Positions 1-64,000 of a stretch of DNA of 64,000 nucleotides are shown one piece after another. The notes beneath the pieces are model-generated. The model saw only the letters and a list, made by a program, of their open reading frames with translations, had not been told where the DNA came from and ran no database searches. A program made the position numbers and the translations under genes. Numbering within the stretch: position 1 is the stretch's first letter; the number at the start of each line of letters is the position of its first letter. The stretch is from Candidatus Eiseniibacteriota bacterium. Its GTDB lineage: Bacteria; Eisenbacteria; RBG-16-71-46; CAIMUX01; VGJL01. The stretch spans positions 192,001 to 256,000 of the forward strand of contig CAWBWI010000006.1 in assembly GCA_963792585.1 (NCBI GenBank). Reading direction: 5' to 3'.

Positions 1-1041
1 GAGCAGCAGAAGCGGCTCACCGAAATGGCCGCCTGCGCGGGCTGAGCTGCGAAGATCGCTCCAGGGGACCTGGAGCAGGTACTCGCGACCCTGCCACGCA
101 CGAAGAACCCTGATCTCCTCGTGGGGACCGAAACCCACGACGATGCGGGAGTTTTTCGTCTCTCGCCGGAACTTGCGTTGATCCAGACCGTCGACTACTT
201 CACCGCAATCGTCGACGACCCATACACCTTTGGTGCGATCGCGGCGGCCAATGCCCTGTCCGACGTCTACGCCATGGGTGGCGTGCCGCGGACGGCCCTG
301 AACATCGTCGGTTGGCCCCAGGGACAGCTCCCGTGGGAGGTCCTCGGGCAGATCCTCCGTGGCGGCTACGACGTCGTCCACGAATCGGGCGCCGTCCTCG
401 CGGGCGGCCACTCGGTGAAGTCTCCTGAGCTCTTCTACGGACTCTCGGTAACCGGGACGATCCATCCCGATCGGATCGTTACGAATGCGGGGGCCAAGGT
501 CGGCGATCTGCTTTTCCTGACGAAGCCGCTCGGCACGGGAATCCTCTCGACGGCCCTGAAGAAGGGCACGCTCGAGCCCGAACTCCTGACCATCGCCACG
601 GCGACGATGCGCCGGCTCAACGCGGGCGGCGCGCGCGCGATGGTGTCGGTCGGCGTGAGCGCCGCGACCGACGTCACCGGCTTCGGATTCCTCGGCCACC
701 TCCTCGAGATGGCCCGCGGGGCGGGCGTGACGGTCGAGATCGACGCGGCTCATGTTCCCGCGCTCCCGGGCGCGCTCGAACACGCCCGTGCGGGTGACAA
801 ACCGGGTGGGCTCACATCGAACCGGCGTTACGTCGAATCGAGTATCCAGGTCGACGGCGGAGTCGATCCGGCCGTCCTCGACCTGCTCTTCGACCCGCAG
901 ACTTCGGGCGGTCTGCTCATCTCCGTCCCCGAAGCGAAGGCCGATCTGCTCTCCGCCGCCCTGCTCAAGGAGGGGATCGCCGATGCCGCACGGGTCGGGA
1001 GGATTTCCGGTACCGGCCCCGGCTCCATTCGGGTCCGGTGA
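1..1041 (+). CDS. selD: Selenophosphate synthetase, selenocysteine-containing, 5'-truncated by the window edge
   Basis: Frame 1 from base 1 reads EQQKRLTEMAACAG-UGA(43-45)-AAKIAPGDLEQVL...DLLVGTETHDDAGV, in frame with ORF 121..1041. SelD motifs are present: G-U/C-x-x-K, DDAGV, QTVDYF, AANALSDVYAMGG, GGHS, TKPLGTG, ATDVTGFG, DPQTSGGLL. Confidence 0.96.
55..80 (+). promoter_or_regulatory. Bacterial SECIS-like hairpin of selD
   Basis: Perfect 8-bp stem GCTCCAGG-GGA-CCTGGAGC (58-76) starts 12 nt after the in-frame UGA and has a G-containing apical loop. It is extended by ATC/GGT pairing with a bulged A77. Confidence 0.8.
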
Positions 1042-1068
1042 GTCTTCATCCGAACCCAGCGAGGAACC

Positions 1069-4000
1069 ATGCGTATTCTTGTGATGTCCGCTCTGTGCTG
1101 CCTGCTGTCGGCCGGCGTGATCGTCTCCGCCTCCGCTGAACCGACCCCGCAGTTGCTGTTTCGCCCCGATATCCACGGGGATCAGGTCGTCTTCACCAGC
1201 GAAGGCGACCTGTGGCTCGGCTCGATCGCGTCGCACTCCGCCTCGCGGATCACATCCGACGACGGGGCGGAGGGGCCGGCGCGCTTCTCGCCGGACGGAC
1301 GGAGCATCGCCTTCACGGCGCATTACGACGGCGGAACCGATGTCTACCTGATGGACGTCTCCGGCGGCATGCCGCGCCGCCTGACCTGGGATCCCGCCGG
1401 CGCGACCGTCCAGGGTTGGACGCCGGACGGTCGGAACGTCGTCTTCAAATCCCAGCGCAACGGAGGGACATGGCGCAGTCGTTTCTGGAGCGTTCCCGCC
1501 GCGGGCGGAAGCCCCGCCCTGCTGCCGGTGCCGTACGGGGAGTTCGCGTCGATGAACGCGGACGGCAAGCGCCTGGCTTACGTGCCGGTGAGCGCGGAGT
1601 GGCAGCACTGGAAGCGCTACCGCGGCGGAAACGCCGATGACATCTGGCTCGCCGACCTGGCTGCCCACACCTTCCGGCGGCTCACCTCCGATCCCCAGAT
1701 CGACACGGAGCCGGTCTGGGTGGGGAACGAGATCTACTTCGTCTCCGATCCCGACGGGCACGCAAACCTCTACAAGTGTGACCCGGAGACCGGCGCCATC
1801 ACGCAGGCGACGCGGTACAACGACTTCGATGTGCGCTATCCGGGAACCGACGGCGCGCGGCTCGTCTTCGAGCACGGCACCGGTCTGGCGCTGTACGATC
1901 CCGCCGCCGACCGGACCGAGGAGATCCGGTTCGACCTCCACTCCGACAGGATCCACGCGCGCGAGCGGCGCGTGCCTGCGCTCAAGAACCTGTTCGGCGT
2001 GGCCATCGGTCCGACCGGAAAACGGATCCTCGTCTCGGCGCGCGGGCAGATCCTGAGCGCTCCCGTGGAGCAGGGTGAAGTGCGACCGCTGGCCGCGATC
2101 GCCGGCAGCCGCTGCCAGTATCCCGCCTGGTCCGTGGACGGCAAGCAGGTCGCCTACGTCTCGGATCAATCCGGTGAGGAACAGATCTACGTCGTCTCAT
2201 CGACCGGCGGCGCGGCCCGCCAGGTGACCAAGGACCACAAGGGCCCGCTTGGACCGCTTGCCTGGTCTCCGGACGGCAAGCGGCTCGCCACGAGCGACCG
2301 CGAGATGCGCATCTTCCTCGTCGACGTCGAGAGCGGCGCGATGACCCTGGTGGACCAGGCGGATCGCGGCGGCTCGTACGACGTCGTTCTCTCGTCGTAC
2401 CGCTTCAGTCCGGACGGGAAGTGGCTCGCCTACTCGAGGCTCGAGCCGAACTGGAACTCCGTCGTCTATCTCTACGACATCGCCGGAAGGAAGAGCACCC
2501 CGATCACGACCCCCGAGATGGGCAGCTACGCCCCCGCGTTCGATCCCGCCGGCAAGTATCTCTGCTTCCTCTCGGATCGGGTATTCAACGCGCGCGTCAC
2601 CAACACGAACCGGTTCTTCTCCTTCGACAAGGTCACCAAGGTCTCCATGGTCACGCTCTCCGCCAAGGAGAAGTCCCCCTTCCTGACGCCGAATGATCAG
2701 GAAGGCGTCGCGCCCGACTCCGCCGCGAGCGCCGAGAAGGAGGAAAAGGAGAAGAAGGTCGAGAAGGACGGAGCCGCGAAGAAGGCGCCCGAGCTTCCGA
2801 AGATGAAGGTCGACGTCGAGGGGTTGGCCGCGCGGATCGTCGAGGTGCCGGTGCCCGCGGACAACTACGTGCGCGTGGAACCGCTCGAGGGTCGTATTCT
2901 GCTCGAAACCTACGGGGCCGGCGGATCCGACGGCCCGTTCCCCGCACCTTGCCAGCTCCGAGCTTTCGACATCAAGAAGAAGGAGACCAAGGTCGTCGTC
3001 GACTCTCTCACCGATTTCCAGATCTCCGCCGATCACCTGAAACTGCTCCTTCAAGTCCGCCAGGAGTTCAGCGTCGTGGACGCCGCCGTCGATGCGGTCA
3101 CCCCCGACGACAAGAGCAAGATCACCGTCGACACGAATTCATGGATCGTCCAGGTGGATCCCGTCTCCGAGTGGCGGCAGATCTACGGAGAAACCTGGCG
3201 GGTCGGCCGGGATTTCTTCTATGACCCCGCGATGCATGGCGTCGACTGGCAGGCAGCCGGAAAGAAGTACGAGACCCTGCTGCCGGCCATGGCCGACCGG
3301 AGCGATCTGAACTTCGTCATCGGCGAGTTGATCGCGGAGTTGAACTGCGGGCACGCGTACGTCGGCGGTGGGGATCTGACCTCCGGGCGGAGACTGCCCA
3401 TGGGATACCTGGGCGCGGATCTCGAGCCGGTTTCGGGGGGGACGCCTGCGTACCGCGTGATCAAGATCTACCCTGGCGACGGTTTCGATCTCCAGGCGCG
3501 CTCGCCCCTGCTCGCTCCGGGAATCGACGTCAAGCCGGGCGACTACATTCTTGCCGTCGCAGGGCAGCCCGTCCGCGCGGATCAGGACATCCAGGCGATG
3601 CTTGCCGGAACGGCCGACCGGCAGATCACGCTCACGGTGAATGCCAAGGCATCGATGGACGGCGCCCGCGAGGTGCTGATCCGACCGATGGACAGTGAGT
3701 ATGCCGCGCGCTACTACGACTGGGTCGCAGGCCGGGTCGCCTATGTGCGCGAGCGTGGCGGCGAGAGATTCGGGTACCTGCACCTTCCCGATATGAGCGG
3801 AGCGGGACTGCGGGAGTTTGCGAAGCACTATTACGCGAATCTCGACAAGGACGCGTTGGTCTACGACGTGCGCTTCAACGGAGGCGGCTTCATCGACGGG
3901 ATGATCCTGCTCCAGATGTCATCGAAGCCCTACACCTACTTCAAGCCCCGCTACGGCGCCTCATGGACGCGCCAGGACTGGGCCTTCGCGGGCCACAGCG

Positions 4001-4392
4001 CCGCCCTCGTCAACGACCAGAGTTACTCCGACGCCGAGGAGTTTTGCGACGCCTTCCAGCGGCTGAAGATGGGGCCCGTGATCGGGGTCCGCAGTTGGGG
4101 CGGCGAGGTCGGGAGCGGTGGCGGCTACCCGCTCGTCGACGGCGGAAAGGTCTTCATCCCGAACTACGGCGAGTGGTCGCCCGACGGCAAGTGGCTGATC
4201 GAGGGAGCCGGCGTCATTCCCGACATGGTCGTCGAAGACGACCCAGCCGCGCTCATGGCCGGACGGGATCCTCAACTCGACAAGGCGATCGAGCACCTCA
4301 AGCAGAAGCTCCTCGCGGAGCCCGTGGCGCGGCCGGGTCCGCCGCCGTTCCCGGTCAAAGCGAATCGCGGGTCGGATACGGGAGGACGTTAG
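1069..4392 (+). CDS. Tricorn-like S41 family protease (beta-propellers, PDZ, S41 catalytic domain), exported
   Basis: Signal peptide; PD40/WD-like repeats (FSPDG, WTPDG, WSPDG); ELNCGHAY; PDZ region; DVRFNGGG; SYSDAE catalytic Ser motif; GVRSWGG; IEGAGVIPD; DPQLDKAI. SD GAGGA upstream. Confidence 0.93.
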   Translation: MRILVMSALCCLLSAGVIVSASAEPTPQLLFRPDIHGDQVVFTSEGDLWLGSIASHSASRITSDDGAEGPARFSPDGRSIAFTAHYDGGTDVYLMDVSGGMPRRLTWDPAGATVQGWTPDGRNVVFKSQRNGGTWRSRFWSVPAAGGSPALLPVPYGEFASMNADGKRLAYVPVSAEWQHWKRYRGGNADDIWLADLAAHTFRRLTSDPQIDTEPVWVGNEIYFVSDPDGHANLYKCDPETGAITQATRYNDFDVRYPGTDGARLVFEHGTGLALYDPAADRTEEIRFDLHSDRIHARERRVPALKNLFGVAIGPTGKRILVSARGQILSAPVEQGEVRPLAAIAGSRCQYPAWSVDGKQVAYVSDQSGEEQIYVVSSTGGAARQVTKDHKGPLGPLAWSPDGKRLATSDREMRIFLVDVESGAMTLVDQADRGGSYDVVLSSYRFSPDGKWLAYSRLEPNWNSVVYLYDIAGRKSTPITTPEMGSYAPAFDPAGKYLCFLSDRVFNARVTNTNRFFSFDKVTKVSMVTLSAKEKSPFLTPNDQEGVAPDSAASAEKEEKEKKVEKDGAAKKAPELPKMKVDVEGLAARIVEVPVPADNYVRVEPLEGRILLETYGAGGSDGPFPAPCQLRAFDIKKKETKVVVDSLTDFQISADHLKLLLQVRQEFSVVDAAVDAVTPDDKSKITVDTNSWIVQVDPVSEWRQIYGETWRVGRDFFYDPAMHGVDWQAAGKKYETLLPAMADRSDLNFVIGELIAELNCGHAYVGGGDLTSGRRLPMGYLGADLEPVSGGTPAYRVIKIYPGDGFDLQARSPLLAPGIDVKPGDYILAVAGQPVRADQDIQAMLAGTADRQITLTVNAKASMDGAREVLIRPMDSEYAARYYDWVAGRVAYVRERGGERFGYLHLPDMSGAGLREFAKHYYANLDKDALVYDVRFNGGGFIDGMILLQMSSKPYTYFKPRYGASWTRQDWAFAGHSAALVNDQSYSDAEEFCDAFQRLKMGPVIGVRSWGGEVGSGGGYPLVDGGKVFIPNYGEWSPDGKWLIEGAGVIPDMVVEDDPAALMAGRDPQLDKAIEHLKQKLLAEPVARPGPPPFPVKANRGSDTGGR

Positions 4393-4403
4393 CCAGGCGC
4401 GCC

Positions 4404-5543
4404 TCAGGCCCCACCCTCGGTGAGCGCCATCCGTCGCAGCCACCGGTAGTGAGATGCCACACCCGTCCAGAAGGTCCGGTGCTCCGCATAGCGGATGCCG
4501 TAGTCGCGACAGGTCGATTCGACGACCTTCGAGAGCTCGGGGTAGTGGATGTGGCAGATTCGAGGGAAGAGATGGTGCTCGACCTGGTAGTTGAGGCCGC
4601 CGAGGAACCAGGTGGCGAGTTTGCTCCCCCGCGCGAAGTCGACGGTCGTCTCGACCTGGTGGACGGCCCACGCCTTCTCCATCTCGGTCGTCCCTTCTCT
4701 CGGGAGTGGGAAGTCCGCTTCCTCGACGCAGTGAGCAATCTGAAAGACCACGGCGAGGATGATCCCCATCACGATGGCAACCACGCCATAGAACAGGAGC
4801 ACGGTCCAAATCGGATGGACGAGCACGGGGATTCCGATCATCAACGTGAAGAAGACAAGCTTGCCCGCAATGAAGGTCGCGAGCTCTCCGCCCTTCGGGC
4901 GAGGAAACCGGTGCGCCTGGATCTTGCCGACGATCACATCGCGAAAATCGCTGATGAGATGCCACTGCACGACCATGAAGCCGTAGATCGGCCATAGGTA
5001 GTAGTGCTGCCACCGGTGGAACGGGAGCTTCTTGCTCGCGGGCGCCATGCGACCCAGGAGGCCCACATCGATGTCCGTGTCGAGACCCGCGACGTTCGTG
5101 TACGTGTGGTGGAAGGTCGTGTGTCTTCCCCGGTAGAGGTACGAACTGCCGCCGATGAGGTCCAGCGTCATCGCCGCCAGCCGGTTGATCCACGGGCGGT
5201 CCGAGTAGGCCCGATGTCCGCCATCGTGCTGGATCCCGAGCCCGATGCCCGCCGTCGCGAGCCCGAGCATGATCGCCGTGGGAATGGCCTGCCACCAGGT
5301 GCGGACGACGAAGACGAGCAGGATGTAGAGGGCCGCGAAACTCGCCAGGAGGACGGCGCTCTTCAAGTACATCTGCCAGCAGTCCCGGCGGGACTTCCCG
5401 GTCCGATCGAAATAGCCGTCCACGCGTCGCCGGAGTTCGGCCTGAAATGCGTTGTCCCGCTGGTACTTCACCCGGTCCCCCGTATCCGCCACGGGGCGTA
5501 TCTGTGCGTTCATCAGTTTATGCGAAGCTCCTACGTTGCTCAT
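4404..5543 (-). CDS. Membrane fatty acid (acyl-CoA/acyl-lipid) desaturase
   Basis: Three His boxes (HDGGH, HTTFHHTYTN, QVEHHLFP) with hydrophobic segments; SD GAGGT before the ATG. Confidence 0.92.
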   Translation of the reverse strand: MSNVGASHKLMNAQIRPVADTGDRVKYQRDNAFQAELRRRVDGYFDRTGKSRRDCWQMYLKSAVLLASFAALYILLVFVVRTWWQAIPTAIMLGLATAGIGLGIQHDGGHRAYSDRPWINRLAAMTLDLIGGSSYLYRGRHTTFHHTYTNVAGLDTDIDVGLLGRMAPASKKLPFHRWQHYYLWPIYGFMVVQWHLISDFRDVIVGKIQAHRFPRPKGGELATFIAGKLVFFTLMIGIPVLVHPIWTVLLFYGVVAIVMGIILAVVFQIAHCVEEADFPLPREGTTEMEKAWAVHQVETTVDFARGSKLATWFLGGLNYQVEHHLFPRICHIHYPELSKVVESTCRDYGIRYAEHRTFWTGVASHYRWLRRMALTEGGA

Positions 5544-6321
5544 TGCACCTCAACACTTTCGATTCTGAAGAGAATATGCCCATCGAGAGTGCCCTTCAGG
5601 GGGTTGCCTCTCGACGTCGTCCCTCGAAATCGCCTCTCCAAGCCGCCCTCAGATTCGCCCTTCGAGTCCGCCCCTAGAGTTCGATACTAGCCGCCCCTGA
5701 CCGGGAAATCCGCCAGGGAACGCCCCGGAAAGATAGGGACAAAGTCGTATTGACGAAGGTGATTCCATAAGGGCAAAGCGGGCGGCGTCAGGAGTCGACA
5801 GGATGTCTCGTTCCCACAAGGGAACCCTCCCGACCAGGGCCTTGGTAGGTTCGGCCCAGCGCCTGATCGGCCCAGAACATCTTCTGATCAAGATACATAA
5901 GACTGCGCTCGAATTCCAGCGGAGGCGTGGCATGAGTCGCGGTAACTGACCTATGAATAACAGGTTACCGATAACAGCAACAAGAACGATTTGAGTTGCA
6001 CCTCCTGACATTCCGGCCGTAAGATGCTTGGTCACGATCCAAGCGGATCGTCCTCGATCCTCGAGCGTGATCGGCATGCTAGAGGCGACGAGGCTGCCTC
6101 CAACGAGGGGACCCGATGCGCAGAGTCATCCAGATCTCATGGGAACGGCTCCCGTTCACCTGAGTGCGTTGCCAATCGCGGCAGCGTGACTGCGCCTCGT
6201 TGAACCTCTAGCCCCCACATCGCGCCCCTTCGGTTCACTTCGCGCCACCCTGCCGCTCTCTTCGCCGGGTCCGCCGAAGTCATGAAACCTAAGACCTAAC
6301 CAAAGGGGAGACGAAACCGTC

Positions 6322-7344
6322 ATGAACAGAGCATGGATACTGTTGCTACCGCTGGTTCTCATGGGGGTGCCCATTCGCGCGCTCGCCGGCGGCTGTGGCT
6401 GAGTGCCCGTCTCGCTCCCCGTTGGGGAGCAGATCACGACCCACATCCCCGGTACGCTCCGGGCCGGCTACGGATTCGCCTATTCGGATACCGATCACTA
6501 CTACATCGGCGAGGAGCGCGATGCACCGACCGAGACGAATGTGGCGCCGGCCACTCTCGGCATCGAGCACATCCTCGGCCTCGAGTACGATCTGGCGCGG
6601 AAGTTCACCCTCGTCAGCGAGATCCCCTTCGTCCATACCGAGCAGAGCCGCAAGTTCGGCGGGGTTGCGGGGACCATGAAGGCAAGCGGGCTCGGCGACG
6701 TCCGCCTGCTTGCCCGTTACTGGATCTCCGACCAGAATCCCGGGCTTCGCTGGTATACCGCGATGGGGGTGCGCCTGCCGACCGGCGACTCGGACGGCAC
6801 GTTCCGCGCGAAGAACGGAATGCTCGTGACCAAGGACCTGGCCGCCCAGGCGGGGACCGGGAACCCGGCCGGGATCGTGGAGATCGGCGGCGGCGCCATG
6901 CTCGGCGATCGTATCGGCCTCGGCTTCTCGGCCCGGTACATCTTCACTCCGGATGCGACAACGGTGAACAATTTCCGCAACGAGTTGACGGGCAACGGCC
7001 CGAAGATGAACTCGGATTCGGACGCGGCAACGGCCCGTGTCAGGTTCAGTTCACCCCTGAGCATGGGGGACGGGGCCCTTTCCCGCGTGGCCGCCAGCGT
7101 CATCGCCGACGTGGCTTGGGTTCCCAACGACGATCTGATTGGTGAGACAGAAGGCTTCCGTCGTGCAGGGCCGATCGTCCTCCTAGGCCCCGGGCTCAGC
7201 TGGGCGCCACGCCAGGCCTTCGCCGTGTCGGCCGCCGTGCCGGTCGCGGTCTACAGGAACGTCCAGGAGAACGGGGGCAACGTGCAGGAGTGGATGCTCC
7301 AGCTTTCGCTCTCGTACAACATCCTGAATGGAGCAAGTCGGTAG
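6322..7344 (+). CDS. Candidate selenoprotein: exported outer-membrane beta-barrel ('transporter'/SphA/MetA-pathway-like) with N-terminal C-G-U motif
   Basis: SD AAAGGGGAG (6302-6310), then ATG 6322, signal peptide MNRAWILLLPLVLMGVPIRALA and GGCG-UGA(6400-6402), in frame with ORF 6403..7344. The body has GLGDVRL..Y and G.RLPTG motifs and alternating beta-strands ending LQLSLSY. A SECIS-like hairpin follows the UGA. Confidence 0.8.
6412..6433 (+). promoter_or_regulatory. SECIS-like hairpin of the candidate selenoprotein barrel
   Basis: 7-bp stem GCTCCCC-GTT-GGGGAGC (6414-6430) starts 11 nt after the UGA, with TC/GA lower pairs and a bulged A6431. It has the same TC-GCTCC...GGAGC-A-G frame as the selD hairpin. 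Confidence 0.7.
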
Positions 7345-7352
7345 CGGGAGAC

Positions 7353-7409
7353 GCTGAGGATGGTGGCGGGCAGACATCTCCAGCGGGAGATGCCGCCATC
7401 ATCCTCGGC
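7353..7409 (+). terminator. Long 3' stem-loop between convergent genes (terminator or stabiliser)
   Basis: 17-bp stem with two G-U pairs on the + strand, a 5-nt bulge, a 7-bp stem and an AGCG loop, starting 8 nt after the stop at 7344. No U-tract. Confidence 0.5.
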
Positions 7410-7492
7410 TGCACTCGGAACCGAAGGCTGCGCGACGAGCGGCCGTTTTTGTGGGCGGATTCCCCACTCGATTGCCGCAGCCACTCCGAATG

Positions 7493-10400
7493 TCAGTCGC
7501 CCGATCCGGGGATCCGAACCTCGACGGTGTGTTCGCGCCGGTCATCGACCAGAGGGATGCCGGCGTCCGTGCGCGCGACGCCGTCCATGGTCACCACCGC
7601 GCCGACCTCCGCTGCAGGCAGTTGCAGAATCGTGATGTGGTAGAGAGTTTCCCGATAGCGGTAGTGGATCTTGAAGGACTTCCAATCCGCGGGAATGCAC
7701 GGAACGAGCCGCAGCGTCTCCCCTTCCCGCCTGAGCCCCAGGAGCGACTCGACGATCAACCGGTACATCCAGCCCGCCGAGCCGGTGTACCACGTCCAGC
7801 CGCCTCGACCGGTGTGTGGAGGGTAGGCATAGACGTCGGCCGCCATCACGTACGGCTCCACCCTGTAGATCGCCGTTTCCGCGGGAGTCCTGGAGTGGTT
7901 CACGGGATTGATCATGCCCAAGAGGTCCCAGGCGCGCCTGCTGTCCCCCAGGGCCGCGAATGCCATCGCCGCCCAGACGGCCGCGTGCGTGTATTGCCCA
8001 CCGTTCTCCCTCACACCCGGGGGGTATCCCTTGATGTAGCCCGGGTTCAAGGCCGAGCGATCGAAAGGAGGGTCCAGGAGTTGGACCAGCCGAGCCTCCC
8101 GCCGAACGAGCCGCAGGTCCAACGCTTCCATCGCCTCGCGCGATCTCGCGACCTCGCCGGCCCCGCTGAGAACGGACCAGCTTTGAGCAATCGAGTCGAT
8201 CTGGCACTCGTCATTCTCGGCGGACCCGAGGGCCGATCCATCATCGAAGTACGCACGGCGATACCACCCACCATCCCAGCCGGCCGATTCTGCGCTGTCC
8301 CGCATCCGCTTCGCATCGCGCCCGCAGCTCTCCGCGAAAGGCAGATCGCCGCGCCTTCGGGCGAGTTCCGCGAACCGCACATACACTTCATGGCGGAAGA
8401 AGGCCAGCCAGACACTCTCGCCCTTTCCACCTGCCCCAACCATGTTCATGCCGTCGTTCCAGTCGCCGGAACCCATGAGTGGCAGGTCGCGTTCTCCCAC
8501 GCTCGAGCCATACCGAATCGCGCGGACACAGTGGTCGTACAGGGATGCGGTCTCATCGGACTGGGTCGGCAGATCGTAGTAGGAGTCCTCTTCGGCCTTG
8601 AGGGGTCGACCCACGCGGAACGGTATCGATTCCTCCAGCACTCCGGTATCTCCCGTGGCCAGGACGTATCGGGACGTCGCCAACGGAAGCCAGAGGTAGT
8701 CGTCCGAGCAGTGTGTACGCACCCCCCTGCCCGATGGCGGGTGCCACCAATGCTGGACATCTCCCTCTACGAATTGACGCGATGCGCAGAGAATCAACTG
8801 CTCCCGCAACAGGCGCGGCTCGGCATGAACGAGGGCCATCGCATCCTGCAGTTGATCGCGGAAGCCGAACGCGCCCCCCGGCTGGTAGTACCCGGTGCGC
8901 GCCCAGATCCTGCACGCCAGAGTCTGGTACAGAAGCCAGCCATTGGCCATCACATCCAGGGACGGCTCCGGGGTCTCGATGCGGACAGCGCCGAGGGTGT
9001 GATTCCAGTATTCACGCACTTCTTCGAGCGCGCCGCGCGCCGCATCGGATCCTCGGAACCGCTCGGCCAACTTTCCGGCATCGTCGGCGTTCTGTCCCAC
9101 GCCGAGCCTGAAGACGAGCTCGCGCTGGCGGCCATCGGCCAGGTCGAATGGAACCTGGATCGCAGCGCATGGGTCCAGGGCGACGCCGACTTTCCCCGAT
9201 AGGTGCGATCGCGACATGGCGGCCGGACTTCGCAGCGTTCCATTGCGGCCGATGAACTCGGTCCGGTCACAGCTGATCGTGCGCGACATGTCATCCGCGT
9301 CGAAGAAGGCGACGCGTCCCGCGAACTCCGTATTGTAGGGATTCCACGCGAACAGCGCCCCGGTCTTGGCGTCGATCTCCGTGCCGACATGCATCGCCGA
9401 CTTCGGACGAAGATCTCCGAGTACCCATTCCACGTATCCCGTCACGGAAAGCCGGCGGGCCCTTCCCGACTCATTGAGCACTCGCAGCGCCATGAATTTC
9501 ACCGGAGAGTCCGGAGCCACGTAGATCCATAGCTCCGAACGGATCCCATCCTCCGCGTGCTCGAAGACGCTGTAACCGAATCCGTGCCGGCAGATGTGGG
9601 TTCCGATTGCCGGACCGGGCAGCAACGTCGGTGACCAGAAGCGGCCGGTCTCCTCGTCCCGGATGTAGAAGGCCTCACCGCCGGTCTCGCTGACGGGATC
9701 ATTCGCCCACGGGGTCAGCCGAAATTCCTGGGCATTCTCGCTCCAGGTATAGCCGGGGCCGCTCTGCGAAACGACGGTCCCGAATTGCGGGTTCGCCAGA
9801 ACATTGACCCACGGCGCCGGCGTGGTTTGCCCTTGTTCGGTCTTGATCACATACTCACGGCCATCCGGCGAAAACCCTCCCAACCCGTTGAAGAAGGTCA
9901 ACTCCCTGCGCTCCTGCTCCGCGCCCGGGGGTGCGGCCCGACTCGCGCGCGTCATCGCGAATCGTGGGACGGGCAATTGCCCTTCGGCCGGTCGGCTCAT
10001 TTGATCCGCAAGCGTCCCCCGCCCATCGATGATGATGGCGCGCGCGACCGATTGGAGGAGGATCCGATCTTCATCGGAGATCTGCTCCGCAGATCGGACG
10101 AGAATGGTGCCGGAGCGATCGGAGGCGCCGGTCTCAATCCCTGCGGCGATGAATCCCATGATCTGCTCGTGCAGGACCTGCCGGTAACCTGCCTGATCTT
10201 CGTTCCAGATGACCAGGTCGACCGCCAGACCCTTCAAACGCCAGTACCCGTGCGCCTGAACGAGCTGGCGGACCAGATCGATATTCGATGGATCCCCGAT
10301 CCGCAGGAGCACGATCGGCAGGTCGCCGGAGATGGAGTACCCCCACAGCCCGGATTGGCCCCGATGATTCTTGATGAGGATGCCGGGCTCCGCGCGTAGC

Positions 10401-13400
10401 GACGCGTTCGCATAGATCACGGATCCCGCGAGGCGCCCGTAGACCTGCGCGTCGGCCTCCGTGGCGTTGAGCTGCCGAAGGACCACCTCGCTGTGCGTCC
10501 ACGCCAGGTCGAAGACGCGGTTCGCGAGGCGACGATCGTGATACTTCTCGACGAGACCCACGCAACCTTCGCGGGTCTCTCCAATTCCGAAGACGACATT
10601 CACGGTCACGGATTCCTCAGGATCCAGGACAATTCGATGCCGGATGGAGGCGATCGGATCGAGCACGCACCCGTGGCTCCCGGAGAGCCCGCGCCGGTCC
10701 GTCATGGCGACCGGATCGGCAGGGGTGTTCCCCCGACCGATGAACCGCTGCCGATCGGTTTCATAGGAGGTCTCCCCGACGGTCGCCCCGTGCACGGCCA
10801 TCAGGTGAAACATCCACGGCGACGATTCGTCGACGGAACGAGGGCGGCGGCTGCAGAGGATCGCCTGCCGTTGCGGAAGGATCTCCGTCTGAACGAACAG
10901 GTTGCTGAATGCGGGGTGGAGCGCGTCCGACGCGGACGGGGCCAGGACGACCTCCGTGTAGCTCGTCACCTCGATCTCTCTGCGTTCACGGGAGTGGTTC
11001 GTGATGCGCACGCGGCGGACCTCGACGTCATCCTCCGGAGAGACGGCAACCTCCGTGTGGGTCTCGAGGCCATAGTCGCGGCGGCGGAACTCCGCCCTCG
11101 CCTCCGACAGGATCGCTTCGTAGTACTCCGGCCTCTTGAGCGTCGGCTGATACGCGCTCGACCAGAACCGACCGGTCCGCACGTCGCGGATGTAACAGAA
11201 TGTCCCCCAGTTGTCACACGTGGCGTCCTCGCGCCACCGCGTGAGGGCGAGGTCCTTCCAGCGGCTGTAGCCGCCCCCCGCATTCGTGATCATCACGTGG
11301 TATCTGCCGTTCGATAGCAGTTGCACCTCGGGCACGGGAGTGTCCGGAGTGCCGAGCACGCGCGCCGGGGTCTGAAGGTCCCCGGAAGGCTTCGTGGCGG
11401 CAGATAGCTCGGCCGAGCGGGAATAGAATACCGTGCTCTTCGGCACCCTCTCCTGCAGCAGCAGTGCAGTTGCCCGGAATCCCGGATCCGACTCGAATCG
11501 CCTCTGCATTGGACGATCCAGGATCAGGTAGGCAATCGAGAGCAGGCTCATCCCTTGATGGTGCGCCATGAAGGAACGCACGATGACACTCGACTGTCCG
11601 CGTGAGAGACGGGTGGGCGTGTAGTCGATCGCCTCATAGAAGCCGTATCGTCCCTCACACCCGTTCACGGCGAGCCGTTCGAGGTTCGAGCATGCCTCTT
11701 CCGGCGCCACCATCAGCGCCAGGGCCGAGGCATAGGGTGCAATGACCAGGTCCGCTGCCAACCCTCGCCTGAGACCCAGACCCGGCACCCCGAATGCGAG
11801 GTATTGGTAATTGAGTTGGGCATCAATCGTGTTGTAGCCGGATTCGGAGATTCCCCACGGTACGCGACGCTGCCTGCCATACTCGATCTGCCTCTCGACC
11901 GCCGCTTTGTAGGTCCGATCGAGCAGCGTCTGCTCATGGGTCGGCATCACGAGAAGCGGCATGAGATACTCGAACATCGAGCCGCTCCATGAAAGGAGAA
12001 CGGGCGCTCCGCCGTTGGCGCCAAGTTGGCGTCCTAACGCGAACCACGTTTCTTGCGGAAGCTGCTCCTGCGCGATCCCCACAAAGCTCGCGAATCGCGA
12101 CTCCGACGCCAGAAGATCGTAGTAGCTTTCATCCCGCCGGCGCTGGGTGACGTTGTACCCGACCGCCAGCAGACGGCGGGCCTTGTCGTAGAGGAAGTCG
12201 TACTCCACGTCGGCGAGCTTTTCGGACCGCAGGGCGAGGGCCTCGATTGCCGCAATTCGGGCCGCCGCGCGGTCGCGGGCCCCCGCGATGCCGCTGCGAA
12301 GCGCTTCGAGGCCTTCCGTCTCCGCGGGCCCTGCACCCGAGGCACGCAGCCGCTCGATTTCCTGGAGTCGACCCCCGGCGAGCGTTTCGACTTCTCGAAG
12401 CGTGGGAATCCCCTCCATGCCCTGGATCGCCTCGGCGAGGCTCTGCGGGATCGGCAGCGCCGTCCACGGCGCGAGGGAGTCGAGTTCGTCGAGGGCCGCC
12501 CTGCATTGCCGGCTGAAGGCATTCGCCCAGTACTGGGCCTCAGCGGTCGGCTCATCCTCGTGACCGGCCACAACCTCCCCCATGGAATCGATCAGACGTT
12601 CGAGACACGCCCGGGCCGCCGTGAGGGTCGTGGGCTTCGCATCGCAAAGGGATTCCAGTTCCGCCTGCAGTCGGGTCGGGCGGATCGCATCGGACTTCCG
12701 GTCGGATTCCCCGTCGAATTCCCGATCGGCCTTCATGTGAATTCGGAGTGTGTCGCACAAGCCCTCGAACAACCGGGCGCCCAGGATGCTCTGATCGGGG
12801 ATTTCGAGAAGCCCCGGGCGCAGGGTCAGCAGATGACCCGCCAGGTTTCCGCTGTCCACGGTCGAAATGTAGAGGGGCGGCAGCGGGTCCAACGTCCGGG
12901 TGTCGTACCAGTTGTAGAAGTGGCCCCGGTACCGTTCCATGGCTTCCATCGCGTCGAAGGCGTCGGCGGTGCGTTTGATGAGCTGTCCTGCGGTGATGTA
13001 GCCGAAGTCGTACGCGGAGAGGTTCGAAAGCAGCGCGAGCCCCATGTTCGTCGGCGACGTCCGGTGCGCGATCCTGGGGGCGGCGAGTTCCTGGAAATTG
13101 TCAGGGGGCAACCAGTGGTCTTCGGGCCCGACGAACGTCTCGAAGAACCTCCAGGTCCTGCGCGCGGTCCTTCGGAGGAAGAAGCTCTGGTCGGAAGTCA
13201 GGAGCGGCTCGCGACGGGAGAGTGGACGGCTGATCCACCACGCGATTGCGGGCGCGGCGATCCAGAGCCCCAAGATGGGCCCGGCCACGGGCAGCGCGGA
13301 CGGCTTCACGATCGCCAGGACGACGAACGCTGCGATCGCGACGGCGGGCGCAATACCCATCAGCCGATACGAGGCGCCAATGCTCGTACGGTTGCTATCG

Positions 13401-16196
13401 GATTCCTCAGTCCTCACTGGATGGATTCCACTCGAGAAGTCGCCTGCGCATGATCAGCCGCACGATCGTGCGGGCGATCGCGTCGATGCTGAAGAACGCC
13501 TCGTACGGAAGGCAGACGAGGCTGAATGTCGCCTGGAAGAGGCGACGGCCCGCCGAGCGTACGGTTGAGACGAGGTGCTGCATCAAGGTCGTGTCCTCCG
13601 CCTTCTGAAAGAGATCCAGAATGGAGGCGACGAGAGGAGGGATCATGATGATCCCTACCACCGATAGGGTCCAAAACCATGCGGGCGACAGAACGATCCA
13701 CCCTGCGAGCAACAAGAGGGTCAACGATGGGGGGACGAGGCTGCGCCTGAGGTTGTCGAAGAGCTTCCATATCGACAGCCCCGACATCGGGTTCCTCTCC
13801 GGGCGCCGCCCGGGGCCCGGAACGCGGGGGAAGAGCCACCCCACGAGTTGCCAATCTCCACGGATCCAGCGATGCCGGCGGCTGACGTCCGCGCTGTAAC
13901 GGGAGGGATAGTCCTCGAACAGCTCCACATCGCTCAACAATCCCGATCGGGCATAGCAGCCCTCGAGAAGATCGTGGCTCAGGATTCGATTCTCGGGAAA
14001 GCGCCCGCCGAGCGCCCGCTCGAACGCATCGACGTCGTATATCCCCTTGCCGATGAACGAGCCTTCGTGGAAGAGGTCCTGGTAAACATCCGATACGGCG
14101 CGCGTATATGGGTCGATCCCTGGCTCGCCGCCATAGAGCCGAGCATATCGCGACCGGTTCGTGCCCGGCAGGCTCACCGCCACGCGCGGCTGGAGGATTC
14201 CGTAGCCCTCGGTGACGCGCCGCTTGCTCTCGTCGTACTGGGGACGGTTCAGCGGATGCGCCATTGCCGCGACGAACTGCCGAGCCGCGTCGCGCGGAAG
14301 CTCGGTGTCCGTGTCGAGGGTGATCACGTATCTCACGTTCGCGAGGACGTGGATCCCGCCGACGACGAGCGAGAACGGCTCGGTGGAGCCGCTCTGGAGC
14401 AGGGCATTCAGATCCGTGAGCTTCCCGCGCTTGCGCTCGTGTCCCATCCAGATTCGTTCAGCGGGATTCCAGCTCCGTGGGCGGTGGAAGAGGAAGAAGG
14501 AGCCCCCGTCACCGCGCAGGTACTTCTCGTTGAGTTCCTCGACCCTGTTCCGTGCGTACTGGATGAGGGACTCGTCCTCCGGCATCGTCTGCCGGCGCGC
14601 GTCCGAGAAGTCCGTCAACAGGGCGAAGTGAAGGTGTTCGTCCCGATTGGCAAGGAACCGCACCTCCAGCGCCACCAGCAGTTCATCGATGTTCTCCGGA
14701 CTCGTCATCATGGTCGGGATCACGACGAGCGTGCGCGCCTCCGGCGGAATCCCCGTCGAGAAGTCCATCCGCGGCAGCAGGTGCGGCCTGGCGAGCAGGA
14801 CGGTCAGCCAGTTGACCAAAGCGACGGCCAGCTGGCTCGTACTCAACAAGGAGAGGAGCCCGATCAACGCCCATGGCCAACCGCGCAGCCCTGAGCTTGC
14901 GGCCACCGCGAGCAGCCCCCCCGTAAGGGACGCCGTAGTCAGAACGATCGGGCACAGGTAGGCGATGAGCGGATGCCGGCCCGCGATTCGGCGGAGCGTC
15001 CCCGCGAAGCTCATGCGAGCTTCCGCCAATCGTTGAAGCTCGGGCAGGCCCTTGTCGATCAGGTAGAATCCCACGTGCGCCGATCGAGCGCGGATGCCGT
15101 CGGCGTTTGCGCGGGCCTCCGCGAGATGGACGGCGAGGCGCGCCACCTGCTGCTCGGACGACGGGGAGTGGTCCGCGACGCGCTCCACCGTGTGGCGGTA
15201 CCGATCCCGCGTGCCGAAATCCATTCGGCTGTAGGCGCCGGCTGGGTCCTCTCGCAACGTGGCCTCGACGACACTCATGGTCTCGACGAACTCGCGCCAG
15301 TCCATCGCCCCCAGGAACCGGAGACTGCCGATGCTGTTGCTCATGGAGACCTGATCCGCCGCCTGCTGCTGGTTCTCCGACTGAATCAGCTGCTCGATGG
15401 TCAGGCCGGACTGGGAGAGCCGCTGCTCGATCCAGGTGAGCGGCAGCGCCAGGGCGGAACTCTGGCCCTGAAGGCGGCGGACGAGTTCTGCGACGAACGA
15501 ACTGACCATGGGCGGATTGGAACGCGTCATGTCCGCAACCACGAGGATGAGGTTGTTCGGATCCCGCTCCGCGGTCTCGGTCATCAGGTCGGCCCAGTGG
15601 TCCGCGCGGTTTCTGTCGATCCTGTCCGTGGCGATGCGCGCGGCGACGCGTCGCAGATTCTCGATGAGCGCCAGGCGCAGCATGATCGGGATGGCCCATA
15701 GCTCACCGAGCTTCAGCACGGTGACCGTCTGGTAGGCTGCCACGAAACTGCTCAGATTCTCCGGATCGACCCGTCCATCGCCGTGCGAGATCGTCTCCAG
15801 GGCGATGTCATACACGCGCGGAAGTCCGGAGGACGCCCCTCCGCGCAAGGACGGCAACTTCCGGCTGTAGTCCCTCGGCAGGTGCCGCCTGGCGGTGCGA
15901 ATCTGTTCTTCGATCAGGTAGAAGTTGTCGAGCAGCCACTCGCCGGCCGGCGTGATGCGGCGGTCCGTCCTGACCGCCTCCGTCACGAGAACGCGGGTTT
16001 CCAGCAGGACCCGTTCGTTCTCGTCCAGGCGCGGCAGAAGACGATCCGAAGCCCCACCGAGAGCCGACTCGTGCAACCCGGCCAGGATCTTGCCGTGCAG
16101 CTTCATCTGCTCGGCGCTGAAGAGCTCCGATCGTAGCGGCTGCTCATCGGCGGAGAACCTGCCGGTGGACCGCGGGAATCGTACCGCTGGGACCAT
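7493..16196 (-). pseudogene. ndvB: Cyclic beta-1,2-glucan synthase/phosphorylase (Cgs/NdvB), split by one frameshift near 13410 (real lesion or sequence error)
   Basis: The 5' part (ATG 16196 with SD GGGAG, to 13407) has TPAGEWLLDNFY, TLDTDT, GKGIYDVDAF, SHDLLEG and RRHRWIRGDWQ. The 3' part (13417-7493) has LPPDNFQE, RTSPTNMG, WGISES and GH94 motifs GFRDQLQD, GDWNDGMN, RENGGQYTH, WYTGSAGW. The frames switch at ...EWNPSSED*/TEESDS. Confidence 0.9.
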
Positions 16197-16427
16197 GGGG
16201 AGACTCCCGTCGAAGATCCCGGAGGCTAGGAAAGGCCTATGCCGGCGGCGTGAACACGGTTGGGGACGCGCAAGACCCAACTTGCGTCTCCCCCGCAAGC
16301 TAGCGGCAGGCGGCGGCGCGCTCTATGGGCCTTTGGTCCAACAGGGACTCCGGACGGGAAGGTCGGCCGCAAGGAAGGTCAGCAGTCTGGCAAGTCCGCC
16401 ATCTGGAAGGCCAGGTGCAGTGGACGG

Positions 16428-17909
16428 CTACGCGGCGAGCAGCTCCTCCGTGTCGACATCGATCTCTTCAGGTTGCAGCACGCGGATGACCTTCTCTGAG
16501 GAGGGCATCGGGGCCCATATGGCGCCGGGATCGGTCGGCCCGATGCGGTCCCCGTTGGGTCGCATCAGAACTCGGCAGAACGGCCGGGAAGAATCCGCCG
16601 GATTGGGACTGGTGGTGAGGGCCGCATGACCCGTTCCCGTCAAGACGAGCGTGCCGGCCGGGTAGTCGCCCACGGTTCGAACGAGGGCACACACGACTGC
16701 AGGGTCGAACCGCGATCCGCTCAGCCCCTTGACATGTTGCAGACTGTCGAAGGGCGTCCAGGGCCGGCTGCGATAGGCGCGATGGGCTGTGAGCGCATCG
16801 AAGCAGTCGGCGACCGATACGATTCTCGTCGTCGTCGACAGCGGCAGTTTCGCAGCGCTCTTCGGGTAGCCGGAGCCGTCATATGAGATGTGGTGCTGAA
16901 GGCACGCCGCCATGGCGCCCAGCAACAGGCTCGACAACCCGGGCATCCGGGCGATCTGCTTCGCGCCCGCCAGCGGGTGCTGTGCCAGGACCTTCCACTC
17001 ATCCTCGAGGAGAGCGTCCGGCTTCATCAGCACCGCCTCAGGCACTTCGATCTTGCCGATATCGTGGAGGAGCGCCACGACCCCGAGGTCCGCGAGTTCC
17101 ACCCTCTTCAAGCCAAGCGATTGCCCCATCGCCACCGACAGCACACCGACGTTCACGCAGTGATGGAACGTGTACTCGTCGTGTCTCTTGAGCGCCGTCA
17201 GACCGATGAGTGCGTGTTCGTTGCGCACGACCATGTCTACGAGAGGCTGCATCACGCGTCTGGCTTCGCGGAGGTTTGGGTAGCCGGTTCTCTGCGTCCT
17301 CTGGAGAAGCCTCATCGCGCCCGATACGGCGGTGAAGTAGGCTCGCTTCGTCTTCCCCTGTTCCTCGATTTGCGCGGTCCTAACCTCGATGGACGGAACG
17401 CTATCCCCCGCGGCGATGGTGCTGACCGGCACCAGCGTCACCCCTGTGACTCCGGCCCAGCCCATCGTGGACGTCAGCGCCTTCACCCCGACAGGCCCGT
17501 TGGGGACGACGAAGATGGACAGAAAGCAGATGAGATCCCTCTCGGTGAGACCCGTCTGGAAGACGATCCCGCCTAGCTGCCGGCTGTCGAGCAACTCGAT
17601 CAGCATCCGGCTCACGACGGACGGAATGGCCTTGGGAGGCAGCCGAACGCCGTTGAGATAGAAATACTCATCCACCGTCGCGAGGACCACTTCCCCTTCC
17701 TCGCGGGACAGGTCCCTGATGATCTCGACGAACGCGGGTATGGCCCTCTGAAAGGCAACATTCGTGACCTGGTGCGTGCGCGCGATCCGCATCATCGCCG
17801 CCAGCTGCACGAGAATGGCGACCCCTCGCTCCTGAATGCGCGATTCCCGATCCTGCGTCACTGGCTGAGAAGGAACGGCGCCGACACGGTCCCCGTTTGC
17901 ATCAGGCAT
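16428..17909 (-). CDS. HD-GYP domain cyclic-dinucleotide phosphodiesterase with uncharacterised N-terminal domain
   Basis: HDEYTFHHCVNV, LLHDIGK, QHHISYDGSGYP, VADCFDALT..RAYR, FDP. Start overlaps the stop of the upstream HEAT gene. Confidence 0.9.
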   Translation of the reverse strand: MPDANGDRVGAVPSQPVTQDRESRIQERGVAILVQLAAMMRIARTHQVTNVAFQRAIPAFVEIIRDLSREEGEVVLATVDEYFYLNGVRLPPKAIPSVVSRMLIELLDSRQLGGIVFQTGLTERDLICFLSIFVVPNGPVGVKALTSTMGWAGVTGVTLVPVSTIAAGDSVPSIEVRTAQIEEQGKTKRAYFTAVSGAMRLLQRTQRTGYPNLREARRVMQPLVDMVVRNEHALIGLTALKRHDEYTFHHCVNVGVLSVAMGQSLGLKRVELADLGVVALLHDIGKIEVPEAVLMKPDALLEDEWKVLAQHPLAGAKQIARMPGLSSLLLGAMAACLQHHISYDGSGYPKSAAKLPLSTTTRIVSVADCFDALTAHRAYRSRPWTPFDSLQHVKGLSGSRFDPAVVCALVRTVGDYPAGTLVLTGTGHAALTTSPNPADSSRPFCRVLMRPNGDRIGPTDPGAIWAPMPSSEKVIRVLQPEEIDVDTEELLAA

Positions 17910-19689
17910 TCTTGCTCAACCTCGCGAGCGCGTCGACACACGCTTTCTTGACACTGCCCTGCCATGCATGCGTTCCGCGCTCCAGAATGGCCCTCGCCTG
18001 CGGGGTGCCGATCTGTGCGAGGCATATCGCCAGGAGGTCGCTATCCGTCGTCTGGCTTCGGGCGAAGAGCTTCCCCTTGAGGAGCTGCGTCTCGAGTACC
18101 GGCAGGGTCTCCTCGTTGGCCGTCGCGCTGATGGCGGCGAGGATCGCGCCCTTCTCCTCCGGAGGGCGCCGGGGAAAATCCGGGGCCGTCAGGTACCCTG
18201 CGAGCTTCCGGCTGACCTCCGGATCGCGATCCAGCGATAGGGCTTCGAGAACCATGGGAAAGATCCCGGCGCATTCATCCGCCAGCATCTGGAGGAGCAG
18301 CGGACGCGCCGCGCGCGGGGCCACGCCCTTGAGGGCGATGACCACCTGCCGCTTGACGCGATAGTCCCGATGGTGGATCACCGTACGCAACAACTCGACG
18401 GGACGGTCCCCACCGATCATCCCGAGCACATAGATTACGTTTCGCACCACGTACCAGCGCGGGTCCGAAGCCCAAGGTTCGAGGCGAAGCGGATCTTCCC
18501 GACAGTGATCTGCCACCGCCTGGGCGAATATCCTTCGATTGCGCCGCTCCTGGCTCTCCGCCATGGCGACCATGAGCCAGTTCAATGCCTCACGACCCAG
18601 CGATCCCGTGAACAGGACGAAGTCATTGACCTCCGCCGCGGATTGCCCGTCGAGACGCTTCACGAGATCCTGCATGGAGACGGATCCCTGAAGGTGCCGG
18701 CTGACGCTCTCACTCGAGCTCTGGAGACCGCGAAGACGGTGGTGCATCTTCATGCATGCGAGAGCCTCCGTCCACGAACCCAAGACGACGGCCTCTCTCA
18801 AGAGGCGCGTGAGGAACTGCTCGAAGACTCCGGCTTCGGAAACCGTCCTGCACCCGGCAAAGCACGATTCCGTGATGGCGATGGCGTTCCCGAGGAGCGG
18901 CGCACCCTGCTCCTTCTCGCGTTCTTCCAGGAATCGTCGCGCTTCCGCCGGCCACTGCGTATCCACGATGACAGGCGCTCCCGGCCTTGGCGCGTTCGAG
19001 TCGGAAGTGACCCAATCGTCCGATCGACCCAGGCGACCGCCCGGCTCCTCGCCTCCCTTGGTTCGCTCCGCGCCCGCGCTGATCGCCGCGCCATCCATCG
19101 AGGCGCCTCGGGCGGGCCATGGCAAGAACGACCCGGGCTCCACGGGGGGCAAATCGGATTCCTCGAGGAGTTCGCCCTCCAGCGGAATGACGTCGATATC
19201 GATGTGGGGGAGGTCCGCATCCCAGAGCATGGTGACGAGGTCGTTCTCGTCGTTGCCACGCGTGCCCGACAGCACGATGGCGTCCAGGAGGCCCACGAGT
19301 TCCCTTTGCTCAATGCCCGGGCTGAAACAGACGGCGCGGACCCCATCGCGGTGGAAGACAACGGCGAGCGTCTCCTTCACATCCTGTTCCGCGACGAGGG
19401 GCTGCTGCTCGAGCAGGATATCCTGAGCCGTGAACTGCAGGATGAGGGGGCCGTGCCTGTCCAACAGGAGGCGGAGGGCGTCGGTGAGTTCCCCGCAGAA
19501 GCGGTCCGCGATCGAGCCCTGTCCCTTGTAGAGGCGCCAGTTCTTGAGCGTCTTGCCGAGCGCGTTGATCCACAGGGATGCGGATCGCGGCAGTTCGCCC
19601 GAGGAGACGGAGGAGCAAGAGGGGACAGAGGAAGTCGCGAGACGACCGATCTTCGGGTCATCGATCTTGCTTTGCGGGTGGCTGGACAT
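17902..19689 (-). CDS. HEAT-repeat protein
   Basis: True start is probably ATG 19689 (SD GAGGT); the longer ORF-track extension overlaps another gene. C-terminal HEAT-like repeats: DPRWYVVRNVIYVLG, HRDYRVKRQVVIAL. Confidence 0.8.
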   Translation of the reverse strand: MSSHPQSKIDDPKIGRLATSSVPSCSSVSSGELPRSASLWINALGKTLKNWRLYKGQGSIADRFCGELTDALRLLLDRHGPLILQFTAQDILLEQQPLVAEQDVKETLAVVFHRDGVRAVCFSPGIEQRELVGLLDAIVLSGTRGNDENDLVTMLWDADLPHIDIDVIPLEGELLEESDLPPVEPGSFLPWPARGASMDGAAISAGAERTKGGEEPGGRLGRSDDWVTSDSNAPRPGAPVIVDTQWPAEARRFLEEREKEQGAPLLGNAIAITESCFAGCRTVSEAGVFEQFLTRLLREAVVLGSWTEALACMKMHHRLRGLQSSSESVSRHLQGSVSMQDLVKRLDGQSAAEVNDFVLFTGSLGREALNWLMVAMAESQERRNRRIFAQAVADHCREDPLRLEPWASDPRWYVVRNVIYVLGMIGGDRPVELLRTVIHHRDYRVKRQVVIALKGVAPRAARPLLLQMLADECAGIFPMVLEALSLDRDPEVSRKLAGYLTAPDFPRRPPEEKGAILAAISATANEETLPVLETQLLKGKLFARSQTTDSDLLAICLAQIGTPQARAILERGTHAWQGSVKKACVDALARLSKNA

Positions 19690-19784
19690 ACCGCGTACCT
19701 CTGCCCCCTCGGAGCCGGCTCCTGGGCTGGGATTGAACCGAAATGTTCCTACATATCTGATATCGACCCCGCAGGAGGCGCGGA

Positions 19785-21131
19785 TTAGAGAAGTTTCGCT
19801 GGGGGACGCTGACCCGCCCCAAGGAGAAGAATGAACGGCAGGACCGGCATGCGAAACCGGCTGTTGGAGTCGAATCCCGCGCTCGCCAGGGCCAGGAGGA
19901 GCGCTGAGACCAGCCAGATCGCGCACAACCCATCCCTCCGGCGCCAGGCGCGGAAAGCCCCGATCGCCCCGAGTGCGTAGATGGCCGCGAGCGAGACCAC
20001 GCTCCACGCCAGGAGGAGCCAGCATGCCGAATCTCGATCGCGGGCGGCCGAGGGCATGGTGAACCGTGGGAATTGCAGTCCCGTCTCGCCGGCCTCGATC
20101 CGGTAAGTGGACGCAACCGTGCTGGCATCGCGGTATCCGGATTCGCCAAGCAGAATGCGGCGGAGGGTCCACTCCCCCGGGCCCAGGAGCGTTCTGGCCA
20201 TCCCAACGCCGAGGGTGCGGGCGACGCGCAGAGGATGTCGCGCGATCGCGCCCCCTGCGTCTGCCAGTCCGGAAGCGAGGCCCCGGGTGTCGTAGGTGCT
20301 CGTCTTCATCGGGGCGATCCCGTCCTCGAGATACTGGCTGCCGTGGACGGAGCTCAAGAAGGAGGGAAGGGTCTTGGAGATCTCCCAGAATCCTCCTTCG
20401 ATCCCGTTGCGAACCGACCAGGCTGCCGGCGCGAGGCAGGCCGCGAGCGACCAGACGATCACCTGTTTGCGGTAGATGGGTCGACGCATCACGCAGACGA
20501 GAATCAGGAGCCCTTCGAGACAGGGAACGATGCCGATGGGGCGCACGAGGGTTGCGATTCCCGCGGCGATCCCGGAAAACGCCAGCGTCGGCGTCGAGGG
20601 CCGTCTGATGCCGAGAACGAGCAGCCATGCCGCAGCGACGGTTACGAGGACGTACAGAGGCTCGGTGCCGATGGACATCGTGAGTGCGAGGACAACCGGA
20701 TTCGTGAGGTAGAGGACCCCGATCCCCCAGGGGATGCGCGACCCTTGCCCGCGGGCGGCGTGACCGATCCCGATCGCCGTCGCCAGCCCCATGGCCATCT
20801 GGAGAATCATCGCCAGCCTCAGATTCGCCGGGGACCGCCAAGCGTGCAGGCCGGCTAGCATCAACGGGTAGATCGGCGTGCGATAGAGTTCGGGCTCGCC
20901 GGGATGGTAGTGCGAGAGGAAGCGGTGATCGACGTTGAGAGTGCGGGCCAGGCCGAGATACTCGACCCCGTCGGCGGTGATCGCTCGGGACGGCTCTCGG
21001 ATCACGACCCAACCGACGGCGAGGAGGGCGATGAGCGCCAGGGCGCACATCGTGGCTGAGCCGCTGATTGGCCTCCTGCAGATTTGATGATGCACGGTCG
21101 CCTCCCGTCGATCCGGTGAGAGAGAAGTCAC
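19785..21131 (-). CDS. Polytopic membrane glycosyltransferase-like protein (ArnT/GT39-like, GT-C fold); start uncertain
   Basis: DGVEY, YRTPIYP, TEPLY, TLVRPI and a C-terminal SRFRMP motif, with many TM segments. Confidence 0.65.
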   Translation of the reverse strand: MTSLSPDRREATVHHQICRRPISGSATMCALALIALLAVGWVVIREPSRAITADGVEYLGLARTLNVDHRFLSHYHPGEPELYRTPIYPLMLAGLHAWRSPANLRLAMILQMAMGLATAIGIGHAARGQGSRIPWGIGVLYLTNPVVLALTMSIGTEPLYVLVTVAAAWLLVLGIRRPSTPTLAFSGIAAGIATLVRPIGIVPCLEGLLILVCVMRRPIYRKQVIVWSLAACLAPAAWSVRNGIEGGFWEISKTLPSFLSSVHGSQYLEDGIAPMKTSTYDTRGLASGLADAGGAIARHPLRVARTLGVGMARTLLGPGEWTLRRILLGESGYRDASTVASTYRIEAGETGLQFPRFTMPSAARDRDSACWLLLAWSVVSLAAIYALGAIGAFRAWRRRDGLCAIWLVSALLLALASAGFDSNSRFRMPVLPFILLLGAGQRPPAKLL

Positions 21132-21188
21132 GGCGATGAGGCGATCAGGGTGGAGAAGCGGGATGGGTGCAGCCCATTCGAGGATTGT

Positions 21189-22292
21189 TCAGGGGCCTGT
21201 CAGAATGGATGCATAGACGTTCCGTAACCTTACGGCCCCGCTCTGAATCGAGAATCGATCCGCGATCCGGATCCTCCCCCGGCGGCCCATTTCCTCGGCT
21301 TCCGCCCGGTTCGACAGCAGGCGCACCACCGCATCCGCCAGCGCCCGGGGATCGTCCGAAGGGACCAGAAGTCCGGTCGTGCCGTCTTCCACGACCTCCG
21401 CGAGTCCTTCGACACGAGAAGCCACCACGGGAAGTTCCATCGCCATCGCCTCCGCCGCAGCGATCCCAAAGCCCTCCCACAGCGATGGGAACACTGCCAG
21501 GTCCCAGCTCGCCATTTGCCGCGCGATGTCCGCGTGGGAAACGGAACCGTGGAAATGAACCCTGCCGGCGATCCCGAGTTCCCCGGCTTCCCGCTCGAGC
21601 GATTCTTGGAGATCACCGCGACCGATGATCTCCAGTGAAGCGTCCGGATGGCGATGCAGAATGGTGGAGAAAGCCCGCAGCCCCACGGAATGTCCCTTCT
21701 GGGGATGCAATCGACCCACCATACCGATCCGGGGCGCGCTCGCGAGATCGTCGCGATGAAACCGTATCGCGGATGGATCGAATCGTTCGAGGTCCACGCC
21801 GTTGGGAATGGTGACGATCCGGTCCGCGCGCGCGATCTTCCGATCGATGAGATACGCGCGTACGGCGTCGGAGACGGCGACCACCGTCGCGCAGCGTCGC
21901 GTGAGCCGATTCTCGAGCCGGTACAGGAACGTCTCTTCCTTGTGATCCCACGCGTAGTGGCGCGTCGTGACGACCGGCGTCGATCCCCTCAGCGCGGCGA
22001 CGAGCTTGCCGGCGATCCCGGCGTGAACGAGGTGCGTGTGGACGATGTCGTATCGATGAGCCCGCAGCAGGTGCGTCAATCGACCCAAGAGCATCGGATC
22101 CGGACGCCCACCCCGCGAGAGGTCGAGAATTCGGCACCCCGTTGGCTCCCGTCCCTCCAGCGCGCGCGGGCGGCCCACGAGATAGCCGACGGTGAAGTCA
22201 TCCGACGCGGTTCGCGCATGGCGGAGCAGGTCAAGCAGAGCCGTCTGCGCGCCGTCCGGCTCCAGATTCGTGATGAGGTGGAGGACCCTCAT
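21189..22292 (-). CDS. GT4 family glycosyltransferase
   Basis: MRVLHLIT...GAQ, IPNGVD, VGRLHPQKGH, PSLWEGFGIAAAEAMA...PVVASRVEG. Confidence 0.92.
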   Translation of the reverse strand: MRVLHLITNLEPDGAQTALLDLLRHARTASDDFTVGYLVGRPRALEGREPTGCRILDLSRGGRPDPMLLGRLTHLLRAHRYDIVHTHLVHAGIAGKLVAALRGSTPVVTTRHYAWDHKEETFLYRLENRLTRRCATVVAVSDAVRAYLIDRKIARADRIVTIPNGVDLERFDPSAIRFHRDDLASAPRIGMVGRLHPQKGHSVGLRAFSTILHRHPDASLEIIGRGDLQESLEREAGELGIAGRVHFHGSVSHADIARQMASWDLAVFPSLWEGFGIAAAEAMAMELPVVASRVEGLAEVVEDGTTGLLVPSDDPRALADAVVRLLSNRAEAEEMGRRGRIRIADRFSIQSGAVRLRNVYASILTGP

Positions 22293-23521
22293 CGACCGGC
22301 ATCCCCGAGAGATGCCCGGGACGATCGATCAAGCACCTGTCCGGACAATCGCCCGTTCGGACGACCAAGCAATCGATCGTAGAGATCCAGCAGTCGCGCG
22401 GTCCAGTTCGACATCGGGAAGTCGGCAAGGGCACGCGCGCGCCCTGAGCGACCCAGCGCGCGCCGTAGCGTCGGCTCACGCACAAGGCGTGCGAGCGCGG
22501 CCGCCAACGCGCCGGCGTCCCCCGGCGCGGCGAGCAGTCCGTCGACCGAATCGCGGATCGTCTCTCGGATGACCGGCAAGTCGGTCGCCACGACCGGGAG
22601 GCCACGCGCCATCGCCTCGAGAAGCACGAGTCCCTGCCCCTCGAAGTGGGTCGAGAGGACGAAGATGTCCATCTTCGCGTACGCGACCGCCGGGTCGCTC
22701 ATGAATCCCGGGAACGCGACGCGATCTCCCAGGCCGAGCCTGCCTGCGAGATCTTCCGCGGCGACTCGGGTCGGGCCGTCCCCGATCAGGATCAGGCGCG
22801 AGGTGGGATGTTCCTTCAACAAGAGCGCGAAGGCGCGCAGAAGCGTCTCGTGATCCTTCTGCGGTCGAAACCCCGCGATGGAGCCGATGACCACGCCTTC
22901 GCGGCCGGCTGAGGATTCGGGGTTCATTTCCGCATCGGTTGGGATGAGCGGCAGCGCGTTCGGCAGGTGGAGGATCTTCTCCGGGCGCGTCCACCCGCGC
23001 GCCAGCAGCCGGTCGGAGATGTCCCGGCTGACGACGACGTGCGCGTCGACAACCCGCCGGTCCGTGAAGCGCGCGGCGATGCCGGCGGCGATCACCACGG
23101 CGCTCCTCCCGGTGAGCGGCGACAGTGTCTCCCCGTACGCACTACGCACACGGGACGGCGGAAGCAGCAGGCGGGGTGGATTGTGCCAGTGAAAGACGAT
23201 GGGCACGCGCGGGCGCGTCCATCCGCAGGCGAGCGCGAAGGGAAGCGCAAACGAAAAGGACAGGTGGGCGAGATCGATGCGGCGATCGCGCCGGATCCTG
23301 TCGAACTCCCGTGCGAAGCCGTTGCGGGTCGGTCGACGGATCTGGGGGACGACCAGCGTCTCCACACCGTCGCCGACGTCGCGGAGCCATGGCCGCGCCC
23401 GTGGGAAGGCGACGACGAGCCGATCGCCTCGGGCGTGTAGGGCTTTGCCCAGAGCCGACAGATGGTCCACGATGCCGCCGGGGAAGGGCGGCGAGTAATC
23501 GAGGACGTGCAGGATTCTCAT
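22289..23521 (-). CDS. GT4 family glycosyltransferase
   Basis: MRILHVLD, FRPQKDH, STHFEGQGLVLLEAMARGLPVVATD. Stop overlaps the next start. Confidence 0.9.
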   Translation of the reverse strand: MRILHVLDYSPPFPGGIVDHLSALGKALHARGDRLVVAFPRARPWLRDVGDGVETLVVPQIRRPTRNGFAREFDRIRRDRRIDLAHLSFSFALPFALACGWTRPRVPIVFHWHNPPRLLLPPSRVRSAYGETLSPLTGRSAVVIAAGIAARFTDRRVVDAHVVVSRDISDRLLARGWTRPEKILHLPNALPLIPTDAEMNPESSAGREGVVIGSIAGFRPQKDHETLLRAFALLLKEHPTSRLILIGDGPTRVAAEDLAGRLGLGDRVAFPGFMSDPAVAYAKMDIFVLSTHFEGQGLVLLEAMARGLPVVATDLPVIRETIRDSVDGLLAAPGDAGALAAALARLVREPTLRRALGRSGRARALADFPMSNWTARLLDLYDRLLGRPNGRLSGQVLDRSSRASLGDAGR

Positions 23522-23560
23522 GCTGAGGCGACCACTCCCCGTACGACCGATGCCTCCCGC

Positions 23561-24550
23561 CTACAGGCTCCCCAGCAGTTCCTCGTTCGTCTTGAATCGC
23601 TGAAGGAGACCAAGTAGGCCGCTCATCGCCTCGTCGACCTTCTTGCCGGCAAGGACGCGTCGCAGCATGTGGAGTCGCGGGAGCAGATCGGGCCGGACGA
23701 GCTTTTCTTCCTTGCGGCTGCCGCTCTTGGCGATATCGATGCAGGGGAAGATGCGCTTCTCGAATAGGTCGCGCGAGAGGACGAGCTCGGTGTTTCCCGT
23801 CCCCTTGAATTCCTGAAAGATCACCTCGTCCATCCGCGAGCCGGTGTCGACGAGCGCCGTGCCGAGGATCGTGAGGCTCCCGCCCCCTTCGATCTTGCGG
23901 GCCGCGCCGAAGGTCTGCCGCGGGCGCTGCATGGTCGATGCGTCGAGTCCGCCGCTCAGGGTGCGTCCGGATCCCTCGAGAACGTTGTTGTAACCGCGCG
24001 CGAGACGGGTGATCGAGTCGAGGAGCAACAGCACGTCCTCCCCCACCACCACCCGCTCGAGAACCACGGCCATCGCCTCCTCGGCCTTCTCGATGTGCTC
24101 CTGCGCCGAGAGATCGGACGAGGCCGCGTAAACCGTCGCCTTCACGCCCCGCCGGAAGTGGGTCACTTCCTCCGGCCGCTCGTCGACGAGCAAGACATAG
24201 ACGGCCATCTCCGGGTGGTTCTTCTCGACGGAGTTGGCGACGTCCATGAGAAAGGTCGTCTTGCCCGCCTTGGGAGGGGCGACGATCATGCAGCGCTGAC
24301 CCTTTCCGATGGGGGCGATCAAATCGAAAGCCCGCATGGATATTCCGTCGGGGGTCGTCTCGAGAACGATCCGCTCGTAGGGATCCACGCTGGTCCCCTG
24401 CTGCAGTTCCCGGAACAGGCCGTCGAGCACGTCGCGCCGCGAGCGGGCCTGTCCACCACCGCGACGATCACGGTGGTGCTGGGGAGACCCGGCGTGGGAG
24501 CCCGAGCGATTGTGTGGGGGGCGTCTGCGGGGAGGCCGTCCATCAGGCAT
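23561..24550 (-). CDS. rho: Rho-family ATPase (transcription termination factor Rho paralog) lacking the N-terminal RNA-binding domain
   Basis: [82 protein letters not shown]. Only about 50 low-complexity residues precede the ATPase core. Confidence 0.88.
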
Positions 24551-24668
24551 GGCCCGAGGCTAGCAGCCACGGGCGGGATCTCCAAGCGGAACAAGCCGCC
24601 TGGCACGAGCAACCATGCGGAGAAAGCGGCCTGTGGCGCCGGTCCCCCAGCGGTTCTAAGCTCGGGCC

Positions 24669-26153
24669 ATGGCATCCCCGCGAGACGATTTGACCGATGT
24701 CCCCGGGTTCCGCGCGGGGAGCGCAGAGGATTCGGATGCCTGCACGGGTTGCACGGTCGTGCTCACTCCCCCGGATGGGGCGGTCGGCGGCGTTCATCAG
24801 ATGGGGGGCGCTCCGGGCACCCGAGAGACCGACCCCCTGCGTCCTCTTCATCTCGTCGATCGGTGCCATGCCGTCCTGTTGGCGGGTGGAAGCGCCTTCG
24901 GTCTCGATGCAGCGGGCGGGGTCGTCCGCTATCTCGAACGCAGGGGGATCGGCTTCGATACGAGCGCGGCGCGGGTCCCGATCGTCCCCGCCGCGGTGAT
25001 CTATGACCTGGGTCTCGGCCGCGCGAACGTGCGTCCGGATGCGGCGATGGGGGAAGCGGCATGCGTCGAAGCGGATCTCGGCGGCCCCGTCCGGCAGGGG
25101 AATGCCGGGGTCGGCTGCGGGGCGAGCGTGGGGAAGATCCACGGCATGGCGTGCGCGATGAAGGGGGGGCTGGGATCCGCGAGCGCCGAGGCGACCTCGG
25201 GCATCTTCGTCGGCGCGCTCGTCGCGGTCAACGCCTTCGGCGATGTGACCGACCGCGAAGCGGGCAGGATTCTCGCGGGCGCCCGGATCCCCGGATCGCG
25301 GGCGGACAAGCCGGCCTTCGCGGACACGGTCGCCGTCCTGAAGGCGCGCGGCGCGCGTGCGCTCGCATTCGGCCCCCAGGCGACGAACACGGTGCTCGCC
25401 ATCGTCGCGACCAACGCCCGCCTCGACAAGGAGGGGGCGAACGTGCTCGCGCAAATGGCCGGTTCGGGTCTGGCACGCGCGGTGCGACCGGTCCACACAC
25501 AGGTCGACGGCGATACGGTCTTCGCGCTCGCATCGGGCGAGCGTGAATGCGACGTGAACCTCCTGGGTGCGGTCGCCGCCGAGCTCGTCGCGTTGGCGAC
25601 GATGCGCGGAGTTCTCACCGCGCGACCTCTCGGCGGCCTCCCCTGCGTGGGAGACTTGCGGAACCCCACCTCGAGCCTGCGCATCCGGAGCGGGAGCGCC
25701 GACGACGCCGGCGCGGCTACGGAGATCGCGCGCGATCTCGGCGAGTGGCTCATCGGTTCCGCGATCGAGACGATCGGGGAGGAAATGGGACGGCACGCGA
25801 GCCTGGTCGCGGAGTCCGCGGGCCGGCCGGTCGGATTCCTGATCCACGGTGAAAGCGACGACCACCACGAGCCCGGCCTCGTGGAGATTCGGTGGCTCGC
25901 GGTGGCGCGCGGAAGTCGCGGGCAGGGGATCGGGCACGCCCTGCTTCGCGCTCTGGAGGATGACGCGCGCGCGCGCGGCGCGACGATGGTCGAGCTGTGG
26001 ACGGTCGCGGAAACCGAGTTCTATCCTCCCTACGCCGACACCCGTGCCTTCTATCGAGCGTGTGGATACGAGGTGTTCTACACCGACGACATCGCGCGGG
26101 AACGCAAGAGCGGCAGCGCGGTCTTCTTCCGCAAGAGGATCGCGAAGGCCTGA
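24669..26153 (+). CDS. DmpA/P1 (S58) family aminopeptidase fused to a C-terminal GNAT acetyltransferase
   Basis: LTDVPGFRAG, GGAPGTRETD, LAGGSAFGL, VPIVPAAVIYDL, NTVLAIVATNA, PVHTQVDGDTVF. Then GNAT motif A LAVARGSRGQGIGHALL and AFYRACGY. Confidence 0.85.
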   Translation: MASPRDDLTDVPGFRAGSAEDSDACTGCTVVLTPPDGAVGGVHQMGGAPGTRETDPLRPLHLVDRCHAVLLAGGSAFGLDAAGGVVRYLERRGIGFDTSAARVPIVPAAVIYDLGLGRANVRPDAAMGEAACVEADLGGPVRQGNAGVGCGASVGKIHGMACAMKGGLGSASAEATSGIFVGALVAVNAFGDVTDREAGRILAGARIPGSRADKPAFADTVAVLKARGARALAFGPQATNTVLAIVATNARLDKEGANVLAQMAGSGLARAVRPVHTQVDGDTVFALASGERECDVNLLGAVAAELVALATMRGVLTARPLGGLPCVGDLRNPTSSLRIRSGSADDAGAATEIARDLGEWLIGSAIETIGEEMGRHASLVAESAGRPVGFLIHGESDDHHEPGLVEIRWLAVARGSRGQGIGHALLRALEDDARARGATMVELWTVAETEFYPPYADTRAFYRACGYEVFYTDDIARERKSGSAVFFRKRIAKA

Positions 26154-26154
26154 G

Positions 26155-27411
26155 ATGCGCCGCGCGACGCTTGCGCTGATCGCCCTCTCGATCGCTCCCG
26201 TCGCGCACACGGGCGCACCCAGCGTGCAGGCGGTCGCAACCAGCGTGCACGCGGACGCTCCCATCCCGCATGCGGTCACACCCAGCGTGCAGGCAGTCTC
26301 AACCGTCGCGCACGCGGTCGATCCTCTGAACGAGACCTTCGTGCAGGAGAAGCTGGGCGAGCGTGTCGATCGGCTCCTGACCGATTGCGCTGCGGCGGGG
26401 TTCTCGGGCGCGACGCTGATCTATGCCAATGGGATCATCGTCCTGAACAAGGCCTACGGGATCGCCGATCGCGGGAACGGGGCGCCCAACACCGTCACGA
26501 CCCGGTTCCCGCTCGGCACTCTCTCGGAGCAGTTCACGGCGGCAGCGATCCTCCGCCTCGAAGATCTGGGCAAGGTCGCGACCACGGATCGTCTCGAACG
26601 CTACTTTCCCGACGGTGGGGGGCGGCCGGCGCGCGCGACGATACAGGATCTGCTCGCGGATCCTGCCGGCGGTTACGGCGCCCTGGCGGAGATCGTGGAG
26701 CAGGTCTCGGGGCGCTCCTTCGAGGCGTTCGTGACCGATGAGCTGCTCGTCCCCGCGCGGATGCTCGATTCGGGATTCGCCCCACTCCCGCCCGGTGCGC
26801 GCGCGGCGGGAAGGTACACCGACGATCGGAAGGCCTTGGGGACCCGCGTCCACTTCCCCACCTTCCCGCGCGGCGTGCGCCTCTTCGCCGCCTCGTTGTG
26901 CAGCCGCGCGGCGGCCCTGCGCCCTGCACCCGAGCCGGACTACGAGAAGGGGGTCAACGGCATCTACAGCACCACCGCCGATCTCTTCCGATGGGACCTG
27001 GCCCTTCGCGGGACCGCGCTCCTCTCGGAAGACGCGAAGGCGAAGCTCTTCAACCCGTTCACCAACGAACGCGCCTATGGCTGGCGATTCGAGCGGATCT
27101 CGCAGGGCACGCCGCGTCTGAGCGCGACGGGAGGCCGGTCGGGGATCGAGTGCGGGATCTACAGATATCCCGATCGCGGGCTCGTGATCGTGCTGCTCGC
27201 GAACAATGACATGGGATGGCGGGACCCGATCATCCGATCGATCGAGGGTTCGTCAGGTGGTCCGCGGATCGACTGGATCGTCACGGCGGTCGGGGTGATC
27301 GTTCTCTATTTGGTATTACAGGGAGCGCTCCACCGGCGCGTTCCCGACCCCGTGAAGCGGATCCGCCACAGAATCTTCCCGATCGACCGGAGGAAGGGCG
27401 GGTGGCAATGA
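26155..27411 (+). CDS. Beta-lactamase/serine-hydrolase fold protein with degenerate catalytic motifs, signal peptide and C-terminal TM anchor
   Basis: ATG 26155 lies right after the upstream stop. FSGATLI, KAYGIADR, TRFPLGTLSEQFTAAAIL, GIYSTTADLFRWDLAL, YGW. C-terminal hydrophobic helix with a basic tail. Confidence 0.75.
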   Translation: MRRATLALIALSIAPVAHTGAPSVQAVATSVHADAPIPHAVTPSVQAVSTVAHAVDPLNETFVQEKLGERVDRLLTDCAAAGFSGATLIYANGIIVLNKAYGIADRGNGAPNTVTTRFPLGTLSEQFTAAAILRLEDLGKVATTDRLERYFPDGGGRPARATIQDLLADPAGGYGALAEIVEQVSGRSFEAFVTDELLVPARMLDSGFAPLPPGARAAGRYTDDRKALGTRVHFPTFPRGVRLFAASLCSRAAALRPAPEPDYEKGVNGIYSTTADLFRWDLALRGTALLSEDAKAKLFNPFTNERAYGWRFERISQGTPRLSATGGRSGIECGIYRYPDRGLVIVLLANNDMGWRDPIIRSIEGSSGGPRIDWIVTAVGVIVLYLVLQGALHRRVPDPVKRIRHRIFPIDRRKGGWQ

Positions 27412-28946
27412 GCTCCCCGAATCCGCCCGATCGGGGCTCGGGGTTCTTGCGGGCGCTCGCCCTCGCGTTCGGCCTGGCGTATGTCGGCGTCTATCTCTTC
27501 CTTGCCGTGCGACGGATGAGCTATCCGTTCGAACTCGAGTGGATGGAGGGCGGCGCGGTCGACCATGTCCGTCGCATCCTGGCGAGCGAGCCGCTGTATG
27601 TCGCACCGTCCCTCGACTTCGTCCCGTACACCTACACGCCGCTCTATTTCTACATCTCCGCCGTTGTGTCGAAGTTGACGGGAGTGGGACTCTTCCCCCT
27701 GCGCCTGGTCTCCTTCCTGGCATCGATCGGATCGCTGGCACTGATTGCGGCCATCGTCCGGCGCCGCACCGGTGGCCCGACCGGCGGTCCAACCGCGCCG
27801 ATTCTCGCGGCTGCACTGTTCGCGGCCACCTTCCGCGCTTCGGGGGCCTGGTTCGACATCGCGCGTGTCGACTCGCTCTTTCTGGTCCTGATTCTCGCCG
27901 CCGTCGCGATCCAGCTGCGATGCGTCCCCGGAGGCGGGACTGTCGGAGCGCCTGCGACCGCCGCGAGCACCTCGAGGATCTCGGACCCTGCCGTGCGCGC
28001 CGGTATCGCGTCCGGCGTCCTCTTGGCCCTCGCCTTCTTCACGAAGCAGGCGGGGCTCTTCATCGGGATCCCGATCGCCGTCGGCGCGATCGTCCTGGAC
28101 CGGCGCATGGGGATCGCGTGCGCGGCGAGCGCCGCGGTTCTGATCGGCGGAGGGATCCTCCTGATCGATCGCGCGAGCGGGGGGTGGTTCACGTTCTATG
28201 TTTTCGATCTGCCCCGATTGCACGGGATCGTGCGCCGAATGCTCCTCGACTTCTGGACGCTCGATCTCGGCCGGCACCTCATCGTCGGCTGCATCCTCGC
28301 CGGATATCTTCTTGCGAGCCGCGTCCTCGGGCGACGGGAGAGAATCTTCTATGCCCTGCTGGCCGTGGGGATGATCGGCGGCACCTATGCGATCCGCGTC
28401 CGCGAGGGAAGCTACGACAATATCCTGATGCCCGCCTACGCACTGATCGCCCTGCTCGCGGGGATCGCGACCCCCGTCGCCGCCCGCCCGACGCGCGCGT
28501 TCCTCGTCTACGGCGCGTGGGTCGCCCAGTTCGCGCTCCTGATCTACAACCCGATCGAGCAGCTGCCCACCACGGCGGATGCGCGCGCCGGCCGCGCGCT
28601 GGTCGCGCGGATCGCGCAGATCGACGGGCCCGTGTTCATCCCCTGTCACGGCTATCTCGCGGCGATGGCGGGCAAACCGACCCACGCGCAGATGATGGCG
28701 CTCGGCGACGTCCTGCGCTGCGATCGCGTCGACGTGCGGGACCGCCTGAACACCGAGGTCTCACAGGCGGTGCGGGAGCATCGATTCGGAATGATCATCC
28801 AGGACGGCGAGTGGCTTCCCGAGATGGAACGTTACTACGTCCCCGTGGGACCGGTCTTCCAAGACGAAACCGTCTTCTGGACGCGAACGGGTCTGCGCAC
28901 GCGCCCCCAGCTGCTGTTCATCCCGCGGTCGCGGTCTTCCTCCTGA
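27408..28946 (+). CDS. Polytopic membrane protein, ArnT/GT39-like glycosyltransferase
   Basis: ATGA overlap at 27408. [22 protein letters not shown] and FTKQ motifs with many TM helices. Confidence 0.7.
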
Positions 28947-31900
28947 AGATCCTCCGTGCCGCCTTCGGCAATCGATCCATGTAGATGTAGAAGACCGGCG
29001 TCACGAAGAGGGTCAGGAACTGCGAGAAGATCAGCCCACCCACGACCGCCAGCCCGAGCGGGCGCCGCGATTCCGCGCCCGCGCCGAGGCCGATCGCGAT
29101 CGGAAGGGTCCCCATGAGCGCCGCCATCGTCGTCATCATGATCGGCCGGAAACGGATCACGCACGCTTCGTAGATCGCCTCGGCGGGCGTCTTCCCCTCG
29201 TTGCGCTGCGCGTCGAGGGCGAAGTCGATCATCATGATCCCGTTCTTCTTGACCGAGCCCGACGAGCATGATGATCCCGACGAAGGCGTAGATGCTCACC
29301 TCGACGCGGAAGAGCCAGAGCGTCACGAGCGCGCCGAAGCCGGCGAACGGTAGCGCCGAGAAGATCGTCAGCGGGTGGATGAAGCTCTCGTAGAGGATCC
29401 CGAGGACGATGTAGATGACGATGATCGTCATGATGAGCAGCATCCCGAGCCCCTTCACCGAAGACTGGAACGCCTGCGCGGTTCCCTGGAAGCTCGTGGC
29501 GATCGTGGCCGGAAGCTCCGCGCGGGCGAGCTCCTGAACGCTCTCCACCGCGCCGCCGAGCGCGATCCCCGGCTTCAGGTTGAACGAGATCGTGACGGCG
29601 GGGAGCTGGCCGAGGTGGTTCACCGACGCGGGGCCGAGCGACTGGCTGATCGTCGCCACGCTCCCGAGCGGCACGAGGCGTCCCGAGGAGGAGCGCACGT
29701 AGAGCATCGAGAGGGCATGCGGATCGAGCTGGTACTCCGGCAGGAGTTCCAGGATCACCTGGTACTGGTTGTTCGGAGTGTAGATGGTCGAGATCTGGCT
29801 CGACGAATAGGAAGACTGCAATGCCGCTTCGATCTGTTGCGCGGTCACGCCCAGCGCCGATGCCCGATCCCGGTCGATCTCGACGTCCACCTGGGGGTTC
29901 TTGATCAGGAGGTCGCTGGTGACGTCCTGCAGCCCCGGGAGATCCCGCATCTTGGCCTCGAGCTTCTGGGCATTCTCGTAGAGCTCGTCGGTGTCGACCC
30001 CCTGCAGCGTGAACTGATACTGCGCCTTCGAAACGGAACCGCCGACGTTGATCGAGGGGGGCACCTGCAGGAAGGCGCGGACTCCCGGGATCTGCGCGAG
30101 CTTGGGTCGCAATCCCTCGATGATCTGCTCGGGCGTGCGCTTGCGCTCCCCGCGCGGCTTCAACCGGATGAAGACGTTCCCCTGGTTCGAGGTGCCGCCC
30201 CCCCGTCCGCCAACGTTCGACATGAAGGCCGCGATGTCCGGATCCTTCGCCAGGACCGCCGCGACCTCCTTCTGGTGCGCGACCATCGCGTCGAAGGCGG
30301 TCCCCTGCGCCATCTCCGTGCTCCCGCGGATCTGGCCGGTGTCCTCCGTGGGCAGGAAACCCTTCGGCGCGACCCGGAACATCACGAAGGTCAGTGCGAG
30401 GATCAGGCCGGAAAAGACCACGACGGCGCGCCGGTGGACGATCGACCACTTGAGACCGCGCTCGTAGGCGGCGAGGAGGGAATCGAAAACGCGCTCGCTC
30501 CAGGCGTAGAAGCGGCCGTGGTGCGCCTGGGCCGAAGGACGCAGCCAGCGGCTCGAGAGCATCGGCGTCAGCGACAACGACACGAATCCGGAGATCAGGA
30601 TCGCGAGTCCGATCGTGACGGCGAACTCGTGGAAGAGCCGCCCCATGATGCCGCCCAGGAAGAGGATCGGGATGAAGACGGCGGCGAGCGAGAGGGTCAT
30701 CGAAAGGATCGTGAACCCGATTTCGCGGGAACCGTTCAGAGCCGCCTCGAGCGGTTTCTCCCCCATCTCCATGTGACGAACGATGTTCTCGAGCATGACG
30801 ATCGCGTCGTCGACCACGAATCCCACCGAGAGGGTCAGGGCCATCAGCGACAGGTTGTCGAGGCTGAAGCCGAGCAGGTGCATCGCCGTGAAGGTGCCGA
30901 CCAGCGACATCGGCAGCGCGAGCGAGGGGATGATCGTGGCCGAGATGTTCCTGAGGAAGAGGAAGATCACCAGGATGACGAGGATCAAGGTGATCAGCAG
31001 CGTGGTCTTGACGTCGTTGACCGATTCGTGGATCGGCAGCGATCGATCGAAGAGGACGTTCATCGTCACCGAGGCGGGCAGCTTCTCACGGAACGTGGGA
31101 AGAAGATCCTGCACGGCCTTCGCGACCGCCACGGTATTCACCCCCGGCTGCTTCTGGATGGCCAGGACGATCGCCCGCTGGTCCACGAACCAGGCCGCGA
31201 CCTTGTTGTTCTCCACACTGTCGAATACCTTGCCGACCTCTTCGAGCCGCACCGGGTGACCGTTGCGGTAGGCGACGATCACCGGCTTGTAGGCGTCCGC
31301 ATCGTAGAGCTGGCCGCTCGCCTGGATTGCGAAGCTCTTCTCGGCGCCGCTCAGGACGCCCGTCGGAAGGTTCACGTTGGCGGCGCGGATCGCGCTCGTG
31401 ATCTCCTCGATCCCGATTCCCATGCTCGCAAGCGCGTTGGGATCGAGCTGCACGCGCACGGCGTATTTCTGCGATCCAAAGACAGAGACCTGGGCCACGC
31501 CGCTCACCATCGAGATCCGCTGGGCGAGCAGCGTCTGCGCGTACTCGTCGAGCTGATAGAGCGGCAGCGTCGCAGAGGTCATCGCGAGGAAGAGAATCGG
31601 CGAGTCGGCGGGATTGACCTTGCGATAGGAAGGTGGGCTCGGCATGTCGCGCGGCAGACGCGAAAGGGTGCCCGCGATCGCCGCCTGCACATCCTGCGCC
31701 GCGGCGTCGATGTCGCGGGAGAGATCGAATTGCAGTGTTACCTGGGTGTTCCCCTGTCCGTTCGTCGAGGTCATCGAGGTGATCCCGGCGATCGTCGAGA
31801 ACTGCTTCTCGAGCGGCGTGGCGACGGCCGCGGCCATGTCTTCAGGACTCGCGCCTGGCACGTTCGCGGACACCTGGATCGTCGGGAAGTCGACGTTGGG

Positions 31901-32011
31901 CAGGTCGCTCACCGGCAGGCTGCGGTAACCCATCACGCCGAAGAGCAGGATCCCGAGCATGATCAAGGTCGTCATGACCGGGCGACGGATGAAGATGCCG
32001 GCGATGTTCAT
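28918..32011 (-). pseudogene. RND efflux permease (MdtB/MdtC/AcrB family) with a single-base frameshift at about 29253
   Basis: FIRRPVMT, LPNVDFPTI, GFVVDDAIVMLENI. Reads LVGL then an extra G; removing it restores [12 protein letters not shown]...RFRPIMMTT, which is ORF 28918..29235. Confidence 0.9.
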
Positions 32012-33147
32012 CGGGTCGGAGCCTGCGAGGCGGCGCCAGGCCCCTTGATGCTGACCTTCGCCCCGGGGGTCAACCGGAGCTGTCCGTCGGTGACGACGCG
32101 CTCTCCGGCATCCAGGCCGCTTTCGATCACGATCCGGTGGTCGAGCGAGGGGCCGGTCTTCACCGGGCGCATCTCGACCGCCATGTCCGGCTTGATCACG
32201 TAGACGAATTCTCCCTGCTGCCCCGTCTGGACGGCCGTCGAGGGCGCAACGACTACCCCCCTCCGGACGGTGAGGGCGAGCGAAACGTTGACGAACTGGC
32301 CCGGCCAGAGGGCCCGGTCCTCGTTCGGGAAAACCGCCTTGAGCAGAATCGTCCCCGTCGCCTCATCGACCGCGTTGTCCACGAACGTGAGATCTCCTAC
32401 CGCCACGAGGCCGGAATCGGAAGGACTCACCGCCCGAACTTCAAGCGGACCCTCCGCCATGTACCGCCGGATCAAGCCGAGCTGCTGCTCGGGCACCGAG
32501 AAGGCGACCTGGATCGGCGCGAGCTGGTTGATCACGACGAGGGGAACGTCGTTTGCCTTCACGAGATTCCCCTCATGGATCAAGAGGTCTCCAATCCGCC
32601 CGGCAATCGGCGCGGTGATCGTGCAGTATTCGACGTCGAGCCGCGCGGCGGCCACGGCGGCCGAATCCCCCGCAACCGTTGCGGCGAGCGCCGCGGCGTT
32701 GGCCCGCACGTTGTCGAAGTCCTGCTTCGTCACATAGTCCTTCGCGATCAGTTCCGCGGTGCGCTCCACCTCGGCGCGCGCACTCGTGGCGCGGGCGCCG
32801 TCGCGGGCCAGGGCGGCCTCCGCCGACTGGAGCGCGGTGAGATAGGGGCGCGCATCGATCTTGAAGAGCAGCTCCCCTGGGCGGACGTCCTGGCCCTGCG
32901 TGACCGCCACGCGGGTCAGTTGCCCGCCGATTCGGGCGCGCACGGAGACCGTCTTGCTCGGTTCGACGGTTCCGATCGCGCGCACCGTCACCGGCACATC
33001 CTCGCGGCTGGTGTTTGCGGCGGTCACGGCGACCGGCGGCGGGCCCGTGGCTCCCTTCGCCTTCGGGTCATCCTGCGAGCATCCGCATGCGAGCGCCAGG
33101 ACGAGGCATCCCATGGAGATGATGAATCGTTTGCGGTCGAAGATCAT
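32008..33147 (-). CDS. RND efflux membrane-fusion (periplasmic adaptor) protein
   Basis: Lipoprotein-like N-terminus, AIGTVEP, ITAPIAGRIG, DNAVDEATGTI, LWPGQFV, VVTDGQLRL. Confidence 0.93.
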   Translation of the reverse strand: MIFDRKRFIISMGCLVLALACGCSQDDPKAKGATGPPPVAVTAANTSREDVPVTVRAIGTVEPSKTVSVRARIGGQLTRVAVTQGQDVRPGELLFKIDARPYLTALQSAEAALARDGARATSARAEVERTAELIAKDYVTKQDFDNVRANAAALAATVAGDSAAVAAARLDVEYCTITAPIAGRIGDLLIHEGNLVKANDVPLVVINQLAPIQVAFSVPEQQLGLIRRYMAEGPLEVRAVSPSDSGLVAVGDLTFVDNAVDEATGTILLKAVFPNEDRALWPGQFVNVSLALTVRRGVVVAPSTAVQTGQQGEFVYVIKPDMAVEMRPVKTGPSLDHRIVIESGLDAGERVVTDGQLRLTPGAKVSIKGPGAASQAPTR

Positions 33148-34586
33148 TGCGTCCCTTTCGTGTCGTCGAGACCCAGGGTGCCCGTGTCGTGAGCCAGCCG
33201 GGCGACTGCGATGAACCAGTCCCCCCGCGCCTGGACGCGCTGCGCCCGCGCGCGGTCGAGCGCCGCCTGTGCGGAGAGAAGATCGAGGAAACTGCCGACG
33301 CCCGCCTTGTAGCGCCCGAGGGCGACTTCCTGCGATTCCGTCGCGCTCTTGAGCAGGTCGTCGCTCGTCAACAGGCGCTGCTCGGCCGTCTTCAGGTCGT
33401 AGTAGCTCGTCCAGACCTGAAGGACCACCGTCTGCTCTGCGTTCTGGAGCCGCGCCGCCGCGAGGTCGGCCTCGGCACGGGCCTGCCGAACGTCATAGAG
33501 GTGGGAGAATCCCGTGAAGATTGGAACGCGCAGGCGAACCGAGGCGCCGTAGACATCGTCGAAGATCTCGGGGTTGTCGTCGTAGGTGCGGCCGATGGTC
33601 CCGCTGGCCGTGATCGCCGGGTAGCCCTCCGCCTTCACCTTTCGCAGGTGTGCGTGGGATTGAGCGGCCTGCGCGCGCGCGGCCGCGAGGTCGGGCCGCC
33701 GTCCCTGCGCGGTCGCCAGGAGATCCTCGACCGCCTCGGAGGTCTGCGTGATCGGCGGATCCTCGTGCGGGAGGTCGATGTCGAAGTCGACGTTGGCAGG
33801 CAGCCCCATCGACGTGGCGAGGGCGCCGCGCGTGACGGCGATCGCCCCCTGCGTCGTCTCGAGGTTCAGTTGAGCTTGCGACAGGGCGGTTCGGGCTTGC
33901 AGGACGTCGGCGATCGTTCCGAGACCCGCATCGTGCCGCGTGCGGGCGGCATCGAGGTTCGCCTGCGCCTCCTTGACGGTCGATTCCTGGGAGATGAGGA
34001 GGGTCTTCGCGGTGAAGTAGTCGTAGTACGCCTGCTCGACCTGGAGGATTACTCCCTGGATGGCGGCGTTGTGCTGCCAGTTCGCGGCATAGAGGGCCTG
34101 CCGCGTCTCGTCGACACCGGCTTTGCGCCCCCCGAAGTTGAACAGGAGGTAGCTCAGGTCGGCGGTCGGACCGTAGGTCCGCTGGAGCGTTGTTCCTTCT
34201 CCGCCCTGCTTCCCGATCTGCTGCCGGGTGTAGAAACCTCCCGCGCCGATCTCGGGAAGATATTCGCCACGCCGACTGCCATACGCGGCGGCGGCGGCCC
34301 GGGCCGCGGCCCAGGCGGCGCGGGTCTGCGAGCTGTTCCGCAGCGCGACGTCGACGATCGCCGTCAATGTCAGGCTATCGGCCGACGCGCGCAGCGCTTC
34401 AGGGATGGCCGGCGCGGGCGCGGTGGACGTCAGGCCGCTGGGCGCGAACGCGCCTCGGGGCGGCGTCCAGGGGCGCTCCGGCGCGGGCGAGGCGCCCGAC
34501 ATCCCGCCCACGTGGGGCGGATTGTGTGCGCAGGCGACGAGGGAGAGGATGCCGATGAAGAATGCGGAGGACGCAACGCGCCTCAT
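33144..34586 (-). CDS. TolC/OEP family outer-membrane efflux lipoprotein
   Basis: Lipobox LVAC; two OEP repeats (SYLLFNFGG, VPIFTGF); RYKAGVGSFLDLLSAQ. Confidence 0.92.
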   Translation of the reverse strand: MRRVASSAFFIGILSLVACAHNPPHVGGMSGASPAPERPWTPPRGAFAPSGLTSTAPAPAIPEALRASADSLTLTAIVDVALRNSSQTRAAWAAARAAAAAYGSRRGEYLPEIGAGGFYTRQQIGKQGGEGTTLQRTYGPTADLSYLLFNFGGRKAGVDETRQALYAANWQHNAAIQGVILQVEQAYYDYFTAKTLLISQESTVKEAQANLDAARTRHDAGLGTIADVLQARTALSQAQLNLETTQGAIAVTRGALATSMGLPANVDFDIDLPHEDPPITQTSEAVEDLLATAQGRRPDLAAARAQAAQSHAHLRKVKAEGYPAITASGTIGRTYDDNPEIFDDVYGASVRLRVPIFTGFSHLYDVRQARAEADLAAARLQNAEQTVVLQVWTSYYDLKTAEQRLLTSDDLLKSATESQEVALGRYKAGVGSFLDLLSAQAALDRARAQRVQARGDWFIAVARLAHDTGTLGLDDTKGTQ

Positions 34587-35209
34587 GCCCTGCCCTCTGC
34601 CGGCGCCGCAATCCCGTGCAGGAGGAGATCCAGCAGCGCTCTGGCGTCCGCCTCTACGGGATCGGGCGATTCGTTCATCAAACGCTGCCGGTTCAGCGAG
34701 ATGACGGAGTCCATGAACATGATCGCCACTTTGGTCTCATCGAGCGGCTTGAAGACTCCCTCCTGGACGCCGGCGCGCAAGACCGCCGCGATCCGATCGA
34801 GATGCTGGCGGAAACTGTCCCGCGCGCGACGCTGCTTCATGTCGGCCAGCGTCGTCTGCCGCTCCCAGAGCAGAACGCGGAAGAAGCCGCGGTTCCTGTC
34901 GAAGTAGACGAGATAGAGCAGTGCAAGGCGACGGAGTTTCTCTGCAGGCGAAAGATCCCCCTCGAGAAGGGCGCGGGCTTGCTCGCGCAGCGGCTCGAGG
35001 CTCGCCTCCTTCACCCACTCGAGGAGTTGCTGCTTGCTGCGGAAGTACCCGTAGAGGGTCGCCTTTGCCATGCCCGCCTCGGCGGCGACGCGCTCCATCG
35101 TCAGTCCCGACGCCCCTTCGGCCGACAGGATGTGGATCACGGCGTCCCGGACTTCATCTCGGGTCAGATTCGCCCACTGAACCCGGCGGCTCTTTCGATT
35201 TGCGCTCAT
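34583..35209 (-). CDS. TetR/AcrR family regulator
   Basis: N-terminal HTH TMERVAAEAGMAKATLYGYFRSKQQL; first gene of the efflux operon. Confidence 0.93.
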   Translation of the reverse strand: MSANRKSRRVQWANLTRDEVRDAVIHILSAEGASGLTMERVAAEAGMAKATLYGYFRSKQQLLEWVKEASLEPLREQARALLEGDLSPAEKLRRLALLYLVYFDRNRGFFRVLLWERQTTLADMKQRRARDSFRQHLDRIAAVLRAGVQEGVFKPLDETKVAIMFMDSVISLNRQRLMNESPDPVEADARALLDLLLHGIAAPAEGRA

Positions 35210-35241
35210 CGGTCACCCTTTCGGAATTCCCGAGTGTCTTC

Positions 35242-35297
35242 TCGACGTGTGGGTCGGATTCTCGACCCCACAGTCGGATTCTAGACCATCAGGTCTC
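35242..35297. promoter_or_regulatory. Three phased palindromic operator-like sites overlapping the tetR operon -10
   Basis: GAC-N6-GTC cores at 35244, 35264 and 35284 give an exact 20-bp period. TAGAAT on the minus strand at 35278-35283. Confidence 0.6.
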
Positions 35298-35596
35298 CTT
35301 GGACCGAGTGAGAACCACCTGTTCGCCCCGTAGTTCCCGGTGAAGCAGAGGAACCATGGGGCGACCGTCGAATCGTCATCCCTGTCCGCGGGACCCAAGC
35401 GCCTGCCCCCGTGCCGACGGCAACGAGTGGGCAAGCGCAGCGCGCGCCCCCCTGCGAGGGACCACATAACTTCAGTCATATGAATATGTTAGAGGTCAAC
35501 AATTTCCGGATCGACTCTCACCCACGCGCGGTCGATGAGTTACACGGAAGTACGACCGGCCCAGCAGACATCCCCCGGTCGGGAAAGGGCGCCACC

Positions 35597-36712
35597 ATGG
35601 CCACCGAACGTGCCGTATTCCTCGAGGTCATCGAATGGTTCGACGCTACCGGACGGGAGATTGTCCACCGGATCCCCGAGCACGGCTCGGGCGAGATCAA
35701 GTACGGAGCGCAGTTGACGGTCCGCGAAAGCCAGGCCGCGGTCCTCTTCTATCAGGGCAAGGCGTACGATGCGTTCGCTCCGGGACGGCACACGCTGAAG
35801 ACGGCGAACATCCCGATCCTGACCAAGATCGCGAGCATCCCCTGGGGGATGACAAGCCCGCTGCGGGCCGAGGTCGTCTTCGCGAATATGAAGGTCTTCA
35901 CCAACATGAAGTGGGGCACGCGCGATCCGGTCGCCTTCAGCGACTCGACTCTCGGTCTCGTGCGGCTGCGCGCGCACGGCGTCTTCAACCTCCGCGTCGT
36001 GCAGCCGGTCCTCTTCATCAATAGCCTCGTCGGGACCCAGGGGTCCTTCACGACGGATGATGTCGAGGAGTACCTGAACCGCGTCATCGTTTCGCGATTC
36101 AACGACCACCTTGGAGAACACCTCGCATCGCTGATCGACCTGCCGGGCCATTACGACGAGCTTTCAGAAAGCCTCTCCAAGCGCCTCTCGGAGGATTTCT
36201 CCCGCTTCGGGATGCAACTCACGGAGCTCTACATCAACTCGATCACTCCACCCGCGGAGGTGCAGCAGGCGATCGACGACAAGAGCCGCCTCGGCGTCTT
36301 CGACGATCTCGGCAAGCTGACCCGCATGAAGGCCGCCATGGCCATGGAGAAGGCCGCGGAATCGCAGGGCGAAGCGGGCGCCGGGATCGGGATGGGATTG
36401 GGGATCATGATGCCCGCGATGTTCGCCGACGCGCTCAGGGGCCGCGGTGAACCGGAACCGACCACGACCTGCGCGAAGTGCGACCATCCCGCCCCGCGTG
36501 ATGCCCGATTCTGCCCGAGTTGCGGTCACCAGCAACTGGTCTTCGCGAAGTGCGCGTCGTGCGCCAAGGATCTGCCGCCAGGGGCGTCGTTCTGCCCGAA
36601 GTGCGGGAAGTCGGCTTCGACACAGCCGGCCCCCAAGATCTGCGCGCACTGCGGCGCGGAGGAGCTGCCGGATGCAGTTTTCTGCAACAAGTGCGGGGAG
36701 AGGCTCGACTAG
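35597..36712 (+). CDS. SPFH (band 7-like, YdjI-type) domain protein with C-terminal zinc ribbons
   Basis: LTVRESQAAV, GRHTLKTANIPIL, KWGTRDP. Six CxxC pairs at the C-terminus (double zinc ribbons). Confidence 0.88.
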   Translation: MATERAVFLEVIEWFDATGREIVHRIPEHGSGEIKYGAQLTVRESQAAVLFYQGKAYDAFAPGRHTLKTANIPILTKIASIPWGMTSPLRAEVVFANMKVFTNMKWGTRDPVAFSDSTLGLVRLRAHGVFNLRVVQPVLFINSLVGTQGSFTTDDVEEYLNRVIVSRFNDHLGEHLASLIDLPGHYDELSESLSKRLSEDFSRFGMQLTELYINSITPPAEVQQAIDDKSRLGVFDDLGKLTRMKAAMAMEKAAESQGEAGAGIGMGLGIMMPAMFADALRGRGEPEPTTTCAKCDHPAPRDARFCPSCGHQQLVFAKCASCAKDLPPGASFCPKCGKSASTQPAPKICAHCGAEELPDAVFCNKCGERLD

Positions 36713-37943
36713 TCCCTCCTGGGCGATCGAGCAGCAATGTCCACAGTGCGGGGCGCCGGTCTGTCTCGATGAGACCGACCGGCTGCTCGTCTGCGACTAC
36801 TGCCGCGTCCGCTTGATCCTGGTCCCGCCACCGACCGTCCGTACCTTCCTCCCGCCGCGGAATGCGTCGCCCGACGGGCTGGTCTTCATTCCCTACTGGA
36901 GGATGAAGGGTCAAACGTGGTCGTTCGGCGCGGCCGGCATGCGCTCCTCGATCGTCGACATGACCCAGCGCGCGGCGACGTGCGCGGGCATGCCGCCTTC
37001 CCTCGGTGTCCGGCCGCAGGCGATGAAGCTGCGCTTCGTGACGCCGGAGACGCCGGGCCGCTTTGCGCGCCCCGGCGTTTCCTTCGAGGATGCGGTCGCG
37101 GCGCGGTGGAAGAGCATCGACGACCTCGAAGAAGAACCTCCCTTTCACCGGATCCTGATCGGAGAAACGGCGAGCGTTATCTACCAGCCGGTCCGATTCG
37201 GGAAAGGGCTCGAGGATGCGATCCTCGACCGTTCCCTGGGACCCGCACCCGCTGAGAGGCCGGATCTCGAGTCGCTCCCATCGAGCGGCTCCGAGTCGTC
37301 GATCCGCTTCCTTTCAACCGTCTGCCCAAACTGCGGAAGTGATCTCGTGGGCGAGCGCGACAGCCTGGTCCAGATTTGCAGTGGATGCCGGAGGGCTTGG
37401 ACGGTGGGCGGGGACGCCCTCGTGGAGTGCCCGTGCCGCGTTGTCGCGTCCGCCTTCGCGCCGGACATCCACCTCCCCTTCTGGAGGACGCGCGCGGCCG
37501 TGGACGGGCTCGATCTCCGCACCTTCGAGGACTTGATCCGCCACGCGCAGCTCCCGACGCTCGGTCGCTCATCGGCGCGGCGCAACGCCGCGATCTCCTT
37601 CTGGACGCCGGCGTTCAAGCTCCACCCGGAACACTGGGCGTGCATGGCGCGGACGTTCACACTGCGGCAGCCCGACGTCTGTTTGTCCGCCGAAGCGCCG
37701 AACGGAGACGTCATCCCCGTCACGTTGGCCGCGAAAGGGACGCCGGAGGCGATTCGCGTCGTCATTGCCACGCTGGCGGGAGTGAAGGAAGCGATCCTGC
37801 CCAAGATCGCCCGGATCCACGTCCGTGAAGCGACGTCGGAACTCGTGTACGTCCCGTTTCGCGCGAGCGCACACGAGATCTCCCATCCGGAGATGCTGGT
37901 TGCCCTGAGCCGGAACTTGCTTTCGTTTGGGCGGAACATCTAG
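36672..37943 (+). CDS. Zinc-ribbon-containing hypothetical protein
   Basis: ATG 36672 preceded by GGAGGAG. CPQCG...CDYC and CPNCG...CSGC, each followed by a P(Y/F)WR motif, suggesting an internal duplication. Confidence 0.7.
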   Translation: MQFSATSAGRGSTSPSWAIEQQCPQCGAPVCLDETDRLLVCDYCRVRLILVPPPTVRTFLPPRNASPDGLVFIPYWRMKGQTWSFGAAGMRSSIVDMTQRAATCAGMPPSLGVRPQAMKLRFVTPETPGRFARPGVSFEDAVAARWKSIDDLEEEPPFHRILIGETASVIYQPVRFGKGLEDAILDRSLGPAPAERPDLESLPSSGSESSIRFLSTVCPNCGSDLVGERDSLVQICSGCRRAWTVGGDALVECPCRVVASAFAPDIHLPFWRTRAAVDGLDLRTFEDLIRHAQLPTLGRSSARRNAAISFWTPAFKLHPEHWACMARTFTLRQPDVCLSAEAPNGDVIPVTLAAKGTPEAIRVVIATLAGVKEAILPKIARIHVREATSELVYVPFRASAHEISHPEMLVALSRNLLSFGRNI

Positions 37944-38100
37944 GCCAACGGCGGGGCTGCACCGAGATGGATGTCGACGGAATCGCCGCAGCCGAGCCGG
38001 GCAACGCTATTTCAATATCGACGGCCGCGGTGCCGCGGTGCCGATGATCGAGGCATCGACGAGACCGGCCACGCCATCGACGCTGCTACGCTTCTCCGCC

Positions 38101-38212
38101 GCCGGTTGCCCGCTGTGCCCCAGCGCCCGCCGGTGCTCGCTACGCCCCCAGTCCCCGCCGGTCGCCCGCTATGCCCCAGCGCCCGCCAGTGGCCCGCTAT
38201 TCCCCAGCACCC
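38101..38212. repeat. Four tandem 28-nt repeats overlapping the HNH gene stop
   Basis: gccggttgcccgctgtgccccagcgccc / gccggtgctcgctacgcccccagtcccc / gccggtcgcccgctatgccccagcgccc / gccagtggcccgctattccccagcaccc. Confidence 0.85.
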
Positions 38213-40911
38213 TCCGGCGCCGCCGCATCGAACGGCCCCTTCACCAGCCTGTTGCCCTTGTAGATCAACAGAGGCGGACCCTCCCGCCGCAGTCCCAGCA
38301 TGAACCGCAGCGCGTAAGGCGCGCGCCCGCCGATCGCCACGTACCCCGCATGGATCCCCCGGTGATGGTGCGTGTGACAGACCACCGAGAGATTCTCCGC
38401 ATCGTTCGTCCCCCCCTGCGATCTGGGCCGGTTGTGGCTCGTCTCCAGATGACTGCGACTCGTGCAACCCGGGATCACACAGCGATAGTGGTCCCGCTTC
38501 AGGATCTTCGAGCGCACCGGACGCCGCTCCGGGTCCTGCTGCTCCCAGATCTCCGTCACCTGCGCGAACAACACCGTCATCGCAGCCCACATCGGGATCC
38601 ACGGCCGCTCCTGTTTCCGATATCGGTTCATTACGTTCGATAAGTCTCCCGCAACCGTCAGCGGCGCCCAGAAACGGATCGTCACCTCCCGCCTCGCAGC
38701 GGCGGACGTTTGCCGGTCCGCATCTCCCGTCGCCGGCACGTCGTCCCACTGCCGCAACGCCAGCAGATGCACCAGCATCTCCAACCGATCCATGAGGATC
38801 GGATTCTCGGCAGGATCGCCGGATCCACCCGGAGGCAGCGGCGGGATCCCGTGCTGGAAGAGCGCGATCTCGATCGATTCCCGGTCCCCTCCCAGGGCCG
38901 CGATCAACGCCTCCTCCACCCGCGCCTGCGGGAACGGTTTGTCCGCCACGCGCCCCAGATCGCATTTCCTCAGCAGCTCCAGCAACCGGGACTCGCGCTG
39001 GAACTGCCGCCAGGTGACCTCCCGCGCCCGCGCGACGAACGGCCGGCGGGAGAACGAGGAGGACAGCCGTCGGATCAGGTGCGCCTGCATGATCGAGATC
39101 TCCCCCGCCCCGAAAGCTCTGGCAATCTCCTCGTCGCTCTCGAAAAGCAGCGACTCGGCCACCCGGTTACGCGCCGAGCGCTCGGAGAGGCGCAGGCGAT
39201 CCTCCACCAGCTCGGCCATCGAGCGGTAGCCGAGCAGGTCCATCGCCTGGGTGCGCCTCAGATCCCGCAGCAGGCGGGCGAAGAGGACCTTCTGCGGGGC
39301 CCGCAGGAGGTGGATCTGCCGGAGCGAAGAGAGCGCATCGTGGGGGGACTTCGGCTCGTGAGGCTCGATCAGATCGGCCACGTCCTTGATGTAGGCCCGC
39401 ACCTGGGTGAGCGTCTCCCGGGCATGGGCGATCGCTTCCTCCCGGTGCGGGACGTTGTCCCGGGGAATGATTGGAATCGACCGCCGCTCGGGATACCGCA
39501 GCGGCTCCTGCTGCGGACCGATCCCCAGCCAGTCGGTCTCCAGCAGCATGGCCTCGAAGCACTCATAGATCGGGGCATCGCGCCCGAGCACCTTGCGCGC
39601 GAGCTCCATCATCTGTTCGAAGACCACCTGGAAGCCCGCGGGTGCCGTGAAGGAGATCGTGCGCCCCTCGGGCTCATCCGGATGTTCCTCCCGGTGGCGG
39701 GCCTGATCGCGTTCGGACTTCTCCTTCAGGACCTGACGGGCCTGGAAGCGCAGCTCGCGCACGGAGAGGCGGGAGGCCGCCGATGCGCAGTCGAAGTCTG
39801 GGTTGAGGTGGGGGTGGGGGTGGGGGCGTGTCCCCTCCGGGGCAGGGCTCGTTGCATCGGTCGCCTCCGCGGCCGTTGCTGCCGCGGCGGTCGCCGGCAT
39901 CGCTGCGGCCGATACAGCCGCCGCCGATGCGGCCGAAGTAGCCTCCGCTGCCGCCACCGCCATGGCGGTCTCCCATTCCGCCAGGAAGGGCGCGACGGCG
40001 AGCGCCTGGCAGGCCGTCATCTTCCCGGCCAGGAACGCGCGCTCCATCGCCGGATGGCGCAGGAAGATGCGGTGCAGCGCGAGGCGCTCGCGCACCGTGC
40101 GCGGGCGGATTCCCACCACCTCGAGGGCGAGGCTGCTCAGGGATGCGAAGCCGCATTGTTCGACCCGATTGCCTTCGGCGAGCCAGGCCAGGAGGGAGGC
40201 CTGGGCGCGCAGGAGTTGCGCTTCGGTCGCCCGCGTGGCGATCGCCAGGGCGAGCGTCTCTTCGGCGAGGAGACCGAGCTCGGTCAGCGGCGTGCCCAGG
40301 CGGCCACGGCGCTCGTCGCGCGGGGTCGAAGCTGCGGAGCTGTTGCTGTCCGCGCGTTGGGACTTCTTGCCGTCCGTGCGTTTGGACTTCTTGGCGCCGC
40401 GCGACCGCTTCTCATCGCGCGATCGCTCGTCGGTCCGGGGCTCCTGCGCATCGCGCGATCTCGGCCCGCCGCTCGATCGCTTGCCCACACGGGATCCCTT
40501 CCTGGTACGAGGTCCCTTGGGGTCACGCACTCGTCCCGCTTCGAGCCGCTCCCTCGCGTCGTTCGATTCCAGCGTGTCGAGCCAGTCCTCCCAGGCACGC
40601 ACCTCTGCCGCTTCGAGAGGGTCGGCCTCGCCACGCGATTCCCTCATATCGAGTCTGTCCTCCCCACCACGCGCCTCGACCGCATCGATGGTGTCATCCC
40701 CACTACGCGACTCTACCGGGTCACGCGAGTCCAACGCGCCGCGCGCCTCTACGGCATCGGAGGGGTCGAACTCGCCACGCGCTTCACCCGCATCGAGCAT
40801 GTCCTCCCGACCACGCACTTCCACCGGGTCACGCGAGTCCATCGCTCCCGCCGACTCCTCCGCGCCGCGCGATTCGTTAGCGCCCGGCGATGTGCTTCCA
40901 TCGATTGACAT
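38197..40911 (-). CDS. Large HNH endonuclease-domain protein with a duplicated DUF222-like helical region and repetitive N-terminus
   Basis: C-terminal RDHYRCVIPGC...SHNRPRSQGGTNDAENLSVVCHTHH..IH. Two similar internal segments (GFASLSSLALEVVGI...AFLAGKMT and GYRSMAELVEDRLRL...AFGAGEIS). Confidence 0.82.
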   Translation of the reverse strand: MSIDGSTSPGANESRGAEESAGAMDSRDPVEVRGREDMLDAGEARGEFDPSDAVEARGALDSRDPVESRSGDDTIDAVEARGGEDRLDMRESRGEADPLEAAEVRAWEDWLDTLESNDARERLEAGRVRDPKGPRTRKGSRVGKRSSGGPRSRDAQEPRTDERSRDEKRSRGAKKSKRTDGKKSQRADSNSSAASTPRDERRGRLGTPLTELGLLAEETLALAIATRATEAQLLRAQASLLAWLAEGNRVEQCGFASLSSLALEVVGIRPRTVRERLALHRIFLRHPAMERAFLAGKMTACQALAVAPFLAEWETAMAVAAAEATSAASAAAVSAAAMPATAAAATAAEATDATSPAPEGTRPHPHPHLNPDFDCASAASRLSVRELRFQARQVLKEKSERDQARHREEHPDEPEGRTISFTAPAGFQVVFEQMMELARKVLGRDAPIYECFEAMLLETDWLGIGPQQEPLRYPERRSIPIIPRDNVPHREEAIAHARETLTQVRAYIKDVADLIEPHEPKSPHDALSSLRQIHLLRAPQKVLFARLLRDLRRTQAMDLLGYRSMAELVEDRLRLSERSARNRVAESLLFESDEEIARAFGAGEISIMQAHLIRRLSSSFSRRPFVARAREVTWRQFQRESRLLELLRKCDLGRVADKPFPQARVEEALIAALGGDRESIEIALFQHGIPPLPPGGSGDPAENPILMDRLEMLVHLLALRQWDDVPATGDADRQTSAAARREVTIRFWAPLTVAGDLSNVMNRYRKQERPWIPMWAAMTVLFAQVTEIWEQQDPERRPVRSKILKRDHYRCVIPGCTSRSHLETSHNRPRSQGGTNDAENLSVVCHTHHHRGIHAGYVAIGGRAPYALRFMLGLRREGPPLLIYKGNRLVKGPFDAAAPEGAGE
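40516..40839 (-). repeat. Nine degenerate 36-nt (12-aa) coding repeats, consensus D-x-x-D-x-x-E-x-R-G-x-x
   Basis: DSRDPVEVRGRE / DMLDAGEARGEF / DPSDAVEARGAL / DSRDPVESRSGD / DTIDAVEARGGE / DRLDMRESRGEA / DPLEAAEVRAWE / DWLDTLESNDAR / ERLEAGRVRDPK. Confidence 0.8.
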
Positions 40912-40925
40912 GGGCTTTGATAAAT

Positions 40926-40954
40926 ACCATACAACTGTACGTTAATGCAAGCAA
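40926..40954 (-). promoter_or_regulatory. Sigma70-like promoter of the HNH gene with an internal palindrome
   Basis: TTGCTT-N17-TATGGT in an AT-rich patch 14 nt upstream of the ATG. Palindrome TACA-AC-TGTA at 40930-40939. Confidence 0.5.
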
Positions 40955-41133
40955 GAACGTTCCACGCGCTGCAGATATTTTCGAGAAGAGCGATGGGGGT
41001 GATCGGCTCCCTGCGGTTCCATTCCTCGGAGGCAGGCACGTCGTTGGACCCTTGCGGTCGCCACCCCCGCAAGCGCCCCCCAACTCGTTGCATTGTCGAA
41101 GCTGCGCTGGCAGAGGTCCTCTGTCAAAGTGTC

Positions 41134-41162
41134 GAAGCCCGCAGGGACACCCTGCGGGCTTC
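41134..41162. terminator. Hairpin downstream of the porin gene
   Basis: Perfect 13-bp stem GAAGCCCGCAGGG-ACA-CCCTGCGGGCTTC. Confidence 0.6.
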
Positions 41163-41197
41163 AACCTGAGCCGGGCGGGACTCCTCGGCCGGAGGTC

Positions 41198-42337
41198 CTA
41201 GTATCCGAACGCCTGGCACTGCAGCAAGAACTGGTCGCGAGCCGCGGCGCCATCCCGTCGTACCCGCGTCCAGGCCGCCTTGACCGTCGCCCGATGACCG
41301 TTGACCCACCAGGCCATTCCTGTCTGCAGGCTCGTCTCGTCAGCCGCCGCGCGATCGAACTCGAGCCGGGCGAGTTGCGCAAAGGGCATCAAGCGATTCC
41401 CCCAGACCGTTGGGCCGACCTCGAGAAGATATGCCGTCTGGGGCGGCATGCTCGGGAGGAAATCACCTCCGTCGTAACGGGCCACATCGCCCTGCACCAT
41501 CAGGCTGGTTCCAGCGCCAAGGGGCCGATCCATCACCAGGTCCGCCCCATAGCAGCGAAAATCGCTCTGCACGTCCCCGCTCAAGCCGACCAAGAGGGTG
41601 GTCTTCTTGCCCAAACTGGGCCCGGGGTAGAAGAGACCCAGCTCCGTCGGCGAGGGGGACCAGGCGACCCGACCGGCGCAGCGGAACGGGGTGTTGGCTT
41701 TGCCGGCGCGTAGGCCCTGGAAGATGCCTGCCCGGTACTCGATGTGCTTGCCCAGGATCATGCCGCGGGCCAGGGCGCCGGTGTCGCGCGCTACCTTCGC
41801 CTTCAGCAGGGAGGATTCCCCGAATGTATAGGGGCCGTAGTCCGCAGCCAGAAGCGATGTCGCGCTCTGCATGTGGTTGTACGTTCCCGGTGCGAGGATC
41901 AGCCCGGTGTCCAGCAGCAAGGCCGGAGTCACCTTCCACGTGACAACGAAATCCTGCAGGTAGAGGTCCGCGAAGTCCTTCTCCTTCGTTCCTCGCGTGG
42001 CCACCTTGCCGAAGTTCGGCGCGTCGGTCTCCGCAAAGAAGGAAACACGTTCATCCAGATTGCCGCCGAAGAGCAAGCGAAGCCTGCGGAGGTAGAGATT
42101 CTGCGAGGTCCATCCATCGTCGGGATGGGCCGTCTCGTAGTCCTCCGCCCACTCCGCCCGACCTTGCAGCAGGAACCCGAGCTTCAATGTGGACTTGCCG
42201 TCGGGAGACGACACTTGCCACTGGGCGTTGGCCGCGCCGGCCAACCAAAGCGCGAAACCCATGATCAAGAAGAGCCCGGCGGCGACCCTGGCGAGTTGGA
42301 TGCCGTAGGCGTAGGTGATTCCTGATCTGCGGCTCAT
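41198..42337 (-). CDS. Outer-membrane porin (OprO/OprP/ExtI-like)
   Basis: SD AGGGAGG before ATG 42337; signal peptide ending ANA-Q; LYLRRLRLLFGG; ARDTG; EYRAGIFQG; amphipathic strands ending QCQAFGY. Confidence 0.75.
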   Translation of the reverse strand: MSRRSGITYAYGIQLARVAAGLFLIMGFALWLAGAANAQWQVSSPDGKSTLKLGFLLQGRAEWAEDYETAHPDDGWTSQNLYLRRLRLLFGGNLDERVSFFAETDAPNFGKVATRGTKEKDFADLYLQDFVVTWKVTPALLLDTGLILAPGTYNHMQSATSLLAADYGPYTFGESSLLKAKVARDTGALARGMILGKHIEYRAGIFQGLRAGKANTPFRCAGRVAWSPSPTELGLFYPGPSLGKKTTLLVGLSGDVQSDFRCYGADLVMDRPLGAGTSLMVQGDVARYDGGDFLPSMPPQTAYLLEVGPTVWGNRLMPFAQLARLEFDRAAADETSLQTGMAWWVNGHRATVKAAWTRVRRDGAAARDQFLLQCQAFGY

Positions 42338-42444
42338 GGATACCTCCCTGGTGGTCACGGGTCTCCGTTCCTCGGCCGATTCCCGGCGTGTGCACTCGCT
42401 GTCCAACCAAGAGACTCGTTTGCCGTCGTTCGGAGCGCCCGCGG

Positions 42445-45087
42445 TCACCGGCCACCCCGCGCAAGCCAGGCCGCCTCGTCCCCTTCGTCGCGGCCGGTAG
42501 CATCGCTCGCGTCAAGGCGGGTCGGGATTGGGGATACCAACTTCAGATGTCCGCGGCGGTCGTTTGATTGACCGGAAACGCTGCCTCCGGTTCGATTGAA
42601 GCCGGCATTGCTGAGCCGGAATTGGGAGACCAGCGCCCGAAGTTCCTCGGCCTGGCCGGACAGCTCTTCGGAGGCCGAGGCCGACTCCTCCGAGTTCGCG
42701 GCGTTCTGCTGCGTGACCTGATTCACCTGCTCCACTGCAGCGGTGACCTGCTCGATTCCCGTCTGCTGCTCGCCCGAAGACACCGCGACCCCGCTCATGA
42801 CTTCGCCGACCCTATCGGCCTGGCGGACGATATCTTCAAGCTGAGCTAGCACCTGGCGATTGAGCTCCACTCCGCCCTGGGCGTTCTGTACCGATTCCTC
42901 GATCAGGTCGGCGGTGGTCTTGGCAGCTGCGGCGCTGCGCATGGCTAGATTGCGCACCTCCTCGGCGACCACGGCGAACCCCTTGCCGGCGTCTCCTGCC
43001 CTGGCCGCCTCGACCGCCGCGTTCAGAGCGAGCAGGTTGGTTTGGAAGGCGATCTCATCAATGGTCTTGACGATCTTTGCCGTGGAGTCGCTCGAGACCT
43101 TGATCCGTTCCATGGCCTCGCTCATGCGCTGCATGCCTGCCAACCCCTGATTGGCGCTCGTCCGAGCACCGTCAGCGAGGGAGCGCGCTTCCTTGGCGCC
43201 CGCAGAAGCGGAGTGGGTGACCGAGTCCATCTCCTGCAAGGAGCTGCTGATCTCCTCGAGTGAGCCGGCCTGCTCGCTGGATCCTTGAGCCAGCGCCTGA
43301 CTGCCGGTTCCGATCTCCCCAGCCGCGCTGGCGACCTGTTCCACCGCCGCCGCCACCCGTTGGAGCCCCTCGTCCAGATTCTCCACTGCTTGGTTGAGCG
43401 ACTCCTTCAGCTTGTCGTTGTCTCCCTGGTAGGTTCCGGTCATGCGGGAGGAGAGGTCACGTTCGGCTACTCGCTCGAGGACGCGTGAGGCCTCCTGCAC
43501 AGGCAGCACGACCGCGTCGAGGGTCTCGTTGACCCCCTGGATCACGTCTCGGTAGCCGCCCTGGAATCTGGCGGCGTTCCCTCGGGTGGATAGCTGTCCG
43601 GCAACCGCGGCGCGGCTCAACGACTGCATCTCGGCCACCATCCCCCGGATCGCCCCGACCATCTTCTCCATGCTGCGCGCAAGCAGGTCGCGCTCCGAAC
43701 GCGCCTGAACCTCCACCCCCATGTCTCCGGCCGCGACCCGCTCCGAGACTTCGGCCTGGGCACGCAGGTTCGCGCACATGGCGGCCATGCCACGCGCCAG
43801 GTCTCCCATTTCGCCCCGCCGGGACGTGTTCACCGTCACTTCGACGTCGCCCTCGGCCAGGAGGGCGGCCGCCGTTTTGAGTTCCTCGATCGGCAGTGTC
43901 ACGCTCGACCGGATGACCCGATAGACGATGAGGAGAACGAGCAGCACCACGGTCGCCCCGCTGAGCATGCAGATCCAGAAGAGGCGCCGCAGAGCGGAGT
44001 CCGCCTTTCTCTGGGCGGCAAGGAACTCATCCTCATAGGCCCCGGCCCCGATGACCCAATCCCATGGCTCGAAGTAGGTCACGGCCGCAATCTTCATACG
44101 AGGGCGCGCCTCTCCCTGGTTCTGCCACGGATAGCGCGTGAACGTCACCTCGCGACCATGGACGCCCAGACCCGCTTGCACGATCGTCTGGATGAAAGGA
44201 TTCCCGTCGGCGTCCTTGGAGTCCCACAGATCCTCGCCGTCCCGCTTACCGTCCTTAGAGACGATGTAGTGTCCCCGGTGCTCGCCCTTGCCTCCCAGGA
44301 CATAGACATAGCCGGTCTGTCCAACGGATCGGGCCAGGATGGCCTGGCGCAGGCTCTTCACATTCTCCTGGTCGATGCCAACGTAGAGCATTCCCTGGAC
44401 ACGCCCTTCGGAGTCGCGCAGAGGCTCATAGCGGGCGAGGCACCATCGGTCCACCACGAACGCGCGCCCGCCATAGACCTCGCCGCGAAGCACAGCGGAC
44501 ACGACGGGATTGGGCTGGCCGTCCGGGTTGCGCGCGGGGATATAGGTCCCGATGGCGCGACGGCCGTCCTTTCCCAGCACGGTGGTGGCGACGCGCAGCA
44601 TGTCCCCGTCCGGGTTCATGCGCTGGAAGATCGTGCAACTGCCGCCGACTTGAGATGCCACTTCGTCGACCACCGGCGTGGACTGACCCGACGCCCTGTT
44701 CTGTCCCAGCCAGGTTGTTCCCACCGCCGCGCGCGAAAGCTCGGTCGTGGACGAGGCCTGGGTGATCTGATTGACGGCGGTCCACCCAATCGTCTCGTTC
44801 TGAAGGCGCAGGCCTCCGTGCCGTCGCAAGGCCTCTCGGGCCACCCGGAGGTTGCCTTCCAACGATTGCTGTATGGACTCGTGTTGCGTCAGACAAAGCG
44901 CGTAGATGTCCTCGGCGACGCTGCCGAGGTTGGCCCGCACCTGCTGATCCAGCTCGGCGTTGATCTCCCGCCCGAGTTTCTGTTTCTCCATGGCGAGGGC
45001 AACGAGTAGCGCGGCGACAGGGACAAGCGCTGCGGCCAGGGCCAGCAACGTCAAACGACCTCGCACCGTCTCGGTAATCCATCTCAC
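42445..45087 (-). CDS. Methyl-accepting chemotaxis protein with Cache sensor, HAMP domains and MA domain
   Basis: Two TMs; [22 protein letters not shown] and [12 protein letters not shown] (Cache3-Cache2-like); [40 protein letters not shown]. Confidence 0.95.
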
Positions 45088-45321
45088 GGACGTCTCCCAT
45101 TCTGTCGCGGTGGTGTCCCGCGAATTGCTTGGAGCGGACCCTGGAAACTCGCTTGAGCACAGGAGACGAGGGGTCGGTAGGAGATGGTGGATTCGACGGC
45201 AGCCCCCCCTTATGGCATGCTCGCCATCTTCGAAATGACTCGGATCCGTCGCGACCGACCTTGAGGTATGGATGGATCAGCCCGATGGAATTCACATCGC
45301 AATCGATCGCATCGCCCATGT

Positions 45322-45367
45322 GCGAACCGACCCGCCGCGAACCGACGCGCCGCGAACCGATCCGGCC
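45322..45367. repeat. Three tandem ~15-nt intergenic repeats
   Basis: gcgaaccgacccgcc / gcgaaccgacgcgcc / gcgaaccgatccggcc. Confidence 0.7.
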
Positions 45368-45544
45368 GCAAATCAGCGCAGCCGTTCGTTAACGCGTCGT
45401 GAGCCGGCGCTCCTTGTCGAATCGAGCCGCTGTTCGGCACTCGCACGTCTTGAACCCCGATGGGCGGTTGCATGAGCACGATTCCCCTGTTGGAGACGGG
45501 CGGGACCGACGATCTTCCGGCCCACGGACGACGGACCGGATCAC

Positions 45545-46423
45545 CTAGGCCGAACGAACGCGCCTGCGGACCCAGTCGCGGATCCTTCCGAACAGCCCCG
45601 CCGACGCGATCCGACCCCTGCTGACGTCGGCCACCGCGATCGCGGGCGGCACGTGCGGCTGACCATATCGTTCCCGCAGGTGATGCAGATGGTCCATCAT
45701 GAAGAGGTAGAGGTCGGTCTCCGTGCGGCCGGGAAACGTGCTCAGGATCCCGCTCGAGCGGATCGTGTCGATCATCGGGCGATAGACCGTATCTCGCCAG
45801 GAAGCGACGCCTTCCGCCCAGCCGATCGCGCGCCCGGTCTCGATCCCGCGGTAGTAGCGATGAACGTTGATGTGATCGATCAAGCGCTCGTAGCCGCCCG
45901 GTACGCTTACGCGGTAGGCGCCGGGCGCGTCGGGCACGAGACCGGTCGCTTCGAGGAAGTCGGCGTCCAGCCCTTTGAGGAGGACATCTTCGAGGGAGTC
46001 GCCGGGCTGCAGGGTCACAGGCGTCAGGTACTCGATCACCCGCGCCTCGACCGTCCGGGCCCCGAGGGAGCGCGCGACGGAGACGCGGTGGTGGCCGTCG
46101 ACCACGAAGTAGACCTCGCCGACCTCGTAGAGCTCGATCGTGCCGAAGCCTTTGGGTCCCTCCGCGAGCGCCAGGACATCTTCCCAGCGGTCGCGAAGCG
46201 ATTCATCCTGGGGTAGGAAGAAGCGACTGAACTCGTCGGCCCGCTCGACCGAACCGACGATCCGATCACATGGCACATCCCGGATGCCCCGATCGACGGA
46301 ACGCTTGAGCCGCAGCCCCTCGCGGACCGTCTCGAACGGGAGCAGACCGGAGGGGCGTTTGCGGAGGAACGCGAGGACCTCCTCCACGAATGCCCTGCGG
46401 CGCGCCGCGTCGAACTCGCTCAT
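45545..46423 (-). CDS. ParB/Srx-like N-terminal domain protein (DUF4032-associated type)
   Basis: IVGSVER..EF...FLP, IELYEVGEVYFVVDGHHRVSVA, HINVHRYY, FPGRTETDLY. Start ATG 46423. Confidence 0.75.
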   Translation of the reverse strand: MSEFDAARRRAFVEEVLAFLRKRPSGLLPFETVREGLRLKRSVDRGIRDVPCDRIVGSVERADEFSRFFLPQDESLRDRWEDVLALAEGPKGFGTIELYEVGEVYFVVDGHHRVSVARSLGARTVEARVIEYLTPVTLQPGDSLEDVLLKGLDADFLEATGLVPDAPGAYRVSVPGGYERLIDHINVHRYYRGIETGRAIGWAEGVASWRDTVYRPMIDTIRSSGILSTFPGRTETDLYLFMMDHLHHLRERYGQPHVPPAIAVADVSRGRIASAGLFGRIRDWVRRRVRSA

Positions 46424-46455
46424 CGGCGACCCTCTCTGCAGGCAGCTTCTTTGCC

Positions 46456-46483
46456 TTGCCGTCGCACTCGGCGCCGCTACAAT
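46456..46483 (+). promoter_or_regulatory. Sigma70-like promoter, probably giving a leaderless amylase mRNA
   Basis: TTGCCG-N16-TACAAT, with the -10 ending 7 nt before ATG 46491 and no SD. Confidence 0.6.
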
Positions 46484-46490
46484 AACGCCC

Positions 46491-48167
46491 ATGAAAACGA
46501 ATTGGAACCTCCAGGCCCGGCGACTCTCGACCCTCCTTCTCGTCACCTCCGCCCTGTCGCTCTCGTGCGGCTCGGGACGGAAGACGCAGCCGCCCCCCGC
46601 GGCGGTTCCGGCCTCGCCCGTCTACCAATGGAACAACGACTGGTCCCGCGGAAGCGTCTTCTACGAGATCTTCGTGAGGAGTTTCTACGATTCCAACGGG
46701 GACGGGATCGGCGACCTGCCGGGCTTGATCCAGAAGCTCGACTACCTGAACGACGGTGATCCGTCCACGACGGGCGACCTCGGAATCGAGGGGATCTGGC
46801 TCATGCCGATCTTCAAGTCGCCGAGCTACCACGGCTACGACACGACCGACTATACCGAGGTCAATCCCGACTACGGGACCAACGAGGATTTGGCTCGACT
46901 GCTCGACGAGGCACACCGGCGGGGCATCCATGTGATCGTCGATCTCGTGATGAACCACGTGAGCGCTCAACACCCATGGTTCGTCGCCGCGCAATCCCCA
47001 TCCTCCGCCAAACGGAACTGGTTCGTCTGGCGGCGGGACGATCCGGGCTGGACGCAACCTTGGGGCGGTGCGAACCCGACCTGGCACGAGGCGGGCGGAT
47101 CGTACTACTACGGAGTCTTCTGGGGCGGCATGCCCGATCTGAACTTCCGCAATCCGGAGGTGTGCAGGCAGATCGAGGAGTACGCGAAGCTCTGGCTCGG
47201 CAGGGGCGTCGACGGCTTCCGTCTGGATGCGACCCGCCACCTGATCGAGGACGGCCCGGGACAACAACAGGTCGATACCCCCGAGACCCACGCATTCCTG
47301 AAGGAGTTCTCAGCAGCCGTGCGCGCGGCGAAACCGCAGGCCACACTCGTCGGCGAGAATTGGACCGATACGGAGACGATCGCGACCTACTTCGGGTCGA
47401 TCGCACCGATCCGGGAAGGCGACGAGCTGCCGATGAACTTCAACTTTCCCCTCGCGGGGGCGATCCTCGACGGGGTCGGCTCGGGCAGCGCCGAAGGAAT
47501 CGCCGCGAAGATCGTCGAAATCCTCGCGACCTACCCCATAGGTGTCAACGACGCGCCGTTCCTGACCAATCACGACATGGTCCGCGTGGCGAACCAGCTC
47601 CGGCAGGATCCCGCGAAGCTGCGTATGGCCGCATCGGTCCTGCTCACGCTGCCCGGCTCGCCGTTTCTCTACTATGGTGAGGAGATCGGCTTGCGCAACG
47701 GCACGACCGACAATGACGAGGCCAAACGAACGCCGATGCCGTGGGATGGATCCTCGGGGGGGGGCTTCACGACCTCGACGCCGTGGTTCCCCTTCGCGCC
47801 CGGACACGATGCCGTCAACGTCGCCTCGCAGAAGGACGACCCCGCCTCGCTCCTCTCCCACTATCGGAGTCTGATCCAGCTGCGCGCATCCCGACCCGAA
47901 CTCCGCCGGGGATCGATCGTGATCTTGAGTCCTCCGGAGCAAGGGCCGTCGATCCTCGCCTTCATCCGGGACGCAGACGGAAAGCAGATCCTCGTCGTTC
48001 ACAATCTGGGCGGGACGGAGGCGACTGCGGGCCCCTTCCAGCTACCCGGGTTCTACCTCAAGCGGATCTTCCAGGACGGCCAGACCGGCGACATTGCGGT
48101 CGACGGCGCGAAGAACTGGCGGATCCCGATGCCTCCGCACACGACGGGCGTCTGGAGGATCGGCTAG
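46491..48167 (+). CDS. GH13 alpha-amylase family lipoprotein
   Basis: Lipobox LSLSC; FYEIFVRSFYDSNGDGIGD; YHGYD; DLVMNH; DGFRLDA; VGENW; FLTNHD; YYGEEIG. Confidence 0.93.
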   Translation: MKTNWNLQARRLSTLLLVTSALSLSCGSGRKTQPPPAAVPASPVYQWNNDWSRGSVFYEIFVRSFYDSNGDGIGDLPGLIQKLDYLNDGDPSTTGDLGIEGIWLMPIFKSPSYHGYDTTDYTEVNPDYGTNEDLARLLDEAHRRGIHVIVDLVMNHVSAQHPWFVAAQSPSSAKRNWFVWRRDDPGWTQPWGGANPTWHEAGGSYYYGVFWGGMPDLNFRNPEVCRQIEEYAKLWLGRGVDGFRLDATRHLIEDGPGQQQVDTPETHAFLKEFSAAVRAAKPQATLVGENWTDTETIATYFGSIAPIREGDELPMNFNFPLAGAILDGVGSGSAEGIAAKIVEILATYPIGVNDAPFLTNHDMVRVANQLRQDPAKLRMAASVLLTLPGSPFLYYGEEIGLRNGTTDNDEAKRTPMPWDGSSGGGFTTSTPWFPFAPGHDAVNVASQKDDPASLLSHYRSLIQLRASRPELRRGSIVILSPPEQGPSILAFIRDADGKQILVVHNLGGTEATAGPFQLPGFYLKRIFQDGQTGDIAVDGAKNWRIPMPPHTTGVWRIG

Positions 48168-48185
48168 AACGCGGCGCCCCGCACT

Positions 48186-49148
48186 CTACCGGCGCGTGGA
48201 GGCGCCGGAGGGCACGACGCCCGGCAACGACACGGGCCGGCGCGTACGAAGGTCGTAGTCCTTCAGGACCGATTCCTGGGCGAGCCCCTCCGGTAGGATG
48301 AGGTCGATGAGCGGCGGCTGAAGGTCGTCCCCTTCCCGTCCCCCACCGAGTGCCGTGCGCGAAGGAGAAGGGGCGATCGGAACCACCATCAGCCCCGCGT
48401 CGGGCCGTGCTCCGAGCCCCAGCATCGCGCCCACGTCGTGACGCGAGAAGGGATCCGCCGCCGTCACGATGATGACGTAGGCCCAGTCGTCCCGAATGGG
48501 AGTGGCAAGGAACGTCCCGGGGACGAAGAACGAGATGCGGCGTCCGCTCACGCGGACCCGCGTCGGGAAGAAAGCGACGGCGTCCAGCCCGGCATCGACC
48601 GCGTTCTCGAGCGAGTCGAGGTCGGCCTTCTCCAGGTGCGGTCTTGCCTTTTCCAGATCAACGGTTGCGAGCGCGAGGCGACGCTTGGCGAGTTCTCTGC
48701 GCGCCTCCGAGGGGCGCGCCGAAACCAGGATCATCTTCTCCCACGCGCAGGTCGAGTCGACCAAGGCGCGCCTTCCGGGCAGCGTCATCGTCTCCCCGGA
48801 ACCGGGAACCCGATCGGTGTCGACATAGATGTCGATATTGAAGGTGTAGAAGCCGAGGCGGGCGAACGACTCCATGGGACTCCCGCCCGGATCGACCATG
48901 CGCCCGTTGGGCGAGGCGATCGGATTCGCGAAGGTCGCTTCGAAGAGCGTCCCGTCCCCCTCCAAGCGCGCGGAGAATTCCACGAGATCGAGGTCCCCCG
49001 ACTCCAGATCATCCCTCAAGGGATATACGAGTGAGCCGTCCCCGTGATCATCGCCGCGGGCATCCTGCAACGTGAAGATCGGAGCGCCGGCCGCGCCGGC
49101 GATGGAGGGGCTCAGAAACAGGAGGAGCATCAAGATCCGCGCTTGCAT
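48186..49148 (-). CDS. Exported glucodextranase-type DOMON-like carbohydrate-binding domain protein
   Basis: Signal peptide; DARGDDHGDGSLVYP; DLDLVEF; FNIDIYVDTD. Confidence 0.75.
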   Translation of the reverse strand: MQARILMLLLFLSPSIAGAAGAPIFTLQDARGDDHGDGSLVYPLRDDLESGDLDLVEFSARLEGDGTLFEATFANPIASPNGRMVDPGGSPMESFARLGFYTFNIDIYVDTDRVPGSGETMTLPGRRALVDSTCAWEKMILVSARPSEARRELAKRRLALATVDLEKARPHLEKADLDSLENAVDAGLDAVAFFPTRVRVSGRRISFFVPGTFLATPIRDDWAYVIIVTAADPFSRHDVGAMLGLGARPDAGLMVVPIAPSPSRTALGGGREGDDLQPPLIDLILPEGLAQESVLKDYDLRTRRPVSLPGVVPSGASTRR

Positions 49149-49163
49149 CGATGAAACCTCGGG

Positions 49164-49197
49164 AAGAAAGGCCCGGCGTCCGAAGACGCCGGGCCTT
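49164..49197 (-). terminator. Intrinsic terminator after the outer-membrane protein gene
   Basis: 13-bp stem AAGGCCCGGCGTC-TTCG-GACGCCGGGCCTT (cUUCGg loop) followed by TCTT on the minus strand. Confidence 0.75.
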
Positions 49198-49217
49198 CCC
49201 GTTCGGAAGACTCCGGA

Positions 49218-51383
49218 CTAGAACTGGACCTTCAAGAACGCCTTGATCCGCTGCTGCTCGAAGGTGCGCTTCTCGAGGCTGTTCCAGTTGCCGTACGCCC
49301 CGCGGAAGCCCCTCGAACCGACCCTGACATGCACGTTGTTCGCATCATCTTGCGTCGCCTTCTGGACGACGAACCCGTCGCCGAAGTCGGGCTCGTAGGT
49401 GCCGAAGTTGATCTGGTACTCGAAACCCAGCTCCGTGCCCGAGAGGGCGTAGCGGAACTTCGCGTCGAGCTGGTTCTTGTTGTGCTTGCCGCCGGCCATC
49501 TCATGGAGACGGTAGGCCTGGAAGGCCGTGTTTCCGTCGGTCAGATCGATCGTGTAGTGGGAGAACGCCAGCGTCCCGTAGAGGTCCTCGGTCAACTGGT
49601 AGCCGCCGCCCACATTGATCAACGTGTACTTCAGATCCCGATCGTCGTCGTCGACGGAGGTGAACGGCTTCCACTGCTTGCCGGTCACGCCGTCAACCGT
49701 GACATCGCCCGGGAACCCGGCATAGATGACGCCGCTGGTCGTGTTCGTTCCACCATAGTAGTAGTTCGTGTTTCCACTCGCGTCGTACGGAAGGTACTTC
49801 GGATCGGTCATTCGATCGTCGGTCTCCTTGATGTGTTTCACCTTCCCAAAGACCTCGAGCCCCTTGCCGACGTTCAGGGTGTACTTCCCCTTCACCAACC
49901 CGATGTTGGTCGTCTTGTCCTGGAAGGGTGCGTAGGCGCTGCGGAAGTTGTGGCCCACACCCGTGTCCAGTTCGGCAGTCGGGTACCAGGTCGCTCCAAG
50001 CGAACGGGTGTCATCCCCGTAGGCCTGCCAGTTCGTGTTGTAGGTCAAGTAGGTGTACTCGGCCGCGAGGTCCAGGTTGCCCTTGCCATAGAGGGGAGCG
50101 ATCGTGACGCCCTTCCAGCCGATCACGGTCTCCGCCATCGGCTCGTCGAAATCCGAGAATTCGTTGTCGACGTTTATCGTCGCGACCTGCTGGGCGTTTC
50201 CGTTCCATCCGCCGTAGCCGATCCGCGTCGGGTTGCCCCCGAAGACGCCGTAGGCCGCGTTCGACGGACCGGGGAACGCCCAGGATCCGTCATGACCTTC
50301 CGTCAGCAGCACGTCCGCCTCGCGCCGGGCAGCCATCATGGAGACATAGTCGGATCCGATGTCGAATCCCTCCACGTTGAACGAGAGGCCGACGCCAAAT
50401 GGGTCGTTCACGTCGACGTTCAGCTTGCAGGCGGCGTCCTCCCTCTTCCCGCCGGGGACCGACGAGTAGCCGTTCAGCCCGAACGTGTAATAGCTCTCCG
50501 CGTAGGTCTTCGAGACCTCGGAGAAGGAGTAGTACCAGGCCGCCTTGATGTCGAACATCGTGGACGGATGGACGCCCGCCTTCAATCCGTATACGTCGTT
50601 GCGGAAGCGGTTGTCCACGCGCCGCCCGTTGTCCCAGTTACCGTCCTTCGGATCGATCTCGATGTCGTTGACGACCTCGGCGGCCGCGCCGACGTCGACC
50701 TTGTCATTGACCGTGTACTTCGTCTGGAGACCGTAGGCCGCATCGCTGCTGGCGTAATTGCCGGTCTTGTACCCCGGCCCCGCCCAAAGGCGCGGCAGGG
50801 AAATGCGGGCCGCATCCCACTTGAAGTTCTTCTGCACGGCGGATCCCTGGAACAGGAGCCCCGAGCCGTTGTCGCGGTCGATGTAGCGGATCTTGCCGAT
50901 CGTGAACGGGTCGAACATCCCCCAATCGCTCGCGCCGATCGTCGCCGCGTCGAGCCAGTCGTACCCGGGGGTCAGGATGACCGTCATTCCGCGGAGCTTC
51001 ACATACTGATTCGAACGCGGATCGAATTCACCGCGGTTGCCGCCGGTGCCGTCCGCCGCGGCGTCGCCGCCGAATCCACCGAAGTTCGTCCACTCGTTCT
51101 GGCTGAAGCGGCTGTGGATGCGCGCCTTGACCTCGACCTTGTTCGAAAGCTTCGCGTGCGGCATGATCTCGATCTCCGAGCCCTGCCCGTTGTCGCCGTA
51201 GCCCTCGCCCGGCACCGTCGTGAAATTGTAGAGGCTCCCGTCATTCTGCGCGTTGCCCCAGAGCCACTTCGTATAGACGGTCCCGCTGAAGGTCAGTTTC
51301 GATTCCTGGGCCTGCGCGACCGCTGCGACCAGCACCAGCGCGCACGCCATCAGGAGAACGATCGTTTTGTTCCTCGAACTCAT
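49218..51383 (-). CDS. Uncharacterised outer-membrane beta-barrel in the alpha-glucan uptake operon
   Basis: SD AGGGAGG; signal peptide AQA-Q; rich in G/N/D/Y/W with amphipathic strands; C-terminal KAFLKVQF (BAM-type terminal Phe). Confidence 0.75.
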   Translation of the reverse strand: MSSRNKTIVLLMACALVLVAAVAQAQESKLTFSGTVYTKWLWGNAQNDGSLYNFTTVPGEGYGDNGQGSEIEIMPHAKLSNKVEVKARIHSRFSQNEWTNFGGFGGDAAADGTGGNRGEFDPRSNQYVKLRGMTVILTPGYDWLDAATIGASDWGMFDPFTIGKIRYIDRDNGSGLLFQGSAVQKNFKWDAARISLPRLWAGPGYKTGNYASSDAAYGLQTKYTVNDKVDVGAAAEVVNDIEIDPKDGNWDNGRRVDNRFRNDVYGLKAGVHPSTMFDIKAAWYYSFSEVSKTYAESYYTFGLNGYSSVPGGKREDAACKLNVDVNDPFGVGLSFNVEGFDIGSDYVSMMAARREADVLLTEGHDGSWAFPGPSNAAYGVFGGNPTRIGYGGWNGNAQQVATINVDNEFSDFDEPMAETVIGWKGVTIAPLYGKGNLDLAAEYTYLTYNTNWQAYGDDTRSLGATWYPTAELDTGVGHNFRSAYAPFQDKTTNIGLVKGKYTLNVGKGLEVFGKVKHIKETDDRMTDPKYLPYDASGNTNYYYGGTNTTSGVIYAGFPGDVTVDGVTGKQWKPFTSVDDDDRDLKYTLINVGGGYQLTEDLYGTLAFSHYTIDLTDGNTAFQAYRLHEMAGGKHNKNQLDAKFRYALSGTELGFEYQINFGTYEPDFGDGFVVQKATQDDANNVHVRVGSRGFRGAYGNWNSLEKRTFEQQRIKAFLKVQF

Positions 51384-51412
51384 CAGTAACCCCTCCCTGA
51401 ATAGACGCGTTC

Positions 51413-52240
51413 CTACTTCTTCAGATGGACCATCGTCAGCGTGGCCATCTTCTTCGATGTGCCGTCATCGTTGCACTCATATGCCAACATCTTGTGCTGG
51501 AGATCGATCTCTCCCTTGTCCCCCACGCCGTCACCCGCGAGGCAATCGATCACATGGGAATCGCAGTCCGTGTCCGTGCCCCCGCCGAAGCGATGCTGCC
51601 CCTCGTACTCATTGACCTTCCGCGTGAGCAGATCCGTCCCCTCCGGGAATCCCTCGTTCGACTGCATCACGACCTGGAAACCCCACGTCTTCGGATCGCC
51701 GCCACCCAGATCCTTCACCGGGACCGAGCCAGAGATCGTCCGGTTCGTTCCCTTCGTGCGTCCCGGCACGAGCGTGGCGGACTTCATCTCGGCCGGCACC
51801 TTCGAGTCGATCTCGGACTTGACCCGCGACTGGCTTTGCGGCGAGAGGATCACGCACTTGTCCCAGGAACTGCCCGGCTCGAAGGCGATGTTCAATCCCG
51901 GGAGTCCCTTGGTGAAGCCGGTCTCGGGTTTGCCGTCGGTGTCGATGAAGATGAAGACCATCTGGACCGCGAATCCCGCGCCCATGCCCCACGGGTCCTC
52001 GAGCTTCGCATTGACGTCGACGCTGAAGTCGGCGTTCGATCCTCCCGCCTTCATCTTGAAGCCGGTCAGATCGAATGACCCCTTCGTGTACACCGCATCG
52101 GTCGGGTAGACGTAGGAGCCCGGGCCATTGTCATCGCCCGTCGGGTCCTTGAAGGCGACCTCCTGGGCTCCGGCAGCGACCGCCAGCATGGCCGCCCCTA
52201 TGGCCGCCAGGACGACGGCGCGTGTGAGTGTGCCTTTCAC
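51413..52240 (-). CDS. Exported glucodextranase-type DOMON-like domain protein
   Basis: SD AGGAGG; signal peptide; FKDPTGDDNGPGSYVYPTD; FDLTGF; QMVFIFIDTD; RFGGG. Confidence 0.8.
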   Translation of the reverse strand: MKGTLTRAVVLAAIGAAMLAVAAGAQEVAFKDPTGDDNGPGSYVYPTDAVYTKGSFDLTGFKMKAGGSNADFSVDVNAKLEDPWGMGAGFAVQMVFIFIDTDGKPETGFTKGLPGLNIAFEPGSSWDKCVILSPQSQSRVKSEIDSKVPAEMKSATLVPGRTKGTNRTISGSVPVKDLGGGDPKTWGFQVVMQSNEGFPEGTDLLTRKVNEYEGQHRFGGGTDTDCDSHVIDCLAGDGVGDKGEIDLQHKMLAYECNDDGTSKKMATLTMVHLKK

Positions 52241-52259
52241 ATTGTCCTCCTTTCGCGTA

Positions 52260-53144
52260 TCAACCCTTGACCGCCCCCGCCGTGAGGCCGGAGACGAGAT
52301 ACTTCTGCAGGAACAGGAATAGCAGGACCACCGGAATTGACACGATGATGGAACCCGCGGCGAAGTAGCCCCACTGCTGCTGGAAGCCTCCGACGAAGAA
52401 CCGCAGGCCGACCGGCGCCGTGTACATCGTCTCCTTGTCCATGAAGGTCGCGGCCTGAATGAATTCGTTCCATGCCGTCATGAAGGAGAAGAGGGCCGTC
52501 ACCGCGACGGCCGGTTTCGCCAGAGGGAGGATGATCTTGAAGAAGACCGTCGCGGTCGACGCGCCGTCGATCATGGCCGACTCCTCGAGTTCGCGCGGAA
52601 TCGTGTCGAAATACCCCTTCAGCATCCAGACGCAAAACGGGATTGCCGTGAGCGCATAGACGAGGATCAGTCCGATGTAGCTCGAACCTAGCTGGAGCCA
52701 CTTGACGATGATGATGTAGAGCGGGATCAGCATCAGCGTCCCCGGAAACATCTGCGAAACCAGGAACGACATCAGTCCGACCCGCCGGCCGGGGAACTTG
52801 AACCTCGAGAAAGCGTACGCGGCGGTGCACGCGAGGAAGACCCCGACCAGCGTCGTCGCGGCCGCGACGATCGCGCTGTTCAGGAGCCACCGCCCGAACG
52901 GTTGTTGCGTCATCACCGAGGTGAAGTTCGCCATCGAGATCGTCTTGGGCCACGGGACCAGGGTCCGCAGCCGGTCGAGGACGCCCGGATCCGCGGGCAG
53001 GTCGGCGAACATCAGCCCCTGCTGCCCCGAGAAGGCGATGGTGAGGACCCAGAGAATCGGATAGATGCTGATCACGACGAACAGGAGGATCACCGCATGG
53101 AGCGGCCCGTGGCGAAGCTCTCCCGTCCGGCTGCCCTTGCTCAT
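52260..53144 (-). CDS. malG: Sugar ABC transporter permease, MalG-like
   Basis: AAYAFSRFKFPGR; KGYFDTIPRELEESAMIDGAS (EAA loop); QKYLVSGLTAGAVKG. Confidence 0.9.
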   Translation of the reverse strand: MSKGSRTGELRHGPLHAVILLFVVISIYPILWVLTIAFSGQQGLMFADLPADPGVLDRLRTLVPWPKTISMANFTSVMTQQPFGRWLLNSAIVAAATTLVGVFLACTAAYAFSRFKFPGRRVGLMSFLVSQMFPGTLMLIPLYIIIVKWLQLGSSYIGLILVYALTAIPFCVWMLKGYFDTIPRELEESAMIDGASTATVFFKIILPLAKPAVAVTALFSFMTAWNEFIQAATFMDKETMYTAPVGLRFFVGGFQQQWGYFAAGSIIVSIPVVLLFLFLQKYLVSGLTAGAVKG

Positions 53145-55087
53145 ATCCCCTCCGTCGCCTTGGTGACCTTGTTCTGCCAGATCCCGTAGGCGAGGAGGAT
53201 CAGGAAGATCACGGTCGAGTATGCCGCCGCGTAACCGTACCGGTACTGTTCGAAGGCGAATTTGTACGCCTGGGTGATCAGGAGTTCCGTCGAGTGCGCG
53301 GGCTCGCCCGCCGTCACGAGGTAGATCACGTTGAATTGATTGAAGGTCCAGATCACCGACAGGATGATCGCGGGGACCAGCGCGGGCTTCAGGGACGGCA
53401 GAGTGACCGATCGGAACTGCTGCCAGCGCCCGGCGCCGTCCACGCGCGCGGCCTCATACAGATCGCTCGGGATCGATTGGAGGGCGCCGAGCGAGATGAC
53501 CATCATGAACGGGAAGGACAGCCACGCGTTCGTCGCGAGGACCGTCGCGAACGCCGTGCCGGTCTTCTCGAACCAGGCGATCGGCTGCCCTCCGAAGAGC
53601 TGGATCATCTGATTCGCGACGCCGAACTGCTGGTGAAACATCCCCTTCCAGATGAGGGCGGTGATGTAGTTCGGCATCGCCCATGGGAAGATGAGGAGCA
53701 CCCGATAGATCGGCCGCAGCGCGAACCCCTTCGTGTTCAGGATGAGCGCCAGGAAGAGACCGACCGTGACCCCGATCGTCACGTTCGAGATCGTCCAGAC
53801 GATCGTGAACATCAATGTCCAGTAGAAGTTCTGGTAGTCGAAAACGAGCCCGTCGGCGGTGTGCTTGGCGATGTTGAAATTCCCCAGGATGTCGGTGAAG
53901 TTCTTGAAGCCGGTCCAGATCTCGTTCAAGGGCTTGTCGGTGTTGTAGATCGTCGAGCCGGTGAACGATAGGGCAATCCCGTAGAAGAACGGGAAGAAGA
54001 CGAGCAGCAACATCCCGATCAAGGCCGGGAGTGCGTACGCGTAGGCCTGCCGGTGGCGGAAGAAGCCGGCGACGCCGCGCCCGGCGATCCCGAGACCGAC
54101 GAAGAGCAGGAGCCCGATCGAGAGGAGCCCGAGGAGGACGGTCGTCTTCGTGATCGCCCCGGCCGCTTGGGACTGGCTCGCTGCAATCCGCTTCACGTCG
54201 ACCGTTGCGTCGTCGGCGACGATGCCCAGCGGGCGGCGGTAGACGTCCATGTCCCACGAGGCGGGGCGTAGGGGGGACTCGATCCGAAATCCGGCGGCCT
54301 CGAGGGCCGCGCCCGCGGCCGTCCCCTCCTCCGTGATCCGGGTGACCACAGCCGACTCGATGCCGCGGATCTCCCCGGCGGTTCGATCGATGGCGTATCG
54401 GCCGTACGCCCCGACGGCGAAGATGACGAGCACGCCCGATAGGATCGCGAGGCGTGTCCTCCGCTCCCCGATCGCCATCGCGCCTGCCAGGAACAGGATC
54501 GTCGCGCCGGCGATCAGGAGAATCGCGAAGAGGGCGCTCGGTCGCGGCGGCCGCGGCACCGGCAGGGTCTCGATGTGCACGATGCCGGCCATCGCTCCAT
54601 CGATCGAGAAGGGCGCGGCCAGCTCCAACCCCCCGCCTGCGGAGGGTTTGATCTCGATCTCTTCCTTGCGCGCGGCCCCCTCGTCCCGATTCGTCTGCAC
54701 CGCGGCGCGGATCCGTTGGCCCTGATCAAAGAGCGCCTTCTCGTTCTGCGCCAGGCGCCGCGGCGCGACATTCTCGCCGACGTCTTCCGCCGCGGTCGAC
54801 GCCTCGAGCCGCGCCCCGCTGAGCGAGAGAATCCGCGAGGATCGAATCCGCGTGTGCGCGGCCGCGAAGCCCGCGACCGCGGTCCGAAGCGAGTCCCCCT
54901 GACCGCCCGCGCGCTCCACGACCTCCACCAGCGCGCCCAAGGTGACGATGGACGTCCGGCCCGCACGATCGTAGTTCTGCTGTTCGAGGGAGCGTGTCAG
55001 CAGGGCGGCGCCGATCCCCACCCCCAGCAGTGTCCCCAGCAACACGCCGACGGTGAAACGCCGGCGATGGACGGCGCGCGTCGTCAC
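53141..55087 (-). CDS. malF: Sugar ABC transporter permease, MalF-like, with long N-terminal extension
   Basis: C-terminal half has PWAMP, LGALQSIPSDLYEAARVDGA and FNQFNVIYL. About 340 extra N-terminal residues with TMs and soluble loops. Confidence 0.85.
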   Translation of the reverse strand: MTTRAVHRRRFTVGVLLGTLLGVGIGAALLTRSLEQQNYDRAGRTSIVTLGALVEVVERAGGQGDSLRTAVAGFAAAHTRIRSSRILSLSGARLEASTAAEDVGENVAPRRLAQNEKALFDQGQRIRAAVQTNRDEGAARKEEIEIKPSAGGGLELAAPFSIDGAMAGIVHIETLPVPRPPRPSALFAILLIAGATILFLAGAMAIGERRTRLAILSGVLVIFAVGAYGRYAIDRTAGEIRGIESAVVTRITEEGTAAGAALEAAGFRIESPLRPASWDMDVYRRPLGIVADDATVDVKRIAASQSQAAGAITKTTVLLGLLSIGLLLFVGLGIAGRGVAGFFRHRQAYAYALPALIGMLLLVFFPFFYGIALSFTGSTIYNTDKPLNEIWTGFKNFTDILGNFNIAKHTADGLVFDYQNFYWTLMFTIVWTISNVTIGVTVGLFLALILNTKGFALRPIYRVLLIFPWAMPNYITALIWKGMFHQQFGVANQMIQLFGGQPIAWFEKTGTAFATVLATNAWLSFPFMMVISLGALQSIPSDLYEAARVDGAGRWQQFRSVTLPSLKPALVPAIILSVIWTFNQFNVIYLVTAGEPAHSTELLITQAYKFAFEQYRYGYAAAYSTVIFLILLAYGIWQNKVTKATEGI

Positions 55088-56328
55088 TGCTTGCGCAGCC
55101 TCGCGATGGCGTCCAGGACCTCTTTCTGAGCGACCTCCATCGCAGCCTGCGGGGTCGCGGATTTCTGCACGATCGTGTTCATCGCCGTCGAAACCGGCGA
55201 CCAGACCATCGTCATCTCGACCGAGTTGGGCATCGGAACCGCGTTCTCGACCTGCTGGCGGAAGACCTTCAGAATCGGGTCCTGCCCCACCTTCGGGTCG
55301 TCATAGACCGCCTTGTTCGCGGGTGTCTGCCGCCCCTCGACGGCAAGGGTCGTCACGGAGGGCAGGTCGGTCACGTACTTGACGAAGTCGTACGCGGCTT
55401 CCTTGCTCTTGGAGGGACCGGCGATGTAGACACCCTCGACCGTCATCCAGGGCCGCATCGGCTTGCCGCCGGCCTCGTCGATCGCGGGAAGCGGCGCGAG
55501 GCCGTAGTCGATCGTCTTGGCGATCTCGCCGAGGAACCATGGACCCGAGAAGACCATGGCCGCCTTCCCATCGTTGAAGAGCGATGTGATGAGCGCCGTC
55601 GAAGGCTCGGCGGGCAGGATCCCATCCTGTTGCGCCCACTTGAGCATCAGGTCGAGAGATTGGATGTTCGCCGGCGCGTTGAGGGCCGGCTTGCCCGAGG
55701 CGTCGAAGACACCGCCGCCGAATGCGTTCATCAACGGCGCGTGGTAATAGAAGTTCGCATACCAGTATGCGAGGCCGAACTTGCCGACGGCGGGATCGGT
55801 GAGCGACTTGGCGAGCTTCACGAGTTCCGCCGACGTCTTCGGCGGCGTCGCCACAAGCTTCTTGTTGTAGATCATCGTGATGACCTTGTAGTTCAACGGC
55901 AGGCCGAAGACCTGCCCCTTGTAGGTCATCGCCTGCATCGTCGTCGGCAGGAAGCGAGCCTTCGTGGCGTCGTCGAGGAAGAAGTCGATCGGCTCGATCG
56001 TGTTCCCCGCCTCGACCCAGCCGCCAAGCCGGTCCTGGGCGTAGATGAAGATGTCGGGGCCCTTCCCCCGCGGCACCGCGGCGGTGATCTTGTCGGCAAA
56101 GGCGTCGTACGGGACGGCAAGGGTCGTCACCTTGACGCCCGAGGAGGTTTGCGCCGCGTTGTAGGCGGCGACGACCTTCTCGAACGCCGCCTTTTCTTCG
56201 CCCCGATAGGCATGCCAGACGACCAGTTCCGTCTGCGCCACCGTGATCCCGGGAAGGAGCAGGAACGCCACCGCGAGCAGGAGTCGCGTCCCCCGGAGCA
56301 TCGCATGGACACGCAGAATCCGATTCAT
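55084..56328 (-). CDS. malE: Maltose/maltodextrin-type extracellular solute-binding protein
   Basis: SD GAGGAGG before ATG 56328; LVVWH; GPDIFIYAQDRLGGW; YNKKLV; FNDGKAAM..GPW; PMPNSVEM..VW. Confidence 0.85.
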   Translation of the reverse strand: MNRILRVHAMLRGTRLLLAVAFLLLPGITVAQTELVVWHAYRGEEKAAFEKVVAAYNAAQTSSGVKVTTLAVPYDAFADKITAAVPRGKGPDIFIYAQDRLGGWVEAGNTIEPIDFFLDDATKARFLPTTMQAMTYKGQVFGLPLNYKVITMIYNKKLVATPPKTSAELVKLAKSLTDPAVGKFGLAYWYANFYYHAPLMNAFGGGVFDASGKPALNAPANIQSLDLMLKWAQQDGILPAEPSTALITSLFNDGKAAMVFSGPWFLGEIAKTIDYGLAPLPAIDEAGGKPMRPWMTVEGVYIAGPSKSKEAAYDFVKYVTDLPSVTTLAVEGRQTPANKAVYDDPKVGQDPILKVFRQQVENAVPMPNSVEMTMVWSPVSTAMNTIVQKSATPQAAMEVAQKEVLDAIARLRKQ

Positions 56329-56348
56329 GGAGATCCTCCTCACCCCGC

Positions 56349-57443
<1,095 letters not shown>

Positions 57444-57450
57444 CGTTTCC

Positions 57451-58998
57451 TCATTTCCCTTGATCGTCGCGCGCCTGCGCGACCAGAATCCGCGCGGATC
57501 GCGACGGGACGGTCGTCGTCATCGAATCCCCCGGCGCCGCGAAAGAGACGCCACCCCAGAGGTCCTCGACGGTCGAACCTCCCCAGAGCGTCGGGGTCTT
57601 GAACGTCGCGACTGCGGGGGCCGCGCCGCGATTGATCGCGATCACGACCGCATCCGCGGTCATCGTGTCCGTTTGCGAGAAGATCAGCAGGTCTCCCTTG
57701 GTCGAAAGCCCCGTGTGAAAACCGCGTGAGAGCGCGGAGTGCGCCCGGCGGATGCCGATCAGCTTCGTGTAGTTCGCGCGCATCGCCTCGTCCCGCGGCT
57801 TGCCCGCCCCCGGCAGGATCGCCCGCTCGCCCCACGGCATGTCGCTCCGGTTGTCGGGCCAATCGCCGCCGACCCGCCCGACCTCGTCCCCCCAGCAGAT
57901 CACCGGAATCCCCACGCTGGTGAACTGCAGAATCGCCGCAAGGAGGAACAGCTCGGAATCTCCCCCCAGAAGGGAGAGGGCGCCCTTGACGTCGTGACTC
58001 GAGAGGAAGTGTGCGAGCAGGTGGCCCGGACGGGTCTTCTCGCGCAGCTTCAGATACCGGTCGAAAGCGACCGTTCGCCCGTTTCCAAGCAGAAAGCCCA
58101 CGACGCTCCCCTCGAAACCGAAATCGAAACCGGCGTCCAGCTCGTCCGCGGCAAACCACGGGTCCAGGACACCGGCGTCACCACCCCAGACTTCCCCGAG
58201 AAGAAAGAAGTCTGCCGACAGCCGCTCGCGGGTGAGCCGGCGGTGTTCCTTCCAGAACGGGTGGTCGACGTGCTTGACCGTGTCGAGACGGAAGCCGTCG
58301 ATCCCGGCTCGCCGCGCGAGTGCGAGCTGCGGCTGCATGACGAGGGAGTCGACCTCGGACAACTCCGTCTTCCAGTCGGGAAGACCGGCGACGCAGAGGG
58401 TCAGGTCATCCTCTCCGCAGGTGCCGGTCTCGTTGGACCGGAGCCAGCCCTTCGTCTTCGGATCGGAGAGGTAACGGGTGTTGTACCCGGCATGGTTGTA
58501 GACCACATCGAGCAGGACGCGTACACCCCGCTGGTGGCAATCGTCGACCAGACCCTTCAGGTCTGCATCGGTACCGAAGCGAGGATCGAGGCGCGTGAAA
58601 TCGTCCGGCCAGTAGCCGTGGTAGGCCCAGTCGGGGAAGCCTGCGCCGGTCACGAATCCGTCGACGTTCTTCACGACCGGGGTGATCCAGATCGCCGTGA
58701 CTCCGAGTCCGGTGATCTCGTCGAGGTGGGCGCGCAGGCCCCTGAGATCCCCGCCGTGAAAGGTCCCCTTGGCCCCGATGTCGACCGCGAGGTTGTTCGC
58801 CGCTTCGCCATCCGCCCAACGGTCGAGCATGACGAAATAGAGCACGACATCCTGCCAGGGGGTGAAGGAGGCGGGTGGCTGGGCGGCGACTTGACCGGAG
58901 AGGACGGAACTGAGGCAAAGAATCCACCCGATCGCGGTCATACGAGCCGCGACTGCCTGGCGCCGGGACTTCGGGCCGCCATCTCCCAGCGCGGTCAT
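57451..58998 (-). CDS. Exported GH13 alpha-amylase/cyclomaltodextrinase-like enzyme; start uncertain (58998 or 58941)
   Basis: LYFVMLDRWADG, FHGGDLRG, AIWITP, YHGYW, DVVYNH, DGFRLDTVKH, LGEVW, SSHD. Confidence 0.88.
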   Translation of the reverse strand: MTALGDGGPKSRRQAVAARMTAIGWILCLSSVLSGQVAAQPPASFTPWQDVVLYFVMLDRWADGEAANNLAVDIGAKGTFHGGDLRGLRAHLDEITGLGVTAIWITPVVKNVDGFVTGAGFPDWAYHGYWPDDFTRLDPRFGTDADLKGLVDDCHQRGVRVLLDVVYNHAGYNTRYLSDPKTKGWLRSNETGTCGEDDLTLCVAGLPDWKTELSEVDSLVMQPQLALARRAGIDGFRLDTVKHVDHPFWKEHRRLTRERLSADFFLLGEVWGGDAGVLDPWFAADELDAGFDFGFEGSVVGFLLGNGRTVAFDRYLKLREKTRPGHLLAHFLSSHDVKGALSLLGGDSELFLLAAILQFTSVGIPVICWGDEVGRVGGDWPDNRSDMPWGERAILPGAGKPRDEAMRANYTKLIGIRRAHSALSRGFHTGLSTKGDLLIFSQTDTMTADAVVIAINRGAAPAVATFKTPTLWGGSTVEDLWGGVSFAAPGDSMTTTVPSRSARILVAQARDDQGK

Positions 58999-59044
58999 GG
59001 CCGGCCCAATGCCATGTCCAGGCCGCAGGGTTCCATCGCCCAGT

Positions 59045-59072
59045 AACATAATGTTTCCCCATGGGATCGCAA
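59045..59072 (-). promoter_or_regulatory. Candidate promoter and operator of the alpha-glucan operon
   Basis: TTGCGA-N16-TATGTT on the minus strand. Palindrome AACAT-A-ATGTT (59045-59055) overlaps the -10. Confidence 0.45.
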
Positions 59073-59228
59073 GGATAAACGGCGCTTTCAGTGCCCTCTG
59101 GAACCGCCCCGCGAGCGCCCCGCCAAAGGCCCCGGGCGATACGATCCGGGACCTCTGCTAAGATTTCCTGGAATCGTGTCCGAGCGCCGGGACCGATCTT
59201 CGATGATCCTGGAAGGGGGACGAATGTG

Positions 59229-60335
59229 ATGTCCTTCGATCCCGAGCTGTTCCGCGACCGACCCGAGCTCTACCGTCAGGTCTTCTACGACAGCACCGAC
59301 GCCATCGTCCTGACCGACCTCGAGGGACGGATCGTCACCGCCAATCCCGCATGGCTCACCCTCTACGGCTATGCGATCGACGAGGTCCGGGGTCAGACCA
59401 CGCGACTCATCAGGAGCGATCACACCACGACGGAGGTGTACGCGTACATGTGGTCGCGAATCAGCGATCCCGATCAGGGGTTCTGGAAGGGCGAGATCGT
59501 CAACCGGAAGCGCACGGGCGAGGAGGTTCCGGTCCTCCTGACGATCACCCCGATTCGACATGAAGCGGCGATCATCGGGTACATGGGGCTCGCCATCGAC
59601 GTGACCGAGCGACACCGGCTCGATGAGATGAGGGACCTCTACCAGCTCGTCATGCGCCACGATCTGAAGGCCCCACTTGGATCGATGATGGCGCTGCTCG
59701 AGACTCTCGCGGAGGGCTACGTCGGTCCTCTGACCTCGTCCCAGCAGGATCTGCTCGGTCGCGCCCGGCGCGCCGCGGGACGGATGCAGGAGATCATCGC
59801 CACGTCGCTCGACCTCGAGAAGCTGAAGCGCGGGACCCTGCGGCTGGACCCGACCGATACGAACCTTTTCGACGTCGTGCGGGGGAGCATCGAGACGCTT
59901 GCGGAACTCGCCGACCGCAAGGAGGTCCGGATCCGGCTCCTCGCGGATGGCAGGGTCGCGAGTGCGGAGGATCGCCTCATCTTCAGGGTAGATCCGGTCC
60001 ACCTCCAGCGCTGCGTCGACAACCTGATCAAGAACGCGATCGAGGCGTCCCCTCCCGGCCTCGCGGTCACCGTCGAATTGCTCGCATCGGACGACACCGT
60101 CCGGATCCGCGTGCACAACGGCGGCGACCCGATCCCTCCCGACGTGAGGGCCACGCTCTTCCATCCCTTCAGCACGTTCGCGAAACGCGGCGGGACCGGC
60201 CTCGGCATATACGGCGTCAAGATGGCCATCGATGCGATGGGGGGACGGGTCGACTACGAAACGGGCGCGCAGGGAACGACTTTCACAATCGAGTTGCCCC
60301 ACAATCCCGCGCCGTCCCCGGTATCGATGGCTTGA
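59229..60335 (+). CDS. Cytoplasmic PAS-domain sensor histidine kinase
   Basis: PAS (DAIVLTDLEGRIVTAN, WKGEIVNRKRTG), HisKA HDLKAPL, NLIKNAIEA, GGTGLG. Confidence 0.9.
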   Translation: MSFDPELFRDRPELYRQVFYDSTDAIVLTDLEGRIVTANPAWLTLYGYAIDEVRGQTTRLIRSDHTTTEVYAYMWSRISDPDQGFWKGEIVNRKRTGEEVPVLLTITPIRHEAAIIGYMGLAIDVTERHRLDEMRDLYQLVMRHDLKAPLGSMMALLETLAEGYVGPLTSSQQDLLGRARRAAGRMQEIIATSLDLEKLKRGTLRLDPTDTNLFDVVRGSIETLAELADRKEVRIRLLADGRVASAEDRLIFRVDPVHLQRCVDNLIKNAIEASPPGLAVTVELLASDDTVRIRVHNGGDPIPPDVRATLFHPFSTFAKRGGTGLGIYGVKMAIDAMGGRVDYETGAQGTTFTIELPHNPAPSPVSMA

Positions 60336-60443
60336 CAGGGGTTTCGGGAACTGCTTTCGTTTGTTGATTTCATAGCATCGGTTCGAAGCCGCTTCTGGAA
60401 GCCTCTTGGTGGGTGAACTCAGTGGCTGCAGAAAGGAGAAGGC

Positions 60444-61520
60444 ATGTCCGGTTCGATTCATCGTTTCTTGCTCGCCTCGGTCGTCGCGATGATGGGCCTC
60501 GCCCTCGTGTCCGGAATCACCTCCCCCGCATCCGCCGAGGAAGCGAAGAAAGAAGAGAAGAAGGAACTGATCGTCGGAAAGTGGTATCCCAGCCTCGAGA
60601 CCGGCCTCGCGTTCACCCAGGGGAGCTACTCGGACAACTGGAACGGCGGCGACAAGGGCTCGATCGTCTGGGCGCTGATCGCCAACGGCACGCTCGAGAA
60701 TCAGATGGTGCCGAAAGCCAACTGGCGGAACACGCTGAAACTCGCCTTCGGTCAGACGCACCAGCAGAAGGCGAATGACTCCGGCAGCCGCTACTGGGAA
60801 GTGCCCCAGAAGTCGACGGATCTGATCGACTTCGAGTCGCTCCTGCGATTGACGCTCGGCGCCTATGTCGATCCCTTCGCTGCGTTTGCATTCCAGAGTC
60901 AGTTCCAGGACGTGAGCGATCCCTTCGGGCGCAAGCTGGCATTCAACCCGATGCAGTTCAAGGAATCGGCCGGTATTGCCCGGAAGTTCATCGACACCGA
61001 GGACAAGGCGCTCCTGAGCCGCGTCGGATTCGCATTCCGCCAGAACTCCCGCAAGACGTTCGTCGACGTGGAAGAGCCGCTCACGACGTCGACGAAGACC
61101 GACGCGACGAACGACGGCGGCATCGAGTGGGTGACCGACTACAAGACGAAGGTGCTCGAGAAGAAGGTTTCCTGGACCTCGAAGCTCACGGTCTATCAGC
61201 CCGTGTTCTACTCCGGCAGGGGCGCGCTGAAGGACCTCTCCGCATCCTACCTGCAGACGAACGGGATCGATCCCGACGTCGCCGCGCTCTCCACGCAGAT
61301 CAGCTCAGATTGGGAGAATATCTGGTCGAGTCAAGTCACCAAGTTCATCTCGGTCGCGCTCTATACGCGGTGGATCTACGACGCCTACGACAATAGCGTG
61401 AAGCCGCTGCCGACCCCCGAGGGTGGAATCTCCAACCCCGAGGCCGTGCACTTCGGGGTCCGCAAGGCGGGTCAATTCAAGGAGACGCTGTCGATCGGTA
61501 TCACGTACCGGTTCCTGTAA
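60444..61520 (+). CDS. Exported/outer-membrane protein, DUF3078-like
   Basis: SD AAGGAG; signal peptide; [24 protein letters not shown]-terminal [15 protein letters not shown]. Confidence 0.7.
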
Positions 61521-61569
61521 CGCACGGTTTCGCCCCACGGATCGGGGCGGAGAGGGAGGAGTTCGGATC

Positions 61570-62262
61570 ATGTCGACCGGCAAGAAGGCACTGGCGGAGT
61601 TCATCGGAACATTCTGGCTCGTGATGGGGGGATGCGGCACCGCGGTTCTCGCGGGCGACCACGTCGGCTGGCTAGGGGTCTCGCTCGCCTTCGGGCTCAC
61701 CGTGGTGACGATGGCCTATGCCATCGGCCACATCTCCGGATGCCATCTCAATCCGGCCGTATCGTGCGGACTCGTCGCCGGCGGCCGAATGCCCGCGAAA
61801 GACCTGCCCGCCTACATCGTCGCGCAGGTGCTCGGCGGGATCGCGGCGGCCCTCGTCCTGATGTTGATCCTGCAAGGCGGAAACCTCTGGGACGCGGCCA
61901 AGCAGGCCGGTTTCGCCGCGAACGGATTCGGTGAACACTCACCGAAGGGATTCGGCCTCGGCGCGGCCTTCCTGTGCGAAGTGGTGATGACCTTCATCTT
62001 CCTGCTCATCATCCATGGGGCGACCGATTCGCGCGCGCCGGCCGGGCTCGCGGGCCTCGCGATCGGTCTGACCCTGACCCTGATCCATCTGATCTCGATT
62101 CCGGTGACGAACACTTCCGTCAACCCGGCCCGCTCGACGAGCCAGGCGGTCTTCGTCGGCGGATGGGCGCTCTCGCAGCTATGGGTCTTCTGGATCGCCC
62201 CGATCATCGGCGGCGTCCTGGGCGGCCTGGTCTACAAATCGCTCGGCAAGAAGACCGCGTAA
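61570..62262 (+). CDS. aqpZ: Aquaporin Z
   Basis: [45 protein letters not shown]. Confidence 0.95.
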
Positions 62263-62340
62263 CGGGTTCTCAATCGGAATAGGGGGCGGCGGTTCGTCCG
62301 TCTCTTCCAAGCCTGTGCCCATGCCGGGCGCACGCGTGGA

Positions 62341-62375
62341 AAAGCCCCCCGGTAGCGCTGCTCCGGGGGGCCTTC
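62341..62375 (-). terminator. Intrinsic terminator between convergent aqpZ and RNB genes
   Basis: GCCCCCCGG...CCGGGGGGC stem followed by TTTT on the minus strand. Confidence 0.7.
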
Positions 62376-62402
62376 GATCATTCGTTGCCGCGGGTCTCCC
62401 GC

Positions 62403-63878
62403 TCAGTGATTCGTCCGCCGGAAGTCGATGTAGCCGTTCTCCACGTCCGTGTGGATCAACTGGACGCGGACCCGGTCGCCCACGTCGAGTCCCCCGGCAC
62501 CCTCCTCGATCCTTCCCTCGACCGGCGGGCTGAAGATGCGCGCCCAGGTTCCCTTGGGCGAGGCGCCGGTGACGACCCCTTCGAAGCGATCGCCGATGCG
62601 TCCTTCGAGCAGGAGCGCCGCGGCGGACTTGCTCACCAGCCGTTCGACCTTCTCCGCGTCGTTCTCCTTCTCGGTGCAGTGACGCGCGAGGGTGACCAGC
62701 TCGGCGTCGCTGTAAGGGGGCTTATCGCCGGCGAGCGCCGCCTTGATGAGCCGCTGTGTGATCAGGTCGGGAAAGCGCCGATTCGGGGCCGTCGAGTGCG
62801 AGTAGTCCCGCACGGCGAGACCAAAGTGGCCCACCGACGACTCGCCCGGCAGCTCCACCGAGTACTCGCCCCGGCCCATCAACTTGATGACGGCGAGGGA
62901 TAGATCGGGGAAACGGAGCGGGTCGGCGGTCCGGCGCTTCGCCAGGAAGCGGCCGAGTGCGATCGAGTCGGGTTCCGACGGGAGCTTCTCCCCCAGCGTG
63001 CCGGCAAGATCCACGATCCGCGCCCATCGATCGGGAGAGCGGACCACGCGCCGCAGCGAGGGGAACCCACGCGCCTGGAGGAACCGCGCGGTGACGCCGT
63101 TGGCGGCGATCATGAAGTCTTCGATGAGGTCCTTGGCGCGGTTCTTCTCCTCCGCGGTCAGGTCGGCGATCGTATCGCCGTCGAACACGGCGCGCGCCTC
63201 GATCGTCTGCAGATCCAGGGCGCCTTGCTCGTGCCGCGATTCCTTGAGGCGCTGGGCCACCTGGTCCTGGAGTCGCAGGTTCGCCTCGAGCCCGGGAACG
63301 GCCGCGATAGCGGCAGGCGCCGGCGCTTCGCCTTCGAGCCAGGCGCCGACGGCATTGTAGGCGAGCTTCGCATGATTGCGAACGAGGGCGCGGTATACGT
63401 CCGATCCCCGCACATTCCCGTCCGGGCCGACCGTGATCTCGACCACGACGGCGGCGCGGTCCTCGCCGTCGTTGAGCGACGTCAGATCCGTCGAGAGGCG
63501 CTCGGGCAGCATCGGAAAGATCTCCGCGGCGGTGTAGACGGAGGTTGTGTTGACCCGCGCGTGATCGTCGATCGCCGAGCCTTTGCGGACACGCGAATCG
63601 ACATCCGCGACGGCGATGAAGATCTTCGCCGCCCCACCGTCGAGCGCTTGGGCGACGGTCAACTGGTCGAGGTCCCGCGAGTTGTCGTTGTCGATCGACG
63701 CCCAGAGAAGGGAGCGCAGATCCTTCGCGCCCGCAGGAGGCTTCAGGGGTTCCCTCTCGATGATGGCCAACTCATCGAGCGATTCCGGAGAGAACTGGGG
63801 AAGGAGTCCCCGCTGCGCCATGACGCGCTGCGCGATCCTTTGGAGCCTCACACGATGGGAGATCTTGTGGTTGTTCAT
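62403..63878 (-). CDS. RNB-domain (RNase II/R family) exoribonuclease, short form with C-terminal S1
   Basis: SIDNDNSRDLDQ, IAVADV, TSVY..PMLP, LIEDFMIAAN, HFGLA..YSHSTAPNRRFPDL. Probable start ATG 63878. Confidence 0.9.
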   Translation of the reverse strand: MNNHKISHRVRLQRIAQRVMAQRGLLPQFSPESLDELAIIEREPLKPPAGAKDLRSLLWASIDNDNSRDLDQLTVAQALDGGAAKIFIAVADVDSRVRKGSAIDDHARVNTTSVYTAAEIFPMLPERLSTDLTSLNDGEDRAAVVVEITVGPDGNVRGSDVYRALVRNHAKLAYNAVGAWLEGEAPAPAAIAAVPGLEANLRLQDQVAQRLKESRHEQGALDLQTIEARAVFDGDTIADLTAEEKNRAKDLIEDFMIAANGVTARFLQARGFPSLRRVVRSPDRWARIVDLAGTLGEKLPSEPDSIALGRFLAKRRTADPLRFPDLSLAVIKLMGRGEYSVELPGESSVGHFGLAVRDYSHSTAPNRRFPDLITQRLIKAALAGDKPPYSDAELVTLARHCTEKENDAEKVERLVSKSAAALLLEGRIGDRFEGVVTGASPKGTWARIFSPPVEGRIEEGAGGLDVGDRVRVQLIHTDVENGYIDFRRTNH

Positions 63879-64000
63879 GATTCCAATATACATCACGGAA
63901 CGGTCGGGCCGACTCGGCCCGGCCCGGAAACCGGAACCGCGCCCGCCCCGGATCGATCCGGGTCGGGCGCGGCCCATTCGGGGCGGCGGCTCCTTCGCTT

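Follow-up and report, generated by a model that had tools for sequence, protein, structure and literature searches.

Channels of the COG4313 class (PF13557), which include Pput2725, SphA and TcpY, are small plugged barrels of the outer membrane, characterized by hydrophobic-solute uptake with lateral exit. According to PMC4493636, the N-terminal 14 residues of Pput2725 occupy its lumen from the periplasmic side. Two outer-membrane selenoprotein groups appear in Table 1 of PMC13188914, namely the GSU2204 family (MtrB/PioB-like, NF041027) and the FCYXU TonB-dependent receptor (NF049945). According to the same 2026 review, a high-affinity transport system specific for selenium has yet to be identified in prokaryotes. 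The mechanism proposed below has precedents in the accessible portions of three papers, which connect the porin ExtI with selenite reduction (PMC5877670), YeeE and the TusA-like YeeD with thiosulfate (PMC11073785), and CruR with a putative Cu importer regulated through a uORF and Rho (PMC12360218).

Here, we analyzed a 64,000-nt stretch of a Candidatus Eiseniibacteriota genome (G000), referred to as the window, and unless a contig or locus is named all coordinates are those of the window. One of its genes very probably represents a selenoprotein subfamily among the COG4313-fold channels that appears to be uncatalogued. It would add a selenoprotein family in a class, the small plugged outer-membrane channels, that is absent from the PMC13188914 catalogue. 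A channel with a Sec tip and a UGA leader upstream makes a candidate selenium-uptake pore that can be tested directly, and the same type of locus offers a second unlisted Sec/Cys pair, in a MetE-like protein, and a possible ribosome-based selenium sensor.

The barrel gene and its in-frame UGA

The plain ORF track begins the barrel gene at GTG 6403, directly after a TGA, and gene callers begin there as well. As the original prediction had proposed, a Shine-Dalgarno sequence (AAAGGGGAG, 6302..6310, plus strand) and ATG 6322 open the same frame through this TGA. Read-through gives a 340-aa predicted outer-membrane selenoprotein (6322..7344, plus strand) with the Cys25 codon at 6394-6396, TGA 6400-6402 as codon 27 and a TAG stop at 7342-7344. 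Residues 1-22 (6322..6387, plus strand) form a predicted signal peptide, which was called by eye and from hydropathy (9-residue mean up to 3.1, with A-L-A as the A-x-A motif before G23) and is alike in 18 of 18 full-length close homologues. The mature protein would begin G-G-C-G-U (6388..6402, plus strand), where C25 is the invariant Cys of the superfamily and U27 the Sec/Cys position. The neighbours of the barrel gene are a fatty-acid desaturase gene on one side and, on the other, a large gene on the opposite strand that is presumably glycosyltransferase-like.

An assembly or sequencing error at the TGA was ruled out, as contigs from four of four runs covered 6310-6500 unbroken and left 6400-6402 unchanged; three of these runs were from other strains, which differed elsewhere but not at the TGA, and the fourth may have been the source of this DNA. 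Contigs from RNA libraries also span the gene, which has no bearing on its transcription. Reassignment of UGA was likewise ruled out, since tRNA-Sec is the sole tRNA with a UCA anticodon and TGA is used more often than any other stop codon (837 of 1683).

The hairpin predicted to start after an 11-nt spacer was found at 6414..6430 (plus strand), with a 7-bp stem and a GTT loop. It stands directly 3′ of the UGA and has a G early in the loop, both of which mark a SECIS by our own stem/loop geometry, used here in place of bSECISearch. Each of the five TGA loci keeps 6-7 pairs in the stem, whereas the three Cys loci are left with 4-5 interrupted pairs, so that the element is intact in 5/5 of the former and broken in 3/3 of the latter. 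In this genome, a stem of at least 7 bp with the same geometry follows 17 of the 837 confident ORFs ending in TGA and 1.1% of 20,000 random TGAs, and is also found in selD and the MetE-like gene. The genome holds selA, selB and tRNA-Sec, on which the prediction depended, with selA and selB scoring over their cut-offs. The selD gene (43-45 and 121-1041, start just before the window) carries its own in-frame TGA at 43-45, as claimed, and is itself a selenoprotein gene; the outer stem letters of its SECIS are common to the barrel SECIS. Further candidate Sec codons of this genome are followed by the same GTN-triloop stems as the barrel SECIS (contig C6 near 972719, 968110, 900851 and 742343 and C3 1081711, minus strand; C1 1644338 and 627565, plus strand). 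We take these codons to lie in peroxiredoxin-like and thioredoxin-like motifs, and the C6 candidates include four paralogous U-x-x-C or U-x-x-x-C proteins.

A homologue search in which 7999 candidates were scored yielded 45 proteins. Eighteen spanned the full length and carried Cys at both positions after the signal peptide (17 with G-C-G-C and one with A-C-G-C), another 17 began at, or two residues past, the position right after codon 27, and 10 were partial or more distant. The peptide encoded under the SECIS was V-S-L-P-V-G-E in 15 of the 17 truncated proteins compared to 1 of 17 Cys proteins, although the kin in these counts are not independent. Eleven of 206 genomes in a phylum set matched, and the eight of these with close barrel copies come from two related families. 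Codon 27 was TGA in five (G000, G019, G013, G017 and G008), whose proteins are 62-72% identical to the G000 barrel, and TGC or TGT in three (G010, G007 and G009). As anticipated, close homologues keep the upstream signal peptide and have Cys or TGA, and no other residue, at codon 27. The selA gene scored over its cut-off in seven of the eight genomes, and G019 (75% complete, with TGA) gave a weak selA match only. Two metagenome contigs, one of them near-identical to G010, also carry a close barrel, and a plasmid search returned two distant matches with uninformative neighbours. In a quick tree of 44 rows, with the N-terminus left out and most Sec-type labels inferred from truncation, Sec-type and Cys-type proteins interleaved. 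Five label changes were needed, at least three of them forced by well supported branches, and thus residue 27 has switched between Sec and Cys repeatedly.

Because the in-frame UGA aligns with Cys and a stem-loop follows on its 3′ side, it is highly probable that the barrel gene encodes Sec at residue 27. The family would have been overlooked because gene callers cut the barrel at the UGA.

Barrel fold, plug and wider superfamily

An AlphaFold2 model of the mature chain, built from a 136-row alignment, had a mean pLDDT of 93.5, with residues 1-6 below 50, and predicted a 12-stranded beta-barrel over residues 46-335 of the protein (6457..7326, plus strand). The top structural match was the COG4313 channel Pput2725 (4RL8; Z 24.1, rmsd 2.7, 259 aligned). 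Model residues 9-312 superposed on 4RL8 chain residues 1-268, and a Foldseek search with the first model agreed. The N-terminal segment that fills the lumen (model residues 9-23) superposed on the plug of 4RL8, starting at residue 1 of the latter. This supports the originally predicted SphA/COG4313-like fold and its N-terminal plug, while the proposed lumen position of C25 and U27 falls at pLDDT below 50. As the Pput2725 plug fills the lumen, the C-G-U tip would extend that plug, at an exact place that we infer.

A sequence profile searched against solved structures gave FapF as the best match (E 4e-15), and a Pfam and NCBIfam scan assigned no family to the barrel query. For PF13557 (gathering cut-off 22) the query gave no hit, the relative P0004 scored 20.7 bits and the distant P0046 28.9 bits. 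Polar or charged residues (D126, D234 and R280) make up most of the positions that are invariant across the wider family, and D172, Q176, D271 and R281 are nearly invariant.

At an E cut-off of 0.001, a profile search returned 638 representatives, the best 150 of which were taken and 148 examined. Within this best-scoring set, 68 of the 148 relatives had a signal peptide followed by a Q-G-C-type Cys, which aligned with C25 in 63 of the 63 rows filled in that column. Many other relatives among the matches listed start 0-10 residues past the first Cys, and in 10 clusters looked up, the truncated ones include Planctomycetota and Vicinamibacteria records. Most superfamily members have the first Cys only, or Sec in place of it. 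At the DNA level, two distant barrels on the minus strand (L044:7236-8320 in G008 and L045:6924-7990 in G124) have Q-G-TGA at the first Cys position and a G-loop hairpin. Judged by sequence, the Q-G-TGA barrels are a second predicted Sec subtype of the same superfamily, so that Sec would sit at mature position 3 there and at position 5 in the G-C-G-U barrel studied here. G008 holds three barrel types, G-C-G-U, Q-G-U and Q-G-C.

C-terminal fusions were found in four distant relatives, three with thioredoxin/TlpA-like domains (P0096, P0190 and P0192) and one with a double HMA domain (P0153); all 15 listed cluster members of the latter lack a signal peptide, and 14 of them are 524 aa long. Remote barrels that are common in the phylum (L087-L107) have C-G-x-E-x-C-P, Q-G-C-C or D-H-P immediately behind the signal peptide, which suggests that ligand motifs at the N-terminus are general in this barrel class.

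The upstream UGA leader and the linked operon

Upstream of the barrel gene lies a 15-codon leader ORF (6116..6163, plus strand), preceded by an SD-like GAGGGG (6105..6110, plus strand) and ending R-L-P-F-T-UGA. Its UGA is at 6161-6163, and read-through in the window would stop at TAG 6209-6211. The consensus C-terminus is R-x-P-F-T-UGA, and the distance from start codon to UGA is exactly 15 codons at each of the 10 aligned loci, with no indels. Third codon positions vary more (0.46) than first and second positions (0.26 and 0.23). Five different codons encode the invariant Arg. Fixed length, lack of indels and synonymous variation were tested for here and found, and they point indirectly to a translated leader. 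All 11 sites, which are kin and not independent, use UGA as the stop, compared to 837 of 1683 stops genome-wide; the peptide after this UGA is unconserved and 4 to 22 codons long.

The leader UGA is followed by a conserved bulged hairpin (6178..6195, plus strand), which is a candidate SECIS of the leader. In the alignment 59 of 60 cells are paired and five of six pairs invariant; no compensatory change occurs across the 10 loci, hence there is no covariation support. The hairpin is shorter than the typical SECIS of this genome, and its loop starts CG(T)G(A/T), as do those of the hairpins that follow the two Q-G-U codons and the MetE-like UGA. Downstream lies a C-rich, G-poor tract (6196..6289, plus strand), which from its C-G skew is a candidate Rho-loading site. 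The skew is positive in 10 of 10 loci and at least 0.3 in six of them, a level reached by 1.1% of random 90-mers. The genome has a rho gene, and another Rho-like gene, shorter and scoring under the family cut-off, lies at C6:215564-216400 (about 23564-24400 of the window, minus strand).

The leader precedes the barrel in all eight genomes, Cys versions included. A leader pattern matched 11 sites in eight of the 206 genomes, nine before a barrel and two before a detached operon (G007 and G009), with no other site in the 206 genomes and no control hits. The pattern was built from the known loci, so that its matches are largely by construction and its absence elsewhere is the informative part. 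Likewise, a covariance model of the leader run on 151 genomes recovered just the 11 known sites (76-96 bits), and neither the following 22 hits (at most 28 bits) nor two extra regions held a UGA-plus-hairpin leader; therefore, no wider regulon could be read. The leader is kept before the stand-alone Cys barrels of G007 and G009, where no downstream UGA needs protection, which suggests that it tracks the function of the barrel and not its synthesis.

Rfam gave nothing relevant over 5540-6500, no intrinsic terminator was found in the leader region, and no sigma-70-like promoter was found. An anti-SD switch in the minimum-energy fold of the window was rejected, as it failed across loci. With a ribosome at the UGA, accessibility of the ribosome-binding site was higher in three of 10 loci, lower in one and unchanged in six. 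A structural switch at this site was thus unsupported. The leader likely ties barrel production to selenium supply.

In G019, G017, G008 and G010 the barrel lies directly upstream of TusA-like, DsrE-like, TusA-OsmC and, where the contig reaches, MetE-like genes. The same arrangement was seen on the two metagenome contigs, and in G013 the contig ends within the first TusA codons after the barrel, which makes five of eight genomes linked when G013 is counted. In G000, G007 and G009 the four-gene operon lies away from the barrel (G000 C5:181652-179139, L053), and the detached G000 operon is without the leader; further loci covered for the operon were L037-L040 and L046-L052. The MetE-like gene matched 21 of 206 genomes, with F-M-U and a hairpin in eight loci and F-M-C in 12; the G009 copy has a TGA and a frameshift. 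With the queries used, neither barrel nor leader was found in G006, which has the operon with a Sec MetE-like gene, and no barrel was found in G012, which has a Sec MetE-like gene. Cys-form MetE-like genes beside an OsmC-like gene, without TusA or DsrE, occur at L071-L078 (genome families f15, f17 and f18), and the other neighbours there, judged by eye, we take to be acyl-CoA-dehydrogenase-like and phosphonate-binding-like genes. No metal-resistance or metal-transport gene was recognized among the neighbours of the close family.

Proposed function and comparison with known systems

The original prediction had left the choice between a metal-binding, chalcogen-binding and redox-gated porin, and the gene context together with the UGA leader tilts this choice towards the handling of selenium or sulfur. 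We propose, at an even chance, that the Sec channel admits a selenium (or sulfur) solute, captures it on the Cys/Sec plug and is regulated by selenium through the UGA leader. First, SelB and tRNA-Sec would decode UGA27 through the SECIS, which we hold with high confidence. The signal peptide would be cleaved after A22, and the chain is predicted to fold as a 12-stranded COG4313-type barrel with its N-terminal segment in the lumen. The Cys-Gly-Sec tip of the plug could then capture the solute transiently, in a covalent or coordinated adduct, before its release to the periplasm, in a region of the lumen presumably lined with conserved Arg, Asp, Asn and His, the tip being modelled at pLDDT below 50. 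In the cytoplasm, as the gene linkage suggests, the TusA, DsrE and TusA-OsmC carriers and the Sec MetE-like enzyme would process the solute. Sec insertion at the leader UGA would decide whether transcription survives the C-rich, probably Rho-dependent stretch. We lean slightly towards expression of the barrel when Sec runs short rather than when it is plentiful, because of attenuator logic and the CruR precedent in the available part of PMC12360218. A selenoprotein induced by selenium shortage is partly paradoxical, which counts against the mechanism, as does the judgement, in the accessible part of PMC4493636, that Pput2725 is unlikely to pass hydrophilic molecules. In addition, the G000 barrel is not beside the operon, and the operon there has no leader. 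A more specific version is tentative and, on balance, doubtful. The barrel would be a dedicated selenium-uptake pore with a Cys-Gly-Sec plug, made only when the UGA/SECIS leader reports on Sec and feeding a TusA/DsrE/OsmC relay and the Sec MetE-like enzyme, as one branch of a widespread and systematically truncated superfamily of Sec-tipped barrels.

The HMA and thioredoxin-like fusions and the Cys/His-rich N-termini of relatives may point instead to metals or redox chemistry. It is unlikely, though conceivable, that the ligand of the C-G-U tip is a soft metal or metalloid (Cu(I), Hg, As or Zn), for example for the supply or protection of a Zn-dependent MetE-like enzyme. The two HMA domains of the distant relative P0153 and the C-G-x-E-x-C, C-C or D-H starts of remote relatives would fit such a role, and about 70% of predicted selenoprotein ligand interactions involve metals according to the available part of PMC13188914. 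However, the recurring neighbours of the close family are sulfur-carrier families, with no metal gene recognized, and a UGA leader suits selenium control better than metal control. A C25-U27 selenenylsulfide that gates or stabilizes the plug as a redox switch is rather improbable. Its solute would be organic and unrelated to selenium, and the leader would sense it in the manner of TnaC, with the UGA as a plain stop. The thioredoxin/TlpA-like fusions of the three distant relatives are in line with this, as is the unconserved peptide after the leader UGA, and the accessible parts of two papers link COG4313 channels to hydrophobic solutes (PMC4493636) and describe stalling leaders with Rho sites (PMC12360218), which the R-x-P ending of the leader here recalls. 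In contrast, a Cys/Sec pair is dispensable in a superfamily where most members have the first Cys alone or Sec there, and UGA is the stop in every leader, kin though these are, and is followed by a conserved G-loop hairpin. The selenium- or sulfur-solute channel under a UGA leader therefore ranks over both.

It is very improbable that UGA27 acts as a genuine stop or is decoded as Cys or Trp, with the gene being a remnant or giving a signal-less product from GTG 6403. The GTG directly after the TGA, chosen as start by gene callers, is what speaks for it. Against it stand the TGA at the same codon in five genomes at 62-72% identity, with signal peptide and SECIS conserved, the interleaving of Sec-type and Cys-type proteins on the tree, and the single UCA-anticodon tRNA, tRNA-Sec, in a genome where TGA is the commonest stop.

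Neither the channel nor the MetE-like protein has a counterpart in the catalogues searched. Among 119 prokaryotic selenoprotein families (2026, PMC13188914 Table 1) there is no PF13557-type or MetE-like entry, and NCBIfam holds no selenoprotein model for the MetE-like gene. NCBIfam 20.0 gave no hit near a cut-off, either for the barrel query or for the barrel portion of 30 homologues, and no such family is named in the available parts of PMC9312934, PMC12013277 and PMC13326102. A full-text literature search, whose coverage mostly excludes subscription papers, found no description of this channel, and a targeted one found none of a bacterial Sec-decoding leader.

Compared to Pput2725, SphA and TcpY, the barrel has 12% identity and conserved polar motifs of its own. 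Its plug is about eight residues longer than that of Pput2725 and is tipped by Cys-Gly-Sec/Cys, whereas the word cysteine is absent from the main text of the Pput2725 paper (PMC4493636). The amyloid secretion channel FapF (5O65 and 5O67) is alike in fold (Z 21.0, rmsd 3.5, 253 aligned), but against the NCBIfam FapF model (cut-off 700) distant relatives scored 27 bits or less and close ones gave no hit, and no amyloid operon was seen. The GSU2204 family and the FCYXU receptor are likewise predicted exported beta-barrels with one Sec, but of other barrel classes; the barrel query scored 14 bits against NF041027 (cut-off 350) and had no listed hit to NF049945. The likeness to YeeE/YeeD and ExtI is a functional reading, not homology, and lies in a transporter for a chalcogen solute next to TusA-like or rhodanese carriers. 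YeeE, for which Sec forms are listed, is an inner-membrane protein, unlike the outer-membrane barrel here. ExtI is described, in the accessible part of PMC5877670, with one Cys and a weak likeness to phosphate porins.

The leader resembles the uORF/Rho attenuators tnaC, speFL and cruR, as far as the available part of PMC12360218 describes them, in its short length, an R-x-P-like C-terminus, a C-rich tract and a transporter gene downstream, and amino-acid leader attenuators of the hisL type are also comparable. Unlike in all of these, the candidate sensor codon here is a UGA with a SECIS-like hairpin.
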